Positions 1-64,000 of a stretch of DNA of 64,000 bases are shown one piece after another. Every line of letters begins with the position of its first letter. The first letter of the stretch is position 1. The notes beneath the pieces are model-generated. The model was not told where the DNA came from. It searched no databases and worked only from the letters and a program-made list of their open reading frames with translations. The stretch covers positions 790,251-854,250 of the forward strand of contig RQSC01000027.1 in NCBI GenBank assembly GCA_013416795.1, in the 5' to 3' direction. Source of the DNA: Prasinococcaceae sp. CCMP 1430. Its lineage: Eukaryota; Plantae; Prasinodermophyta. Made by a program: the position numbers and the translations under genes.

Positions 1-159
1 GGGGAACGTTGACGCTTGGGGCAGGCGGTTGTGGGCGCCACACGCCGCGCGCGCGCCGCACGCGCGCGCGCGGACCCGCGGTGCGGGCCGGGGGCGCAAG
101 CACGGCCGCGCACGTGCGAGGGCGCTACCGTGCAGACACGGGCACGCAGCTGTGCAGGC

Positions 160-195
160 GCGCAGGGCGCGCAGGGCGCGCAGGGCGCGCAGGGC
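160..195 (+). repeat. Tandem 9-bp repeat (GCGCAGGGC)x4
   Basis: Four direct copies read in the sequence upstream of the first ORF. Confidence 0.8.
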
Positions 196-313
196 TTGAG
201 GCACAAGTGGGTGCGTGGCAGGCGTCGCAACGAGCTGAGCGCCCCGTTCCGCCTACGAACAAGTGCCGGCCGTGAGCAAGGCGTGAGGTGAACGGTGCCA
301 CGTTGCCGAGCGC

Positions 314-1183
314 ATGGCAATGAGCAAAGCGGGCACCAAGCGACGCGGCGCGGTGCGGTCGACGTGCCACTCGTGCGGCCAGTCAGGGTTGCGCGGCCGT
401 GTGGTCGTCGAGTGCGAGGTGTGCGCCACACCGTACCACACGCACGACTGCAGCAACCGCTTCTCGGCCTCCCTCGCGAAGGTGGACGCCACTGCCACCC
501 CGAGCGCAAAAGAGCTGCGGTTGGCGAGCTCACTGCGTCGGCAGCGTACCTTGGCCCAGCAGGCCTTGCATTTGGATGCACGGGCTGGCGGTGGCGAAGG
601 CACCAGCGGCGCCCGCGCCTCGACAGGGGCGGTTGACACAAATGGGCCCTCCCCGAGCGGCAGTGGGACGGAAGGCGAGCGGAGGGACTCAGGGCACGTT
701 ACTGGGCCTTCGAATCCTAAGAAGCGCCGCCGCGTTCACCGGGAGGCAGGGTTGTGCCCCATCTGTGCTGAGGCATGCCCGTGCAACGGCGGGCCCATCC
801 CTTGCCACGTGAGCAAGATGCGCTCGCGGAACAGCACTTTCGGCCCGAAGAAGAAGGGCGTCGACCCCGACGATGCGGCGAGCGCGGTGACCAGCGCATG
901 CTCTCATCACAAAGCACCTGATCTGGCCGACGATGCCTTTGCCGCCGAGTCACACCGCACAACGACAGGCTTCACCAACTCTCCTCGCGCGCGAGTGGAG
1001 CTGAGGCGCGAGAAAGGCGGGCAGTCACTTGCTGCTGATCCTCCGCACAGCCGCGTCGATGCGACAGGACGACCGCTCGCGCAGGCTTGGGTTGACGGCG
1101 CAGACTTCGTGACCCTCAACATTCCCTTGGAGTGCGCTCTCCTCGACATCCCCGACGCCCTCTATTGGGTGGGTGCGGCGTAG
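314..1183 (+). CDS. Cys/His-rich putative zinc-finger nuclear protein (zf-4CXXC_R1-like spacing, split by a low-complexity insert)
   Basis: ATG-initiated 289-aa ORF with TCHSC...CEVC...HTHDC, then CPICAEACPCNGGPIPCH, and an NLS-like PKKRRR. Confidence 0.5.
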   Translation: MAMSKAGTKRRGAVRSTCHSCGQSGLRGRVVVECEVCATPYHTHDCSNRFSASLAKVDATATPSAKELRLASSLRRQRTLAQQALHLDARAGGGEGTSGARASTGAVDTNGPSPSGSGTEGERRDSGHVTGPSNPKKRRRVHREAGLCPICAEACPCNGGPIPCHVSKMRSRNSTFGPKKKGVDPDDAASAVTSACSHHKAPDLADDAFAAESHRTTTGFTNSPRARVELRREKGGQSLAADPPHSRVDATGRPLAQAWVDGADFVTLNIPLECALLDIPDALYWVGAA

Positions 1184-1493
1184 CAGGCTTAGCCAACGAC
1201 CTTCGAGGCCTTGCCGTCGGCACACATGCTGACTATGCCGGCGCCGATGGGCTCGTCAACGAGGTCGCCGCTGCTGTCGGCGCCATCCTCGTGGTGCCCG
1301 CGCTCTCCCCTTAGCAGGCCATAGATAGCAGGCCGTGGCACGGGCAGCTTTGTACATTCTTCGTACAGTAGTCACTAGGCTACAGTAGACTAGTCTTGTC
1401 ACATCATAAGCCAGGGCTGTTTCGGGTCACGTCACAATAATGAGGTGATCCGGACCCGGACTAAGACATCATTTGTGCACATGATCAGGTGAA

Positions 1494-2630
1494 ATGGCAT
1501 TGTCAAGAAGGACTGAAAGCCAGAAACGCGCTCTGCGCGTTCGGCCGGGGGTAGAGGTGCCGGCCACTGCGTGGGCGGCAGGCGCGGCGCCACCTGTCGT
1601 GATGATGCTCCTGCTGCTGTCGCCGGCGAAGACGATCAACCTTGGCGCGAGTGTCGCGGGCGCGCCGCGGCTGGGCGCGCCGCGCTTCCTCTCGCCCGCT
1701 GCGGGCGCCCCCGCCGCGCCCGTACTCAGCGCCGCACGGGCTCTCGGCGAGGAGCAGCTGAAGTCGCTAATGGGCATCTCCGCGCCGCTCGCCAAGCTCA
1801 ATCGCGAGCGGTACGTCGGCTGGGACGACCTTGAGGAGATTCCCGCGGCCGCGGCGTTCGACGGGCCCGCTTTCAAGAAGCTCGCGGCCGGCGAGATGGA
1901 TGCCGCGCAGCTCAAGTCGTGCCAGGCCCGCGTCCGTATCTTGTCGGGTCTCTACGGGCTGCTCAAACCACTCGACGCCGTGCGACCCTACCGGCTCGAG
2001 ATGGGCACGAAGCTTGCCATCGGGGATTCTCCCAACCTCCAGGCGTATTGGCGGCCTCACATAGCGCTGGCGCTCAACGAGGAGCTCGCCGCCGCAGGAA
2101 AGAAGAAGAACGCTCCAGGCAAGATACTCGTCAATGCCGCCAGCCAGGAGTACTTCGCCGCGGTCGACGCGGAGGCGCTCGACCCGGACGTGACGCTACT
2201 CACAGTAGAGTTTCCGGGGCCTGCAGTGTACGCGAAGCAGGCACGGGGCGCGATCTGCAAGTATGCCACTGTGAATGAGTGCGAGACGGCCGAGGACCTC
2301 AAGGGATTCACCGGCGAGGAGGGCGAGTGGACATTTGCGGGCGAGGTGCGTGTCTCTGCGCCATCCACGCCTTTGCACCCCTGCCTTTTGCGAGCGTGGC
2401 GTGGAGTCCGTGCCTGCAGCCGTGTCCCCCAAGCGCGTCTGACACCTTCCCCCCCTTTTGTCCCCTCCCCGCCGTGCATTCATACGTGCGCCCATGTGCC
2501 GCCGCGCATGTGGTAGCGTGAGGCGCCGCTCGCCAAAAAAAGCGACCGCACGCAGCTCGTGTACACCTTCAAGCGCGGCTCCGCCGAGCCTGCCAAGGCC
2601 GCCGCAAAGGGCGGCAAGCGCAAGCGTTAG
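1494..2630 (+). CDS. yaaA: YaaA / DUF328 peroxide-stress DNA-binding protein, 2 exons (1494-2345, 2517-2630)
   Basis: Motifs LLLLSPAKT, LSGLYGLLKPLD..RPYRLEMG, VNAASQEY and AKQARG. Donor GAG|GTGCGT at 2346; the first AG after the CTGAC branch point is at 2516. Exon 2 encodes REAPLAKKSDRTQLVYTFKRGSAEPAKAAAKGGKRKR*. A second in-frame ATG lies at 1602. Confidence 0.9.
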
Positions 2631-2767
2631 TACTGCGATGCTCAGGATGGTCGTGCGCCCGCTAGCGGCGGACGTGTTGTGCCATCGTACATTGCTATGT
2701 TACAGGACGTTCGCTCTGGAGCGGCATCAGTCTCGCGCGCACACGCGCGCGCAGGGCCACGTCCATT

Positions 2768-4288
2768 TCAATCTGCAGCGAGCGCCTTGACTCGTCGCAG
2801 CAGCGCCGCCGGTGCGGCGGCATTCGGCGAGCGCGTGGGGCTCGTGCCCGCCTGCAGCGCCTGCACCGAGCGCAAGAGGTTGCGCCACTTGTCCTTGAGG
2901 TCGACCGCGGTGCGCGACGCCTCGCCCTCGGGGCTGGTGAACATATGCTTGCGGATCTCCGCCCACTTGCTCACGCCGTACCTCTCAACGCCCTCGACGA
3001 GTGCGGTCGTCTCCTCAAGCGTCCACGGCCGGTGGTGCTTGCGCACTCCACTCGCACGCTCGTCGGCACCGTCGTTGTCGGATGCCGACACGCCGCCCCC
3101 GGCCGGGTTGCGCGGGCTCACCGAGCGGCTACGAGTGGCCGTACGCTTGGGCGACGGGTCGTCATCAGCTGCGGCGGCCGTGGTACCGCCGGGCGTGCTG
3201 CGGTTTCGCTTCGAGGCTGGCGCTGCGCCGGCGTACTTCGGATTGGGACGACGGGCGCGCCGGCCGCTACCGAGTGCCGACGATGGAGGCGCGCCCTCGT
3301 CTTCCTCAGCACCCTGCCCGCCGTCGTCCTCGCCGGCCCTCGCGCCATTCCCTTGTGTCGCGGGTGTGTGCTTGCCCCCCGCCCCGCCACTCCGCCTGCC
3401 CGCGCTCTGGGCATTGCCGAACGGGTGCGCCTTGTCGTCGGCCGCCTCTGGCGTCATCGGGTTCGAGTCCGGAGTCTGCAGGCCCTCGAGATTCTTGATG
3501 CGCTTGGCGAGCCACTGGCGGTTGTTTGAAGTGGTCTCGCGGTTGAAGCGCTCCTTGAAAGCCACGCGCAGGTCCTTGAGCGATAACTTGTCGATCTCAT
3601 CCTCCGGCATGTCAGCGATCGCGTCCGCGTTTGGCGTCCGACCTCTCGCGTCGCGTTTGCCCCCGTCTGACGCGCCGGTGCTTATGTATGCGAGCCCCAG
3701 CCCGCCCGCGCCGCGCGATGTGCCGGCGACAGGGGCGGAGCGCACAGAGATGAGCGGCACAACGGTGGGCTGCGGCGGCTCTGCCTCCCTCTTGGACATG
3801 CTCACCATGCGTGCCGTGTTGAAACCTTTGATCGCAGCGAGAGCCCCCGGCTGGGCGAGCAGCGCTTCGTCCAGGCCAGACCCGCCGCCTGCCAACGAAA
3901 ACGTCTTGTTGAAATATTGGGAGTTCGCCGTCTTTTTCCGTTTTCCCGTGCCCAGCCCGACGCCCGACGTGTCCGGCTGGTCGATCTTGCTGTCCGGGAT
4001 GTCAGCGGGCGGCAGCATGTCGGGCACATCCATGACACTTGGCTGGCGCTGCAACGCGGGCGGCGCCGAGGAGGCCGCCGGGCGGCGCGCGAGCCGCGCC
4101 TCCTGGCGCGCGAGCTCGGCGGCCGCGCGACGCAGCGCCTCGGCCTCCCCCTCGAGCGCACGCCGCTCAGCGAGCAGCGCCGCTACCGACCCCCCGGCGC
4201 CCTTGCCCGTCCCCTTCCCGGCGTCCGCGCGCTTGCCGGCGGGCGCTGCGCCGACGTCGTACGCAAACATGCGCGCTGGTGCGGCCAT
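2768..4288 (-). CDS. TRF-like telobox Myb protein (plant TRFL type)
   Basis: C-terminal Myb RPWTLEETTALVEGVERYGVSKWAEI...RTAVDLKDKWRNL and internal TRFL-type motif LRVAFKERFNRETTSNNRQWLAKRI. First ATG at 4288; the frame is open further upstream. Confidence 0.85.
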   Translation of the reverse strand: MAAPARMFAYDVGAAPAGKRADAGKGTGKGAGGSVAALLAERRALEGEAEALRRAAAELARQEARLARRPAASSAPPALQRQPSVMDVPDMLPPADIPDSKIDQPDTSGVGLGTGKRKKTANSQYFNKTFSLAGGGSGLDEALLAQPGALAAIKGFNTARMVSMSKREAEPPQPTVVPLISVRSAPVAGTSRGAGGLGLAYISTGASDGGKRDARGRTPNADAIADMPEDEIDKLSLKDLRVAFKERFNRETTSNNRQWLAKRIKNLEGLQTPDSNPMTPEAADDKAHPFGNAQSAGRRSGGAGGKHTPATQGNGARAGEDDGGQGAEEDEGAPPSSALGSGRRARRPNPKYAGAAPASKRNRSTPGGTTAAAADDDPSPKRTATRSRSVSPRNPAGGGVSASDNDGADERASGVRKHHRPWTLEETTALVEGVERYGVSKWAEIRKHMFTSPEGEASRTAVDLKDKWRNLLRSVQALQAGTSPTRSPNAAAPAALLRRVKALAAD

Positions 4289-4740
4289 CGCGCCCTCCGG
4301 AAAAGTGTGTGTGGTGCGCGGGTGGGGCGGGCGAGGGGAGTCGCCCGCGTTGCTCCGGTCCTCCCCGGGGGCAGCCGCGAGGCTTGCGCCTCCCGCGCGC
4401 CGCGTGGCGCTGGCCCCCTGTCGAGCGCCAGCGGCGCAGGCGCCGCCACGCCGCGCCGCAGCCCTAAAAAAAAACGCGCGCATTTTCACAGCGGGATTCC
4501 GAACTCGCTCCTGTGCACGTCAATCGGCCATCAAAACGCATCGGCGCGTGCGGACACATCACGTCGCACTGGGGGAACACCGGGAACGCGCTCTGCAGGG
4601 GTGGCGTGGCCGGTCTGCAGCTGGAAGTGCCATCCGTGGCTGCGGGGGTGGCGTGCTTGGAGCGCGGTGACCCAGTGCGCCTCGTTCGTTACCAGTGAGC
4701 GCATGCGCGCGCGCGCGTGCGCTGTGCACGAGTAGGGGGC

Positions 4741-7588
4741 TCATCCGGCGCCGGCGCCGACGACGCCTCCCTGGGGCGTCGTAGCAACACCCCTCGCGCG
4801 CACGCCCGACTCTTGCAGCGCTTCCGTGATGTCGCCCTCCGGAGAGATGCCCTCGGCCTCGGCAGTCACACTGTCTGCGCGTTTCCTTGCGCTCATCCGT
4901 TTTTGGAAACTTTTGCTCTTGCGACTGCCACTGCCACCGCGCGGGCTGCTCCCAGTTCTCGCGGCCCGGTCCTCGCCATTGGACGCCGAGGCAGAGCGCT
5001 CTGCGTTTGCGCCAACCGCGTGCGCGCGCTCAGTGGCTCGCCGAACCGCTTCCGCGCGGCGTGCGCGGAGCACGCGCTCCTCCGCGCGCGCCTGGGCGCT
5101 CGCTGAGCGGCTGTCTGCCCTCGTGTTTTTGACGCCGCTGTTGCGTTCGACGCCATTCGTGGCGCTTGCGCTCGCGCGGTGTGCGTGTGCGGCGCCGGTG
5201 CTCCCCACGTCTGTGGCGGTGCCTGCGCTGCCTGCGCTCTTCCCGTGCTGGTCATGCTCCACTTGCATCCCACTCTCAGCCTTCTCCCCGCCGCGCTCGC
5301 TGCCGCCCATAACCCAGGATGCGAAGGCTGCCGCGCCTGACGCTGCCCCAAGCGCTGCGGACGATGCGCTGCTGACGAGGACGTTTTCGCCGGCTCTTCG
5401 CTCGTGCGCACGCGACTGCAAGTCTTCCACGAATGTTCGCCGCCGCTGCCACCGCTGCCGCTCTCGGTCCGACTCAATCACGGCCCGACCGGGCTCCATC
5501 TTTTGCCTCCTGTCGTTGATGACAAAGAGCGGCACAACCGGCAGCTGCGCGTGCGCAAAGCGCATGATCTCCCCCCACAGCGGCGCAGCCACCTTGCTTG
5601 CGGTGGCGTCTTTGCCCATCGGGGCGAAGTCGTCGCGCCCGGCCCACACCACAAGGCTCATTTGGGGTGTGTAGCCCGCGAACCACACGTCGCGCGAGTC
5701 ATCACTCGTCCCCGTCTTGCCTGCCGCCTGGCGGCCAAAGGCGCCCGCGCGGCCCGTGCCGCGCGAGAGCGCGCCTGACAGGCCAAGGTTGAGGCGGCCA
5801 GCCGCTTCGGGCGCACAAACGCTCGTGGTACCGCCGACGTGCTGGAAGACGGCTTCTCCATTGGAGTCCTCAATGCGTTCCACGAAGTACTGCTCCGCTC
5901 GCCGCCCGTTGGCAGCAATGGTGTTGTAGGCGTCGCAGAGCTCGAGCGGGGTGACGGAGCAGCCGCCCAGGCCGAGCGACAGATTGGTCTCGAGCGGGGA
6001 TTCGATGCCCAGCGCGTGCGCCATTTCCACCACCGCCTCTGCTCCCACTTCCTCTAGAAGCTTGACCGCGGGGATGTTGTACGAGCGCACCAGCGCCTCT
6101 TCGAGCGTAACCGTGCCGTGGTACACATCATTATAATTTTGAGGTCGGTAGAGCTCCTCGGTGTCTTCCAGCTCCCACTGTCAGGGGCGCACAGGCGTGC
6201 ATGAGGGCGCACGGGGCCACGCGAGTGCGCCTGGTGTCAGCATGTCGCAATTGGAGGGCGCTGAGGCCGATGGGTGCTTGCACTGACCGCGAGCGCACGC
6301 GTACCTCAGTCTCGTCGTCGACAATGCGCCGCGTGAGGCTATCACCCGCCGCAAGCGCCGCTAGGTATACGAAGGGCTTGAAAGCGCTGCCCGGCGAGCG
6401 GCTCGCCTGCACAGCGCGGTTGAATTGCGAGCGAGCGTAGTCGCGCCCGCCGACCATGACGCGCACCGCGCCGGAGCCAGGCACGCAGCCGACGGCTGCA
6501 GCCTCGGCACCCGCCTTGCCGGCCGCACCCAGCATGTCGTCGGAGCGCAGCAACGACTCCGTGAATTCTTGCGTCTCGATGTCCAGAGTGGTGTGCACGG
6601 CCCACCCGCTCTCCAGCACCGCAATTGCGCCGTAACGGTCGTAGAGCTGGCGCAGCACTTCGTCGACGAAATGCGGCGCGCGATAGGGCCCGGAGCCAGT
6701 GGCAGCAATGGGCAGGCGCACAGGCTCCGAAGAGGCACGCTCGCGCTGAGACTCATCAATGTAGCCGGCGTCGCGCATGCGGCGCAATACCCTGTCCCGC
6801 GCGCGCGCAGTCGCCTCCGGCGCGCGGTAAGGGCTGAGCGCCTCAGGCGCCGGCAGCATGGCGGCGAGCACGGCGGCCTCTTCAAGCTCGAGCTTCGATG
6901 GCGGCTTCTGGAAGTAGGTCGATGCCGCCGCCTCCACGCCGTACGCGCCATGCCCCCAGTACGCGCGATTTATGTACAGCTCGAGGATGGTTTGCTTGTC
7001 CAGCGCGAGGTCCAGCCCGATCGCGAGCGCCATCTCAGCGGCCTTGCGCGAGAGCTTGCGCTCTGAGCTCAGGAAGAGATTCTTTGCGAGCTGCTGCGTG
7101 ATCGTGGAGCCGCCCGTCGCGCCGTCCAGCCCTCCGCCGAAGACAGCCTGTGACACCGAACGCGCCAGTGCGGTTGGCTCGACACCGCAGTGCGAGAAAA
7201 AGTTTTTGTCCTCGGACGCGACGATTGCCTGCCAGAGCTCGGGCGCCACCGTGGCCAGCCTCGCAGGCGACGCCTGATAGCGGTCACTCAGCTTGGCGAG
7301 CACGCGGCCCTTGCAATCGTATATGGTCGTCGGGCCCACGCTCTTGCCGCCCGCCGCCACGCTGCTGCGGCCGCCTGCAAAACGCGCGAGGCGATCGAGG
7401 AAGTCCGGTGGTACGCCCGACGCCACGAAGGTCATTAGGAAGCCCAGCGCCGCGCCGGCGGCCGCTGCCCTGGGATGGCTGGAAACGAACGCCGCGAAGG
7501 ACGCCGCGGCGCTCCCTGCGCGCGCGCTAACCTCGTTGATGAGCCGCTCAGCGGCTTCGCCGCCACCCCCCGCGCTGCGAGGCATCAT
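4741..7588 (-). CDS. Class A penicillin-binding protein 1A (transglycosylase + transpeptidase), 2 exons (7588-6305, 6177-4741); probably plastid-targeted
   Basis: TG motifs EDKNFFSHCGVE, GGSTITQQLAKN, RKAAE and ILELYIN; TP motifs SAFK (SxxK), SYN and KTG. Intron 6178-6304 (GTACGC...CTGACAG) joins DDETE|WELEDTEELYRPQNY in frame. N-terminal hydrophobic anchor AAAGAALGFLMTFVA. The true 5' end may extend to about 7804. Confidence 0.93.
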
Positions 7589-8388
7589 GCGCGCATGTAC
7601 CGCGCAAGCCGCTGCCCCCCGCTGCCGCTGCCGCTGCCGCTGCCGCTCCGCTGCTGCGAGCGGCGCACCCGCAAGCTCCGGCGCGCCAGAGCAGCGTAGG
7701 CACGTCAACCTCCCCAACGCCCGTCGCCACGCCTCGGCCGCGGAGCGCGCCCCCCCGCGCGCTGGCGCTGGGGAACGCGCCGATTCCCGCCACCGCGCGG
7801 CCAATTTCGCGGTGCGCGGCGCGCCGAGCCCGCGCGCTCAGATCTCAGATCAGACCCTACATCCATACCCATATTCCATAACCCGAAGCCACCGACCGCC
7901 CGGACGACGACGACGACGAACGCACACGGCCACTGAAGCCCAAATGCCACACAAGCAACAAACAAACGGCAGAAGGGCGGAGTGCGCAGCCTCCTCGTTC
8001 GGATGTTTTTCCGGGCAGCGCTGCCGCGTCGAAGCGCCGCTCGAGGTGGAGGGGTGTGGCACCTCCTGGATGATTCGCCCGCATTCGGCGGCCCACCGGC
8101 CTCACGACGAGACTGCCGGGCTGGGCAGAAGCTTCTTCCTCGATCAAGACTCGGTCGGTCGGGGTGTGAAGTTCATTCACTGTGTGAAGTGTGGACTGTG
8201 TGTTGTGGAGCGTTATCCTCATCCGCAGTGCGTGCCTGCGCGCCACACGCGCGCGGGCGGGGCTGCCGGGGGGGGGAGGGGGGCTGCCTGCTGCGGACGG
8301 CGTGCGGCGCGCGCGGGCGGCGGCGCGGGTGAAGGTCGCGCGCGGCGGACAGGCCGATGAGGATGACCCGGGCTACGCCGAGGTCTCG

Positions 8389-10425
8389 ATGGAGGCGCTA
8401 CTCAAGGAGGCGCCCACGGCCCTGCCGCGCGAGCTCCCCGGCGGGGTCCCGCCGCCCAGCGCGACGCTCACACAGATGCTGCCGTACCTCTTCCGCCTCG
8501 TCGGGCAGGACAGGCGGCTGTGGCTGCGCTTCGGGGTGGCCATCGCCACCGTGTTCCTGGCCAAGGCGTGCAACATTGCCTCGCCCATCCTCTTCAAGGA
8601 GGCCGTGGACGCGCTAACCGTGGGCGAGGCCGCGGGCGCGGGGGCGGGGGGCGTGCTGGGCTTAGGCGCGGGCGTGGGCGCCGCGCTGGGATTGGGGGCG
8701 GCAGGCGCGGGAGTGGGCTTGGCGGTCTGGGCGCTCATGCTGAGCGGCGCGCTCAAGAGCGTCGGCACGATCGCCAACGAGCTGCGCTCGGTGCTCTTCA
8801 CGCCCGTCGCGCAGGCGGCGGGCAGGCGCGTGTCGTTGCGTGCCTTTGAGCACGTGCTCACGCTCGACGCTGCCTACCACCTCGACCGCTCGACGGGCGC
8901 ACTGAGCCGCATCCTCGACCGCGGCGCGCGCGCCACCTCTACCATCTTCCGCGCGGTGCTCTTTACGTTCGTGCCCACCATGGTCGAGTTCGCGCTCGTG
9001 TGCTGGCTGCTCGCCAAGGCGGTCTCGTGGCAGCTCTCCTTGGCGGTAATCGTCACCTTCGCGCTGTACATCAGCTGGACAGTGGCGCTCACGCAGCGCT
9101 CCGTGGCCGTGCGCAAGGAAGTCAACCGCCTGGACAACCTCGTGAGTGGCAAGAGCGTCGACGCCCTGCTCAACGTTGACACCGTCACCACTTTCACCAA
9201 CGAAGAAATCGAGTCGCGCGCATTCAACCTGCTGCAGACCAAGTACCAGGACGCGACGGTCAGGGCAGAGTACGTGCAGGCGACGCTGAACGGTGGGCAG
9301 GGGCTCATCGTGTGCATGGGCCTCGCGACCGTGCTCTCGCTGGCGGCGATGAAGTGCGCCGCGGGCCAAGCCACGCCCGGCGACGTTGTGCTCGTCAACG
9401 GCCTGGTGCTGCAGCTGTGGGCGCCCCTGAGCTTTCTTGGCTGGTTCTACAGGAACCTTCGGCAGGCTATGGTGGACATGGAGAACCTGTTCGCGCTGCT
9501 GCGCGAGCGACCGACGCTCCGCTCGGGCACGCGCGCGCTGCCGGACGCCACCGCTGGCGGCGCGAGTGTGGAGCTTCGCGGTGTGAAGTTCCACTATCGC
9601 GAGAACATCCCAGTGCTGCGCGGCGTCGACCTTGTCGCCAAGCCCGGTGAGAGCGTTGCGGTTGTCGGGCCAAGCGGCAGCGGGAAGTCAACTATCACCA
9701 AGCTGCTGCTGCGCCAGTACGACGCCACGGAGGGGCAGGTGCTGGTGGACGGCATTGATGTGGTGGACGTGTCGCCGTCCGCGCTGCGCGAGGCGGTCGG
9801 GGTGGTGCCGCAGGACTCGGTGCTTTTCAACGCCACCCTGCGCTACAACGTGCAGTACGGCGATCCGCACGCGCCGCCCGATGCTGTGCACGCAGCGGCC
9901 GACGCCGCCAGCCTGACGCCGCTCATCGATTCGCTACCGGAGGGCTTCGACACCACCGTTGGCGAGCGCGGCCTCAAGCTCAGCGGTGGCGAGAAGCAGC
10001 GCGTGGCCATCGCGCGCGCCATACTGCGCCAGCCGCGGCTGCTGCTGTGCGACGAGGCGACGGCGGCGCTCGACACAGCCACCGAGGCCGCTGTGAGCGC
10101 TAGCTTGCGCCGCGCGAGCGAGGGCCGCACGGTGCTGCTGGTGGCCCACCGCTTGTCGACGGTCATGCACTGCGACCGCATCTACGTGCTCGAGAAGGGC
10201 AGCGTGGTCGAATCTGGCACGCACGAGGAGCTGCTCGCGCTGCCCGGCGGCACGTACCGAGCCATGTGGAGCCTGCAGGCGGAGGGCCTGCGTGACCTCG
10301 ACGAGGACGAGGAGGCACAGATGCTGCGCGCGCTGAAGGAGGGGAACTTCGCGAACGGCGACGCCTCGAGCGCCGTGGCGTCTGCCGCCGCTCCCGCCGG
10401 CGCCGGCGTCTCCACGGGGGAGTGA
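8389..10425 (+). CDS. ABCB half-transporter, ATM1/ABCB7/HMT1 type
   Basis: TM domain with YHLDRSTGALSRILDRG; Walker A GPSGSGKST; Q-loop VVPQD; signature LSGGEKQR; Walker B LLLCDEATAALD; H-loop AHRLST. A transit-peptide-like open frame upstream (from about 8229) lacks an ATG, so a 5' exon may be missing. Confidence 0.92.
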   Translation: MEALLKEAPTALPRELPGGVPPPSATLTQMLPYLFRLVGQDRRLWLRFGVAIATVFLAKACNIASPILFKEAVDALTVGEAAGAGAGGVLGLGAGVGAALGLGAAGAGVGLAVWALMLSGALKSVGTIANELRSVLFTPVAQAAGRRVSLRAFEHVLTLDAAYHLDRSTGALSRILDRGARATSTIFRAVLFTFVPTMVEFALVCWLLAKAVSWQLSLAVIVTFALYISWTVALTQRSVAVRKEVNRLDNLVSGKSVDALLNVDTVTTFTNEEIESRAFNLLQTKYQDATVRAEYVQATLNGGQGLIVCMGLATVLSLAAMKCAAGQATPGDVVLVNGLVLQLWAPLSFLGWFYRNLRQAMVDMENLFALLRERPTLRSGTRALPDATAGGASVELRGVKFHYRENIPVLRGVDLVAKPGESVAVVGPSGSGKSTITKLLLRQYDATEGQVLVDGIDVVDVSPSALREAVGVVPQDSVLFNATLRYNVQYGDPHAPPDAVHAAADAASLTPLIDSLPEGFDTTVGERGLKLSGGEKQRVAIARAILRQPRLLLCDEATAALDTATEAAVSASLRRASEGRTVLLVAHRLSTVMHCDRIYVLEKGSVVESGTHEELLALPGGTYRAMWSLQAEGLRDLDEDEEAQMLRALKEGNFANGDASSAVASAAAPAGAGVSTGE

Positions 10426-10538
10426 GAGCTTCTGAGTGCCATACATTGTACAGTACAGTAAGGCTATCATACATTTTGGCAGCACGCGCAGCAGCCTTGC
10501 GTAGTGGGGTGCACCGATCCGCACCGTCGCCGCCTTCC

Positions 10539-11237
10539 TCAACGCCGAGGCGGCATCAGCACCGCGCCGGGTCCGAGCCCCTCAGCGGGCAGCGGGTCGG
10601 CGAACTCTGGCGCGCTCGTGTCTGGCGCGATGTCGTACTCGTAGAGCGATGCCGGCGGCGGCGGTGGCGCACTCGAGTGCGCCGCGTCCTCCCCTCGCGG
10701 CGGGCCCCCTCGGGCGTCTGCCCTGCCCGCGGATGGGAGCGCAGCGCCACCCGGGCCCGCCGTGCCCACACCCGCTCCGGCGCCCCGCATCGGCACCCGC
10801 GCTGCGGTTTCACTGGGACCTCACGGACGGAGGGTGGTTGCGAGCCGCGGCGCGCAGGGCGCGGGCGAGCGAGCGCCACGGTGCCACCGAGCGCGCCCTC
10901 TGTGTGCGGCGCGTCTGCGCACCCGCACTCGAAAACTCCCGCGCTCTGACGATCCCGCCCGCTCGCTGGCCCGCCCGCACGCCCGCGCGACCCGCCGCCG
11001 CGGCCGCCGCTGCCCCGCGGCCGGAGCCTCGTCCTCTTCCTCCTCCTCCTCCTTCCCCTCTTCCTTCCCCTCTTCCTCCTCCGCCGTCGCGCGCGCTGTG
11101 GCGCACCCCACACACCCGCGGGTTGGACACAGCGCGCGCGCGCCCCCGCTTAGCGCCCGCGCCCGCGCCGCCTGCTGCGCTCGCGGCACCCCGCACCTTG
11201 CTGCACCCCGTCTGACTTTAAACCCTAACCCCAACAA
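10539..11237 (-). other. Possible low-complexity hypothetical gene or degraded coding region
   Basis: Coding-like patches (EEEEGKEEGKEEEEEDE; ASLYEYDIAPDTSAPEFADP) fall in different frames. No consistent gene model. Confidence 0.2.
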
Positions 11238-11824
11238 ACATGTTTGGGTTGTGGGCTCGGCGCCCTCGCTCGAGTCCCGTCCTCTGCAGGCCGGCCCGGC
11301 GGTCTCTCGCCTCCCTCAGCTTTAGATCGCGCCGCATTCGAGCGCGCGCGCGCGCGCGGCCGCGCCGCAGCGGCGGAATTCGAATTTGGCTGCTGTCCAA
11401 TTCGACGGTCCCTTTGTGTGCCTGATGAGACTCCCTCCCTTTCCGATCGATTGTGTTGTTCGTGTCTGTGCCAACGAGAAAAAGCTTCGGGCAGTCTACA
11501 GTGCATCGATCGAGGCTTCGCCTGCCTTCTTTTTTTTTTTTGCCGGTCGAGCGCGCGCGGCGGATTTCGCCTTTTGCGAAATCGATGGGTTTTCCATCGG
11601 CGCGCGTTCGCTTCGCGGCGGGGGCGGGGGGATTTCGTTCCGCAGAGTTCCCCGGGGCGCCGGGATTTTGGCGCCGATCGGGCGCCGCGCGCCGGGGCGC
11701 GGAAGCGCGCGCGCAACCAGCATGAGATTGCGTATCGCCCAGGACGGCGCAGCTGACGTGGGGCCCCACTCGGCGCGCACCGCACGGCACGGCACGCACG
11801 CGACCGCGACCCGCGCGCGCCACC

Positions 11825-13905
11825 ATGGAGGGCGATGGCGAGGTGTCGGCGCTCGTGTGCGACAACGGCTCAGGCATGGTGAAGGGTGCGTCGCGCGCCT
11901 GACGCGCGGCGGAGGGGGAGGAGGAGGCGCGCGGCGACCCCCGCCTCGACCCCCACCCCTCGCCTCCCTGCAGTGCTCGAATATTTCGGGCTCGTCGCGG
12001 AGGGGGGGGAAAAGCCGAACAGCTTGGCGCGCCAGCGCACGCGCGCGCGCAGCGTGAGCGTGCCCCCTTCCGCTCCCAAGGACAGCTGCCGCCCCCGCGC
12101 CTTGGGCCGCCGTGACTTATGGGTGCAGAGCCGTGGGCACGCGTATGCCGCGCGCGCGACCACGACGCGCGCTGCGTGGGGCGCGCGCCCCTCGCTGCGC
12201 GCGATGGGGAGGTCGCCCCGCGCAGCGTCGAACTTTTTTTGTTTCCTTTTTCACGCCGGGCTGTGCCGCGGCGCGCTGTCGCCTTCGCCGCGATGCTGAC
12301 TGCGTTCCCCGTTCCCGTCCGCGCCCCCGCGATGCTCTCGATCCTCGCAGCCGGCTTCGCTGGCGATGACGCGCCCCGCGCGGTTTTCCCCTCCATCGTC
12401 GGCCGCCCCCGCCACACTGGCGTGATGGTGCGTCGCGTCGTATTGCGCCTCGCCATGTGCGTGCGCGCGCGTCCCGTCCTGCTGCGTGTGCCCTTTTTTG
12501 AATTCGAAGCGCACAGCCACGCCGCGCCCGGGCCTCGACGGGAGCGATTGGCCTGGTGCGGACCCCTCAAGCGTGGCGGCCAGAGCCGTGGTCTATGCCG
12601 CCGTGGTTGCCGGCAAGCCGTGTGAGGCCGCTTGGCCATGCGGCCGATGCGGCGATGCGCGGCCGTGCGCGGCGGTGCGCTGGCGACGGTTGGCGCTCGA
12701 GCTCGTGCCGATGGGCACTCGCAGTGCTCGCGCGCCCGCTGAGCCTGTCCTTGCGGGCGCGGCGTTTTAGTCGCTCCCGCAGATCGAGCGGGCCAGCATT
12801 GCTTTGAGCAGTGCGCGGCCTTACGCCCGCGATGTTGCCGCGCGTCACTGACGCGCGTGCTGCCACACTTATTCCTCGCTCCGTCGTGTTTTGTGCTGCG
12901 CGCCCACAGGTCGGCATGGGCCAGAAGGACTCGTACGTCGGCGATGAGGCCATGTCCAAGCGCGGTATCCTCTCGCTCAAGTACCCGATCGAGCACGGCA
13001 TCGTGACCAACTGGGACGACATGGAGAAGATCTGGCACCACACCTTCTACAACGAGCTGCGCGTGGCCCCCGAGGAGCATCCCGTGCTGCTCACTGAGGC
13101 CCCGCTTAACCCCATGGCCAACCGTGAGAAGATGACCCAGATCATGTTCGAGACCTTCAACGTCCCGGCCATGTACGTCGCCATCCAGGCCGTGCTGTCG
13201 CTGTACGCCTCGGGTCGCACTACTGGTATTGTGCTCGACTCGGGCGACGGTGTGACCCATACTGTGCCCATCTATGAGGGCTACGCGCTGCCGCACGCCA
13301 TCCTGCGCATCGACCTCGCGGGCCGTGACCTCACCGACGAGCTCATGAAGATCCTCCTTGAGCGCGGCTACTCGTTCACTACCACCGCCGAGCGTGAGAT
13401 TGTGCGCGACATCAAGGAGAAGCTCGCGTACGTGGCGCTCGACTACGATCAGGAGATGAGCTCCGCGGCGTCGTCGAGCTCGATTGAGAAGAGCTACGAG
13501 ATGCCCGACGGCCAGGTCATCGTCATCGGCAACGAGCGCTTCCGCTGCCCCGAGGTGCTCTTCAACCCCGCTATGGTCGGCATGGAGTCTGCAGGCATCC
13601 ACGAGACCACTTACAACTCGATCACGAGGTGCGACGTCGACATCCGCAAGGACCTGTACGGCAACATCGTGCTGTCGGGCGGCTCCACCATGTTCCCGGG
13701 CATCGCTGACCGCATGAACAAGGAGATCAGCGAGCTGGCGCCCTCGTCCATGAAGATCAAGGTCGTGGCCCCGCCCGAGCGCAAGTACTCCGTGTGGATC
13801 GGCGGCTCCATTCTCGCTTCGCTCTCCACCTTCCAGCAGATGTGGATCGCCAAGTCCGACTACGAGGAGTCCGGCCCGGGCATCGTGCACCGCAAGTGCT
13901 TCTGA
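11825..13905 (+). CDS. ACT1: Actin, 3 exons (11825-11885, 12351-12427, 12910-13905)
   Basis: Spliced product [59 protein letters not shown]...IVHRKCF. Both introns have GTGCGT donors and CAG acceptors. Confidence 0.98.
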
Positions 13906-13948
13906 GCAATTGGCTTAGAAGGCACTTGTAGCAGCGCGGCACGGGGCT

Positions 13949-13953
13949 TGTAA
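13949..13953 (+). terminator. TGTAA green-algal polyadenylation element downstream of actin
   Basis: TGTAA about 45 nt after the stop. The same pentamer follows the stops of DUF72 (40606), Wss1 (44483) and the PhyH-like gene (47826). Confidence 0.65.
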
Positions 13954-14115
13954 CAGCAGCACACTGCAGAGAATGAGCGGGAAATCTGTACTACTACGTA
14001 CGTAAAATGTGGACGCACTGAGCACCGGTACGCATCGCTCACTACGGGCACATCGCTCGATGTGCCTCGCCACCGCCACGCCCGTCACCTGCTTCGCAGC
14101 CCGTCCCCGCTCGGC

Positions 14116-14116
<1 letters not shown>

Positions 14117-14152
<36 letters not shown>
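14117..14152. repeat. Poly-C homopolymer (36 nt)
   Basis: Read directly in the actin-kinesin intergenic region. Confidence 0.9.
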
Positions 14153-14154
<2 letters not shown>

Positions 14155-14956
14155 TCCTTGTCCTCGACGCCCTCGTTGCCGCCGTCGCTCTCACGCAGTG
14201 CCCTCGTGCGCGTTGAAGGGGGCTTCAGCTCCCCCATCGCCTCCCCACACCCACACGCAACGAGGAGCAGCTGCCGCTAGCCGACCGTTCACGAGTGCAT
14301 CGTTTCCGCGGAATTCACCCTTGCCTCAGCCCCTTTGATATCAAAACACTCGCTGAAAAGAACAGCGGATTGAATTTCGAACACGGTCGCGCCCCCTGAA
14401 AACGCGATTTCGATCGGAGCCGTTGGGCGCCATCGGAGCGCCCATCAAAAACGCACGCGCCGCAATCAAAACGCACGCGATTCGCGCGAGGGTGGGGGGC
14501 AGTCGAAAATCGGCCGTTGCGGGCGATCCCCATCAAAACGCATTCGCCCCCCCCCATGCGCGCGCGCGCGCACCGCGGCGGGGGCCGCGAAAGCGGCGGG
14601 GCGCGAAACGACGCCGTCCGGCAGGCCCCGGAACAATTCCGTTTTCTGCCGGGGAAGCGAGGTGTGTCCCCACGCAACGACGGGTGGCGCCTGGGCCATT
14701 TCGCGCGCCACGGCCGCGGTTTCGCGCGGTGTCACGCGGTTTGGCACGCGCGGAACTCAGCGGGTTGGTTCAAACACGCGGCTGCTGGTGGCGCCGGGAG
14801 TGAGGCGGAAAGGGGGAGGGGGGGCAGGGACCGGGGGAGTGCCACAGTGCGCGCTGCGCAGGCCTGCCTCGGCGGTCGGGTCAGCGGGTAGCTGGTGAAG
14901 GAGGCGCGCGCACCGCGCGTCGGACGGCGGCTGCTCCTCCATCGCGCGGGCGCGCG

Positions 14957-17900
14957 ATGGAGGAGCCCGCGCCGTCGCCCGCGCCGGCGGCGACGCCGAA
15001 GTCGCGAGAGCAGCTGCTGCGTGAGTGGCAGGAGGCCAAGCGCACCGCGACGGGATCCAAGGAGAACGGCGGCGTGGCGAGCCGCACGCGGCACGCTGGC
15101 AAGAGCGAGGTACGCGAAGCCCATTCCGCGCGCTGCCGCCACGGACGCGGCCGCGGCGCGGCACGGCGCGATGAGAGCCCGCCTTTTGCGCGGTGCATAG
15201 CTGTGCGCCATCTTCCCCATGCTCGCGACGATAGGACAAAAATCGCGGGACGCTGCGCATGCGGTGCGCTGACGCCAGCGGCTCCTTTGTGCTCTACTCG
15301 TCCCCTCCCCCTACCCCATACGCCTTCAACCCCACCCCTCAAACCTGCGGCACACGCATGCGCATGCGCAGGACGAGGCCAATGGCACGCCGTCCTCGGG
15401 CACGGCGCCGCTCAGTGCCCGCGACATGAACACCGGGTCGGGTGCCGCCAACGGGGCTAAGAAGCAGGGGCTCAATGCACTGCGCTCCAAGGTGGACCTG
15501 CTCAAGCGGCAAAGCGTCGCCAACGAGAACCTGCGCCGCGAGTCCCTCGCAATTGGCGGCCCCGGTGGGCACCGTGGTCTGCTGCCGCTGGACGAGCTCG
15601 AGGCGATCAACAATGAGGCGGCCGGTGCGCCGTGTGGGGACGGACGCACCGTTCGCGCGGCCGCCGACAAGCACTTCTACGATCCAGCCTTTGCAAAGGA
15701 CGTGAAGACGGCGCTGTTTGCAAAGGTGAAGGCGAGCAAGAAGGAGCCTGAGCGCCAGAAAGAGGAGCTCGTGCAGATGGTCCACATGCTCCGCGCGACG
15801 CTGCGCGGATCGCAGGAGCGCATGGACAGGATGGTGAAAGAGCTCGTGGATGCTGAGAAGGGCTTCGCCGCAGCCTTCAGGAATGAAGCAGACAATGCGG
15901 AGAAGAGCCTCAAGGGCCAGTGGGAGGCCAAGATGGAAGAGGTGAACCAGCGCATGGCGCGTCTACAGGAGGCAGAGGCGGCGCTCACGTCCAAGGAGGA
16001 GAACCTCGAGAACGAGCGCCAGCATGTCGCCCAGGAGGAGCGCGGCCGCGCGGTGGAGAGTGCGCAGCAGCGTATTGAGCGCGATCGCGCCGAGCTCAAG
16101 GAGCTCAAGCGCACCCTCGATGAGCGCGAGCGCGAGCTTCGCGTCGCTGCAGAAGAGGTCGAATCCGAGGAGTCCGACCTCCGCCAGGGCATGGCGCGCG
16201 TTGCCGCCGAGGCTGAAGCCGAGCGCGAGCGCGCCAACGGCCTGCAGGATGACCTCGACAAGCTTCAGGCGAGCAGCGAGGCCGCCGCGGCCGCTGCAGA
16301 GCAGAAGATGGCCGAGATGCGCACTGAGATGGCCGACGCACTTGCGGCAGCCGAGGCGCGTCTGTCCGAGTCGCTCACTGCCCAGGCTATGGAGCTCGCC
16401 GGCAAGGCGGAGGAGGAGCTGGCTACCACCGTCGAGGCAGTCCGCGAGGAGGCCGCCCGCGAGCAGACCAAAGCGCTCGAGGAGCTCAAGGAGTCCCTCG
16501 AGAAGGCCGCATCTGAGGCTGCTGAGTCCGCAGCCGAGGCGAAGGAGGAGGCGCTCGAAGCCCTGCGTGCGGAGCTCAGCTCGCAACACGAGGCGGCTAC
16601 GATGGAGCAGTCCATGGACATGCGCTCTCAGCACGAGGCTGCTATGGAGTCGCTGCGCAGCGAGCTCCAGGCTGCGTCCGCCAAGCAGCTTGAGGCGGAG
16701 CTCGCGAGCGCCGCTGCCGAACACGCCGAGGCAGTCGCCGCCGTCAAGGCCGAGCACGAGACCGCCATGCAGGAGCTGACCGCGAAGGCCGACGCCGAGC
16801 TGCGCGAGTCGCTCATGAATGCGAGCTCGAGCAACGAGGCCGCTGCGAAGGAGCTCGAGTGCCGCATCCGGAGCGAGTGCAAGACTGACAAGGAGGCGGC
16901 CATTGCCGCGCTTCGCGAGGAGCTCAGCGATGAACGCGTCGCCGCTCTTGAGGAGGCTGACGCCGAGGCCAAGGACGTCATGCAGTCTGCGCTGGAGAAG
17001 GCTGCCCTGGAAGCCGAGGAGGAGCGCGAAGCAGCGCTCGAAGAGGCCAAGGAGGAGGCCCAGGCTGCCATGGAGGCTGCGCTGGAGGAGGCTGCCGCCG
17101 AGGCCGCCACTGAGCGCGCATCTGCGCTCAGCCAGGCCGCCGCTGAGGCCGCTGAGGCCATGGAGGCGGCTCTCAAGGCCGCTGCTGACAAGGCGCAGTC
17201 CGATCTTGAGGCGGCCCTGGAGAGTCAGGCTGAGACCAACGCGACGGATCTCAGTGCTGCTAAGGCGGCACTTGCGGCCGGCATGACGCTGGAGAAGGGC
17301 GAGGCGCTTGCGTCCCTAGAGGCTGAGATGCAGCAGGCCCTCGAGGTCGCGGAGGCCGAAAAGACTGCTGCCCTGCAGGAGGCGCGCGACACGGCTGCCG
17401 CAGAGCTTGAGGCTGCCCTCAGCTCACAGGCTGACGAGAAGGGCACGGACAAGGCTGATGCGCTGGCTGCTCTGACTGAGGCAAAGGACGCAGAGAAGGT
17501 TGACGCACTCGCCACCCTTGCGCAGGAGAAGGACGCCGCGAAGGCTGACGCGCTCGCCGCCCTCACTGAGGAGAAGGACGCGGAGAAGGCCGAGGCGCTT
17601 GCTGCCCTCACCGAGGAAAAGGACAGCAGCGCCGCCGAGGCACTCGCTCAGGCTGCCGCCTCGCTTGAAGAGGCGCTCGCGAAGGCCGCAGCCGACAAGG
17701 CTGAGGCGCTCGACGAGGTTCGCGAAGAAGCTGCCAACAGGATCACAGAGCTCTCTGCCGCCGGCGAAGCAGGCCTCTCGGAGGCCCTCGCGAGTGCCTC
17801 ACAGGCCAAGGCCGATGCGCTCGCCGCCCTCGCCGAGCAGAAGGATGCGGAGAAGGCCGAGGCGCTTGCCAAGGCGGCGGTGGAGCTCGAAGGGGCCATG

Positions 17901-20801
17901 GCTGATGAGGCCGAGAAGATGGCAGAGGCCCTAGCGGCCGCTGCCGCGGAGCAGAAGACAAAGCTTGAGGAAGCCGCCCTGGAGAAGAGCGAAGCCCTCG
18001 AAACGGCCCAGGTCGAATTGACGAAGGCACTGGACGACCAGCGCCGCACCATGCAGGCTGAGCAGGCCAAGGCGCTTGCCGACGCAGAGGTGGAAGCTGC
18101 GCGTGAGAAGACCGAGGCGATCGCAGAGCTGAAGCAGCATCTGATGAACGCCAACACCGAGTCGGCAGCAGCTCTGGCGAGCGCCGCCGAGGCCACGCGC
18201 GATGCCGCGCTTCAGGAGCTGCGTGCAACCCTCGAAAACAACCACGCTTCGCAGATGGACACCGCGCTCGCCGAGGCAGCGAGCAAGGCTGCCGAGGAGC
18301 TCGCGGCGGTAAACGAGACTCATGCAGGCGTCGTGTCTGACTTCGAGGCCAAGATCGAGCAGCTCCACACCGAATCCGCGGAGGCGGCCGCCGCTGCCGC
18401 TGAGGTGCGCAAGTCGCTCGAGACCACCGTTGCGGAGCTCGAGGGGCGCGTTGAATCGCTCGGCAAGTCAGGCGACGAGGTGGCCAGCGAGGCCGCAACC
18501 CTTAAGGCCGAGCTTGCTGTCAAGATGGCCGAGCTCGACAGGGAGATCGAGGCGCGTGCCGAAGACAAGGCTGCGGCCGAGAAGGCTGCCGAGGAGGCCG
18601 CTGCGGAAACGGCGTCGCTCGAGGGCAAGGTGGCTGCCCTGAGCAAGGACGGCGCCTCGGCCCAGCAGGCCGCTGAGGCCGAAATCGCCAGCCTCAAGGA
18701 GCAGATCGCGACGAAGACAGAGGAGCTCGCGGCTGAGACGGAGTCGCGCGCTGCCGAGAAGGAGGCTGCCATCAAGGCTGCTGAGGAGGCCTCGGCCGCC
18801 CAGGCTGACCTCGAGGCAAAGGTCGCTGCGCTCAGCGCCGACGGTGAGTCGGCGCAGAAGGCCGCTGAGGAGAAGGTTGCTGCTCTCAACGCGGAGATCG
18901 AGACAGCTCGCGCGGACACTGCTGCCGCGGCGGCGGCGGCGGGCACGGCGGCTGAGGAGGCTGCCGCCGAGCACCAGCGCCTGCAGGACGAGCTCGCGTC
19001 CAGCCGCGACGCGGCGAGCGCACTCAAGGAGGAGCTCGAGGGCAAGGTCTCCAAGCTGGAGGCGCAGCTTTCGGACGAGAGCATCAAGCTCGCCGAGGCC
19101 GAGGCCGCGCGCGAGGCTGCCGTCGAGGAGGCCAGCAAGTCGAATGCCGACCTTATTGAGCGCAACGCCCAGCTGACGGCAAAGGTCGACGAGGCGGAGG
19201 GCCGCGTCGAGGGCATCATTGCTACCCTCAACAGCGAGAAGGACGAGTCGGAGCGCCTGCGCCAGGAGTGCGCTGGCCACCTCGCCACCATCAGGGCAAA
19301 GGAGACTCAGATCGACGAGAAGAAGGCCGAGATGGAGCAGCTGAAGAGCGAGTGCGCCGCCGAGGTTGCCGCGATGAAGGAATCGCTAGGCAAGACGGAC
19401 GAGGAGCGCAACGAGCTGCTGCAGAAGGCCGCGCGCGAGAAGGATGCCCTGCGCAGGGAGATTGCAAGGCTCGAGGTGGTGGTCCAGCGGATCGACGAGG
19501 TCGAAGATCAGCTACTCGAGGCGGAGGCTGAGCGCCGGAAGCTGCATAACGCAATCCAGGAGCTGCGGGGCAACGTGCGCGTGTTCGCCCGTGTACGCCC
19601 GCTAGCCGCGAGCGAGGGCGAGAGCTGCGTGGATCCCTCGCACGATGGGCTTGGGCTGTGCGTGACGGCGCCCAACAAGAAGGGTGGCGACGCGCAGGAT
19701 TACCATTTCTCGTTCGACCGCGTCTTCGGCTTCGAGGCGAAGCAGGAGGACGTGTTCGACGAGGTGTCCGGGCTGGTGCAGAGCGCACTCGACGGGTACA
19801 AGGTGTGCCTGTTTGCATACGGACAGACGGGCTCGGGTAAGACGCACACGATGCTGGGTCAGGCGGGCGAGCTGCGCGGCATCATCCCGCGCACTGTTGA
19901 GAAGGTACTCAACGAGGCCGAGAGGAAGTCGCAGAAGGGCTGGAACTTTGAGATGGAGGCCTCGTACGTCGAAATCTACAACGAGAAGATCCGCGACCTG
20001 CTTGACGCTGGCAGCACGCATTCGGACACGCACACCGTCTCGCACAACCCGGCTGGTGGGTGCCCGGAGGTGACGGGTGTGGTGCGCGAACCCGTGCCGA
20101 CCGCGGACGCCGCCGCCGCCCTGGTGCGCCGCGCAGCCGCCGCGCGCTCGGTGGAGGCCACACGCATGAATGCGACGTCGAGTCGCTCCCACACGCTGTT
20201 CATGCTGTACATTACAGGCGAGCACGAGGCCGCGGGCACACGCCTCGCGGGCTGCCTGGTGCTCGTTGACCTGGCGGGTTCCGAGCGCGTGGCCCGCTCT
20301 GGCGCAGAGGGTGCGCGTCTCAAGGAGGCGTGCGCGATCAACAAGTCGCTCAGTTCGCTGGGCGACGTCTTCACCGCCATCTCCAATGGCCAGAAGCACG
20401 TTCCCTTCCGCAACAGCAAGCTTACCCACCTGCTGCAGCCCTGCCTCAGCGGCGATGGAAAGACGCTTATGTTCGTCAACCTCAACCCCCACACGGCGAG
20501 CGCTGAGGAGACGCTCTGCTCCATGCGATTTGCGAGCCACGTCAACACTGTGGAGCTCGCCAAGAACGGCAGCCGCGCCAAGCGCAACGTGGTCAGCATC
20601 AACAAGGAGGACGACGGTGCTGCGGGTCCGCGGCCCACACCCGGGATCGCGCGCACCGGCTCGCGCCTCAACGCAGCCTCGCGCGGCCGACCCAGCACAG
20701 CGCCCGCGAACGGCGCGCGCAACACCAGCCCGGGCAAGCGGACGCGCACGGGCGGGCTGCCCGCACCCACGCCGCGGGACTCCAAGCGCGGCCGCATGTA
20801 A
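14957..20801 (+). CDS. Kinesin-14 (C-terminal motor, KAR3/ATK1/NCD type) with a very long coiled-coil stalk; 2 exons (14957-15109, 15372-20801), about 1860 aa
   Basis: Neck ERRKLHNAIQELRGNVRVFARVRP, P-loop AYGQTGSGKT, switch I NATSSRSH, switch II DLAGSE. Donor GAG|GTACGC and acceptor GCGCAG| join in frame. Confidence 0.95.
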
Positions 20802-21000
20802 GTGGCTCGCTGGCGCACTCCGCGCGCCGCCTGCCGTGCGTCAGCGATAGCGGCGGCACAGTGCCGCCAGTAACACTGGGTAACATACATACACTTGTAT
20901 GACACAGCATGCGCCCCTTCGAGCTCGCGCAGTCCTGCCTACCCCGCTGGCGAGTCCGCCACCCAATCTTGCGTGTGTACACTCCCACCCAAGCGACCTT

Positions 21001-22649
21001 TCACTGCCCTCCGGCGAGCAGAAGCTTGGCCTCGTCCAACAGCTGCTGCAGCGATGCCTCGGCGGCATCGAGCGCGTTGAGCGCATCCTCTGGCTCGGCG
21101 TCGAGTGACGCGCCGGCGCGCGTCGTGGCATCCAGCTCGCGCGTGCGCCTGGAAAATACCAGCGACAGCTCCTGCAGGCGCGCACCCTGAGTGATCGCGA
21201 GCGTACGCGTGGTGTAGGCGGCATCACTGTCAGGTACGCGTGTCATGAATAGCCTGTCGCTCCAGGACGCTCACCCACACCTGTAGGAGCGCAGATGCAC
21301 GCCAGGGCCGCACCTTCTCCTCGCCAAACTCCTCGAGCGCCGCCCACGGCAGGTAGAAGGCAGCCTATTTCAGCTCGCGCCGAGTCAGGCGGCGCGGTTA
21401 GTCCTGTCAGCGCTGCGCGTGCATTTCGGTAAGCAAGCGCGATGGCTTCGGGGGGCGGAGAGGACCAAGCGCGCGCGGGCGAAGGCAGCAGATGCAAAAC
21501 ATCGATCTGAAATGTACCGCGATGATTCCGGTTGGCGACGCCTGGGATCACGTACCTGCACGACGTCATCACACGGGGCGATGACGAGCGAGTCAGCGAG
21601 GCGCGCGAGGTCCGAGTAAGGCGCGTCGCCCTCCGCGACGGCGGCCATGCCGTTTCGTAGGATGTTGTCGTACGCAGGCAGCGCGGCCTCGAGGGCGGCC
21701 ACGTAGGCGCGCACCGTCAGGGCTGGCCTCACGGGCGATGCGCGCATGTCACGCGCAAGCACGGCGCGCGCGTCGTCACCCTCGCCGGCGACGGCAGCGT
21801 GGGCGCCCAGCGCACCAGCAAGCGACGCAAGCGGCGCCAATACGGCCGCTCGGCGAGAGTGGCCGCCAGACGTGCGCGCGCGCGCCTGAGCGGGGCGCGG
21901 TTCCGACGCGACGACGACGCACGGCCCCAAGGACACTGCGAGCATCGCCGGACCATCGAGGAGCGCCGCGGCATCGCTGCCTTCGGCGGCGGCGCCCTCG
22001 ACGCGCACGCGCGCCGTCGGTGCGAGGCGCGCGACCCCAGATACGAGCGGCACGAGCAGGTCGTACACGCAAAGGTTGCCTGCGGAGCCGCTGAGCGACG
22101 GAAGCGGCAGCGATAGCGTGCTCGCTGCGGATGCGTCGGGCACGTCATCCGAAGCGGTGCCCTCGCTGGGCAGCAGCACCTCTGGCACGCGCACACTCGG
22201 CCTGGCCTCGCCCTCGAGCGTGAAGACGATGTCATCGTCGCCGTTGCGCGCGAGATCGATGTCGGCGAGCACGGTGTCCGCATGGCCGAACACATCGCGC
22301 CCCGCAGCGACAGCGCCAGCGCTCGTAACGAGCAGCGGCCGAGGCCACGCGCCGAGCGTCAGCGAGCGCGGCGCAAGTGCCAGGCCTGCCATCAGCGCGC
22401 ACTCCTTGTACGGCCCCAGCGGTGAGTCGTCCCATGCCGCCACGAAAATGCCGCCCAGTGTCCAGCCGAAGAGGCTCAGGCGAACGAGCGAGTCGGGCGA
22501 GCGTGCCGCGGCCGCCTCGGCTCGGCAAAGGTGCAGCTGGTACCAGCACCGCGCGCGCAGGTTGTACGGCGCCGGAGGCGGCGCCGGCCGCTCCGCCGCC
22601 GCCGCCGNCCCAAACACACGCCGCCGCCCGCGGGAGCGCCGGCGCGCAT
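21001..22649 (-). CDS. NXD1: NEOXANTHIN-DEFICIENT 1-like protein fused in frame to a Tat-signal-bearing helical (PsbQ-like?) domain; multi-exon
   Basis: PY.L...WYQLHL...FGWTLGGIFVAAWDDSPLGPYKE...GAW...LLVTS...GRDVFG matches NXD1 as I recall it. Downstream exons 21364-21314 (AAFYLPWAALEEFGEEK) and 21186-21001. The start is uncertain because of an N at 22609. Confidence 0.75.
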
Positions 22650-22815
22650 CACCCGGTGGGAGGCTTTGCCCTCGCTGCCAGTGGTGCGCCGCGCGCGCGC
22701 CCGCTGGCGCGCGCACCCGTGCGCACTCGGCCGGGCGGGCCGGTGGTTTCGCGGGCAGGCGGGCGGGAGGGCCTGTTGAGGGAATAGGGGGGCGGGGGGG
22801 AGGCCAGCAGCCGCG

Positions 22816-24307
22816 ATGAGCGGTAGTGGCGGGTGGGGTGGCGCCCCATGGGGGGCGCTGTACACCCACGAGCTGGTGGGTCACACCAAGAAGGTGCACG
22901 TCGCCAAGTTCTCTTGCGATGGGCGGCGCATCGCTTCGGGCGGGATGTGCGTAGGCGTGCCGATGGCATACGCGCGGCTGCGCGCCCATGCAGTGGCGCG
23001 TGCGTGTGCATCAGCGCGCTTGCGCCCACGCACGCGCGTGCGTGCTCGTGCGCGTCGCGCGCGCGCGATTGCTGACGGGCGCGGCTGCGGTGTGCCTTAC
23101 ACGCGGCGGCTTCGGCGCGGTCTGCAGGGACGCGAGCGTGCGTGTGTGGGGCGCTCGCCATGGCGCCGAGCGCTCGACGCGGCCCACGCGTGAGACGGTG
23201 CTGTCGGGGCACACGCGCACCGTCGATATGCTCGCGTGGCACCCCACCGACGGATCGGTGCTCGCGAGCACCACCACTGATAAGACGGTGCGAGTATGGG
23301 ACGCCGGCACACGCAAGTGCACCGCCACTATCAAGCTCGAGGGGTGCGCAGGGCCGCTCAACGTTGCGTGGGCGCCAGGGGGCGGGGAGCTATGCGTGGG
23401 CACCATGGCCGATGAACTTATCTTCATCGATGCGCATGAAAAGAAAGTCACGCGCAAGGTCGAATTCGGCGACAAGTATCAGGTCAACGAGTTCACGTGG
23501 TCGCGCGACGGCAAGTTGATGTACCTGACCACCGACGAGGGGGTGGAGGTGCTTCACTACCCCAGCCTTGAGCGCGCGCACACGCTGCGCGGCCACACGG
23601 GCACGTGCTACTGCCTCGCGCTTGATCGTGCGGGTACGCGGCTGGCGGTAGGCAGCGCGGACGCGCTGGTGTCCGTATGGGACCTCGACGAGTATGTGTG
23701 CGTGGCGACATACGCGGGCGCGACATCCCAAGTGCGCAGCGTCAGCTTCAGCGCCGACGGGGCCCACGTAGCGGCGGGGTCGGAGGATCACAGCATCGCC
23801 GTATTCGATGCTGCAACAGGAGAGAGCGCATACGTGCTGGCGACGGGCGCAGGCGTCAATTGCGTGTCGTTCAGCCCCGCGGACAGGCTGATGGCCATCG
23901 CGCTCGAGGCTGAATCTGCGGCTGTGAGGGTGTATGGCCACGCGGAGGCGCAGCCGCCGCCGCCGAAAGCCAGGCAGTCGCAGGCACCGCAGGCTCATGC
24001 ATCGAATGCCCCGCATGCCTCGCACGCCCCGCAGCATGCGCAGCCGCGCGCCCATCAGCACGCGCATGCGCCACAGCACGCGCCGCGCGCGCATGGGCAA
24101 CCGATCCTGGATGCGCGCGCTATGCCCTTCACCCCAAACCCGTCGCTGCCCGCGCCGGGGCACAACATACACATGCCCCCGCAGATGCAACAGGGGCCGC
24201 CTGGGCGGCTGCTCGTCGGCCAAGGCCCCCCGCCCAACATGCCGCCACCGCAGCAGTGGCAGCGCGGCAGGCCGCCCATGCCCGGGGGGATCCCGGGGCG
24301 GTACTGA
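22816..24307 (+). CDS. THOC3: THO complex subunit 3 (TEX1), WD40 repeats plus a Pro/Gln-rich tail; 2 exons (22816-22946, 23128-24307)
   Basis: ELVGHTKKVH, LSGHTRTVDMLAWHP, YPSLERAHTLRGHTGTCYCLALD...AVGSADALVSVWD. Intron GTGCGT...CTGCAG restores the frame. Confidence 0.9.
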
Positions 24308-24469
24308 GTGCTAGGCGCGCAGGAAGGTACCGAGTCGGGGCGCGCACGGCGCGCACGGCGGGTGGATAACATAACATGCATGAGCGTATCTTGTCGTGTA
24401 CGGGCACCGCTGAGTCGCGCGCAATCGCACGCGCTTCGGTCACGCGTGGGTGAGAGCACCTGCCCACCG

Positions 24470-26458
24470 TCACCCGCTGACGGCCACTCGAACCGGCATC
24501 AACGCCGACATCAGTTTCTTGTTTGGTCTCCTCTGTCGTGTGATGATGATGAGCATGAACTTCTCCACGCGCGCATCGATGAAGTTGATAGCCTTGTACT
24601 CGTCCCCATCTGCAGTTCTCACCAGCGACAGGTACGCCTCCTTCTCGAGCAGGGTTTTGTCGAGCACGCGCCCGAGCAGGCCCGGCTCGACCCTGTCGAA
24701 AGCCGCGTGCATCTCGTCCCACCTATTTCAGCTCGCACCGAGTCGGCAGCACGTCAGCGCCGCGCATGTGCCCGCGCGTCGGCAGGAGATTGGTGGGTAG
24801 GGGAGAGGCTGTTGGCGTTTTGGGGCGGGCGGGGGAGCGGGCAACGAGGCACGCGCTGCGTACATATCCACGTCGAGGGAGTCGAGAACGAAGGGCTTGC
24901 CGTAACGGATGGCGCCCAGAAGGCCGCGACGCAGTTTGTTGGGCTCCAACGCGCTCGGATTGCAAAGCTGAACGAAATTAGAGTCCGCGTATGTAAGGAA
25001 GACGCTGGACTGGCCAGAGGGGTCTACCAACAACGGCCAGCGCCCGCCCGCTGCCTCCTTGAGTCGCCTGGCGCCCTCACCTTCGCGGAAGAGCAGGTCA
25101 TTCAACCCCCCGATGTCACAGCGCAAGCATGAGTCGTCCTCCGCAGCGTCGAGCTCGTCAGCGTGAGCATCGGCCTCGCCACGGTTGCGCGCGCGCTCGG
25201 AAGAGAGCGCCGCGACCGCCTCGCGCGAGGCCTCGGCCGTCTCCGTGGCACGCAGGACGCAGGCCTCCACCCGCGCCTCTGCGTCGTGAATGGCCTGTAG
25301 GGTAAGCTCAATGGTGTCGGCGCGCTTGGTGCCCTCAGTAACCATCAGATCGTGCTCCTCTATGAGGCGCGCGAGCTCCGCGCGCGCTCCTCGGAGCTCG
25401 CGTTGCGATATGTCTGCCGCGCGCTCAGCGCCATCGGCAGCACTTTCAAGGGCCGACTCGGCGGCCTGTGCCTGCTCCGTCCGCAAGGCAGCCGCCTCCT
25501 TGGCCCTCTCCGCCCTCTCAGTAATCAGTCTCTCGGTCTCCTTGGGGTCAAAGTCCGCTAGGGCCGACTTGATTTCGTCTGTGGCTGCCACGCCGATGGG
25601 CAGCTCACCCTCGTCATTTGATAGCTGGGGATCAGCGCCTGCCGACAGCAGCAAGCGCACGCACGCCAACTTGGCCATGAAGCATGCACGCCACAAAGGT
25701 GTTCTGCCATACTGCCCCTTGCGGTTAGGGTCTGCGCCGAGCTCGAGCAACCTCGCAAGAGCGCCCTCGGCGCCGCCTGCTGCTGCCTCGCTTAGCGCCG
25801 TGTTACCGCTGGCGTCCTCGGCCTCCACCTCAACCAGCTTGCGGCCGGTCGCTGCGCATGTGGTCGCCAGCGCCTGCTCAAGCTCGTCGACTTCATCATC
25901 GTAGGCGGCCTCAAGCAGCTGCATTCTCGCGGCTGCCTCGGCCTTGCGACGTGCGCGCTCTTCGGCATCGCGTTTGCGGCGCTTGGCCTCTTGCTTGCGC
26001 TCGTATTCCACCTGCGCGAGCCATGCCTTGTGTCTCAGCTCCTCCATCTCCTCCTCCATCGCGGCCTGCTTGGCGCGCATGCTGCCTAGCATTAATCGCG
26101 CAAGCTTGCCGCGTACCATTGCCTGAATCTGGGTGGCCGCGGCAGCCTCCTTGGCCTCGCGCGCTAGTCGCTCCTTTTTGGCTACAGACGCCTCCTTGAC
26201 GCCCTTATTTTGCGCCCGCGCGCCCGCGGGCCTCTTGGCACCCTTGAGGCCTCCCGCCACAGGCTTCTTCTTTGCGCTTGCGGCTGCACCACCTGCCTTG
26301 GGGGACGTGCCGGTCGCCCCCCCCGTGCCCGGCGCGCCTGGCTTCTTCTTGATGACAGTCGCGCACGCTGGTGGGCCGAGCACTTTCTTCTTCTTCTTTG
26401 GCGCAGCCGGGGCGCCCGGCGCCTTGGCGCCCGTCTTGGCGCCCGGCGCCTTCTTCAT
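24470..26458 (-). CDS. IQANK1: IQ motif and ankyrin repeat domain-containing protein 1-like; 2 exons (26458-24864, 24722-24470)
   Basis: IQ motif AATQIQAMVRGKLAR; ankyrin repeats GNTALSEAAAGG and GRTPLWRAC; C-terminal GRWPLLVDPSGQSSVFLTY...LLGAIRYGKPFVLD. Confidence 0.85.
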
Positions 26459-27147
26459 GGCGCACGTCTGGGAGGCGCCGCGCCGCGCCGGCCGGCCTGC
26501 GTGCCGCGCCCCGCCTCGCCGGCTCGCGCCATGGCGCGGCGCGATGTGCCACCCTTTGCCGCGGGCCGCGCGGGGGCAAGACTGGTCATGCCCTCGCCTG
26601 ACGCCCCCTTCCCCCCACTGCCGTGGATTGCAGGATTGGGGTGGGCTGGGGGTAGCGCGCCCGTTGCAGGCGGGGGAACGCGCCGGCAGCCCGTGGAATT
26701 CCGCATGCGTCCGCCTTTTTGACCGGGGTCATATCGTGCTTTACTCGCCAAAGACCGGGTCTGTGCATCGGAACCACAGCGACCAAACCGGTTCGACCGC
26801 GAGGCGGACCAGGGCGGCGGGGCGTGCGCGGCGCGCCCAGCCGCCGGCTCAGCGGCGGCTGGCGGCGCACGCGAACAGCGGCGCGCCGTTGGCACGCGCG
26901 CGCGCCGTGGGCGCGCGGACGCCTGCCGCGCTCTGGGTCCTGCAGGGAGGTCCTGACCTGCCCCCTGGGAGCGAACGAGCGAGCGAGCGAGCGAGCGCGG
27001 GGACGGAGGGTGGAAAGGGGGCGGGCGAGCAGCCGAGGGCAGCCGGCTGCGGCGGAGCCAGGCGCCGGCGCGGGCGCCGGCGCTTGCTCGACGGGGGGGC
27101 TGGGCGCCTTGTCGGCCCGCAGCGGCGCGGCCAGGCGCTGAGCCGGC

Positions 27148-28752
27148 ATGGCAACGGCCGTGGAGATCAACGGCGTTAAGGTGTACAACCTTAGTGGCCG
27201 CGGCGGCGGCGCAGCCACTCCTAAATGGACTGAGAACGCCGCAGCTGCGGTCAAGAAGAAGGAAAGCGGCGGCGGTCCTGACGATGACTCGCTGGAGCTC
27301 CTGCAGGGGCTGGAGTTCACGACGGCGTGCACGCGCGTCAAGACCTCGCCGGACGGCGAATTCCTCCTTGCGAGCGGCGTCCATCCGCCTGCCATCAAGG
27401 CCTTTGAGTTCCGCAACCTTTCACAGAAATTTGAGCGGCGCGTTGACGCGGAGATCGTCGACTTCCAGGTGCTCACCGCGGACTATTCCAAACTCGCGCT
27501 GCTGTGCGCCGACCGTGCGGTGCGACTCCACGCGCGCTTCGGCTCTTACCACTCGGTACGCACGCCCCGCCAAGGTCGCACGCTCGCCTACCACGCGCCC
27601 ACCGCAGAGCTGCTCGTGGGGGGGTCCGCAGCCGAAGTGTATCGCATCAATCTCTCACAGGGGCGCCTCATGCCCAGCTTGCCCTGCCGCTCGCCGGCAG
27701 TGAACGTGCTCGGCGTGTCGCCCACCACGAGTCTGCTGGCGGCCGGTGGCGAGGACGGCGCGCTTGAGCTTTTCGATACGCGCGCGCGCGCGGCCGTGGG
27801 GCGCGTGGAGGTTTGTGCGCCGCGCGAGGGTGGGAGCGGCGGGCGTGCGGCTCGGCACGCATTACTGTACGGCGAGGACAAGTCAGGGCAGGTGACCTCG
27901 CTGCGCTTTAGCGAGCGCGACCCGCTGCTGGTGGCTGCCGGCACATCCGAAGGCCTGGTCAAACTCTACGACCTGCGCAGCTCACGCCCGCTGCTCGAGA
28001 AGGACCACCGCAACGGCGAGCCCATCGTGGACATCAAGTTCCACGCCGCTGCGGGCGTGTCTGACGCGGCGGGCGCCGGCGGCGAGGCGGTGCTATCGGC
28101 GGACAAGCACTGCGTGAAGGTGTGGGCAGCCTCGACGGGTGAGCCTCTGGTGAGTATTCAACCGCAGCCCGAGGCGGGCGAGATCAACGACGTGTGCGTC
28201 ATACCTCGCAGCGGGCTCATATTCTGCGCTATGGATGCACCGAGGCTGCTCACCTATTTCGTTCCTGCGCTGGGGCCCGCGCCGCGATGGGGGTCCTTCC
28301 TTGAGAATGTCACGGAGGAGATGGAAGAGCAGACGGCAGACACGGTTTACGTGGACTTCAAGTTCGTAAGCCGCGAGGAGCTGCCGCGGCTTGGCCTGGA
28401 GCACCTGGTCGGCACCAACCTGCTGAGGCCTTACATGCATGGCTTCTTCGTCAACCACCGGCTGTACGAGAAGGCGCGGCGGCTGTCCAAGCCATTCGAG
28501 TATGAGGAGTACCGACTGGAGCGCGTGCGTGACAAGGTGGAGGCCGCGCGCACACAGCGTATCACTGTACGCAAGCGCGTCCCTAAGGTCAACCGCGCAC
28601 TCGCGGAGAAACTACAGGCGGGCGGCGCGGACAAGGGCGGGAAGGGCAAGGGCGGCAAGAAGGGCGTCGACGGCGCGGCAATCCTCGCAGACTCGCGCTT
28701 CGCGGCGCTCTTCAACGATGCGCGTTTCGCCGTGCAGGACAACGAGCGGTAG
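27148..28752 (+). CDS. NOL10: Nucleolar protein 10 (ENP2), WD40 repeats, ending within the NUC153 motif
   Basis: LELLQGLEF...SPDGEFLLASG..PP, DYSKL..L.ADR..LHA, YFVPALGPAPRW.SFLEN.TEE.EE, YVDFKFV, LLRPYMHGFF, DSRFAALF. Confidence 0.93.
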   Translation: MATAVEINGVKVYNLSGRGGGAATPKWTENAAAAVKKKESGGGPDDDSLELLQGLEFTTACTRVKTSPDGEFLLASGVHPPAIKAFEFRNLSQKFERRVDAEIVDFQVLTADYSKLALLCADRAVRLHARFGSYHSVRTPRQGRTLAYHAPTAELLVGGSAAEVYRINLSQGRLMPSLPCRSPAVNVLGVSPTTSLLAAGGEDGALELFDTRARAAVGRVEVCAPREGGSGGRAARHALLYGEDKSGQVTSLRFSERDPLLVAAGTSEGLVKLYDLRSSRPLLEKDHRNGEPIVDIKFHAAAGVSDAAGAGGEAVLSADKHCVKVWAASTGEPLVSIQPQPEAGEINDVCVIPRSGLIFCAMDAPRLLTYFVPALGPAPRWGSFLENVTEEMEEQTADTVYVDFKFVSREELPRLGLEHLVGTNLLRPYMHGFFVNHRLYEKARRLSKPFEYEEYRLERVRDKVEAARTQRITVRKRVPKVNRALAEKLQAGGADKGGKGKGGKKGVDGAAILADSRFAALFNDARFAVQDNER

Positions 28753-28785
28753 CACGCGGGGCGGTAATATTGGGTGTAATACATG

Positions 28786-30957
28786 TCAGCGTTCACGCGG
28801 TGGCTCATCGGCGCGCCTCGCGCCCACGCCGCTCGGCAGCCTGTCACAAGCAAGCTCGAGCAGCGCCGCCTTCTGCCGCTCCATGGCCTGGAGCATCCCG
28901 ACAAGCTCCCGCTCCGCATCCACCGCACGCATGCGCGAGGCCTCGGCCTGCGCGCGCGCGGCGTCACACTCGGCTGTCGCGGCCTCCTCGGCCGCTGCTG
29001 CGCGCGCCTCGGCAGCCGTCTCGGCGGCCTCGGCGCGTGTGCGCGCGTCGTCCGCCGCCCGCACTGCTGCTGCGCGTTCTGCTGCGGCCTCCTCCGCAGA
29101 CGTGAGCGCAGCATCGCGCTCAGCAGTCAGGCGCGACTGGTTGTCCTTGAACACATCGGTGAGACGAGAGATCTCTCCCTCGACGTACGCGAGCGCCTCA
29201 TCGCGTCTCGCGAGTTGGTCAGAGAGCTCGTCGGCGCGTGCCTCGGCCGCGGCGGCGGCGGAATCACGTTCTCGCAGCTGCTCGCGCAGAGCTGCCGAGC
29301 TTTCGTCTGCACGCGCAAGCTCCGCCTTGAGCGAGCGACCTCGCTCAACCTCCGCGCGCAGTCGACGTTCAGCGGCCGAGGCGTCCTCGCGTGCGCGCTC
29401 GCGCGCGCTCGCGAGCTCTCGCGCGCCCTCGGCGAGCTTGGCCTGCGAAGCCTCCAGGGCGGCACCGTTCGACTCGAATATGGCATCGCGCGCTCGCGAC
29501 TCATCGCTCGCACGCTGTACTGCTAACGCGTGCTCTGCCTCGACGCTCGCCAGTCGCGCAGCAAGCGTCTCGCAATCTTCGCGCGCTGCGCGTAGAGCGT
29601 CCGCTGCCGCCGTCGCGTCGGCAGCAGCTCGCGCCCGTGCGGCAGCGAGGTCTTCGTGTGCCGCCAGGCAGTGCGCCTTCCATTGCCCGCCAGCCTCGCG
29701 CGCAGCGTCTGCTTCAGCGCGGGCCGCCAGCGCGTGCGCAGCAGACTCTTTCACTTTCGTGCGCAGCGCGCCAACGGTGCGCTCAAGTGCCGCTGCCGCC
29801 TCGCGCTCCGCGGTCGCGCGTGCGATCGCCTCCTGTTGCGCGCGTACGATCTTCGAGAGCCCCGCAATGGTCTCCTCTCGGCGCGTCTTGTCCGTCTCGG
29901 CCGCTTTGAGGGCCGCGCGAAGCAGACGCGCCTGCGAGCTCAGCTCGCGCAGCGCTGCACCTGTGGCTTCCTCCGACTGGTGCTGCGGCTCGCCGCCACC
30001 GTCGGAGCCATCGCGCTCACCGCCCTCCCCACCGTAGTTCCCCTCGCCTCCCGAGGTTTCGCGGCCGCCGTCGCTTTTGCTTCCACCATCTTGGAAGGAA
30101 CAAGAAGCATCGCAGGACTGGACGCTCTTGTTCTCCGGAGCACTGGTCCGCACCTCGGAAGTTGCTCGCGGTGGGAGCCCTGGACGGTCGCGCGCGTCGC
30201 TGCCAGCGCTCTGAGCGGCCGCTGCCTGCAGCAACGCTCGCGCCTCAGCCGCGGCGGCGGTGGCCGCCGCGGCGGCCGCAGCCGCAACTGCCGCCTTGGA
30301 GGCTTCCTCTCCGCGTCGTCGCTCCGCATGCACTGCGGCAGCGACGCGTGCAGCCACCTCGGCGTCGGCACGGGCTCGGTCGCTCGCCGGCACTCGTACT
30401 GGCACCGGCGCTGGGGACGACAGTGGTGCCGACGCACGCGGTGGGGCGGCTGGCGACACGTGCACCACGGGCGTCTCGTCGGCAGCGCGATCGGCAGCAA
30501 CTATCTCAGGCATTGCTTTGCTCTCTCCTTCGTCGTCGTGGTCGTCGGAGTCGCGGGGAGCGATCTCTACCGGCAGTGCGGCCTGATGCTTTGGGGGTGC
30601 AGAGGCATCCTCCGTGTCCCGGGACGTCCCACCCGCGTGCGTTGCGGCGCTTGCGCCCGTGTGCGTTCGCATCGACGCGCCCACAGCTCGCGGCCGGGCG
30701 AGCGCGGCAGCAACCGCGGCAGTATCGCGCTCGGCTTGCAGCGCCATGACCTCCGCCTGGCAGTCGCTGAGGAACTCCTCCAGCTTTCCGCGCATCTCCT
30801 CCACCTCGCGCTCGGGCGCCGCCCCGCCCCCACGCTCCGCAGCCATTGACGTCCTGTCTGGCGACGTCTGCACCGCGCGGTCGAGCGCCACCTCGGATTC
30901 ACGCGGCAACGGCCGCCGCCTTGGACGCGGTCGCACTACCGCCCCTGCCGCCTCCAT
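28786..30957 (-). CDS. Coiled-coil protein with an LRRCC1/VFL1-like C-terminus (no LRRs seen)
   Basis: 723-aa ATG-initiated ORF. LAYVEGEISRLTDVFKDNQSRLTAERD and AERELVGML resemble the LRRCC1 tail as recalled (LETQVKEVKEKFENKEKKLKAERD / IEKEMRELL). Confidence 0.5.
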   Translation of the reverse strand: MEAAGAVVRPRPRRRPLPRESEVALDRAVQTSPDRTSMAAERGGGAAPEREVEEMRGKLEEFLSDCQAEVMALQAERDTAAVAAALARPRAVGASMRTHTGASAATHAGGTSRDTEDASAPPKHQAALPVEIAPRDSDDHDDEGESKAMPEIVAADRAADETPVVHVSPAAPPRASAPLSSPAPVPVRVPASDRARADAEVAARVAAAVHAERRRGEEASKAAVAAAAAAAATAAAAEARALLQAAAAQSAGSDARDRPGLPPRATSEVRTSAPENKSVQSCDASCSFQDGGSKSDGGRETSGGEGNYGGEGGERDGSDGGGEPQHQSEEATGAALRELSSQARLLRAALKAAETDKTRREETIAGLSKIVRAQQEAIARATAEREAAAALERTVGALRTKVKESAAHALAARAEADAAREAGGQWKAHCLAAHEDLAAARARAAADATAAADALRAAREDCETLAARLASVEAEHALAVQRASDESRARDAIFESNGAALEASQAKLAEGARELASARERAREDASAAERRLRAEVERGRSLKAELARADESSAALREQLRERDSAAAAAEARADELSDQLARRDEALAYVEGEISRLTDVFKDNQSRLTAERDAALTSAEEAAAERAAAVRAADDARTRAEAAETAAEARAAAAEEAATAECDAARAQAEASRMRAVDAERELVGMLQAMERQKAALLELACDRLPSGVGARRADEPPRER

Positions 30958-31360
30958 CGCTCTCCCGGTGCGGCGTCCCGCACACGCGCTGTGGCGCCCT
31001 CACCCTCTGCGGCGAGTTCGTTCCCCGACGCGCGCGCGCGCACGCGCGGCACCGTTTTCAAATCGGGCCTCGCCGACCCCAGTCAAGCCAAACAAAATCC
31101 GGTCTCTGCCTTTCACCCGGGCTCTTCCAACGGGCAATCGGGGGGGGCTGAACGAACGCCATCAAACGGGATGCGCCGCACTTCGGAACGGGCGAATTTT
31201 TTGATTTTGATCGTGACTTTGGTCGGCGCCGCGGGGGTTCCCCATGGGGACCATGTCATGCACGTGTGTGGGCCAGCGGTGTGGGCGTGCATGTGGGCTG
31301 GCGCACGCACCTGACGCCACACCGCGCCTGCGCCGCGGTGGCTGGGGGGGGAGGGGCGCA

Positions 31361-33373
31361 ATGTGCGCCAGTGGCGGCGTGCTGCGCCTGCGCGTGTCGC
31401 GCTGGCGCGGCGGCAGCGGGCACGCCAGCGCCAGCGCGAACGACGGCCGCTGCGTGCGCTGCGTCGTCGAACGCGGCGGCGATGTTGCCGCGCTGCGGGT
31501 CGCGCTCGCTGCGCAGTGGGCCGACACATTTGGCCTCGCGGGCGTCGCCGTGCGCGTCGTACGCGACGCCGCCGGCTTCGCGCTGCCACCGCGCGCGGCC
31601 GTCGCCGAGCTGCTCGCCGATGGAGATGCAGTCTCCGTCGAGGCTGATGAGGAGGAGGACGTGGCGCCCCGAGCAGTGGACGCCGCAGTGGAGACCACGA
31701 CCGACGACGCCGTGCATGCTCTTCTGCCCCTCGACAGCTCGCGTAGCGGCGCGCCGCTCGGGGAGCTTGCGCGCGCGTACGAGCGCGAACAGGTCGTGCT
31801 TGCAGCGCACGCGGCGCGCGTGGCTGCGGCATCGCCTGCGGCCGCGGTGCAGGAGCTGCTCGACGGTGGCGCAGGCGCCAGCGGCGCCAGCGGCGCCAGC
31901 GGGGCTCTGCGCATGCTGCTCTCGCTGGCCACAGCACCGCGCGCCGCCGCGCGTGCGGGCGCTTCGCGCGCGCTGCTGCACGTACTGGAGCAAATCGACG
32001 CCCGGGAGGTGGACGTGCTCGCGCGAGCCAGCGAGGCGCTCGCCCTCGCCGTCGTGAGGGATGCCTCCGCTACTGGAGGCACGAACGATGAGACGGTGGA
32101 CGCGTGCGCGGCCGCGATAGAGGCACTCGCGTGTGCAGCTGAGGCTGCCCCCAGCACGGTAGTCGACGCTGGCGGCGCGCGTGCGCTCGCCCACGCATTG
32201 CGAACCGCGCGCACGCATGCGGGTGCGCCGCGCGCGCGCGCGTGCGTTCGCGCCTGCACGAGGCTCACCCGTGCGATCGCCGCGGGTGAGGGCGGCACCG
32301 CCGCCATGGCCGAAGCGGGCACCGCCGAAGCCATGCTGGCGCATCTTCCGGCACCACACGCGCGCGGCGAGGAGAGTGCGGACGACGCGCCAGTGTCGGA
32401 CGTCGGCGCAGACGAGGAACTGCGCGTGGATGTCGTGCGCGCGCTGACCCTCGTGTGTGGCGGCGGAGGCGCTGCCGCGGCATGGCGGCCGCCGCCCGTG
32501 GCCAACGTGGGGGGGGCGCTTGCAACGTCTGAGGGCGGCGGCAGCGCGGGTGTCGTTAATGCGGCGGGTGCGGCGGGCGCTGAGGGGCTGCGAGCGCTCG
32601 CGCGTGCTCCCGACGCCGCGCTTCACCGCGTGGCCGCGCGCGGCGCGCAAGCGCTCGTCGTGGAGGTTGCCGCTGAGAGGGCAGATCTCGAGCGAGTCGG
32701 TGGGACTGGACCCGAGCGCGACTCCCCCGAGGCGTCCTTTGTTGCGTCGGGTGGCCTTGAGCTGCTTTGGGCGCTGGCGCAGTCGCCAGCGGCCGACGTG
32801 CGCGCGCACGCCGCTGCGTCCACCGAGCGCCTCGTCGCCTCGGCGAGCTTCACGGGGCGGCGCCGGGCCGCGCTCGGTGCGGGGCTGCCCACGCTGCTGA
32901 GGTGGCTGGCTCCAATCGACGAGGACGAGGGCGGCGAAATGACTCAGCAGGACAGAGACTGGCACGAGTCAGCGCGCGCATCCGCGGCGGGTGCGCTGGT
33001 CCCGCTGTTGGCCGTGGAAGACACGCGCACTGAGGCGCTCGCGCGGCGGGCGTCGTCGGCCGCCGCAGATGCAGCTGCGCGTCGCGGTCACGACGGCACG
33101 CTCGTCTCGCTGCTCGCGCTGGGCGCGTGCAACATGCCCGCGCTTGCGCACTCGCAGGCGTCGCCCCAGGCGCGCCAGCGCACGCGCCGCGCGTGCGCCA
33201 AGGCGCTCGCGTCCCTCGCCGCGCACCGTAGCGTGCGGCCGGTCCTCGCCGCCTGTGCGCGCGTGACTCGCATGGTGGAGGCGACCGCACGCGAGCCCCC
33301 GGCTGACCGTCTCGAGGCTCTCTACTGGACGCAGCTCGGCGATGCGCTCCGCCAGTTCAGGCCCAGTTGGTAG
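31361..33373 (+). CDS. Armadillo/HEAT-repeat protein with an N-terminal ubiquitin-like beta-grasp-type domain
   Basis: Helical Ala/Leu-rich repeats (GGLELLWALAQSP, GLPTLLRWL). N-terminal VRDAAGFALPP..AVAELLADGDAVSV resembles coilin-N/Net1-N-type domains. Confidence 0.6.
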   Translation: MCASGGVLRLRVSRWRGGSGHASASANDGRCVRCVVERGGDVAALRVALAAQWADTFGLAGVAVRVVRDAAGFALPPRAAVAELLADGDAVSVEADEEEDVAPRAVDAAVETTTDDAVHALLPLDSSRSGAPLGELARAYEREQVVLAAHAARVAAASPAAAVQELLDGGAGASGASGASGALRMLLSLATAPRAAARAGASRALLHVLEQIDAREVDVLARASEALALAVVRDASATGGTNDETVDACAAAIEALACAAEAAPSTVVDAGGARALAHALRTARTHAGAPRARACVRACTRLTRAIAAGEGGTAAMAEAGTAEAMLAHLPAPHARGEESADDAPVSDVGADEELRVDVVRALTLVCGGGGAAAAWRPPPVANVGGALATSEGGGSAGVVNAAGAAGAEGLRALARAPDAALHRVAARGAQALVVEVAAERADLERVGGTGPERDSPEASFVASGGLELLWALAQSPAADVRAHAAASTERLVASASFTGRRRAALGAGLPTLLRWLAPIDEDEGGEMTQQDRDWHESARASAAGALVPLLAVEDTRTEALARRASSAAADAAARRGHDGTLVSLLALGACNMPALAHSQASPQARQRTRRACAKALASLAAHRSVRPVLAACARVTRMVEATAREPPADRLEALYWTQLGDALRQFRPSW

Positions 33374-34281
33374 GCGCGGCGACGCCCTCGCAGCCGCCCA
33401 TCGCGCTGCGTCTGTACACGATCATTCTTTCTCCTGTACGTCGTGCAGCAGTTTTTGTCTATAGCATGGCGAGTGGGCCCGCCGGGCTGGCCGGGCTGGC
33501 CGAGCGCGCGTGTGCGCGGGCGCACCGTCGAGCAAATGCACACCAGAGCGTCTGCACGTCCGCGTGGCGCCTGCGCGGCTTCGGGCAGTGGAGCGGCGTC
33601 CCCCCACGACCCCGGCCATCGAGGCGCGAAGACGGCGCCCAAACGTTCCCCAAGGCCTGGAGTGAACTAGGGTTAACAACTCAATGGTATCAATTCAAAG
33701 TGATGCGCGTCGGCTGGGCGCTGAGGGTTCGGGTATGAATATGAACCCTTATTCGGATGGAGCGAGGGGCGAAGGGGCGCGCTTCCTGAGGCGGCGCATT
33801 GACAGGGCGCGGCGCGTTCGCGGCGCGGCGCTGCGCGGGGCGCTGCCGGTGCCCCTTCGCGCTCAGGGAACGCGCGGTGCGCGTTCCCCGACGCCGTCCG
33901 CGCGCTGGCGGGCGCCACCTGATGGACGCTGCCATGCGCGTCTCGGCGCCTCCAACGCGCGGTCTCCACTTTGGAGATGGCGTTCCGGACGGTCCGGCGC
34001 CCGCGCCCATTTGGCGCCCGCACTGGGGGCGTCCGCGACGGCGCGGCAGCCACGACGCCGGGCGCGGCGTGGCGCGGCGCGGCCGGGCGGGACGGGACAG
34101 GGGATACGGGGCGGGGTGGCGCCACAGCGTGCGCGTGGACCTGCGACCTCAATACCGATCATCAGCGGAGGTGGCTGCGCCCTCCGCGTAGGGAACGCAG
34201 GCGTCCGTGGTGCGCGGCCAAAGCCCAAGTGGCGTGGGCTCAATAGGAGCTTCGCAAGTAGGGGCAGAGGCCCAAACGCCC

Positions 34282-36921
34282 ATGCCGGGCATGGCGCGGC
34301 AGCTGCGGAGCGTCCCTGAGGAGGGCGAGCTGCTGCCGGTGGTCGAAGTGGGCGCTATGGCGCGGCTGCGATCGCAGCGGCGCGCGGGTTTTGAGCTCAG
34401 TGGACGCGGACGCGCGGCCTTCGCGCGCGGCTACCGCCGGCGCAAGCCGCTCGTCGCCTTCGGCCTTGTGGCGATTCTGTGCGCGGCGATAGGTGCCACG
34501 CTCATGGGCAGGTTCGCACCCGGCTCGCAGGCTGTATTCGAGGCCAAGGCGGCCTCCGCGCGGCGTGCGCTCAGCGAGTGGCTGCACGGGCAGGCAGCTG
34601 CTGAGTCATTGCAGGAGGCGCTGGGTGCCGACTCAGGCGTGCCGTGGGCGCGCGCTCTCCTCAACGAGGCCCCAGAGGTCGAGGAAGGCGAGCAGGGTCA
34701 CGAAGCAGCGTGCAATGCGGTGCCACGGTGGCTCAGGGAGTGGGGCTGGTTCTTCGTCATCTTCGGAGTGCTGTACCTCTTCCTCGGGCTGGCCATCATC
34801 TGCGACGACTTCTTTGTGGCCTCGCTGGTGCGTGCGAATTGCTGCGCGCTGCCTTCGCGCTGTCGCGGCGCGACGCTGCAGCTGGTAGCCCCCCTCTGAT
34901 ACTGTCCCGCCCCGCCTCGCAACACGCCCCGGCGACCGCGTGCCCCGGGCCGCCCGAATCTCGTGCAGGAGGCCATCTCCGAAAAGCTGGAGCTGTCCGA
35001 GGATGTCGCTGGTGCGACGTTTATGGCGGCGGGATCATCAGCGCCCGAGCTGTTCTCATCGTCTATGTCGCTCGTGAGCTCGGCGGGCAACGAGATTGGC
35101 GTGGGCACCATCGTCGGCAGTGCGGTCTTCAACGTGCTCATGATTATCGGCGCGACGGCGTACATGTCAGGGCGCACTATGGCGCTGGATTGGAAGCCAC
35201 TCGTGCGTGATTGCTTCTTCTACACGCTGGCCATCATCGGGACCATCCTCGTCTTCATGGATGGTGTGGTGCATTGGTACGAAGGCTTGGGCTTCGTTAC
35301 ATGCTACGCCTTCTACATTGCCTTCATGTGGAAGAACGAGAAGATCATGCGATGGGTGGACGACCGCGTGCAGAAGAGTGACGGGAAAGTGGCACCAAAA
35401 GAGCGCAAGCAGGGGCGGCGCCAGTCTGTTTTCATTCGCGAGAGGGAGCGGATGGACACCGTCGTTGATGGGCAGGCCGTCATTGATGGGCAGGCTGAAA
35501 CAGAACGGATCGAGGATGGCGGGGCCGACGCACCGACGGCCAAAGTGGAGACCATCGACGGCAACTCCGGCGCACTCAGCGCGTGTCCACCTGAGGAGGC
35601 GTCACGCACTGCGTTGAGTGAGCAGACTGATGCCGATGGTGCAGCCAACGTGTGTGTGGCTAAGAATCCAGAGCACAGGGTGGTCCGCAACACATTTGGC
35701 AATTTAGTGCCGATAGTGTCTGTGAGCAACGATGCCGTCCACCTCGATGGCTCCAACGCCGAATCTTTCGCCACCGCCATCATGGCGACAATCATGATCA
35801 AACGCTTCCAGCGCAAGTGCGTGCGCTCGATGCGCTCGCGCCTGCTGGCCGCTGCGCGTCGATGCGAAAACGGCTCGGCCAGGAACTCGCTTGCCTGTGC
35901 AAACGAGAGCCAGGGAGAGGGTCCCGACAAGGCCGGCAGGACGGAGCGCAAGGGGTCGCTGAGCGCCCTTCGAAAGCGCAACCAGTCTGTGATAGTGTTT
36001 CAGGAGGCAGACGGTTCTCAAACGGTGCACATGGGATCGCTGAAGCTGGCCGAAGAGCACGCCGCGCGCCAGGCAGCGGAGAAGGCAGAGGCCAGCGCAA
36101 AGGGCGATGGCGGAGTCAGGAGCACACGGTTGGCGGCAGGCGTGCCGGTGGACAAGGACGCCGCAGTGAACGGTGGTCACGACGGCGACGATGTCGAGGC
36201 GGGGAAGATGCCCTCGAGTGCGCTGGCAGGGGCAAAGCCGATAGAAAACGTCGGCGCTGCGGATGACGATGATGACGAGCTCAACCCGTTCGAGTGGCCC
36301 GCAGACGGCGGGTTCCTCGATAAGGCGCTGTGGGCGCCCTCGCTGCCATGGTATGTGCTCTTCACGTACACCGTGCCAAACTGCGCGACGGAGAAGTGGG
36401 AAAAGTTCTACTTGGTGAGCTTCGTCGGCTCGATCGTGTGGATTGGCGCCATTTCTTACTTCATGGTCGAGTGGGCGCACACGTTTGGCTGCATCGTAGG
36501 TGCGCCCACGGTGGTGATGGGCACGACCGTCCTCGCCGCAGGCACGTCCGTGCCCGACGCGCTCAGCTCGATCGTGGTCGCCAGGCAGGGTTTAGGCGAT
36601 ATGGCGGTTGCGAACGCAATCGGGTCGAATGTGTTCGACATCTGGCTTGGCCTCGGCGTACCGTGGGCCATTCTGCTGCCAATCAAGTACGGCGGCAGGA
36701 TCTGCGTGCGCACGGAGGATCTCACGGTGAATATCTTGATCCTCTTCGGCGTGCTATTTTCGTACATAACGTGCATCGTCTCTTCGGGCTTCAAGCTCAC
36801 GCGGACTGTTGGCCTCGTTCTCATGATCTCATACGTCATATATGCCCTGCACAACATCGTTCTTGTGTGGGTTCTGGACGTGTACGGCTGGGCCGATGCA
36901 CCGGCCTGTACGTTGGCATGA
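34282..36921 (+). CDS. K+-dependent Na+/Ca2+ exchanger (NCKX/SLC24 type); 2 exons (34282-34827, 34969-36921)
   Basis: ICDDFFVASL|EAISEKL.LSEDVAGATFMAAGSSAPELF (alpha-1); GTTVLAAGTSVPD and GDMAVANAIGSNVFDI (alpha-2); large cytosolic loop between them. Confidence 0.93.
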
Positions 36922-37181
36922 CTCACTCGCCGTGCCGCTCGCGCACGTCGTGTACCGACTCACAACGCTTCATTTAGTCGCCACTCCATCTACAAAAACT
37001 AGCCTCCCGCTCCCACCGCCTGCGCTCCAAGCGACAAATTTGAAAGAGTGCGCGAGGACAAAAAGTCTCGACATCACACGTGCACACGCGTGACGAGCGC
37101 TGCGCCGCCGCTGCTATCCACACGCGCTCGTTAGCGGCGGGCCAGAGCTGCGCCACCGCTGTTGGGTGCGCGATTGCCAGG

Positions 37182-39026
37182 TCAGGTCGCTGGCCGATCT
37201 TCTCCAAGGGGCTGCCCAATCGATGCCAGCCCCGTGCGCAGACGCGCGTTCGACGCGCGCAACGCGTCACGCAGGCGCGTCAAGTCGCGCAGCCGCCTCT
37301 CTGAGGCCGCCTCGGCACCGGCCGCCTCGATGGCGCCAGTGCTAGCGTCGTCCGTCTCGTTCACCGGCGCTGCGTGTTGCAGCAGGAGCGGTACCCTCCC
37401 CACTCCGAAGGCTGGCTCGTTGCCGACGGCCACGCTGAGCTGTTGCAGTCGCCTGCCGATGGCACCCTGCGACCTGTCCAGGCGCTCGTGGTCACTGCGC
37501 AGTGTCGCTGCAAGCCTCGCGGCCGTGGCCGAGTGACCCGCAGTGCCAAGCGCCACCTGATCTGCCGCCTCAAGTTGAGCGTCCAGTCCATCCACGCAGC
37601 CGCTAAGCGATAGCGCATTTGTGTGCCGACTCACCGTGCCTCCGTTGCAGCGACCAGGGTTTCTGTGGCCGCCGTCACCAGCGGAGAACGTAGCGCCGGC
37701 TCCCGGGTGCGTCACAGCCGTCAGTGGAGCCGACGCCCGGCGCTGCCTTCTTTGGCGAGCATGGCCATCGCTCGTGATGGTGGCGAGCTCGCCGCGGCCC
37801 ACGCCGTAGGTGTTTGTGCGATGCCTGCCAGCAGCACTGCCAGCGCTGCCACGCCTCGCGTATCCACCAGGAAGAGAGCCGCGGGTGCCGGCAAGTTCGT
37901 CGCGCTCCGCCGCGGCGGTGATGCGCTTCGGTTCTCTCACACGCGCCGCGCGCCGCCCGCGATCGCCGCGTCGGGACTGCTGCACCGCGGGGAGGTGGAC
38001 AGAACTCTCAGCCCACTCTCCAGGCATGCGCGGCCCACGCGCCGGAGACGCCTCGCGCACTCGTGCCACCGCTACCGGTGGAGGTGCGACCGGGAGAGGA
38101 GTCCGCGGCGACGGACCCCCATCAGTTTTCGCTCCGCTCTCGCGTTCCCAGTTTGCACTCGCGAGACCGTCATCACTGCCATCGCCTTCCCAGCCGTCGG
38201 CTTTGCGGCGAAAGCCTTCGCCCCCACCCCGTGCGCCCCTGCGGCCGCCCGGAGCACTGCCATGGTCATCATACCTGCAGTGGTGGGTCGCGTAGTCCGA
38301 CAAAGCCACAACCCTATCAGGGCGGCGCTGGCGGTGGTCATCGCAGCGACCGCTGCATCCTGGATCACGAGCGCCCGTCTCCTCTACGTTCGCGTCCGCA
38401 CGAAATTCAGAGGACCGCAACGATGTCCGCATCGTCGGCGCGCCGGTGCTCGCGCCCTCCTCGCCCCCACCGGGCGACGGTGGCAGCATCCCGGGCGTTG
38501 GGTCGGTGCCCTCGCCGCGACCCAAGAAACGGTGAATTGCAGCGAGGAGCACGAGGCTGCGCGAGGAAGGTTCCGCCGGCTCAGGCGTCGTCGCGACTGT
38601 CGTCCCCTCGGACGCGCCCGACGTGGCGGCGACCCCGGGATCGTGCGCCTCTCCCCCCACCATGTCAATCGGCACACCAGCTCGGCGCCGCACCTGCCAC
38701 GCGCTGCTCTTCGGCGCGCTCACCTGCGACCCAAGCAAGGTATGGCGGCGTAGCAACAGATGCACCGCAGTGACAACGCCCGGGGGCGCTTGCGCCCCCC
38801 CGCGGCCACGGCCGCGCGAAAGGGTGCCTCGACGTCCAACCACCCTACGCGGGGGCGGAAGGAGGAGGGGCGGGGGCCTCTTGCCGCGCGCTGTGACGCA
38901 GTTTGGCAGCACTCGGAATACGAGCGCGCTGTTCACCAGGTCATTGCGGGATGTTGTTTGCGCGCTGGTGAGAAAAGCGTCCTTGCGGAGACGAACTCGA
39001 ATCCACGGCGATGTTTTGAATGCCAT
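37182..39026 (-). CDS. Hypothetical low-complexity protein with a C-terminal coiled coil
   Basis: Long ORF; first ATG at 39026, with a possible acceptor CATTGCAG just upstream. Helical C-terminus. No family recognised. Confidence 0.5.
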   Translation of the reverse strand: MAFKTSPWIRVRLRKDAFLTSAQTTSRNDLVNSALVFRVLPNCVTARGKRPPPLLLPPPRRVVGRRGTLSRGRGRGGAQAPPGVVTAVHLLLRRHTLLGSQVSAPKSSAWQVRRRAGVPIDMVGGEAHDPGVAATSGASEGTTVATTPEPAEPSSRSLVLLAAIHRFLGRGEGTDPTPGMLPPSPGGGEEGASTGAPTMRTSLRSSEFRADANVEETGARDPGCSGRCDDHRQRRPDRVVALSDYATHHCRYDDHGSAPGGRRGARGGGEGFRRKADGWEGDGSDDGLASANWERESGAKTDGGPSPRTPLPVAPPPVAVARVREASPARGPRMPGEWAESSVHLPAVQQSRRGDRGRRAARVREPKRITAAAERDELAGTRGSLPGGYARRGSAGSAAGRHRTNTYGVGRGELATITSDGHARQRRQRRASAPLTAVTHPGAGATFSAGDGGHRNPGRCNGGTVSRHTNALSLSGCVDGLDAQLEAADQVALGTAGHSATAARLAATLRSDHERLDRSQGAIGRRLQQLSVAVGNEPAFGVGRVPLLLQHAAPVNETDDASTGAIEAAGAEAASERRLRDLTRLRDALRASNARLRTGLASIGQPLGEDRPAT

Positions 39027-39251
39027 AAAAGCATCGCGATACTGCAATGGATACACACAATTAAGGAACCCAGCAGAATCCCTACGCCGAGCGCGGAGAG
39101 CGGGGCTCGGGCGAGCGCCACAGCGCTGGGCGCGCGCGCTGGCGCCGGGGCGCTGTGCGCCGGCGCGGGCGCCCTAGGGCGTGCGGAGAGCTCCGCGCGG
39201 GAGATCACATCTCGGGGCCCGCCCGCGACAGCCGTGCCCCCGCTGGCGGGC

Positions 39252-40589
39252 ATGGGAGGCGCGGACGGCGGCGGTGGCGGCGGCGGCGGCCGGCAGGCGG
39301 ACGTGCGCATCGGGTGCAGCGGCTTCGCGTACCCGCATTGGCGCAAGGGGGCGTTCTACCCTGCGGGTGCGCTGTGTGCCGCCAAGGACGAGCTGCGATG
39401 GTACGCGGGCCGTCTGTGCACCGTCGAAGTGAATGCGACCTTCTACGCGATGCCCAAGACCGAAAACTTCGAGAAGTGAGTGTCGTTGCGCACGCGTACT
39501 CTGATGCGGCCGAGCAGACTCGCTGCGGGCCCGCTGCTCTGACACGCTATGCTCCCGCACGTGCGCAGGTGGGCCGCACAGGTGCGGTCTTCGGGCAACG
39601 GACGCTTCGAGTTCGCCGTGAAAGCGCCCAAGGCGATCACGCACGAGGCGCGGCTCGGTGGCGAGGCGGCCATCGGGGGCGCGTGCGAGCTGCTGCGGCG
39701 CCTGTCTGCGCTTGGCGGCTACAGCGGGCCGGTGCTTTTTCAAACTCCACCGAGCCTGGCGCGCGACGATTCTCGGCTGCGGGGGCTGCTCGAGGCGTGC
39801 GCGCCGTTCGGGGCGCGCCTCGCCTTCGAGTTCCGGTGCCGCAGCTGGGATTCGCCCGAGGTCGACGCCATCCTCGCAGCGGCCGGGGCTGCGAGGGTCG
39901 AGGTCGTCTACCCTTTCGACAAGACCGACCCGCCCGAGGTGCGTCACCAGCGGCAAACCACGCGCATGCTGCGGCGGTCGGCGCTCCCAGGCGCGGCGCT
40001 CACGTACATCCGGATGGGCCACAGCGCCGCAGCGGAGTCGCGGGGGGAAGTCTCCGAGTTCGGCAACGAGCAGCTGCGGCTCTTGGCCAACGAGCTCGCG
40101 GTCAGGCGGCGACAGGAGGGTGCGCCACCGATCTATGTCTACTTTATGAACGATTTGGAGGCGCGCGCGCCTCACAACGCGCGCTCGCTGTGCGTCGCAC
40201 TCGCCACGGCGAGCGGCGGCGCCCCTCCCGTGCGCGGCTTCGCGCCGCTAGCAATGACGGCAGGTGGCGCAGGACGCGGAGGTGGCGTCGCCGCGCTCTT
40301 TGCGGCAGCGACGAAGAAGCAGCAAACGCGGCAGAAGGACTGCGCGCGCGGGGCGAATGGCAGCAGTCCGAGCGCATCAGCCTCGCAAGCCGCGGCAGGC
40401 ACCAGTCCGAGCGCACAGGGACAGCCACACCCACAGGAGCCAACGCCCGCGAGCCTACCGGGCGCAGCGCCATCGCCGTCGGCTGCTACGCCCAGCCCTG
40501 GATCGCAGCCGCACCCCTCACGCTCCTCGCCACCGGGCAAGCGACGAGCCACCATCGACTCCTTCTTCGCCAAACGGCCGCGCATATGA
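39252..40589 (+). CDS. DUF72 (YecE/YunF, UPF0759) TIM-barrel protein with a C-terminal PIP-like box and NLS; 2 exons (39252-39475, 39569-40589)
   Basis: IGCSGFAYPHW...FYP, VEVNATFYAMP, F.VKAPKAITH..RL, GPVLFQTPPS, AFEFR..SW. Intron GTGAGT...GCGCAG. Confidence 0.9.
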
Positions 40590-40731
40590 CGCGGGCTTTC
40601 CCTTCTGTAAAAAGTTTCGTAAAGTAGTATATCGTACGCGCCTGCGCACGCCCGGGTCAACTCGGTCGAACGCGGCGCGCGCTTCGCCCAGCTTCCTCCC
40701 TCTTGGCCGCGCGGCCTGGCCAGCCAGCGGC

Positions 40732-41563
40732 TCACTTGAGCACGCGCCACGTGAACGCGCACAGCATGCAGTCCTTGGAGCCCTCGTCGCCCGGAAGCGC
40801 GGCGTACGGCTCCGAGTGGCCGGCGTCCTCCCAGGTGCCGTCGTCCACAAGCTGCTTGTGGATGGCGGGGTAGTCCGAAGCCTCGTACAGGTCGAGCTTG
40901 AGCGTGTAGCACACAATGCCACCGACCTTGACCATGCGCGCGACCTCGATGAGGCCCGACGCCGGCGCATGGCCCGGGGTGAACACGCCCGAGGACACGG
41001 CGCCGTCGTACACGTTCGACTCGCAGTCGAGCTTCTCGCCGAGGGTGCCCTTGAACAGCTTGCCGTAGACGTCCTTCTTGGCGGCCTCATCGAGCATGCC
41101 CTGCGAGTTGTCCATGCCATCGATGTTGCTGTAGCCAGCCATCTCCTTGCAGTACTTGCCGAGGAGGCCCGTGCCGCAGCCCACGTCGAGAATCTTGCAG
41201 GAGGTGTCCGGGAGGAGCTTCTTCGCCACGAGGTGCTTCACCAGGCCGATGGGCGCCTGGTACTTGTCCGGGTCCATGGTCGAGTCATACACCTTGGCCC
41301 ACTCGTTGTAGATCTTCTCGCTCTCCTGCGGGCGCGCGCGCGCACGCGCGTCAGCGCGCCGGCGCGGCCGCGTGCCCGAGCGCCGNGCTCATGGCGGCGC
41401 ACTTCCGGATCGCGCGCAGCTCCTCGACCCCGACCGTCTCCAGGAACGGCGCCAGCGCCTCGCGGTCGAACGCCGGGGTCGCAGCATCGCTGTCGCTCTC
41501 CTCGCCGTCTGTCTCGCCCCCCAGCACCACCTCCTCGTACATCGTCGTCGCGCCCGACAGCAT
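40732..41563 (-). CDS. SAM-dependent methyltransferase, METTL27/WBSCR27-like; last exon 41325-40732
   Basis: KIYNEWAKVYD, motif I ILDVGCGTGL, IDGMDNSQGML, YDGAVSSGVF.PGH. The upstream exon boundary is unclear (N at 41386). Confidence 0.85.
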
Positions 41564-42609
41564 GGCAGCCTCGCTGGCGATGCCGCTCGGTCCCTCCTCC
41601 CGCGCCTGCCTGCGCCAGTCCCTGGCGTAGTTGAGCACCAGGAAGCGCCGCGGATCCCGCGCGTTTCGCGCCGCGCGCTTTTCCGAGCGTTCCGGGCGGT
41701 TTGTGGGGCCGAGGTTCACCCGCGCGCTGCGCGCGGTGCGCGCGCGCGCCGAACCCACCCTTCGCGCGCGCAAAGGGCCACCGACACAGCCCAACGACGC
41801 ACGGCGTGTGATGATTGAGCAACACACCAACCTGCAGCATGCCATGCCAATGTACCTTTGCGTGGAATTTGGACGAACGCGCGGGAAACCGCCGCGAAAT
41901 ATATGCGTTCCGGAAAGTCGGTGAGAGTGGGGGCGGGGTGCGCGGCGTCGTCCCCGCTGCCTCGTGCCACGTTTCATGTGAGACCCTCGGTCGAAGGCTC
42001 TCTTCTCAACCCAAACATATTGGGGTTTATGTGACCCCGGTAGGGTTATTCAGACTTGAGTATGTGCAAAATCGTGGTATCGCGGGATTTGCGCGGGCGC
42101 CCCCGCCCGCCGGGGGGTTGAGCGGCGGGCGAGCGGGCGATTTCGAGCGGCTCGTGCGCGCGCTGCGCGCGCCCCCCCTTCCCCCCTCCCCCCACCCTGC
42201 AGGCTGAAGGCGACCGCCTCCTCCGTCTCTCCCTGCCTCCTGCGTCACTCTGATGGACCCTCGCGCGGCGAATTCGCATCGAATTGCGATCCGCGAAATA
42301 CATCGACGTCAAAAGTAAAGAATTTTTCGGGCCACGAACGAAGAACCTGCGGCAGGCAAATGACGAGGGTGGCCCGGATCGCGCGCCGCGGCCGCGAGTG
42401 CGCGCCAGCGAACGACGTGGCGGCGCGCCGCGCGAGCCCCCCACCGGCCACGATCCGCAACGAGCGGCTGTGCACAGGGGAAACGATCCGAAACATGCAT
42501 GAACGTTATTGGATGGCATGCGCACCGGCAACGCGCGATGAAGCCGGCGTGCGAGGCGCGTTGTGCGGCGGGAAAATGGGAGGGAGTCGCCCCCTCTCTT
42601 GTCCTTCAG

Positions 42610-42842
42610 TCAGAAGAGCACCTCGACCGCCTGCTTGCAGTAGATGCACATCGAGTACAGCGTCAGCCCGACGGCGACGGTCATCATGCCGGCGCCCGCG
42701 GTGATGGCGAGCTCGGTGGGCGCCTGCGCGAGCCCGCTCGCCCCCGCGCCCGAGCACCGCGCGAGCAGCAGCGAGATGAGCGCGCCCATCTGCGCCGCGG
42801 TTTTGAGCTTGCCCCACGAGTTGACGTTCACGGCGCTCCGGG
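42610..42842 (-). other. Isolated 3' exon of a CDP-DAG:glycerol-3-phosphate phosphatidyltransferase (PgsA/PGP1-like)
   Basis: AVNVNSWGKLKTAAQM plus two hydrophobic helices and a stop; preceded by a CTGAC branch point and CCCCGCAG acceptor. No upstream exons found in the window. Confidence 0.65.
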
Positions 42843-42943
42843 CTGCGGGGCCGCGGCGAGCGCAGGAGCGCGTGCGCCGCGCGCGGTCAGCACGCCGTCG
42901 AGCGCGGCGTGGCGCGGTGCGGTGCGGCGCCGCGCGCCGGGCG

Positions 42944-44464
42944 ATGGCGTCCTCCGGGCGGTTCTACTGCTGGGAGGTCACCGCGCTGCAGCGCCACGCC
43001 GACCGGGCGGAGGCGCTCGCCGAGCTCACGCGCGCCGCGCGGCAGGTAGAGCCCATCATGAAGAAGCGCGGCTGGAGCGTGCGCAAGCTGTCCGAGTTTC
43101 TGCCCAGGTCGGACGGTCTGCTCGGGCTCAACATCAACCGGGGTGCTCACGTGCGTATGGCTGCTGCCGCACGCTAGGGCGCTGGGCACTGCCTGCACCC
43201 CCTCCCGCGAGCACTGCTGCGTCTGGGGCCGCTGTGGGTCCGCCGCTTGGCTGTTGACTGACATCGCCGCGCCGGCATGTCGCCCCCGCTCGCTTGCTCG
43301 CCCGCTCGCAGATCAAGGTCCGCCTGCGCAAGAGCGCCAACGGTGGCTTCTACCACTATGAGCACATCCTGGGCACCCTGCTGCACGAGCTGTGCCACAA
43401 CCGCCACGGCGCGCACTCGGTCGACTTCTACAAGCTCCTCGATGAAATAACAGCAGAGTGCGAGCAGCTGATGGCGCAGAAGATCACCGGCGACGGCAAG
43501 GGTGGACAGATCGGCGGCGCATTCGGCGGGCGCTCCTCGGGCGCTCTTGGAGGCACGCGCTCCGGGAAAGCTCCCTCCCGAGCTGACGCGGCGAGGGCAG
43601 CCGAGGCGCGCGCGCGGGCGCAGAAGATAATGACCAAGGGCGGGCAAAAGCTTGGCAGCGCGGGTGCGGGTGGCAGAAGCGCCGCCGGGCCGTCGGAGAC
43701 CAAGCCCGCCGATGCGCGAGCGGCAGCCGCCGCCGCCGCGCAGAAACGCTGCAGCGACAACGCCTGGTGTCCTGCGGAGAGGTGCGCGCGCCTGCTGCAC
43801 GCCGTGTGTCGCGAGTAGGTGCTGGGCAGAGCTGTGCGCGCGCGCAATGCCCGAGTCCGCTCAAAAGCGCTGACACGGGCGTGCGCGTCACAGACCCACA
43901 GCAGAAATCATCTCCCTCGTCGATGACGACGACGACGAGAGCAGCGGCAATGCGGCCCGAGTGCGCACCAGGGTCGGCCCACAAAGTGGCACCGCCAGCC
44001 TTGGCCGTGCCGCTGGCGCTAGCAGCGGCAGCAGAGGCAGAGGTGGTGCTAGTAGGGGTGGAAGTGGCCCTGGCAGCAGCGCGCAAGGAGTGATTGTCAT
44101 TGACGATGACGCCTCCGACGATGAGCGGGTCGCCCCTGGTGTCGACGGCGCCGGCGATGCGGTCAGCACGGACGGCTTCGGCGGTGGAGCTGGTCCGAGT
44201 GCGAACACCGCGCGTGGGCCAGCCAGCCGCGGGGCCGATGTGGTAGTCATAGGCGACAGCCCATCGCCCAAGGCAGCTGGTGGTCTCGGCACGCTCGGCA
44301 AGCGCGGCCGCAATGCAAGCGGCAGGCGGGCGAGCCACTGGGCATGCCGTGCCTGCACGCTCGCGAATGCGCCTTCGCAGTCGCACTGCACGGTGTGCGG
44401 CGCGTGGCGCTACTCCAACGTCTTGCCGACCCCGGCCGCAGACGCGAACCGCAACGGCCTCTAG
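42944..44464 (+). CDS. WSS1: Wss1/WLM DNA-protein-crosslink metalloprotease with SIMs and a RanBP2 zinc finger; 3 exons (42944-43150, 43312-43781, 43894-44464)
   Basis: PIMKKRGWSV..LSEF.P...LLGLNINRG|IKVRLR; HELCHNRHGAH (HExxH); DNAWC; SIMs IISLVDD, VIVIDDD and VVVIGD; WACRACTLAN....HCTVC. Confidence 0.92.
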
Positions 44465-44615
44465 CTAGTCTGACTTGTATCATGTAAACTCTGTACACAG
44501 TGTACTACACACACACACACGTATTTAATGAGCAGGGATGCCACCTCCGATTATTGTTTTTGCACGCAGCGGCGACGCGCGCGTGATGGAGCCAGCAGCG
44601 CTAAGCCGACTGCAT

Positions 44616-46593
44616 CTACAACTCCCAGCCGAACTTCTCACGGAGCGGCATGCCCAAGAGCTGCTCGGTTGCAACCACGTACGGCTCGCACACTTTGCGC
44701 ACCTTGGCTCGCGCCGCCGCGTCTAGTAGGTCGGGTCCGTCTGGCGCGTGTGCGTTTCTGTGCATGCCGAGCGCCTCCGCCGTGTAGTTGTGTGGCATGA
44801 TGCCGATATGGGCCTCCACTCGTCGCTGAGAGGCGGAGCGACGCGCGAGCGGACCGCTGTCAGAGTCGTGTGGGCACGAACGCGAGCAATGCGGGCTGCT
44901 GTTGTGGCCTGCCGGCGTGCGCAGACAGAGGGGTAGTGCCCTTGAGAAAATTCACGCCCGCGAGAGGGGAGCAAGCTTGCGAGCGAGCGCAGCGGGCATG
45001 CGCCAGCACAGCACGACAACTCACCATCACCTCAAGCGGTTCGTCGCTGAGGGCATTGGTAAGCTCCACGTGCAGCGCCTCGCGCGGGAAATGCTCGAGC
45101 CAGTCGGCAATCCCGTACGGGAGGTCCTTGCACAGCGCGTACAGCGGCATGTTTGGGTCATCCAGAGCATCGTTGAATGCGCGCGTGAAAGCCTCGCCAT
45201 CCAATCCCTTCCCCTGTGCCCACCGGCTCTTGATCCATTCCGCGGGATCCCGCAGGAGCATGAGCAGCTTTGCACCCGGCGCGACCGCCGCCAGCCGCGT
45301 GGCGGTGCCGCGAAAGCGCCAATACGACGGCGTCTTCTCGCCCGACACCAACACGCCACCTGCCTCGCGCAAGCCGCGCTGGAAGAGAGTGGCGTACCCG
45401 ACGCGTGCCGCGGACACAACAGAGGCAGGCATCGCCCCGGGGTCGACCGCTCCTCCGGATCGCCCACCCTCCCCATTCCCCGCGCCCTCGTCAGGCCCGA
45501 CGAGCGGCCAGGCCAGCGAGAGGTACCAGGTTTCCCTCCATGGCTTGTGCAGACCCACAACGTTGGGTGCCACCTGCGGATGCGCCGCGAGGCGATCCAT
45601 CAGCGTCGTGCTGCCGCCGTGGCCCACGCCGATGTACACGAAGCGCGGCAAACAGAACGAACCCAGCGCGCGGGGCGACTGCGACGCCGACTGAATCCCC
45701 CTCAAGCCGCGCGTGACATTGGGCGCGCGCCCCGCGACGGGCGTGTGCACGTTGCCGCTGAGCGCCCGCCCCCGCAAACCCGCTCGGCGTGCCAACGAGG
45801 CACCTGCACGCGCCCTCCCCGCGGCCTCCCTCGGCCCCGCCATGCCTCTCTGTCTGAGCAGCTCCTCTGCGCGCTCTTGTTCTGCGGCATTTAGGCAGTC
45901 AGGCTGGTGCAAGTAGGGAGCGGGGATGGCCGCGGCGCGCGGCGCCAGGACAGGCGAATGCGCGTGGCCCAGCCTGTAGGCTCTCGGCACGCGCGCCCCT
46001 GTGCTCGCGCCGGCCTCGCGCAGCGGCGTGCCCGCAGTCGTGCACCGCTGGGTCTTCATCGTGCGCGCGTCGGCGCACATTGCATCATTCAGCCGCGGCT
46101 CGTCGGGCAGCGCGTCGAGCGGCGCCACGCGCGCCACCGCCGCCGCCGCCACCAGCGCAAGCGCCAGCGCCAGCGCGAGTGCCAGCGCCAATGCGCTCGC
46201 CCCCGATCCAGCGCCGCGCGCCGCGCGCACACATGGGCGCCGACGCGCGCGCCAAGCGGCGCCGCCCGCCTGCGCTGTGGCCCCTCGATGCCCCACTTCC
46301 CACCCCACCCCAACGCCCGCTCCCCACGTCCTCCTCCCCCGCACCCCACGCGCATCGGCTGCACCCCCTGGCCTGCTCCGCACCACCCTGCGCACCTGGC
46401 GTGACGCACTGGGTTCAGGTTTGAGTTTGGGGTTGCGGTTTGGAAAAAGGGTATAGATGCGAGCGAACGATCGAGTGCGCGAATTGGGCGCCAGACGCGA
46501 GTGGTTGGCGGCGCGCGGCGGCGCGCCACACGCGCGCGCGCGGCGCGGCGGCCAGGAGTGCGCCGGGCGCGCCTCCTTCTGTCCCCCTCCCAT
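44616..46593 (-). CDS. Type II membrane sulfotransferase, heparan-sulfate 3-O/N-sulfotransferase fold; last exon 44825-44616
   Basis: 5'-PSB-like YIGVGHGGSTTL..LAAHP, SGEKTPSY, 3'-PB LLRDPAEWIKS, signal anchor LALALALALALVAAAAV. Intron 44826-45024 (GTGAGT...CTCAG). The start codon is uncertain. Confidence 0.8.
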
Positions 46594-46868
46594 CTCCCAC
46601 CCAACGACCTCGCCCCTTGCAACGGGTTGCTCTCCTCGCAGGGACGCGCGTCTCGCTCGCGCAGCGACCGAGAGGCCTCGCGCTTCCTCGTGGATGCTCG
46701 CGGCGGCGGTGGCGCGCGCGGCGGCGGCGGCGGCGAGGGCGCGCGGGCGCGCGCGCAGGCGCGCGGCAGCAGCGGCAGCTGCAGCGGCCGCGGAGGCCGT
46801 TGACGGCGTTGGCAGCCAAGGGGGTGGCGGCGGCGGGCCCTAGCAGGAAGCCGTGCGCGGGTCTCGGC

Positions 46869-47810
46869 ATGGACGCCTCGCAGAAGTACCTATTCGACAC
46901 GCTCGGCTACGTCGTCGTGCGTGGCGCGCTGAGCGCCGACGAGGTTGCCGCGGCCAATGCAGCGATCGACCGGCGGCGGGAGAGCGAGCTGCACGAGCGC
47001 GCGCGCACGCCGTCGCTCAGGCTCTCCGGCGGGTCTAAGAGCTTGGAAGGCGACGGCAAGACGGGCCGCGTGGACTGTGGCACTGTGCTCAGCTGGCCTT
47101 CGCCTGACGGCGACGTCTTCCGCCGCCTGCTGGCTCACCCCTCGCTCGTGCCATATGTCAACGACCTGTGCTGCCCGGGCTATCGCCTCGACCACTCGCC
47201 GCTGCTAATCGTGCAGCAGAAGGGAGCGGAAGGCTTCGAGCTGCACGGTGGCAACCTCGGGGCCACGGGCGAGTGGAACTACCAGACTGCGTACGTGTAC
47301 CAGGGCGAGCGCTGCCACAACTTCCTGCTCAATATGAGCATCGCGCTCACCGACAACGACGGCTCCAGCGGTGGCTTCGCGGTGTTGCCCGGCAGCCATA
47401 AGAGCAACCTGGCTCCGCCCGGCGGACTACGCGCCTGCGAGCCCGAGTACATGAGCATGCTGCAGCGCCCGGCGCTCAAGGCGGGTGACGCCATCCTCTT
47501 CTCTGAGGGTACGCTGCACGGCACGCTGCCGTGGACGGGCGAGGACGAGCGCCGTGCCGTCTTCTTCCGCTTCACAATGCCCACGCATGCGTACGCCCGG
47601 GGATACACCGAGGGCTGGCCAGAAGACGTGCTGGACAAGGTCACTGACGAGCAACGCGTGGTGCTCGAACCGCCATACGCAGTGCGCCTGAACCGCAACA
47701 CGCTGCGCGCGCCGACGGATGGCGGGGACGTGGAGCGCGTCGTTGCGCAGCCGCGCGATCCCAAGAAGGTCGAGTTCGACGAGACTGTCTTCAAACGCGC
47801 CTACTTTTAG
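46869..47810 (+). CDS. Fe(II)/2-oxoglutarate oxygenase, phytanoyl-CoA dioxygenase (PhyH) family, with an H-G-G motif
   Basis: YLFDTLGYVVV..AL, ELHGG, SIALTD...GGFAVLPGSHK, KAGDAILF....HGT.PW, RR.VF. Confidence 0.88.
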   Translation: MDASQKYLFDTLGYVVVRGALSADEVAAANAAIDRRRESELHERARTPSLRLSGGSKSLEGDGKTGRVDCGTVLSWPSPDGDVFRRLLAHPSLVPYVNDLCCPGYRLDHSPLLIVQQKGAEGFELHGGNLGATGEWNYQTAYVYQGERCHNFLLNMSIALTDNDGSSGGFAVLPGSHKSNLAPPGGLRACEPEYMSMLQRPALKAGDAILFSEGTLHGTLPWTGEDERRAVFFRFTMPTHAYARGYTEGWPEDVLDKVTDEQRVVLEPPYAVRLNRNTLRAPTDGGDVERVVAQPRDPKKVEFDETVFKRAYF

Positions 47811-47852
47811 GAGCCACCAGGGAATTGTAATTACCGCCGCTGAGCACGCACG

Positions 47853-50051
47853 TCAGGTGGTTTTGTCCCGCCTTTTCACCCTTGCCTTGAGCTTGTTGTC
47901 GGTGGCGTCGAGGCGCGCCTGCTCGTCGAGTGGCAGCTCACTGAAGCACAGCTCGCACAGGCACTTGGACATGAGCCCACACTCACCGAAAGCACCGTGC
48001 GGCGAGTACCGCGTGTGTTTGATACAAAAGACGCCCTGGCAATCCCTGCAGTAGTGTCGCGTCATGCTACTCAGTCTGCGCGGCCGCAGGGACATGAGGA
48101 AGGGGCATGGGCGTCAGCACAGCACCGTGCGTTAGGCGATGCGCGTGCGCGTGCGCATCAAGGTATGCGGGTCTATCATTCGCGCGACGTACGAGAACCT
48201 CTTGAACTCCTTGTCGCAGCTGGGTGCGTGGCAGTGCGAGCGCACAGCGCTCGGTGCAGACGGCGCTCTGCCGACTCCTCTGCTGCTGCCCCCAGAAGCC
48301 GCAAGCGACACACGCCTCCGCTGCCGGCTTGCGTCGAGCGCCTTCGCGGCTGCGCGACGCCAGCGGCCGCCGGCGCTACCGTCAGTGCTGTTGTTGGCGC
48401 CCGCAGGAAAGGAGGGTGCGCGCGCGGTGCCATTAGCGATGCCGTTTGGCGTCGGTGCAGTCGCCTCCTCTGCTGCTGCTCCTGCGCGCGTACTCACTGG
48501 CCCTGCGGGCGGTCGCGTGAGTGTGGCGGTGCGTGCTCCAGCCAGCTCGCCCACCTCACCGGAGCTCTCACCATCGCCTCGCTCGCCATCACGAACGGAG
48601 TCACCCTCATCGCCTTCGCTGCTGCCGCCCATTCCGCCTGCTCTTGCGCTACCATTAGCGCGCCGCGCCACCCAGCGCAGCCCTACTGCGGCAGCGATGG
48701 CCACCAAGTTCAGGGCCAACGAGCGCAGCAGGGACGCGACCCACGCAAGGATGCCGCCGCCTCTGTGCCGAGGCATTTCTTGGACCCCCCCCTCGGAACC
48801 AACGCACGCCCCCGCGCCGTCGCAGCACTGGACTACAGCCCATTTGCCACCGCTGTGGAAGTTCCACGCCCGCACGCGGAATTCGCAAGCGGGCGCGCCG
48901 CTACCAGCCGCGTGGAAACGCGCGAGCGCATCGGGGTACGGGCCTGCGCCACCATTCCGGTCCTCAGCTGGCGGCACGTAGTGAATCACCTCGGAGACCG
49001 GCGTGGCTTCCGCGACGGCGGCGTGCACCCACTCGGAACCGCCCCATCGACCGCCGCTTGCACTCTGCACCTCGTAGCCATGCGTGGGCGGGTCGCCAAG
49101 CTCTTCGGGAGGTGCCCATCGCACGCTAGCCACACTGCCAGCGGCCACGCTACTACCCAGCACCTGCGCGCCATGCGTATGGCACGAGCACGACGGCGTG
49201 CCCACCACGCCAGGCCCCGTGCCTATGTCGAGCAATTTCCACTTCAGCGCGCGCAGGATCTTCTGCCTGTGAAGCGTTGAAGTCACACCGAGCTCCTCGG
49301 AGAGGATGTCCGGCGCGTTTACGATGGTAGCAAACTCGAGCGCTGTGACAGCGGCGGCAATGAAGGCTGGTGCGTACTGGGGCAGCTGCAGACCGTGCGC
49401 CACCCAGTCGGCCACGCCTTCGACCGTGAGTAGCGCGCGCAACGAGCCGCCTGCGCGCACGTGCGAGTCGAGCTCATCCACGGACACGGTCTCGTCTGCG
49501 TCGGCCGACGAGTCCAGCGCAACGAGCAGTGCGCTCGCGCCGCGCTCGATTTCGCCTGCTTCGTCAAACTGAGTGCCACCCACCTCCCCTCGCAGATAGT
49601 TCTTGGCCTCATCGTGCTCGATCTGGCCGTCCCCGTCTTCGTCGAGCGCCACGAAGAATTCGGCGATATCCGAGCGCGAGCCGCGCGGGACGGCCTGGGG
49701 CGGCGCCAAGTCCCCATCCCCCGGCGCTGCGTCGCGGGCGCCCGCGCCGAGCACAACCTCGGAGGCCGCAGCCAAGGCTGCCGCGGTCGCCAAGGCCGCA
49801 GCCGCCGCCGCGCGCGCACACGCCGCCGCTGGCCGCCTCCGGTCGTGCGCATCGCGCACGCCCGGCGGCGCCTCTGGCGCCGGCGCGCGCGTGCACGCGC
49901 CAGGTGCCACCGTCCGCCAGAGTATCTGCACAGGTGTCAGGTGTGTCACACACGCACGCGGACCGCGGACGCCACCAAAAAAAAAAACAGCTTTGACGAG
50001 CGTTCGCTTTCCGCTGTTCCCCGAACGCCCGCTTTTCGGTGCCTTTTCCAT
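47853..50051 (-). CDS. STIM-like type I membrane protein: signal peptide, EF-hand, hidden EF-hand, SAM, FN3, TM, FYVE-like finger; last exon 48075-47853
   Basis: EF loop DEDGDGQIEHDE; TVSVDEL; SAM LTVEGVADWVAHGLQLPQY...HRQKILRAL; FN3 VRWAPP..GDPPTHGYEV...EFRVRAWN; TM ILAWVASLLRSLALNLVAIAAAVGL followed by RWVARR. Intron 48076-48192 joins CHAPSC.KEF to RHYCRDCQGVFC..H...CLCELC. The 5' end is uncertain. Confidence 0.82.
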
Positions 50052-50251
50052 CGAAAATATTCGTCGAGAGAAAAAGTCGACATCGCACATCAAATCGAGG
50101 GCGGCGGGGGGCACATCAGGGCGGAGGGGCCGTTGACCGATGGCGTGAAGTGGTGCACACTGCACTCGGAGCGTGGTCGCATTTGAACTCGGGCGGCGCG
50201 GCGCGCGCCACAGCGGTGTCGCACCGCGAGGGCGGCCCAGGCGCGAGCCCG

Positions 50252-50296
50252 CCCCCCCCCCCCCCCCNNCCCCCCCCCCCCCCCCCCCCCCCCCCC
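50252..50296. repeat. Poly-C homopolymer (about 45 nt, containing NN)
   Basis: Read directly; lies between the divergent STIM-like and Chibby-like genes. Confidence 0.85.
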
Positions 50297-50428
50297 GCGT
50301 TCCCAAGCGGGACGCGCGAGCTCTGAGGGTGGGGCCAGGTTGCGTGGGCTGGCGCGGGAACTTGGCGCGGCGCGGCGCGGCGCGGCGCACGACGGGGCGG
50401 GGTGCACGCGCGTGCGCGGGGAGCAGCC

Positions 50429-51460
50429 ATGGGCTTCTTCAAGAAGAAGCGTGCGCCCATCACTAACGCGGCGGGCGTCGCTGCGGCCGCTGAGAAGCAG
50501 GCGGTCGACGTGAGGCTCACAAAGAAGAAATACAAGCTCGAAGATGAAGGGTGGAAGTGCGTGTGCGCGCGTCATGGCTCAGCGCTGGCGTCCGCTGTCC
50601 GCGGCCACTTCGCCGCGTCCACACGTCCGCACGTGCGCAGGCACCCGCACACGCGCGGTTGCACTTTGCCCTGACCCACGTGCGTCGTGCACCAACGCGC
50701 TCGCACGCGCGTGTGTGTTGGGTCCTATCTCACACTCTGATGTGGTCAGGTCGGAGGGCGGTACAAGCGCAGACGAGGAAGGGGCAAGCGGCTCAGGTGC
50801 AGGGCTACGCGAAGCGCAGCGCGAGCTGGCGTCCGCACGCGCCTGCATCGGTGAGCTCGAGAGCGCCGTCACAGCGCTGCAGGTGCGTCGTTGCTGCTCC
50901 GTCGTGTGACGCATGCAGAGCGCGCCGCTTGGACCTTGCTGCCACGGCAGCATTGCGCCGACGCCTGCACTGCTGTGTTTTGGTCCCTTCACAACGCTGT
51001 CGCACGTCAGGGTAGCCGCGTGCGCTGACATGGGCCGTGACACCGCCGTCCTCATGCCGCGAGCGAGCGCAGGCAGCGCTTGGCGAGGCGCGCGCGCGCG
51101 CGACCGCCGAGGGCGAAAAGTACAACCTCATCGAGTTCAAGTACCAGCTCCTGGTTGACATGTGGACAATGAGGGTGCTCGACAACGGTGCGGATCCGGG
51201 CTCGCTTGGCGAATGCTCGACTTGACGCAGTCGGGATTGCAACAGCTGACCCAACCCATTCACGCCTCCCGAAACGAACCCAAACACACTCACACACACT
51301 CGTTCCCTTCATCCCTCTGCCCCCAATCTCCACGCAACACACGCACACCGGCGGCGCCGCGCGCGCGTGATCTGCGTCCATAGATGCTGCGACCGCGCAA
51401 GAGGAGGCGGCAGCGCTGCAGGCCGAGCAGCAGGCCCCTGCACCCGTCGAGGCGGCGTAG
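50429..51460 (+). CDS. Chibby (CBY1)-like small coiled-coil protein; 4 exons (50429-50556, 50750-50882, 51073-51187, 51384-51460)
   Basis: MGFFKKK..., VRLTKKKYKLEDEGWK and YNLIEFKYQLLVDM parallel Chibby's MPFF, MNLAGQSLKFENGQW and NNLLRLKVDILLDM. All junctions are GT-AG and keep the frame. Confidence 0.65.
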
Positions 51461-51528
51461 AGCGCTCTGACATGCATTGTAGATTTACATGACAGAGATT
51501 CCGGCCAACGCGCCCGCACGTAAAGGCG

Positions 51529-54500
51529 CTACACGGCGGCAGGCAGCACATCCTTCGCGACCTTCACATTCATCCCCGCCGCCATGACGCGCGTAAGGTC
51601 AGCTCCGTGCTCGCTTATCGTGAGCATCCACGAGAGCATGAGCACGACTGGCGCGGGAAGCGCTGCGCGTAGCGCAGCCCCGCCACCGGCCTCGCGCTCG
51701 AGCTCGTCCCGGAGGACGACAATCTCACGACCAATTTGCGGGTCCACCGTCGCTGGGTCAAAGCTTAGGATGGCATGGCGCACCGACTGTTTTCGTGAGG
51801 TCCGCGCCGGTACATCGAGGTAGCGCGGGCAGCGCGCGTCAGCGCAATCCGAGATGTGGTAGCACACTAGCAGGTTGCGCCCGGCACCGCGCGCGCCCAC
51901 TCCCTGAGCGCTCGCTATGCTCGCTCAGACGACGTACCTGCTTGCGCAGCATTAAGCGAATCGAGTGCCAGTCACTGGTGCCGCGCCTCGCATCCGTCCA
52001 TTTGAGGTACCCAAGCATGGCCAGCATGCACTGCAGAATGCGGCTGACTGAGGGCGCCACCTCGTTGTAACTCGTCACCTCAGCAACAAACTTGCGCGAA
52101 GCCTGCCCCTCCCAGAAGCGTTGGGCAGTCCGGCAGACCTCTACTCCTCGCGCGAGCTCCGCGCTCACCGGAATGGGCGCTTCCTTGGGGCGCGCGTGCC
52201 GCGAGCGCCACCATGCTATCTTGCTGATGGCTGCAAATGCCCCCCATCGCTTCGTTGAGTTCATCCTCTCCGGCGAAACTATGTTTTGATTGCTGGGCTT
52301 CGTGACCCTCTCCGGCTCAGGCGAAACTGTGTTGTGATTGCTGGGCTTGTCCTGCTCACCGTCGCTCGACCGCGAGCGCCGCAGCAGAAAGATCGCGACA
52401 GCCAACACTGCGACACCTCCGGCTCCTCCAGCAATGGCTGCGATGGGCAAGCCGCCACCACTGTCGCTGTCGTCATCGCTGTCTACAAGCGCTGGGGGTA
52501 CAAGCGCGGGGGGAGGTGCGGCCGCGTAGCAGCCCGCGTCCTTGCCCGAGGCCGTGGCGCTGCGCTCGTACAGCTCATCGATGCTCGAGACGGGTGAGAA
52601 GTAGATAAGCTCCTCGGCGTCGCACGTGCACTCACCCGCGAGGCACTGGGCACCGTCGCCACGGCAAACGGGCACGCAGGGTGCTTCCTCGGGCTCCGAG
52701 ATGCGCACGTCGGTCACCTCGAGCACCTGTGCGTCCGCCATCAGCGTCACGCCTGCCGTCACCCTCTGCTCGAGCAGAACAGCCAGCGCTTCGAGGCCAT
52801 TCCCCGCCACTGCTGGTTGTGGAGTGCCAGCCGTCGGAATCTCCGGCGCGCCGGCTTCCCGCACGGGCGCGGGCGGCGGTGGTACGTTGCCGTCGTCAGT
52901 TCTCTCGGGAAGGACGGCGAAATCCACTTGCACGCCGCCTGCCGTCTGCGCGAGCGAGCGCCGCTGGCCGACTCGCCTCGCGGGGACAGCAATCACATCA
53001 ATAACGCGAATGCGATCAAAGCTAATGCCGAGCGTGAAGGCGAGGTTTGAGACGAACTCGTCGGTGCCGCCGGCGTCGTAGAAGTCTTCCACGCTCAGTG
53101 CCATCGTGAGGCTCGCCTGGACAGCGTCAATGATGGTCACGGTCACGTCATCGTCAGCTCCGATCACGACCACCAAACGCCTTGACGGATTATCCCAGTG
53201 ATGAGCACCCGAAACGTCCAAGGCGGTCGGCACCGCTGATGACGGCGACACGAGCTGGCCTCCCACGCGCACCTCGTGCAGCTCGGGGGAGGTGTATGCG
53301 ATTCTCACTGCTACGCGTAGGCCGTCCATGGCCACATGCGCGCCGCCGTACCTGAGCCGCAGCTTCCGCGGTGGCGTGCCCGCGAACGTCAGGTTCCACG
53401 TGCGGCGCGCCTCAACCAGCACAGGGAAGCGGCTCAAGCGCAAGAGAGATGTATATCCCTGGTCCCAGCGGTGGTCCATGAAGCTGTTGAGCACGGTCGC
53501 CGCCGGAAAAGGCAGGCCATCGGCGGCCGACTCGGCCTCAAGGCGTACGGGGTGCAGCCTGCGGGTGAACCTGTCAGCGTCTAGGCTCTCAAAGCTGAGC
53601 ATCCCAAAGTCCGTGCCCGTGCATGCGTAGCCATTCCAGTGCGTCACGAAGGCGCAACGCGAATCGCTGTTGAGCAGCTGCGCCGCGTGGGGCAGTACCT
53701 GCACCCCCCAAGCAGCGCCGCCCGCGGCGGACGCCGCGCCGCCAAGTGATGCAAGTGCAGCGCCGAGAACGCCGTCGGAGCCCGCCTCCTCGACGAGCGT
53801 GTTGAGCAGGCCCGTGCAGTCCATGTCGACGCAGTCATCAACTGTCAGCCACCCTGGGTCCGGCGAGACGAAGTAAGCGAGCGCCTCGGGCGCCACGCGC
53901 TGCGTAGTCACGGACTCGGCAAATTTCGTTGGCGTGGTGACATCGGGCGACTGGGGGTTGAGTGAAATCGCGGCGTGGCCTTCGAGATTCCCGCATCCGG
54001 AGGCCGTGTTCCAATCGGCCAGCAGCGTGCGCTTGACCGTTAGCTGGCCCGCGAAGGCAGCGTCCGCCATGATGCCGTGGTAGTCTTGGTAAGTCGGCTG
54101 TCTTGGAAAGGGCATGGGACTACCCGTCGCCCACATGCCTGGCACGATGCCGCGGCGTGGCCCGCAGCCCAACGACCCACACGCTCGCGCGCCGCCGTCA
54201 AATCCACAGCCACCCGCGCCACCGGGCGAGGCGCCGATGACGACCGCGTCCTGCACGAGCACTTCCCCCGCGTCGTCGCCCAGCGCGTCCGCGGGCACAG
54301 GCACGATCGCCACGCCGATCAGATTATCGGCCAACCAGGTCTTCTCAACGATCACCCGCTCAGCGGCCTCGCGGAAGGCAAGGGCTGTCTCCCAGGTGCG
54401 ATGCACGGCAACACCCGAGAGACGCGCGCAGCCCTGCTCGCCTGACGACGGCCTCCGCATGGCTAGCCATCCCTCCCGCATTGAGTGTGCGACATTTGCC

Positions 54501-57500
54501 TCGAAGACTTCGTATGCGGGCGCGATCGAATCACCACAGGGCAGCGCCTCGCCCACGAAGCCGTGGTGCGCACTGCCGGCAGCCACGTTGCCGTGCACGG
54601 TCAAGCCCTCGCACGGCCTTGTTGGGCGCCAGCCGAGCACGTCCCAGGCGCACAGTGCAAAGTTCGCGAGCGCCTCAAACTTGGCCCAATCGAGCTGGTC
54701 ACTCTGCTGGTAGGCGCCGAGGGCGAGGTTGTGCCTCAGGGATACGTGATCACTCTGGAGCAGCTCGATGTTGGATCCACGCGAGTTGTACACGACGCAA
54801 TGGTCCACTGTCACGCGATCGGTGGACTGGACGCGCAAGGCAGAGTTATGCGAGTTCCACACGGCGACGCGTGTGAATGACGACGTCGTGTTGGACGAGT
54901 CAGCGTTCGCGACGAGGATCGCTGTGCGTCCACTCTTATGCTGCCCTCCGTGGCGCAGTTCTGCATCAGACATGCGCAGCGAACCCCGCAGCACGACCAT
55001 TCGCCCCTCCCCGCAGGCACCGACTTCGACAGCGTCAACGCTCACGCGCTGGTCGCCCACGTCCGTGCGGCAGGCCTGCACGCTCGTTACGAGCACGTGG
55101 GCTCCGAATTGGGCGAGAGCGTCGCCCGCCCCCGCCGGCGCGGGCGCGCCCTCGATGACCACGTTGTGCGACAGCAGCCCGACCTCAGCCCTGACGTCGA
55201 CCTCCCGGGCGCCGTAAAGCTCCGCAGTCTTCGCGCCGAAGTGCTGATGCGTGAGCGGCGAGGTCAAGCTCAGCTCTGCACTGCCCGCGGCATCAGCAAG
55301 GAGCTCGGCAACCTCCGCCTCGTCCTGTGAATGGCCGCTCGACGCCAACACAACGCGCGCGCCGGCTGGCCAGTCCACGCCCTCGGCGAGCGTGACAGCA
55401 TCAGCGCCGGCCGATGCAGTCGCACCCAGCCGCGTCCAGGAAGCTGTGCGCGGAAGGCCTTTGATGATGGCCTTGCCCACGACAACGAGCGCGCGGGATC
55501 CAGCGTCTATATACTCGCCGTCCGCATCCTCGCCCAGCTCGAGGTAGACACCGTCGGGCGTGCCCGTCAATCGGATGAGCGCTTGGCCGCAGTATGGCGC
55601 CGATGGATCGCCGATCGACAGCTCGCCGAACACAACCACTGACGCAGCCTCGAGGGCGATGGCCGCCGTGTTGTCGGAGCCCAGTGCGGCAACGCCCGTG
55701 CAGGCAGCCGCCCCCACGCCGGGGTCACACCAACGCAAGCTGCCGTATATGCGGACTAGACCAAGACTGGGCGTGGGCACGTCCAGCACAAGCTGCCACG
55801 CAGGGGGCACGTCGACGTCCTCACCCGCCCTCGGGAGCACACCGCCGGGCCACATGCTCGCGTTGCTCCAGAGGCGCTCGAAAGGCTCGCGCTCCACGGC
55901 AGGCGGCAGCTCGGGCGGTGGGCAGCCATCGCGCGGGCACTCCGCCCCCACCAGATGCAGGCGCTGGGACTCATACGCGCCCTCGCGCTCGGTGCCCGCG
56001 AAGCGAACCGTCAGCGTTTGCGTAGCCGCATCGTAGAACGACGCGCCGGTGGCGGCACCCGCTCCGGGCATCGCGGCCAGCGAGACGGCGGCCTCCTCGC
56101 CAGTCGAGAGGTCGTGCACCTCAAAGTGGTCGCGGTAGGTCGTATGGTTGAACACCAGGTCTAGATGCTCACCTTCGCGGAGGCCAGTCACCTCCACGTC
56201 GAGCTCTTCCCAGTCGCCCGCGCCGCGACCGAGCTGCACGCGCCACGTGCGGCCAGCAAGCACGGCGATCGCCCAACCGTGTGCGGGATCATGCCATTTG
56301 TGGTTCCTGTAGGTGACCGCGCTCCTTCCACCCTGCTCGGATGCGGACTGGACCTCGGACACGAGCAAGTCGTCGTTGTAGAAGACGCTGAACGGCTGCT
56401 GTCCGTACACGGCGACACGTACTGGGCGCTCTTTGGGAGCGCACAAGACGCTGACGCCGTCGGCCTGCTCGGCGCACGGGCCGACGAGGTGCGGCCAGCG
56501 GGCGGCCAGGTGTGCGCCCGCTGTGCCGGTCACGCTGCCGTCGACGTCGCGCAGCACGCCTTTGTGGGGGATGTTCCATCGCACGAGGTTGGCGAGGCTG
56601 GCGTCGTGGAGCGTGATTGCCTCCAGATGGCCGGTTTTGGCGTCGTTGTCCTTGGTGTTTGGGAAGTCGCAATGGTTGCACGTGGCGAACGCCGCCCCCT
56701 CGCGGTCGAAGCCGACAAGATCGGTCGACGCCAAAGTGAAGTTTTCACTTTGGGGCATCCACACGCCCACGGGGCCCGTCCCCCCGTTGGCCTCCGCCGC
56801 CGCGCTCCACTGACCAGAGGGCCCGAGCGCCTCGATTGCTGCGGGGGACATGCCGATCACGAGCGCGCCCTCGATGCGCGCCGAGCCCAAATTCGTGCGG
56901 CTCTCGAGGACTTCGAAGCCCGCCCGGCCGTTGTCGGCCACGCGGAAGTTCTCGAAGCGCAGATCGCCCGCCATCCCGACGCTCACGCCCGAGCGGGCGC
57001 ATTTGAATGCCGTGAAGTCCTCGAAGGTCGTTGGAAGGAGCTTTGAATGGGGCACCGAGCCCCACGAGCAACCGTTGGGGTCCTCCGTAGACACCACAGG
57101 CACATATCGATTGAAGATGCGAAGCCCGTAGCGCCCGTTCGAGTGGGCGACGTTGCCCCGGAAGGCTCCCAGCGGCAGGCCGGGAGGACACACGTCGGGC
57201 GTGGAGCTGGGTCCGGTGGGGTGGAATTGCAGGTCGAACCAGAAGCCGTATCGCGCGGAGCCTGCCGCGGCATTATTCACAAACGTGTTGGAGGGGTTGG
57301 TGATCCAGAAAGAAGCGGGGGTCGTGTCCGTGTCGAGCAGGCTGCTACTGGGCCGCGTGCTGACCGCGAGGTTGCCCTCGATACGGTTCTGGGACTCAAT
57401 GCCGTCCTCAATGAAGTACGTGTGACCCAGCGTCTCGAAGGCGACGTTGCCGCTCAGCTCGAGGTGCTTGACGCCGTGCACTGTGACCGCGCGGTTGAAT

Positions 57501-60500
57501 GTGTGGTGGATCGCGCAGTTGCGAATGTACGAGCGCGACACGCTTCCAATCATGTGGAAATGCAGCGGGTAACGGCCTGCAGGTGCGCGCGGCGCGCGTC
57601 AGGGCCCGGGACGGGGCGCGGCGGTGCGGGCGCACGCGCAGCCTCGCGAGGACGCACCGAGATTGAAAGCCTGCCCCACATTCGCGAGCTCGACGTTGGA
57701 GAAGCGGCCGACCGCGCTGTTGTCTCCATGGCTATGAAGCATGATGTGCGCGCCCCACTGCGTCTCCGCAGACCCCTCGTCACCACGAACTTTCACAGAG
57801 CGGCTCAGAATGCCCACCTCGGCGCGCATCTCGATCGTCTTGCCCCCGTGCGTGTAGGATACGCTCAGATGCGTGTGAGTCAGAGGCGAGGAGAGGATGA
57901 GCGTCCTGCCGCCGTGTGCGACCGCAGCAATCGTCACCTGCTCAGCGTGGTCCATCTCGAAGTCCGTTGAGGCGACCACGATGACGTCGCCGGCGCGCCA
58001 GCCTGACGTGGCGTCCAGCAGCAGCAGAGTGTTGCTGCCCGCGCGCGCCGTCTCCGCAAGGCAAGTCCACGCGGGCGACTTGGGCGCGCCGTGCATGTCC
58101 AGCACGCCGCGGCGCACGGCGATGTTTTTCGCGCCGTAGAGCGGCAGCTCCGGTGTCACCAGCGGCTCGCCGTGAAGCGTTATGACCGCATTGTGTTCAA
58201 AGGGACGCTCGAGAGTACCCACGCGCATCTCGCCCCCGCGCAAGAGCAAGTAGGACGCGTCCAGGGATACGTCGCTCTCGTCCGAGAAGATGAGCCGTCC
58301 CTCGACGACGACAAGAAAGAGCTGTGGCGTGTGAATGTCGAGCAAGATCGACTGGCCCGGTGGGATAACCACACTGTCGCCATCCAGGGGCACCGCCCTC
58401 GAGATGCCCCACGAGCGCTCGTCTGACCACCTGTCAATGTACAGAAACTCAGCCGCAGGGTCAATCACCGCGTCACCACGGCCATCCGAGGCAGACACAA
58501 CAATCGATGGCTCGACGAAGTCCGGCCGCGGCCCTGTGACGCACGTAATCGCTGTCGCCGAGGCAGACAGCACCGCGCATTCGATGCCGTCGATGCTGAC
58601 CGCGTACGTTGCCGCAGCGTCGAAATTGCCCGACAGCGTGAGCGTGTCGCCCCCCAGCGTGGAGCCGACCGAGGGCGCGACGGCGGTCACCGCCGCGCTG
58701 AGGGACGAGGAGTACGTATAGGCATCCTCCAGAAGCGCCGAAGCGCCCTCCTGCAGGGCGGGGATCCCGACGCCCTCCTGCGCGCCTGGCTCGGCGGTGA
58801 CGCGCACGCGCACGTCGCAGGGCTTGTCAGCAGGCCTTGTCGAACCCTGCACGCCATACAGTTCGATCTCGGCGAGGACGAGCGAGGTCCGCGCATCGTC
58901 GAAGCTGCGCACTTGGACGAATCGGGACGGCATGTCCGGAACGACGTCGACATCGAAGGTATTCCAGCCATCGCTAAAGATCCTCTCTGACGTGCTCAAG
59001 TCCAGCAGCGTCACCCAGGTCGAACCGTCCGCCGAGCCTTCGAGCAACGTCCGCTCAAGCTGGCGGTCGGGCTTCGCCCACCAGAGCTCGGGCACCGCAG
59101 CGAAGATACTCACGTGACTCAAGTACGCGGCGGCGTCCTGACCGAGGTCGAGGCCCACGTAGGGAAACGGGGTGCCTTGCCCGTCTGTGCCGGCGGCCCG
59201 GTCCCATCCGCTCCACGCGCCAAAGAAGGCGCTCGTAAGGTTTCCGTCGAAGGCATCGGCGGCCGAGGATCTCTCGCCCTCGCGCCACACGCCGTAGGAA
59301 GAGAAAGGCGCGCCGCCGCCGATGCGCCTGGCCTGCGCGCGTAGCTGCTCGGCGCTAGGGGCAACCTCGAGCGGTTGCATTGCGCCTGTCACACACTCAA
59401 TGCTGTCAGGGGCCACGGCGGTGGCGGCGCACGGCACACCACACATGTCCACCTGGATGCGCCTCGTCTCCGACCCGAAGCCCGCGCCTGCGATGCTCAT
59501 GACCGTTCCACCTCCCCGGCTCCCCGCGGATGGCGACACATCTCCTACGCTCGCATTGACCTCCAGTAGGGCAAAGCAGCCGAGCTCGCACACGGCAAAT
59601 CCTGTTGCTGTTTGGAGGGTGAGCTCGTGCGAGCCGGCCGGCACGGCAGACACGTCCACCAAGAGGTGTGTCTCATTCGCGGCGAGCAAGGTCAGCTGGG
59701 TGTCGCCGAAGCGAGCAGTAATGTTTGCTCCGCCGACGGGAAAGCCGCGTCCTCTGATCGTGACGCTGCCAGCGCCGGCAGCCCACCCTCTTGTGTACGC
59801 CGTCGCGTTGGTGCGGTATTCGATGCTCACCGTGCCGTTGGCCACCTGCCCGCCCGATTGCACCTCAAGCTCGTGCGACGCCTCCGCGCTCACCCCCGGT
59901 GCCGTGCACGTCAGCGCTGCCGGGCTGCGCACATCGACATCCGCGCACTCGGCGGTTCCGATGGTGACCGAGGTTGCGCCTCGAACGAAGCCAGCGCCGT
60001 AGACCTCGATGCGCGCACCGCCCAGCGAGAGCGTTGGCAACGTGGCGGAGCGCACGCGCGGCGGGACGTCGATCGTTGCGACTCCCTGCGCAATGCCGGC
60101 ACGTCCGGAGGGAGAATAGGCGTACACCTCGTGAATTCCTCCCCATAACGCCTCGGCAGTCATGGAGCACGTCACCTGGGGGCCGGATGCTCGGTCGATC
60201 TGGCACGGGACCATTGCCTCGAGCTCCACACGCGTCGGGGTTGGGCATGTGGCAGCCACGCCAGAGCAGCGCAGTGCGGCGGTGTCCTCGCTCACCGTGA
60301 CGATGATGTCCGAGGGCACTGACTCATTGAAAGTCACCTCGAGGGTGTGCAACCCGCCTTCAGCGGGGGAGTAGGAGGATGTGGCGTTGAGCATTGATAG
60401 GGTCTCGCTTTGCTTGTACGCAAAGCCGCAGTCGTCACCGGCTGTGGGCGGTACTGTGGACAGGTCGAGGCCCGCGCACGACGAGTGCGCGCCTCGCATG

Positions 60501-63500
60501 AAGACCACCACGGGCAGCTTCTGGTCTGGCGCCGCGCCGAGATACACCATAGCGGGTGACTTGGCAGCCTCCTCGTCTGGCGCTGTGCAGGTGACGCGCT
60601 CCGCCTCGGCCGTGAGCACCACACACGGTGCGCCTCCAACGGTGACGGTGACGGCTGACAACGATGCATCGCGAGCTTCGGCAGAGGGCGCGAGGCCTCT
60701 TCCACTGATTGTAAGGGTCTGCCCCCCCCCGCGCCCCCCGCTTGCGGGCGTGACGCCACTGACCTCAAAGGCGAAAGCAAATGCGACCTGGGAACCCACC
60801 GTCGCCAGGCCCACCCCGTCGACCCTGACGACAACGGGAGCGTCTTGTGCGACGTCGCCGCCGTTGAGCGCGCAGACCAGCCGAGCGGGCGACGCCTCGT
60901 AGACGACGCACTTCGATCCGCCGAGCTCTACGGCATTGTCTGCGACATTTGGGCTGAAGTTGCTGCCTGTGATGGTGACGATCGTCGCGCCCGCGGACGA
61001 GGCAACAGATGGAGCGATGGACTCGACCGACGGCGTGCTCGCGTCGTCGAGATACGTGAAGCTGTCGGGAAGGGTGAAAATCTCACCACCGATATGGAGC
61101 GTCACATCAGCCGTGCCCGCTCCGTTAGCCGACCCGGGCACCACCACGACAGCACTTCGCCCGTCTGTTTCGACGACAGTCGCAGCAACGCCTCCAACAA
61201 ACACGCCGATTGCGCTTGCATTCAGACCAAAACCTTGGCCGGCGATTGTGACAGCCAACCCACCTCGCGCGCCACCCTCGGAGGGCGTCACAGATGTGAC
61301 GCCGAGAGGCACCGCCAGGGTGGCGTCTACCCCATCAGCAGCCACGGCGGCGCCCAGCTCCGAGAGGATCACGTCAAAGCTGTGCAGGCCAGCGGGTGCG
61401 CTCGCGGGCACGACGCACGAAACTGAGCTTGGCGCGACGACTGACACGTTGGCGCAAGCGACGCCACCAACTGATGCAAGCACTTGGCCCCCATCCTCGA
61501 GCAGGGTCACCGTCGCATCCACCACTGCAATTGCGCCGGTGTTCTCGCTGGGTGCATGTGCTTTGAAGGCGGAGATGGACGGGGTGGCCTCCTGTTCGCC
61601 GCGATATGTGCAACCTCCGAAAGTGTCGAGAGAGGCGCACATGGCCAAGCTGCCGGCCGAGTGAATGCTCAACACCGGCTCGGTGACCGGCACTCGCAGC
61701 CAGTCGCTCGGCACCTGTGCGTAGAACATGCCACTTCCTGCCAACAACTGCACGGCGGACGCATTCGGCGGCCCACGAGCATCGCCGCCGACAAGTGTTG
61801 CATTCTCGACTTCAATAAGAGGTACCTCCTCGCGGTGGCCGCTGAGGACCACGCGCCAGCGTTGCGGCGAGCCGCCGTCGTTGCTGTAGGTGATCTTCTG
61901 CTCGTAAAAGACGTCGGCATGCGCGAGCGCAGCATCACCGCTCGCGCTCGCCAGCGCCTCGAGCGCCTCGACCATGGGCGCCCGAGCATCGCTCTCCGAT
62001 CCTCCCACGCGCAGCACGGTGGTCGCATTGCGCCATCGCAACTCGACCGTGCCACTCAGCGCATTCGTTGCCTGTGCGACGCGCTCCACCGTCTGTACGC
62101 ATGCGCCTCTGCAGCGCAGCCCCGCGGGCGCGAGGGTGAGGAGGTCTCGAGCCGCACCGAGCGGGGGAGGCTCCTCGAAGCGAACATCCCAACCTAGCGA
62201 GCCGTCCGATGTCGCCGACTGCGTGACCCGCACGCCCGCGGCGGCATTGGTAACGCCGGCCGCCGCGGCTTGAAGCGCCTCGGAGAGCTTGTCTCCGGGG
62301 TTCTCTGCGTGCGCCACCAGGGCAGTGGTTGCGAAGACTTCGCTGCCGTCGACCATTGTGAGACGCGCCGACAGGCGATAGGCGCCTCCTGTGGTGTTTC
62401 CCAGCAACACGCGCTGCGTCTCGAGCGAGTACGCAGCCTCAAATTCGATCGCCTGGACAGAGCGCGTGGCGAAGGCGTTGCCTTCGCCATTGTCGAGGCC
62501 ATCTGGCTCGAGCGGCGCGGGTGCGACGAGGCTTACGTCAAACCAGTCGCCACCACCTCCCTCCGAGCCATACACCTCGAGCAGGTACGGTACGCCCTCC
62601 TCCAGACGCACTGGCCGGGGCACGTCGCCCTTGCCGTCCTCGTACTGAAAGATGTTGGATGTCCAGCTCGAGATGAGGTAGAGCAGCTCGGGCTCGGTTG
62701 CGTTGCCTGGTCGCGTAAGCACCACGGCGCACCAGTCATCGCAGGCCGCGAGGAATGTGTGGTTGCCAGTCGCGCGTGGCACGAAGATGGAGCTAATGAC
62801 CTGCTCATAGGCCCCCCAGCGCGTATTGGCTTCGACCTCGAAGCCAGGTATGACCTCCTGAAAGGTTGGGGGCGAAGCACTCGGCCAAAGGGCCGTATCG
62901 AAACGACGCTCGTTCATGAGCAGGTTCCAGAAACTGCTGCTCGTTCCTCGCCGATAAACGGAACGCCGCGCGCCGCGGCCACCCTGCCCCCACAGTGAGG
63001 CAGCACCGCGGTACGCGTGCGCCTGCCACGCGGCACCGACATCCTCCGTGCTTGGCATGATGCACTCTGCGCTCGCGCCTGCGCCTCCCAGCGGCACGCA
63101 CGTGGACCGCGCCCCGCCCACATCCGCCTCGATCGGAGCGCGGAGCCCGCGTCCGACGACCCGCAGCCGATGTCCTCCCGCGAGCGACCCGTTGCTTCGT
63201 ACCAGCGCGTCCACCGCCGGCACGACCTGAACTTGGTGGGCACTCCCACCTTCGGCGCTGGCGGGCGCGTACGCCATCTCGCGAAAGCTGCCAGCATCCG
63301 GGTATGAGAAGGCCTCGTCGGCACGTGCGGCGCCTCCGCCCCGGTTCCCATTGCCTTCTAAGATTAATGAGGCGTTGTACAGGCCCGGGCGAATGTCTTC
63401 GCCGAGCAGGCAGCCCACGGCTTGCCACCGCGTGTGGAAGCTCAGATAGCGCCCCTGATGCCGCAACACGAAGGGTGCGTACGGCTCGTGGCCGCGGTGC

Positions 63501-64000
63501 TCCTCGCCGAGCGCGCGCTGCGCGTCCGCCAAGGCGTCCTCATCGGGCAGCGCGCAGGCGAATTCCCCCCCCAGCATAACTGAGCGCACACCCTCGGCGT
63601 TGCGCACATCGCCTTCGAGCACGACAGCCGTCCCAGCCGGGGCGACGCGTGGCCTCACGCGCCTGAGCGCGGGCGTCGCGTCCTCGCTATACGAGAAGGT
63701 TGTCGGAGCGGTGGCGCGCTTGCCTCGGCCCGCAGTGACCACAATAGGAAGCTCGCGGAGCAGCTCCTCCGACTCGCCGTGGAGCAGGGTCGCGGCCGGC
63801 GCCGGCGGGGTGTCCACGACGAGCAGCGTGTCGGTCGACAGGAACTCAACCACCGTAGCGCTCTGGCCGCCGACCGACACGAGCGCACCGCCGAAGGCAC
63901 CTCCCTCGGAAGAGAACCCGGCGCCACGGATCCAAAGGCGCGTGCCGCCCGCCAGAGAGCCTTGGATAGCCCCCTCACCCGAACCGGTTTCAGTCGCAGC
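51529..64000 (-). CDS. Fibrocystin-L (PKHD1L1)-like giant type I membrane protein, 5' end outside the window; exons >64000-57658, 57576-51938, 51786-51529
   Basis: Many IPT/TIG repeats (GS..GG..L.I.G.GF); PA14 (GNHTFLAACDD); F5/8C (DAFDGN...GLDLG); two G8 domains (RWSD..SW...P..GD.V.IPPG; LWSN..MWPGG.LP.AGEDV); beta-helix (AFNLG|RYPLHFH); VEDFY..FVSNLAFTLGI...RIRV; TM IAAIAGGAGGVAVLAVAIFLL followed by RR. Confidence 0.93.

Follow-up and report, generated by a model that had tools for sequence, protein, structure and literature searches.

The two-exon gene on the minus strand described here, encoded within a window of 64,000 nucleotides from Prasinococcaceae sp. CCMP 1430 (contig RQSC01000027.1), represents a family of membrane proteins that is predicted to carry a STIM-type EF-SAM module and an FN3 domain on the non-cytosolic side of the membrane and a linker, a basic helix and a FYVE-superfamily finger in the cytosol. 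We consider clustering upon Ca2+ loss to be its likeliest mechanism and hold this reading as a whole with about even confidence. The encoded order is an Ala-rich signal or anchor, a canonical EF loop, a degenerate EF2, SAM, FN3, one transmembrane segment, a low-complexity linker and a cross-brace zinc finger. In the literature searched, no paper linked EF-SAM or STIM-like proteins with algae or plants; within that scope the family is so far undescribed, as the preliminary description of this DNA had supposed for the system as a whole.

The EF-SAM module (49221-49694; all features are on the minus strand), delimited by profile and predicted fold, comprises a canonical EF1, a hidden EF2 and a SAM domain. 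Its 12-residue Ca2+ loop DEDGDGQIEHDE (49608-49643) fits the EF consensus throughout (D1, D/N3, D/N/S5, G6, hydrophobic 8, E12), the same positions 1, 3, 5, 6, 8 and 12 are conserved in the family, and a canonical loop in 49 of 58 aligned members suggests that Ca2+ binding by EF1 is under selection. The Pfam EF-hand models remained narrowly under the cut-off for this single hand (22.5 versus 25 bits). The non-canonical second loop of 14 residues, DSSADADETVSVDE (49473-49514), was read from the sequence; its first-position D is at least 90% conserved and it aligns to the hidden EF region of STIM. The SAM domain (49221-49433) scored above the cut-offs of both Pfam SAM_2 (34.6 versus 20.5 bits, E 2.2e-8) and SAM_1 (30.2 versus a gathering score of 23 bits). 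The canonical loop, the degenerate second EF and the SAM domain are all located where they had first been noticed.

The suggestion that this module is a STIM-like EF-SAM of the lumenal type was borne out by the family profile, by a profile of the SAM domain alone and by the predicted fold. Compared with the PDB, the family profile matched STIM2 (5.2e-11) and STIM1 (5.5e-10 and 3.1e-9) in a single stretch spanning EF1, EF2 and SAM, with collinear EF-to-SAM spacing and without large gaps. When the SAM-only family profile was compared with all solved SAMs, STIM2, STIM1 and C. elegans STIM ranked first (2.2e-7, 5.5e-7 and 4.2e-6, respectively), followed by Shank2 (3.7e-5). An AlphaFold2 model of the EF-SAM reached a pLDDT of 92.8 and a pTM of 0.86; since AlphaFold was trained on STIM structures, the EF/SAM packing in this model counts only in part as independent evidence. 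Foldseek, which the preliminary description had proposed for this comparison, returned STIM EF-SAMs as the top three matches of the model (TM 0.73, 0.67 and 0.64), and VIA-align superposed it on STIM EF-SAMs over 145 residues (Z 15.9) and 142 residues (Z 12.5). The STIM EF-SAMs alone aligned over the full model; other chains matched one half (Z at most 11.4).

The FN3-like domain (about 48822-49220) was delimited by the family-level profile and contains an internal low-complexity insert. Profile positions 144-252 match the FN3 domains of titin (per-domain E about 2e-5), contactin and PTPR, and Pfam fn3 scored above the cut-off in the homologues P0102, P0112 and P0009; a Pfam scan of the window protein alone yielded no FN3 match, so the domain named in the preliminary description stands at the level of the family. 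Hydropathy scans place the transmembrane segment at 48669-48752, directly followed by the basic flank RRANG, in agreement with the one basic-flanked segment noted before, and its place between FN3 and finger is conserved across the family. Conserved Cys is found on the lumenal side of this segment and the zinc finger on the opposite side. Ahead of the EF-SAM, homologues carry either a cleavable signal peptide (P0002 and P0025) or an N-terminal extension with a first transmembrane segment (P0086 and P0096). EF-SAM and FN3 are predicted to lie on the non-cytosolic side, i.e. in an organelle lumen or at the cell exterior, with the finger in the cytosol.

Pfam and alignment define a low-complexity cytosolic linker (48234-48668) of about 145 residues that is rich in G/S/A/P/R, ranges from 64 to 294 residues in length among homologues and cannot be aligned between them. 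It includes a conserved basic helix motif, RWRRAAAKALDASRQRRR (48312-48365), common to the window protein and P0001, and a related RW(R/K)(R/K)AG...RF(K/R) motif lies at the C-terminus in chlorophytes and Chara. A short basic stretch, KLKARVKRRDKTT, closes the window protein, with an RWRR...RQRRR helix upstream. Neither SOAR nor the STIM cytosolic region had a Pfam match at E<=1 in the window protein, the linker gave no coiled-coil match, and CC1 was not found; both the disordered linker and the absence of CC1/SOAR had been read correctly from the letters of the sequence.

The first part of the finger (C-x4-C ... EFKR; 48199-48233) forms the end of exon A, which extends down to 48199. The finger is interrupted there by a GT..AG intron of 123 nt (48076-48198) with an in-frame TAA at 48134-48132, and exon B (48075-47853) encodes the remainder of the finger (RHYCRDC...CIKH...H...C...C.C..C), a C-terminal helix and a short basic tail up to the stop codon (47855-47853). 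Among 66 fingers C13 and C18 are invariant, and the finger carries 12 conserved Cys/His, including four invariant ones that are extra to FYVE. The top 12 PDB matches of the finger family profile were all FYVE (ALFY 2.5e-7, Vps27 1.7e-6, EEA1 2.7e-6), Pfam FYVE was found at E<=0.01 in 33 of the 66 fingers (best 3.8e-8), with the window-type finger under the cut-off (16.6 versus 27.8 bits), and the fold matches were FYVE or FYVE-related (Z 3-4.3). Judged by these profile and model comparisons, the finger is an eight-ligand cross-brace homologue within the FYVE superfamily, and the spliced FYVE-like finger of the preliminary description is upheld. The AN1 zinc finger, which has a similar spacing (C-x2-C-x4-C-x2-H-x5-H; Pfam zf-AN1 E about 0.008), was rejected as an assignment; AN1 matched 2/66 fingers versus 33/66 for FYVE, and the family profile matched FYVE only.

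With canonical FYVE domains (EEA1, Vps27/Hrs, ALFY and endofin) the finger shares the ligand spacing C..C, (R/K)H(H/Y)C..C-x4-C-x2-(H/C), C-x2-C, the subsequent C-terminal helix, family profile matches at E 2.5e-7 to 7e-5 and the best fold matches. On the other hand, the window finger has no N-terminal WxxD (...SAVRSH precedes the first Cys) and no C-terminal RVC (KCLCELC is found there, with an invariant Cys at the Arg position), its R(R/K)HHCR motif is altered to TRHYCR, its sixth ligand is His, and the four extra invariant Cys/His of the family suggest a third zinc. Since WxxD and RVC are missing and the central motif reads TRHYCR, canonical PI3P binding by this finger subtype is doubtful; in view of the extra Cys/His, the invariant His of TRHYCR may instead serve as a ligand of the third zinc site. 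The second His of the motif is Tyr in 81% of the members of the green subtype. The diatom subtype retains (R)x(R)HHC and has DD at the place of WxxD in 53-59% of its members, and canonical PI3P recognition appears more plausible for it than for the window subtype. The FYVE-related fingers of the Rab effectors rabphilin-3A, melanophilin/Slac2-a, Slp4 and RIM2, whose PI3P motifs are lost and whose ligands are proteins, ranked at or near the top of the structural matches (Z 4.3 and 4.2, weak scores typical of small zinc fingers), but flanking Rab-binding helices are not evident in our family and there was no match at the sequence level.

The putative 5' end of the gene (49694-50051) contains the ATG at 50051 (MEKAP) and a low-GC stretch. 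It further includes a hydrophobic, Ala-rich segment at about 49830-49750, which may represent either the h-region of a signal peptide or a signal anchor. The start at ATG 50051 is doubtful because the region 50120-49985 has a GC content of 50-62%, is devoid of codon-position bias and does not look coding, and because no in-frame ATG was found between 50051 and the Ala-rich stretch. A search for the start codon that covered in-frame ATGs, a short intron from the out-of-frame ATG 49852 and codon-position GC gave nothing decisive. The in-frame GTG at about 49859 would result in a textbook signal peptide, yet it is no normal eukaryotic start. Downstream, the next gene lies on the opposite strand and ends 43 nt from the stop codon; a PhyH protein is encoded in the neighborhood.

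An exhaustive profile search recovered 1332 cluster representatives at E<=1e-3 and 141 at E<=1e-30. The finger was present in 66 of the top 153 proteins and the same domain order recurs in dozens of cluster representatives, an affirmative result for the survey of algae and protists that the preliminary description had called for. Given this recurrence and the frequency of the canonical EF1 loop, the domain architecture is, on comparison of the sequences, beyond chance. Named members, every one annotated as hypothetical, derive from chlorophytes, Chlorokybus, Chara, mosses, lycophytes, Ginkgo, diatoms and Chrysophaeum; the word-indexed homologue searches were swamped by low-complexity words, returned few matches and were used for names only. 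Land plants had been regarded as being without a STIM-like sensor, a view that is contradicted by EF-SAM family members in Selaginella, Diphasiastrum, Sphagnum, Ceratodon and Ginkgo. A word-limited search seeded with Selaginella brought up no member from angiosperms, which is not proof of absence. The tree contained an embryophyte plus Chara clade, a core-chlorophyte clade and a stramenopile-containing clade (three named members), each with support of at least 98/93, and these clades point to vertical inheritance of the family. The very long members P0021 and P0102 resemble annotation fusions (FAST and PPR domains). The family has probably been overlooked because single-sequence and Pfam searches fall under threshold.

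Like STIM1, STIM2 and C. elegans STIM, the protein is predicted to combine an N-terminal signal, a canonical and a hidden EF together with SAM as one EF-SAM unit, and a single transmembrane segment with the remainder in the cytosol. Unlike STIM, the family has an FN3 domain of about 130 residues between SAM and membrane, lacks CC1 and SOAR/CAD, appears to have no long polybasic tail, and occurs in Viridiplantae and ochrophytes instead of Holozoa. In the absence of CC1/SOAR its output should differ from that of STIM, with a disordered linker and a FYVE-type finger taking the cytosolic part. By analogy with STIM and from the predicted fold, Ca2+ bound to the canonical EF1 would allow the EF pair to clamp the SAM domain and keep the protein dispersed, while a drop in lumenal Ca2+ would loosen the EF-SAM and lead to its self-association. 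The cytosolic fingers and basic motifs would thereby be clustered and would bind with higher avidity to a partner, conceivably an acidic lipid or a protein, that sits on an apposed membrane. On their own, FYVE domains have a weak hold on membranes and depend on dimerization, so a clustering switch would be an effective control of a FYVE-type finger. Endosome, vacuole and autophagosome as target membranes are purely inferred.

Several other explanations were weighed against this mechanism. The gene model could be an artefact in which the finger exon is part of another gene or the ORF has no function, considering that at this locus it is built on sequence and homologues, that the start codon is doubtful and that the stop codon inside the intron would truncate the finger upon intron retention. 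However, the exon join EFKR|LSS is backed by the transcriptome homologue P0001 (EFKRLSLSS) and by Micractinium P0002 (RFDRL), the residues at the junction are conserved, P0001 and many genomes encode the same architecture contiguously, and the 43 nt up to the end of the opposite-strand gene leave no space for a further gene. We regard such an artefact as extremely improbable, and a gene-fusion artefact was rejected on account of the conserved architecture. The resemblance to STIM could also be convergent, with a generic EF-hand pair and a generic SAM having been fused independently, in which case the STIM mechanism would not be transferable. The SAMs of SAMD5, EphB1 and Caskin rank above STIM in single-sequence searches, Pfam EF-hand_STIM1 (PF25578) stays under threshold (20.7 bits versus a cut-off of 32.2, with only 3/58 members reaching E<=0.01), and STIM has no FN3 between SAM and membrane. 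With the family profile, however, the SAM domain taken by itself matches STIM SAMs best, EF and SAM follow the collinear spacing seen in STIM, and the superposition of the whole unit clearly exceeds all half-matches, which makes convergence improbable, though less so than an artefact.

Two further explanations we also consider unlikely, while granting them more weight than convergence. FN3 domains are typical of extracellular proteins and the EF-SAM could therefore face the cell exterior; the protein might then be a cell-surface or endosomal receptor in which EF-SAM-FN3 forms a Ca2+-stabilized structural or adhesive ectodomain, outside the cell or in the endosome lumen, and the finger serves endosomal sorting or signaling without any store sensing. 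FYVE domains classically act on endosomes, animal STIM1 is partly located at the cell surface, and an ER-retrieval motif (KKXX) was absent from the window sequence. If the EF-SAM were outside the cell, seawater Ca2+ would hold the EF saturated, and a permanently loaded canonical EF hand would be uninformative. The EF1 loop is strongly conserved, and the match of the EF-SAM to STIM is specific and extends to the clamp geometry, which suggests a switch and not a mere scaffold. Alternatively, the protein might take the role of STIM towards Orai in the green lineage and in diatoms, with store depletion clustering it at ER-plasma-membrane contacts, finger and basic motifs binding plasma-membrane lipids, and Orai being gated or trapped via a non-SOAR interface. 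According to reviews up to 2025, plants, green algae and diatoms possess Orai but no STIM, and the published distribution of Orai extends from green algae to gymnosperms, with loss in angiosperms, and includes diatoms. Papers on this distribution expect a missing sensor and ask what senses stores and whether store-operated entry exists in these lineages. The spread of our family in the green lineage, from chlorophytes and streptophyte algae to mosses, lycophytes and Ginkgo, mirrors that of Orai (named members against the literature), diatoms are likewise included, and the EF-SAM is of the STIM type by profile and predicted fold. The earlier proposal that the finger acts instead of gating Orai is questionable in that it runs against this spread. 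On the other hand, SOAR/CAD and CC1 are absent and the linker is unconserved, retention up to Ginkgo with loss in angiosperms is common to many genes, e.g. motile-sperm genes, and the co-distribution was compared at the level of lineages, with the angiosperm part derived from the word-limited search. That the family represents the store Ca2+ sensor partnering Orai outside animals, with an ancestral pre-Holozoa EF-SAM and with FYVE-type finger and basic helix replacing SOAR, is a tentative proposal of low probability.

For the family as described here, a STIM-type EF-SAM sensor module is conserved in lineages reported as Orai-positive and STIM-negative, including mosses, lycophytes and Ginkgo, which shifts the origin of the EF-SAM module to well before animals. 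Its design, a putative lumenal Ca2+ switch coupled to a lipid- or protein-binding zinc finger, is new, and a concrete gene candidate is available in the tractable Chlamydomonas, Physcomitrium and Phaeodactylum. If the partnership with Orai were true, green algae, diatoms and land plants without flowers would possess store-operated Ca2+ entry or a switch at contact sites that is equivalent to it.

A conserved STIM-type Ca2+-binding EF-SAM region, predicted to be non-cytosolic in position, is linked via one transmembrane (TM) segment to a FYVE-superfamily finger in the product of the minus-strand gene ending at 47853. The evidence for STIM likeness is much stronger at the level of the family than for the single sequence. 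In the window protein, Pfam SAM_2 and SAM_1 both scored above threshold, which confirms the SAM domain named in the preliminary description; the single EF-hand models fell just under threshold and the Pfam STIM EF-hand model was below its cut-off. A single-sequence search against solved structures ranked the SAM domains of SAMD5, EphB1 and Caskin ahead of STIM, and these weak single-sequence and Pfam scores probably explain why the family was overlooked. The canonical EF loop DEDGDGQIEHDE was recovered at exactly 49643-49608 (minus strand), where it had been described, and the second EF hand is indeed degenerate, its loop being non-canonical as in STIM. The first loop (EF1) fits the canonical pattern in 49 of the 58 members; D1 is present in 55 and E12 in 56. 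A subgroup of homologues (P0003, P0004, P0007, P0010 and P0011) exhibits a degenerate EF1 loop (EGADD...) together with a canonical second loop (DKGNDGLISLKE), and their Ca2+-binding site appears to have shifted to the second EF hand.

The proposed match to the STIM1 EF-SAM was borne out by family profiles, Foldseek and a second aligner. Among solved structures, the 58-sequence EF-SAM profile gave STIM2 (5.2e-11) and C. elegans STIM (5.5e-10) as top matches, with human STIM1 at 3.1e-9; each STIM match was one collinear stretch over both EF hands and the SAM domain, while calmodulin-type matches spanned the EF half only. With a SAM-only profile, STIM2, STIM1 and C. elegans STIM (2.2e-7 to 4.2e-6) outranked all other solved SAM domains, the best non-STIM match being Shank2 (3.7e-5). 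The relationship is therefore more than that of a generic EF hand and a generic SAM domain. Foldseek with a confident AlphaFold2 model of 49694-49221 (minus strand; pLDDT 92.8, pTM 0.86) returned TM scores >0.45 only for three STIM EF-SAM structures (0.73, 0.67 and 0.64; rmsd 2.7-3.5 over about 150 columns), although the EF/SAM packing in the model is not fully independent evidence because AlphaFold has seen STIM structures. The Foldseek-independent aligner gave Z scores of 15.9 (145 residues) and 12.5 (142 residues) for STIMs; all non-STIM chains reached at most 11.4 and aligned with one half only of the model.

The minus-strand frame is open from beyond 50051 to a stop at 48134-48132 (ORF listing and sequence), and the ORF listing contains a second minus-strand ORF from 48095 to 47853. 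Between the two exons lies a phase 2 intron of 123 nt (48198-48076, minus strand), with GT at 48198-48197 after AAGAG and AG at 48077-48076, and the spliced product joins ...CDKEFKR to LSSMTRHYCRDC.... This join is supported because homologues encode the finger contiguously across the junction, as seen in P0001, which comes from a catalogue of marine eukaryotic transcriptomes (EFKRLSLSS), and P0002 from Micractinium (RFDRLRD). A possible alternative acceptor 9 nt downstream would drop a conserved Leu. The stop codon (47855-47853, minus strand) at the end of the second exon is 43 nt from that of a convergent PhyH-type (phytanoyl-CoA dioxygenase family) gene (46854-47810, plus strand; Pfam 2.7e-15); therefore, a separate finger gene has no space and the 3' UTRs of the two genes must overlap. 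Elsewhere, an ORF at 44860-45900 (minus strand), within a longer GC-rich ORF, exhibited a sub-threshold Sulfotransfer_3 match (24.7 bits, cut-off 27).

An ATG is present at 50051 as the preliminary description had it, but it is a doubtful start codon: the surrounding stretch has only 50-62% GC and no codon-position bias, and no in-frame ATG was found between this position and the Ala-rich hydrophobic segment. The divergent intergenic region separating the gene from a plus-strand ORF starting near 50429 (MGFFKKKRAP...) contains a homopolymer tract of ~45 nt (50296-50252, G on the minus strand) with an NN assembly gap at 50269-50268. N-termini of homologues were of two types, either a cleavable signal peptide that adjoins the EF hand or a first TM preceded by a cytosolic extension, and both types predict a cytosolic finger and a non-cytosolic EF-SAM-FN3. 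The FN3 domain holds at family level: positions 144-252 of the lumenal profile match FN3 of titin, contactin and receptor-phosphatase, and Pfam fn3 was above cut-off in three homologues. It was undetected in the window protein alone, whose copy has a low-complexity insert. The hydrophobic TM segment is located at 48752-48669 (minus strand), followed by RRANG and a low-complexity linker of ~145 residues, both as anticipated.

Across homologues, the linker is unconserved in sequence and length (64-294 residues). No CC1/SOAR-like sequence was found in the cytosolic region of the family, and Pfam at E<=1 gave no match to SOAR or to any other model of the STIM cytosolic part, in agreement with the original reading. 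A recurring basic helix motif, RW(R/K)(R/K)A..., precedes the finger in the window protein (48365-48312, minus strand) and P0001, whereas in Chara and core chlorophytes (P0002, P0184, P0025, P0032, P0022 and P0142) it sits behind the finger, at the very end of the protein. The motif might bind membranes as an amphipathic helix, recruit calmodulin or act as an RXR-type retention signal. Embryophyte members (P0051, P0260, P0261 and P0263) have a conserved hydrophobic/amphipathic juxtamembrane segment of ~35 residues just after the TM, a segment that the window protein and chlorophytes lack.

Alignment of 66 fingers, taken by a strict pattern, revealed eleven invariant Cys/His and one His/Cys position in the layout C-x4-C ... 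H-x-C-x2-C-x4-C-x2-(H/C)-x5-H-x5-C-x5-C-x-C-x2-C. Eight of these twelve positions match the FYVE cross-brace, and the remaining four suggest a third zinc site. The label "FYVE-like" proved correct by profile, Pfam and fold. Top matches of the family profile were FYVE only (ALFY 2.5e-7, Vps27 1.7e-6, EEA1 2.7e-6 and Hrs 1.7e-5), and half of the 66 fingers individually matched Pfam FYVE. Since the intron interrupts the finger of the window gene, P0001 was modelled as a stand-in with moderate confidence (pLDDT 76); its fold matches, FYVE and FYVE-related Rab-effector fingers, scored weakly, with Foldseek E no lower than 0.16 and Z of 3-4.3. Two subtypes were apparent: a diatom-like one retaining (R)x(R)HHC, often with DD ahead of the first Cys, and a green-lineage one, including the window protein, with (K/R)HYC and without WxxD or RVC. 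All three tests for canonical PI3P-recognition motifs failed in the window finger, and such recognition is conceivable mainly for the diatom-like subtype.

A word-indexed search returned three relatives only. An exhaustive HMMER search, run with a profile built from four lumenal-region sequences, collected 1332 cluster representatives at E<=1e-3; 472 of them passed 1e-10 and 141 passed 1e-30. The family is thus large, and its domain order recurs in dozens of representatives, the strict finger pattern being present at the C-terminus in 66 of the top 153 proteins, most of which have a TM between FN3 and finger. Members include chlorophytes (Micractinium, Chlorella vulgaris, Scenedesmus, Gonium, Edaphochlamys, Bryopsis, Symbiochloris, Apatococcus, Picocystis and Pyramimonas), streptophyte algae (Chlorokybus and Chara), land plants (Selaginella, Diphasiastrum, Sphagnum, Ceratodon and Ginkgo) and stramenopiles (the diatoms Ditylum and Proboscia, and Chrysophaeum); all named members are annotated as hypothetical or just "SAM domain-containing" or "EF-hand". 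Maximum-likelihood analysis of the lumenal region resolved clades of embryophytes with Chara (support 100/99), core chlorophytes (98/93) and a mostly unnamed group containing the three named stramenopiles (100/99), while the window protein and P0001 paired on a separate deep branch (100/99). Two very long members, P0102 (2145 aa) and P0021 (2163 aa), have PPR repeats or a FAST-kinase-like domain C-terminal to the finger and are probably annotation fusions with a neighbouring gene.

By analogy with STIM, Ca2+ loss would destabilise the EF-SAM and lead to self-association. Membrane binding by FYVE domains is generally avidity-dependent, and clustering may accordingly let the fingers and basic motifs bind an apposed membrane or protein. 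The preliminary description placed this output instead of Orai gating. Orai occurs in green algae, plants "as far as gymnosperms" and diatoms and was lost in angiosperms, while STIM is missing in all those lineages and another sensor is expected (PMC11085791, PMC8318260, PMC11894410). A Selaginella-seeded search returned mosses, lycophytes and Ginkgo; this word-limited search gave no angiosperm member, which is not proof of absence. As far as seen, the family thus follows the published Orai distribution, a suggestive but not decisive match that would favour the family being the Orai partner. However, retention up to Ginkgo is also seen in genes tied to motile sperm, and we consider such a partnership rather unlikely. 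The family differs from STIM in what is added to its ectodomain and in its cytosolic output, and our literature search found no paper tying EF-SAM or "STIM-like" proteins to algae or plants. The family represents a candidate STIM-type sensor in lineages where the sensor was considered absent.
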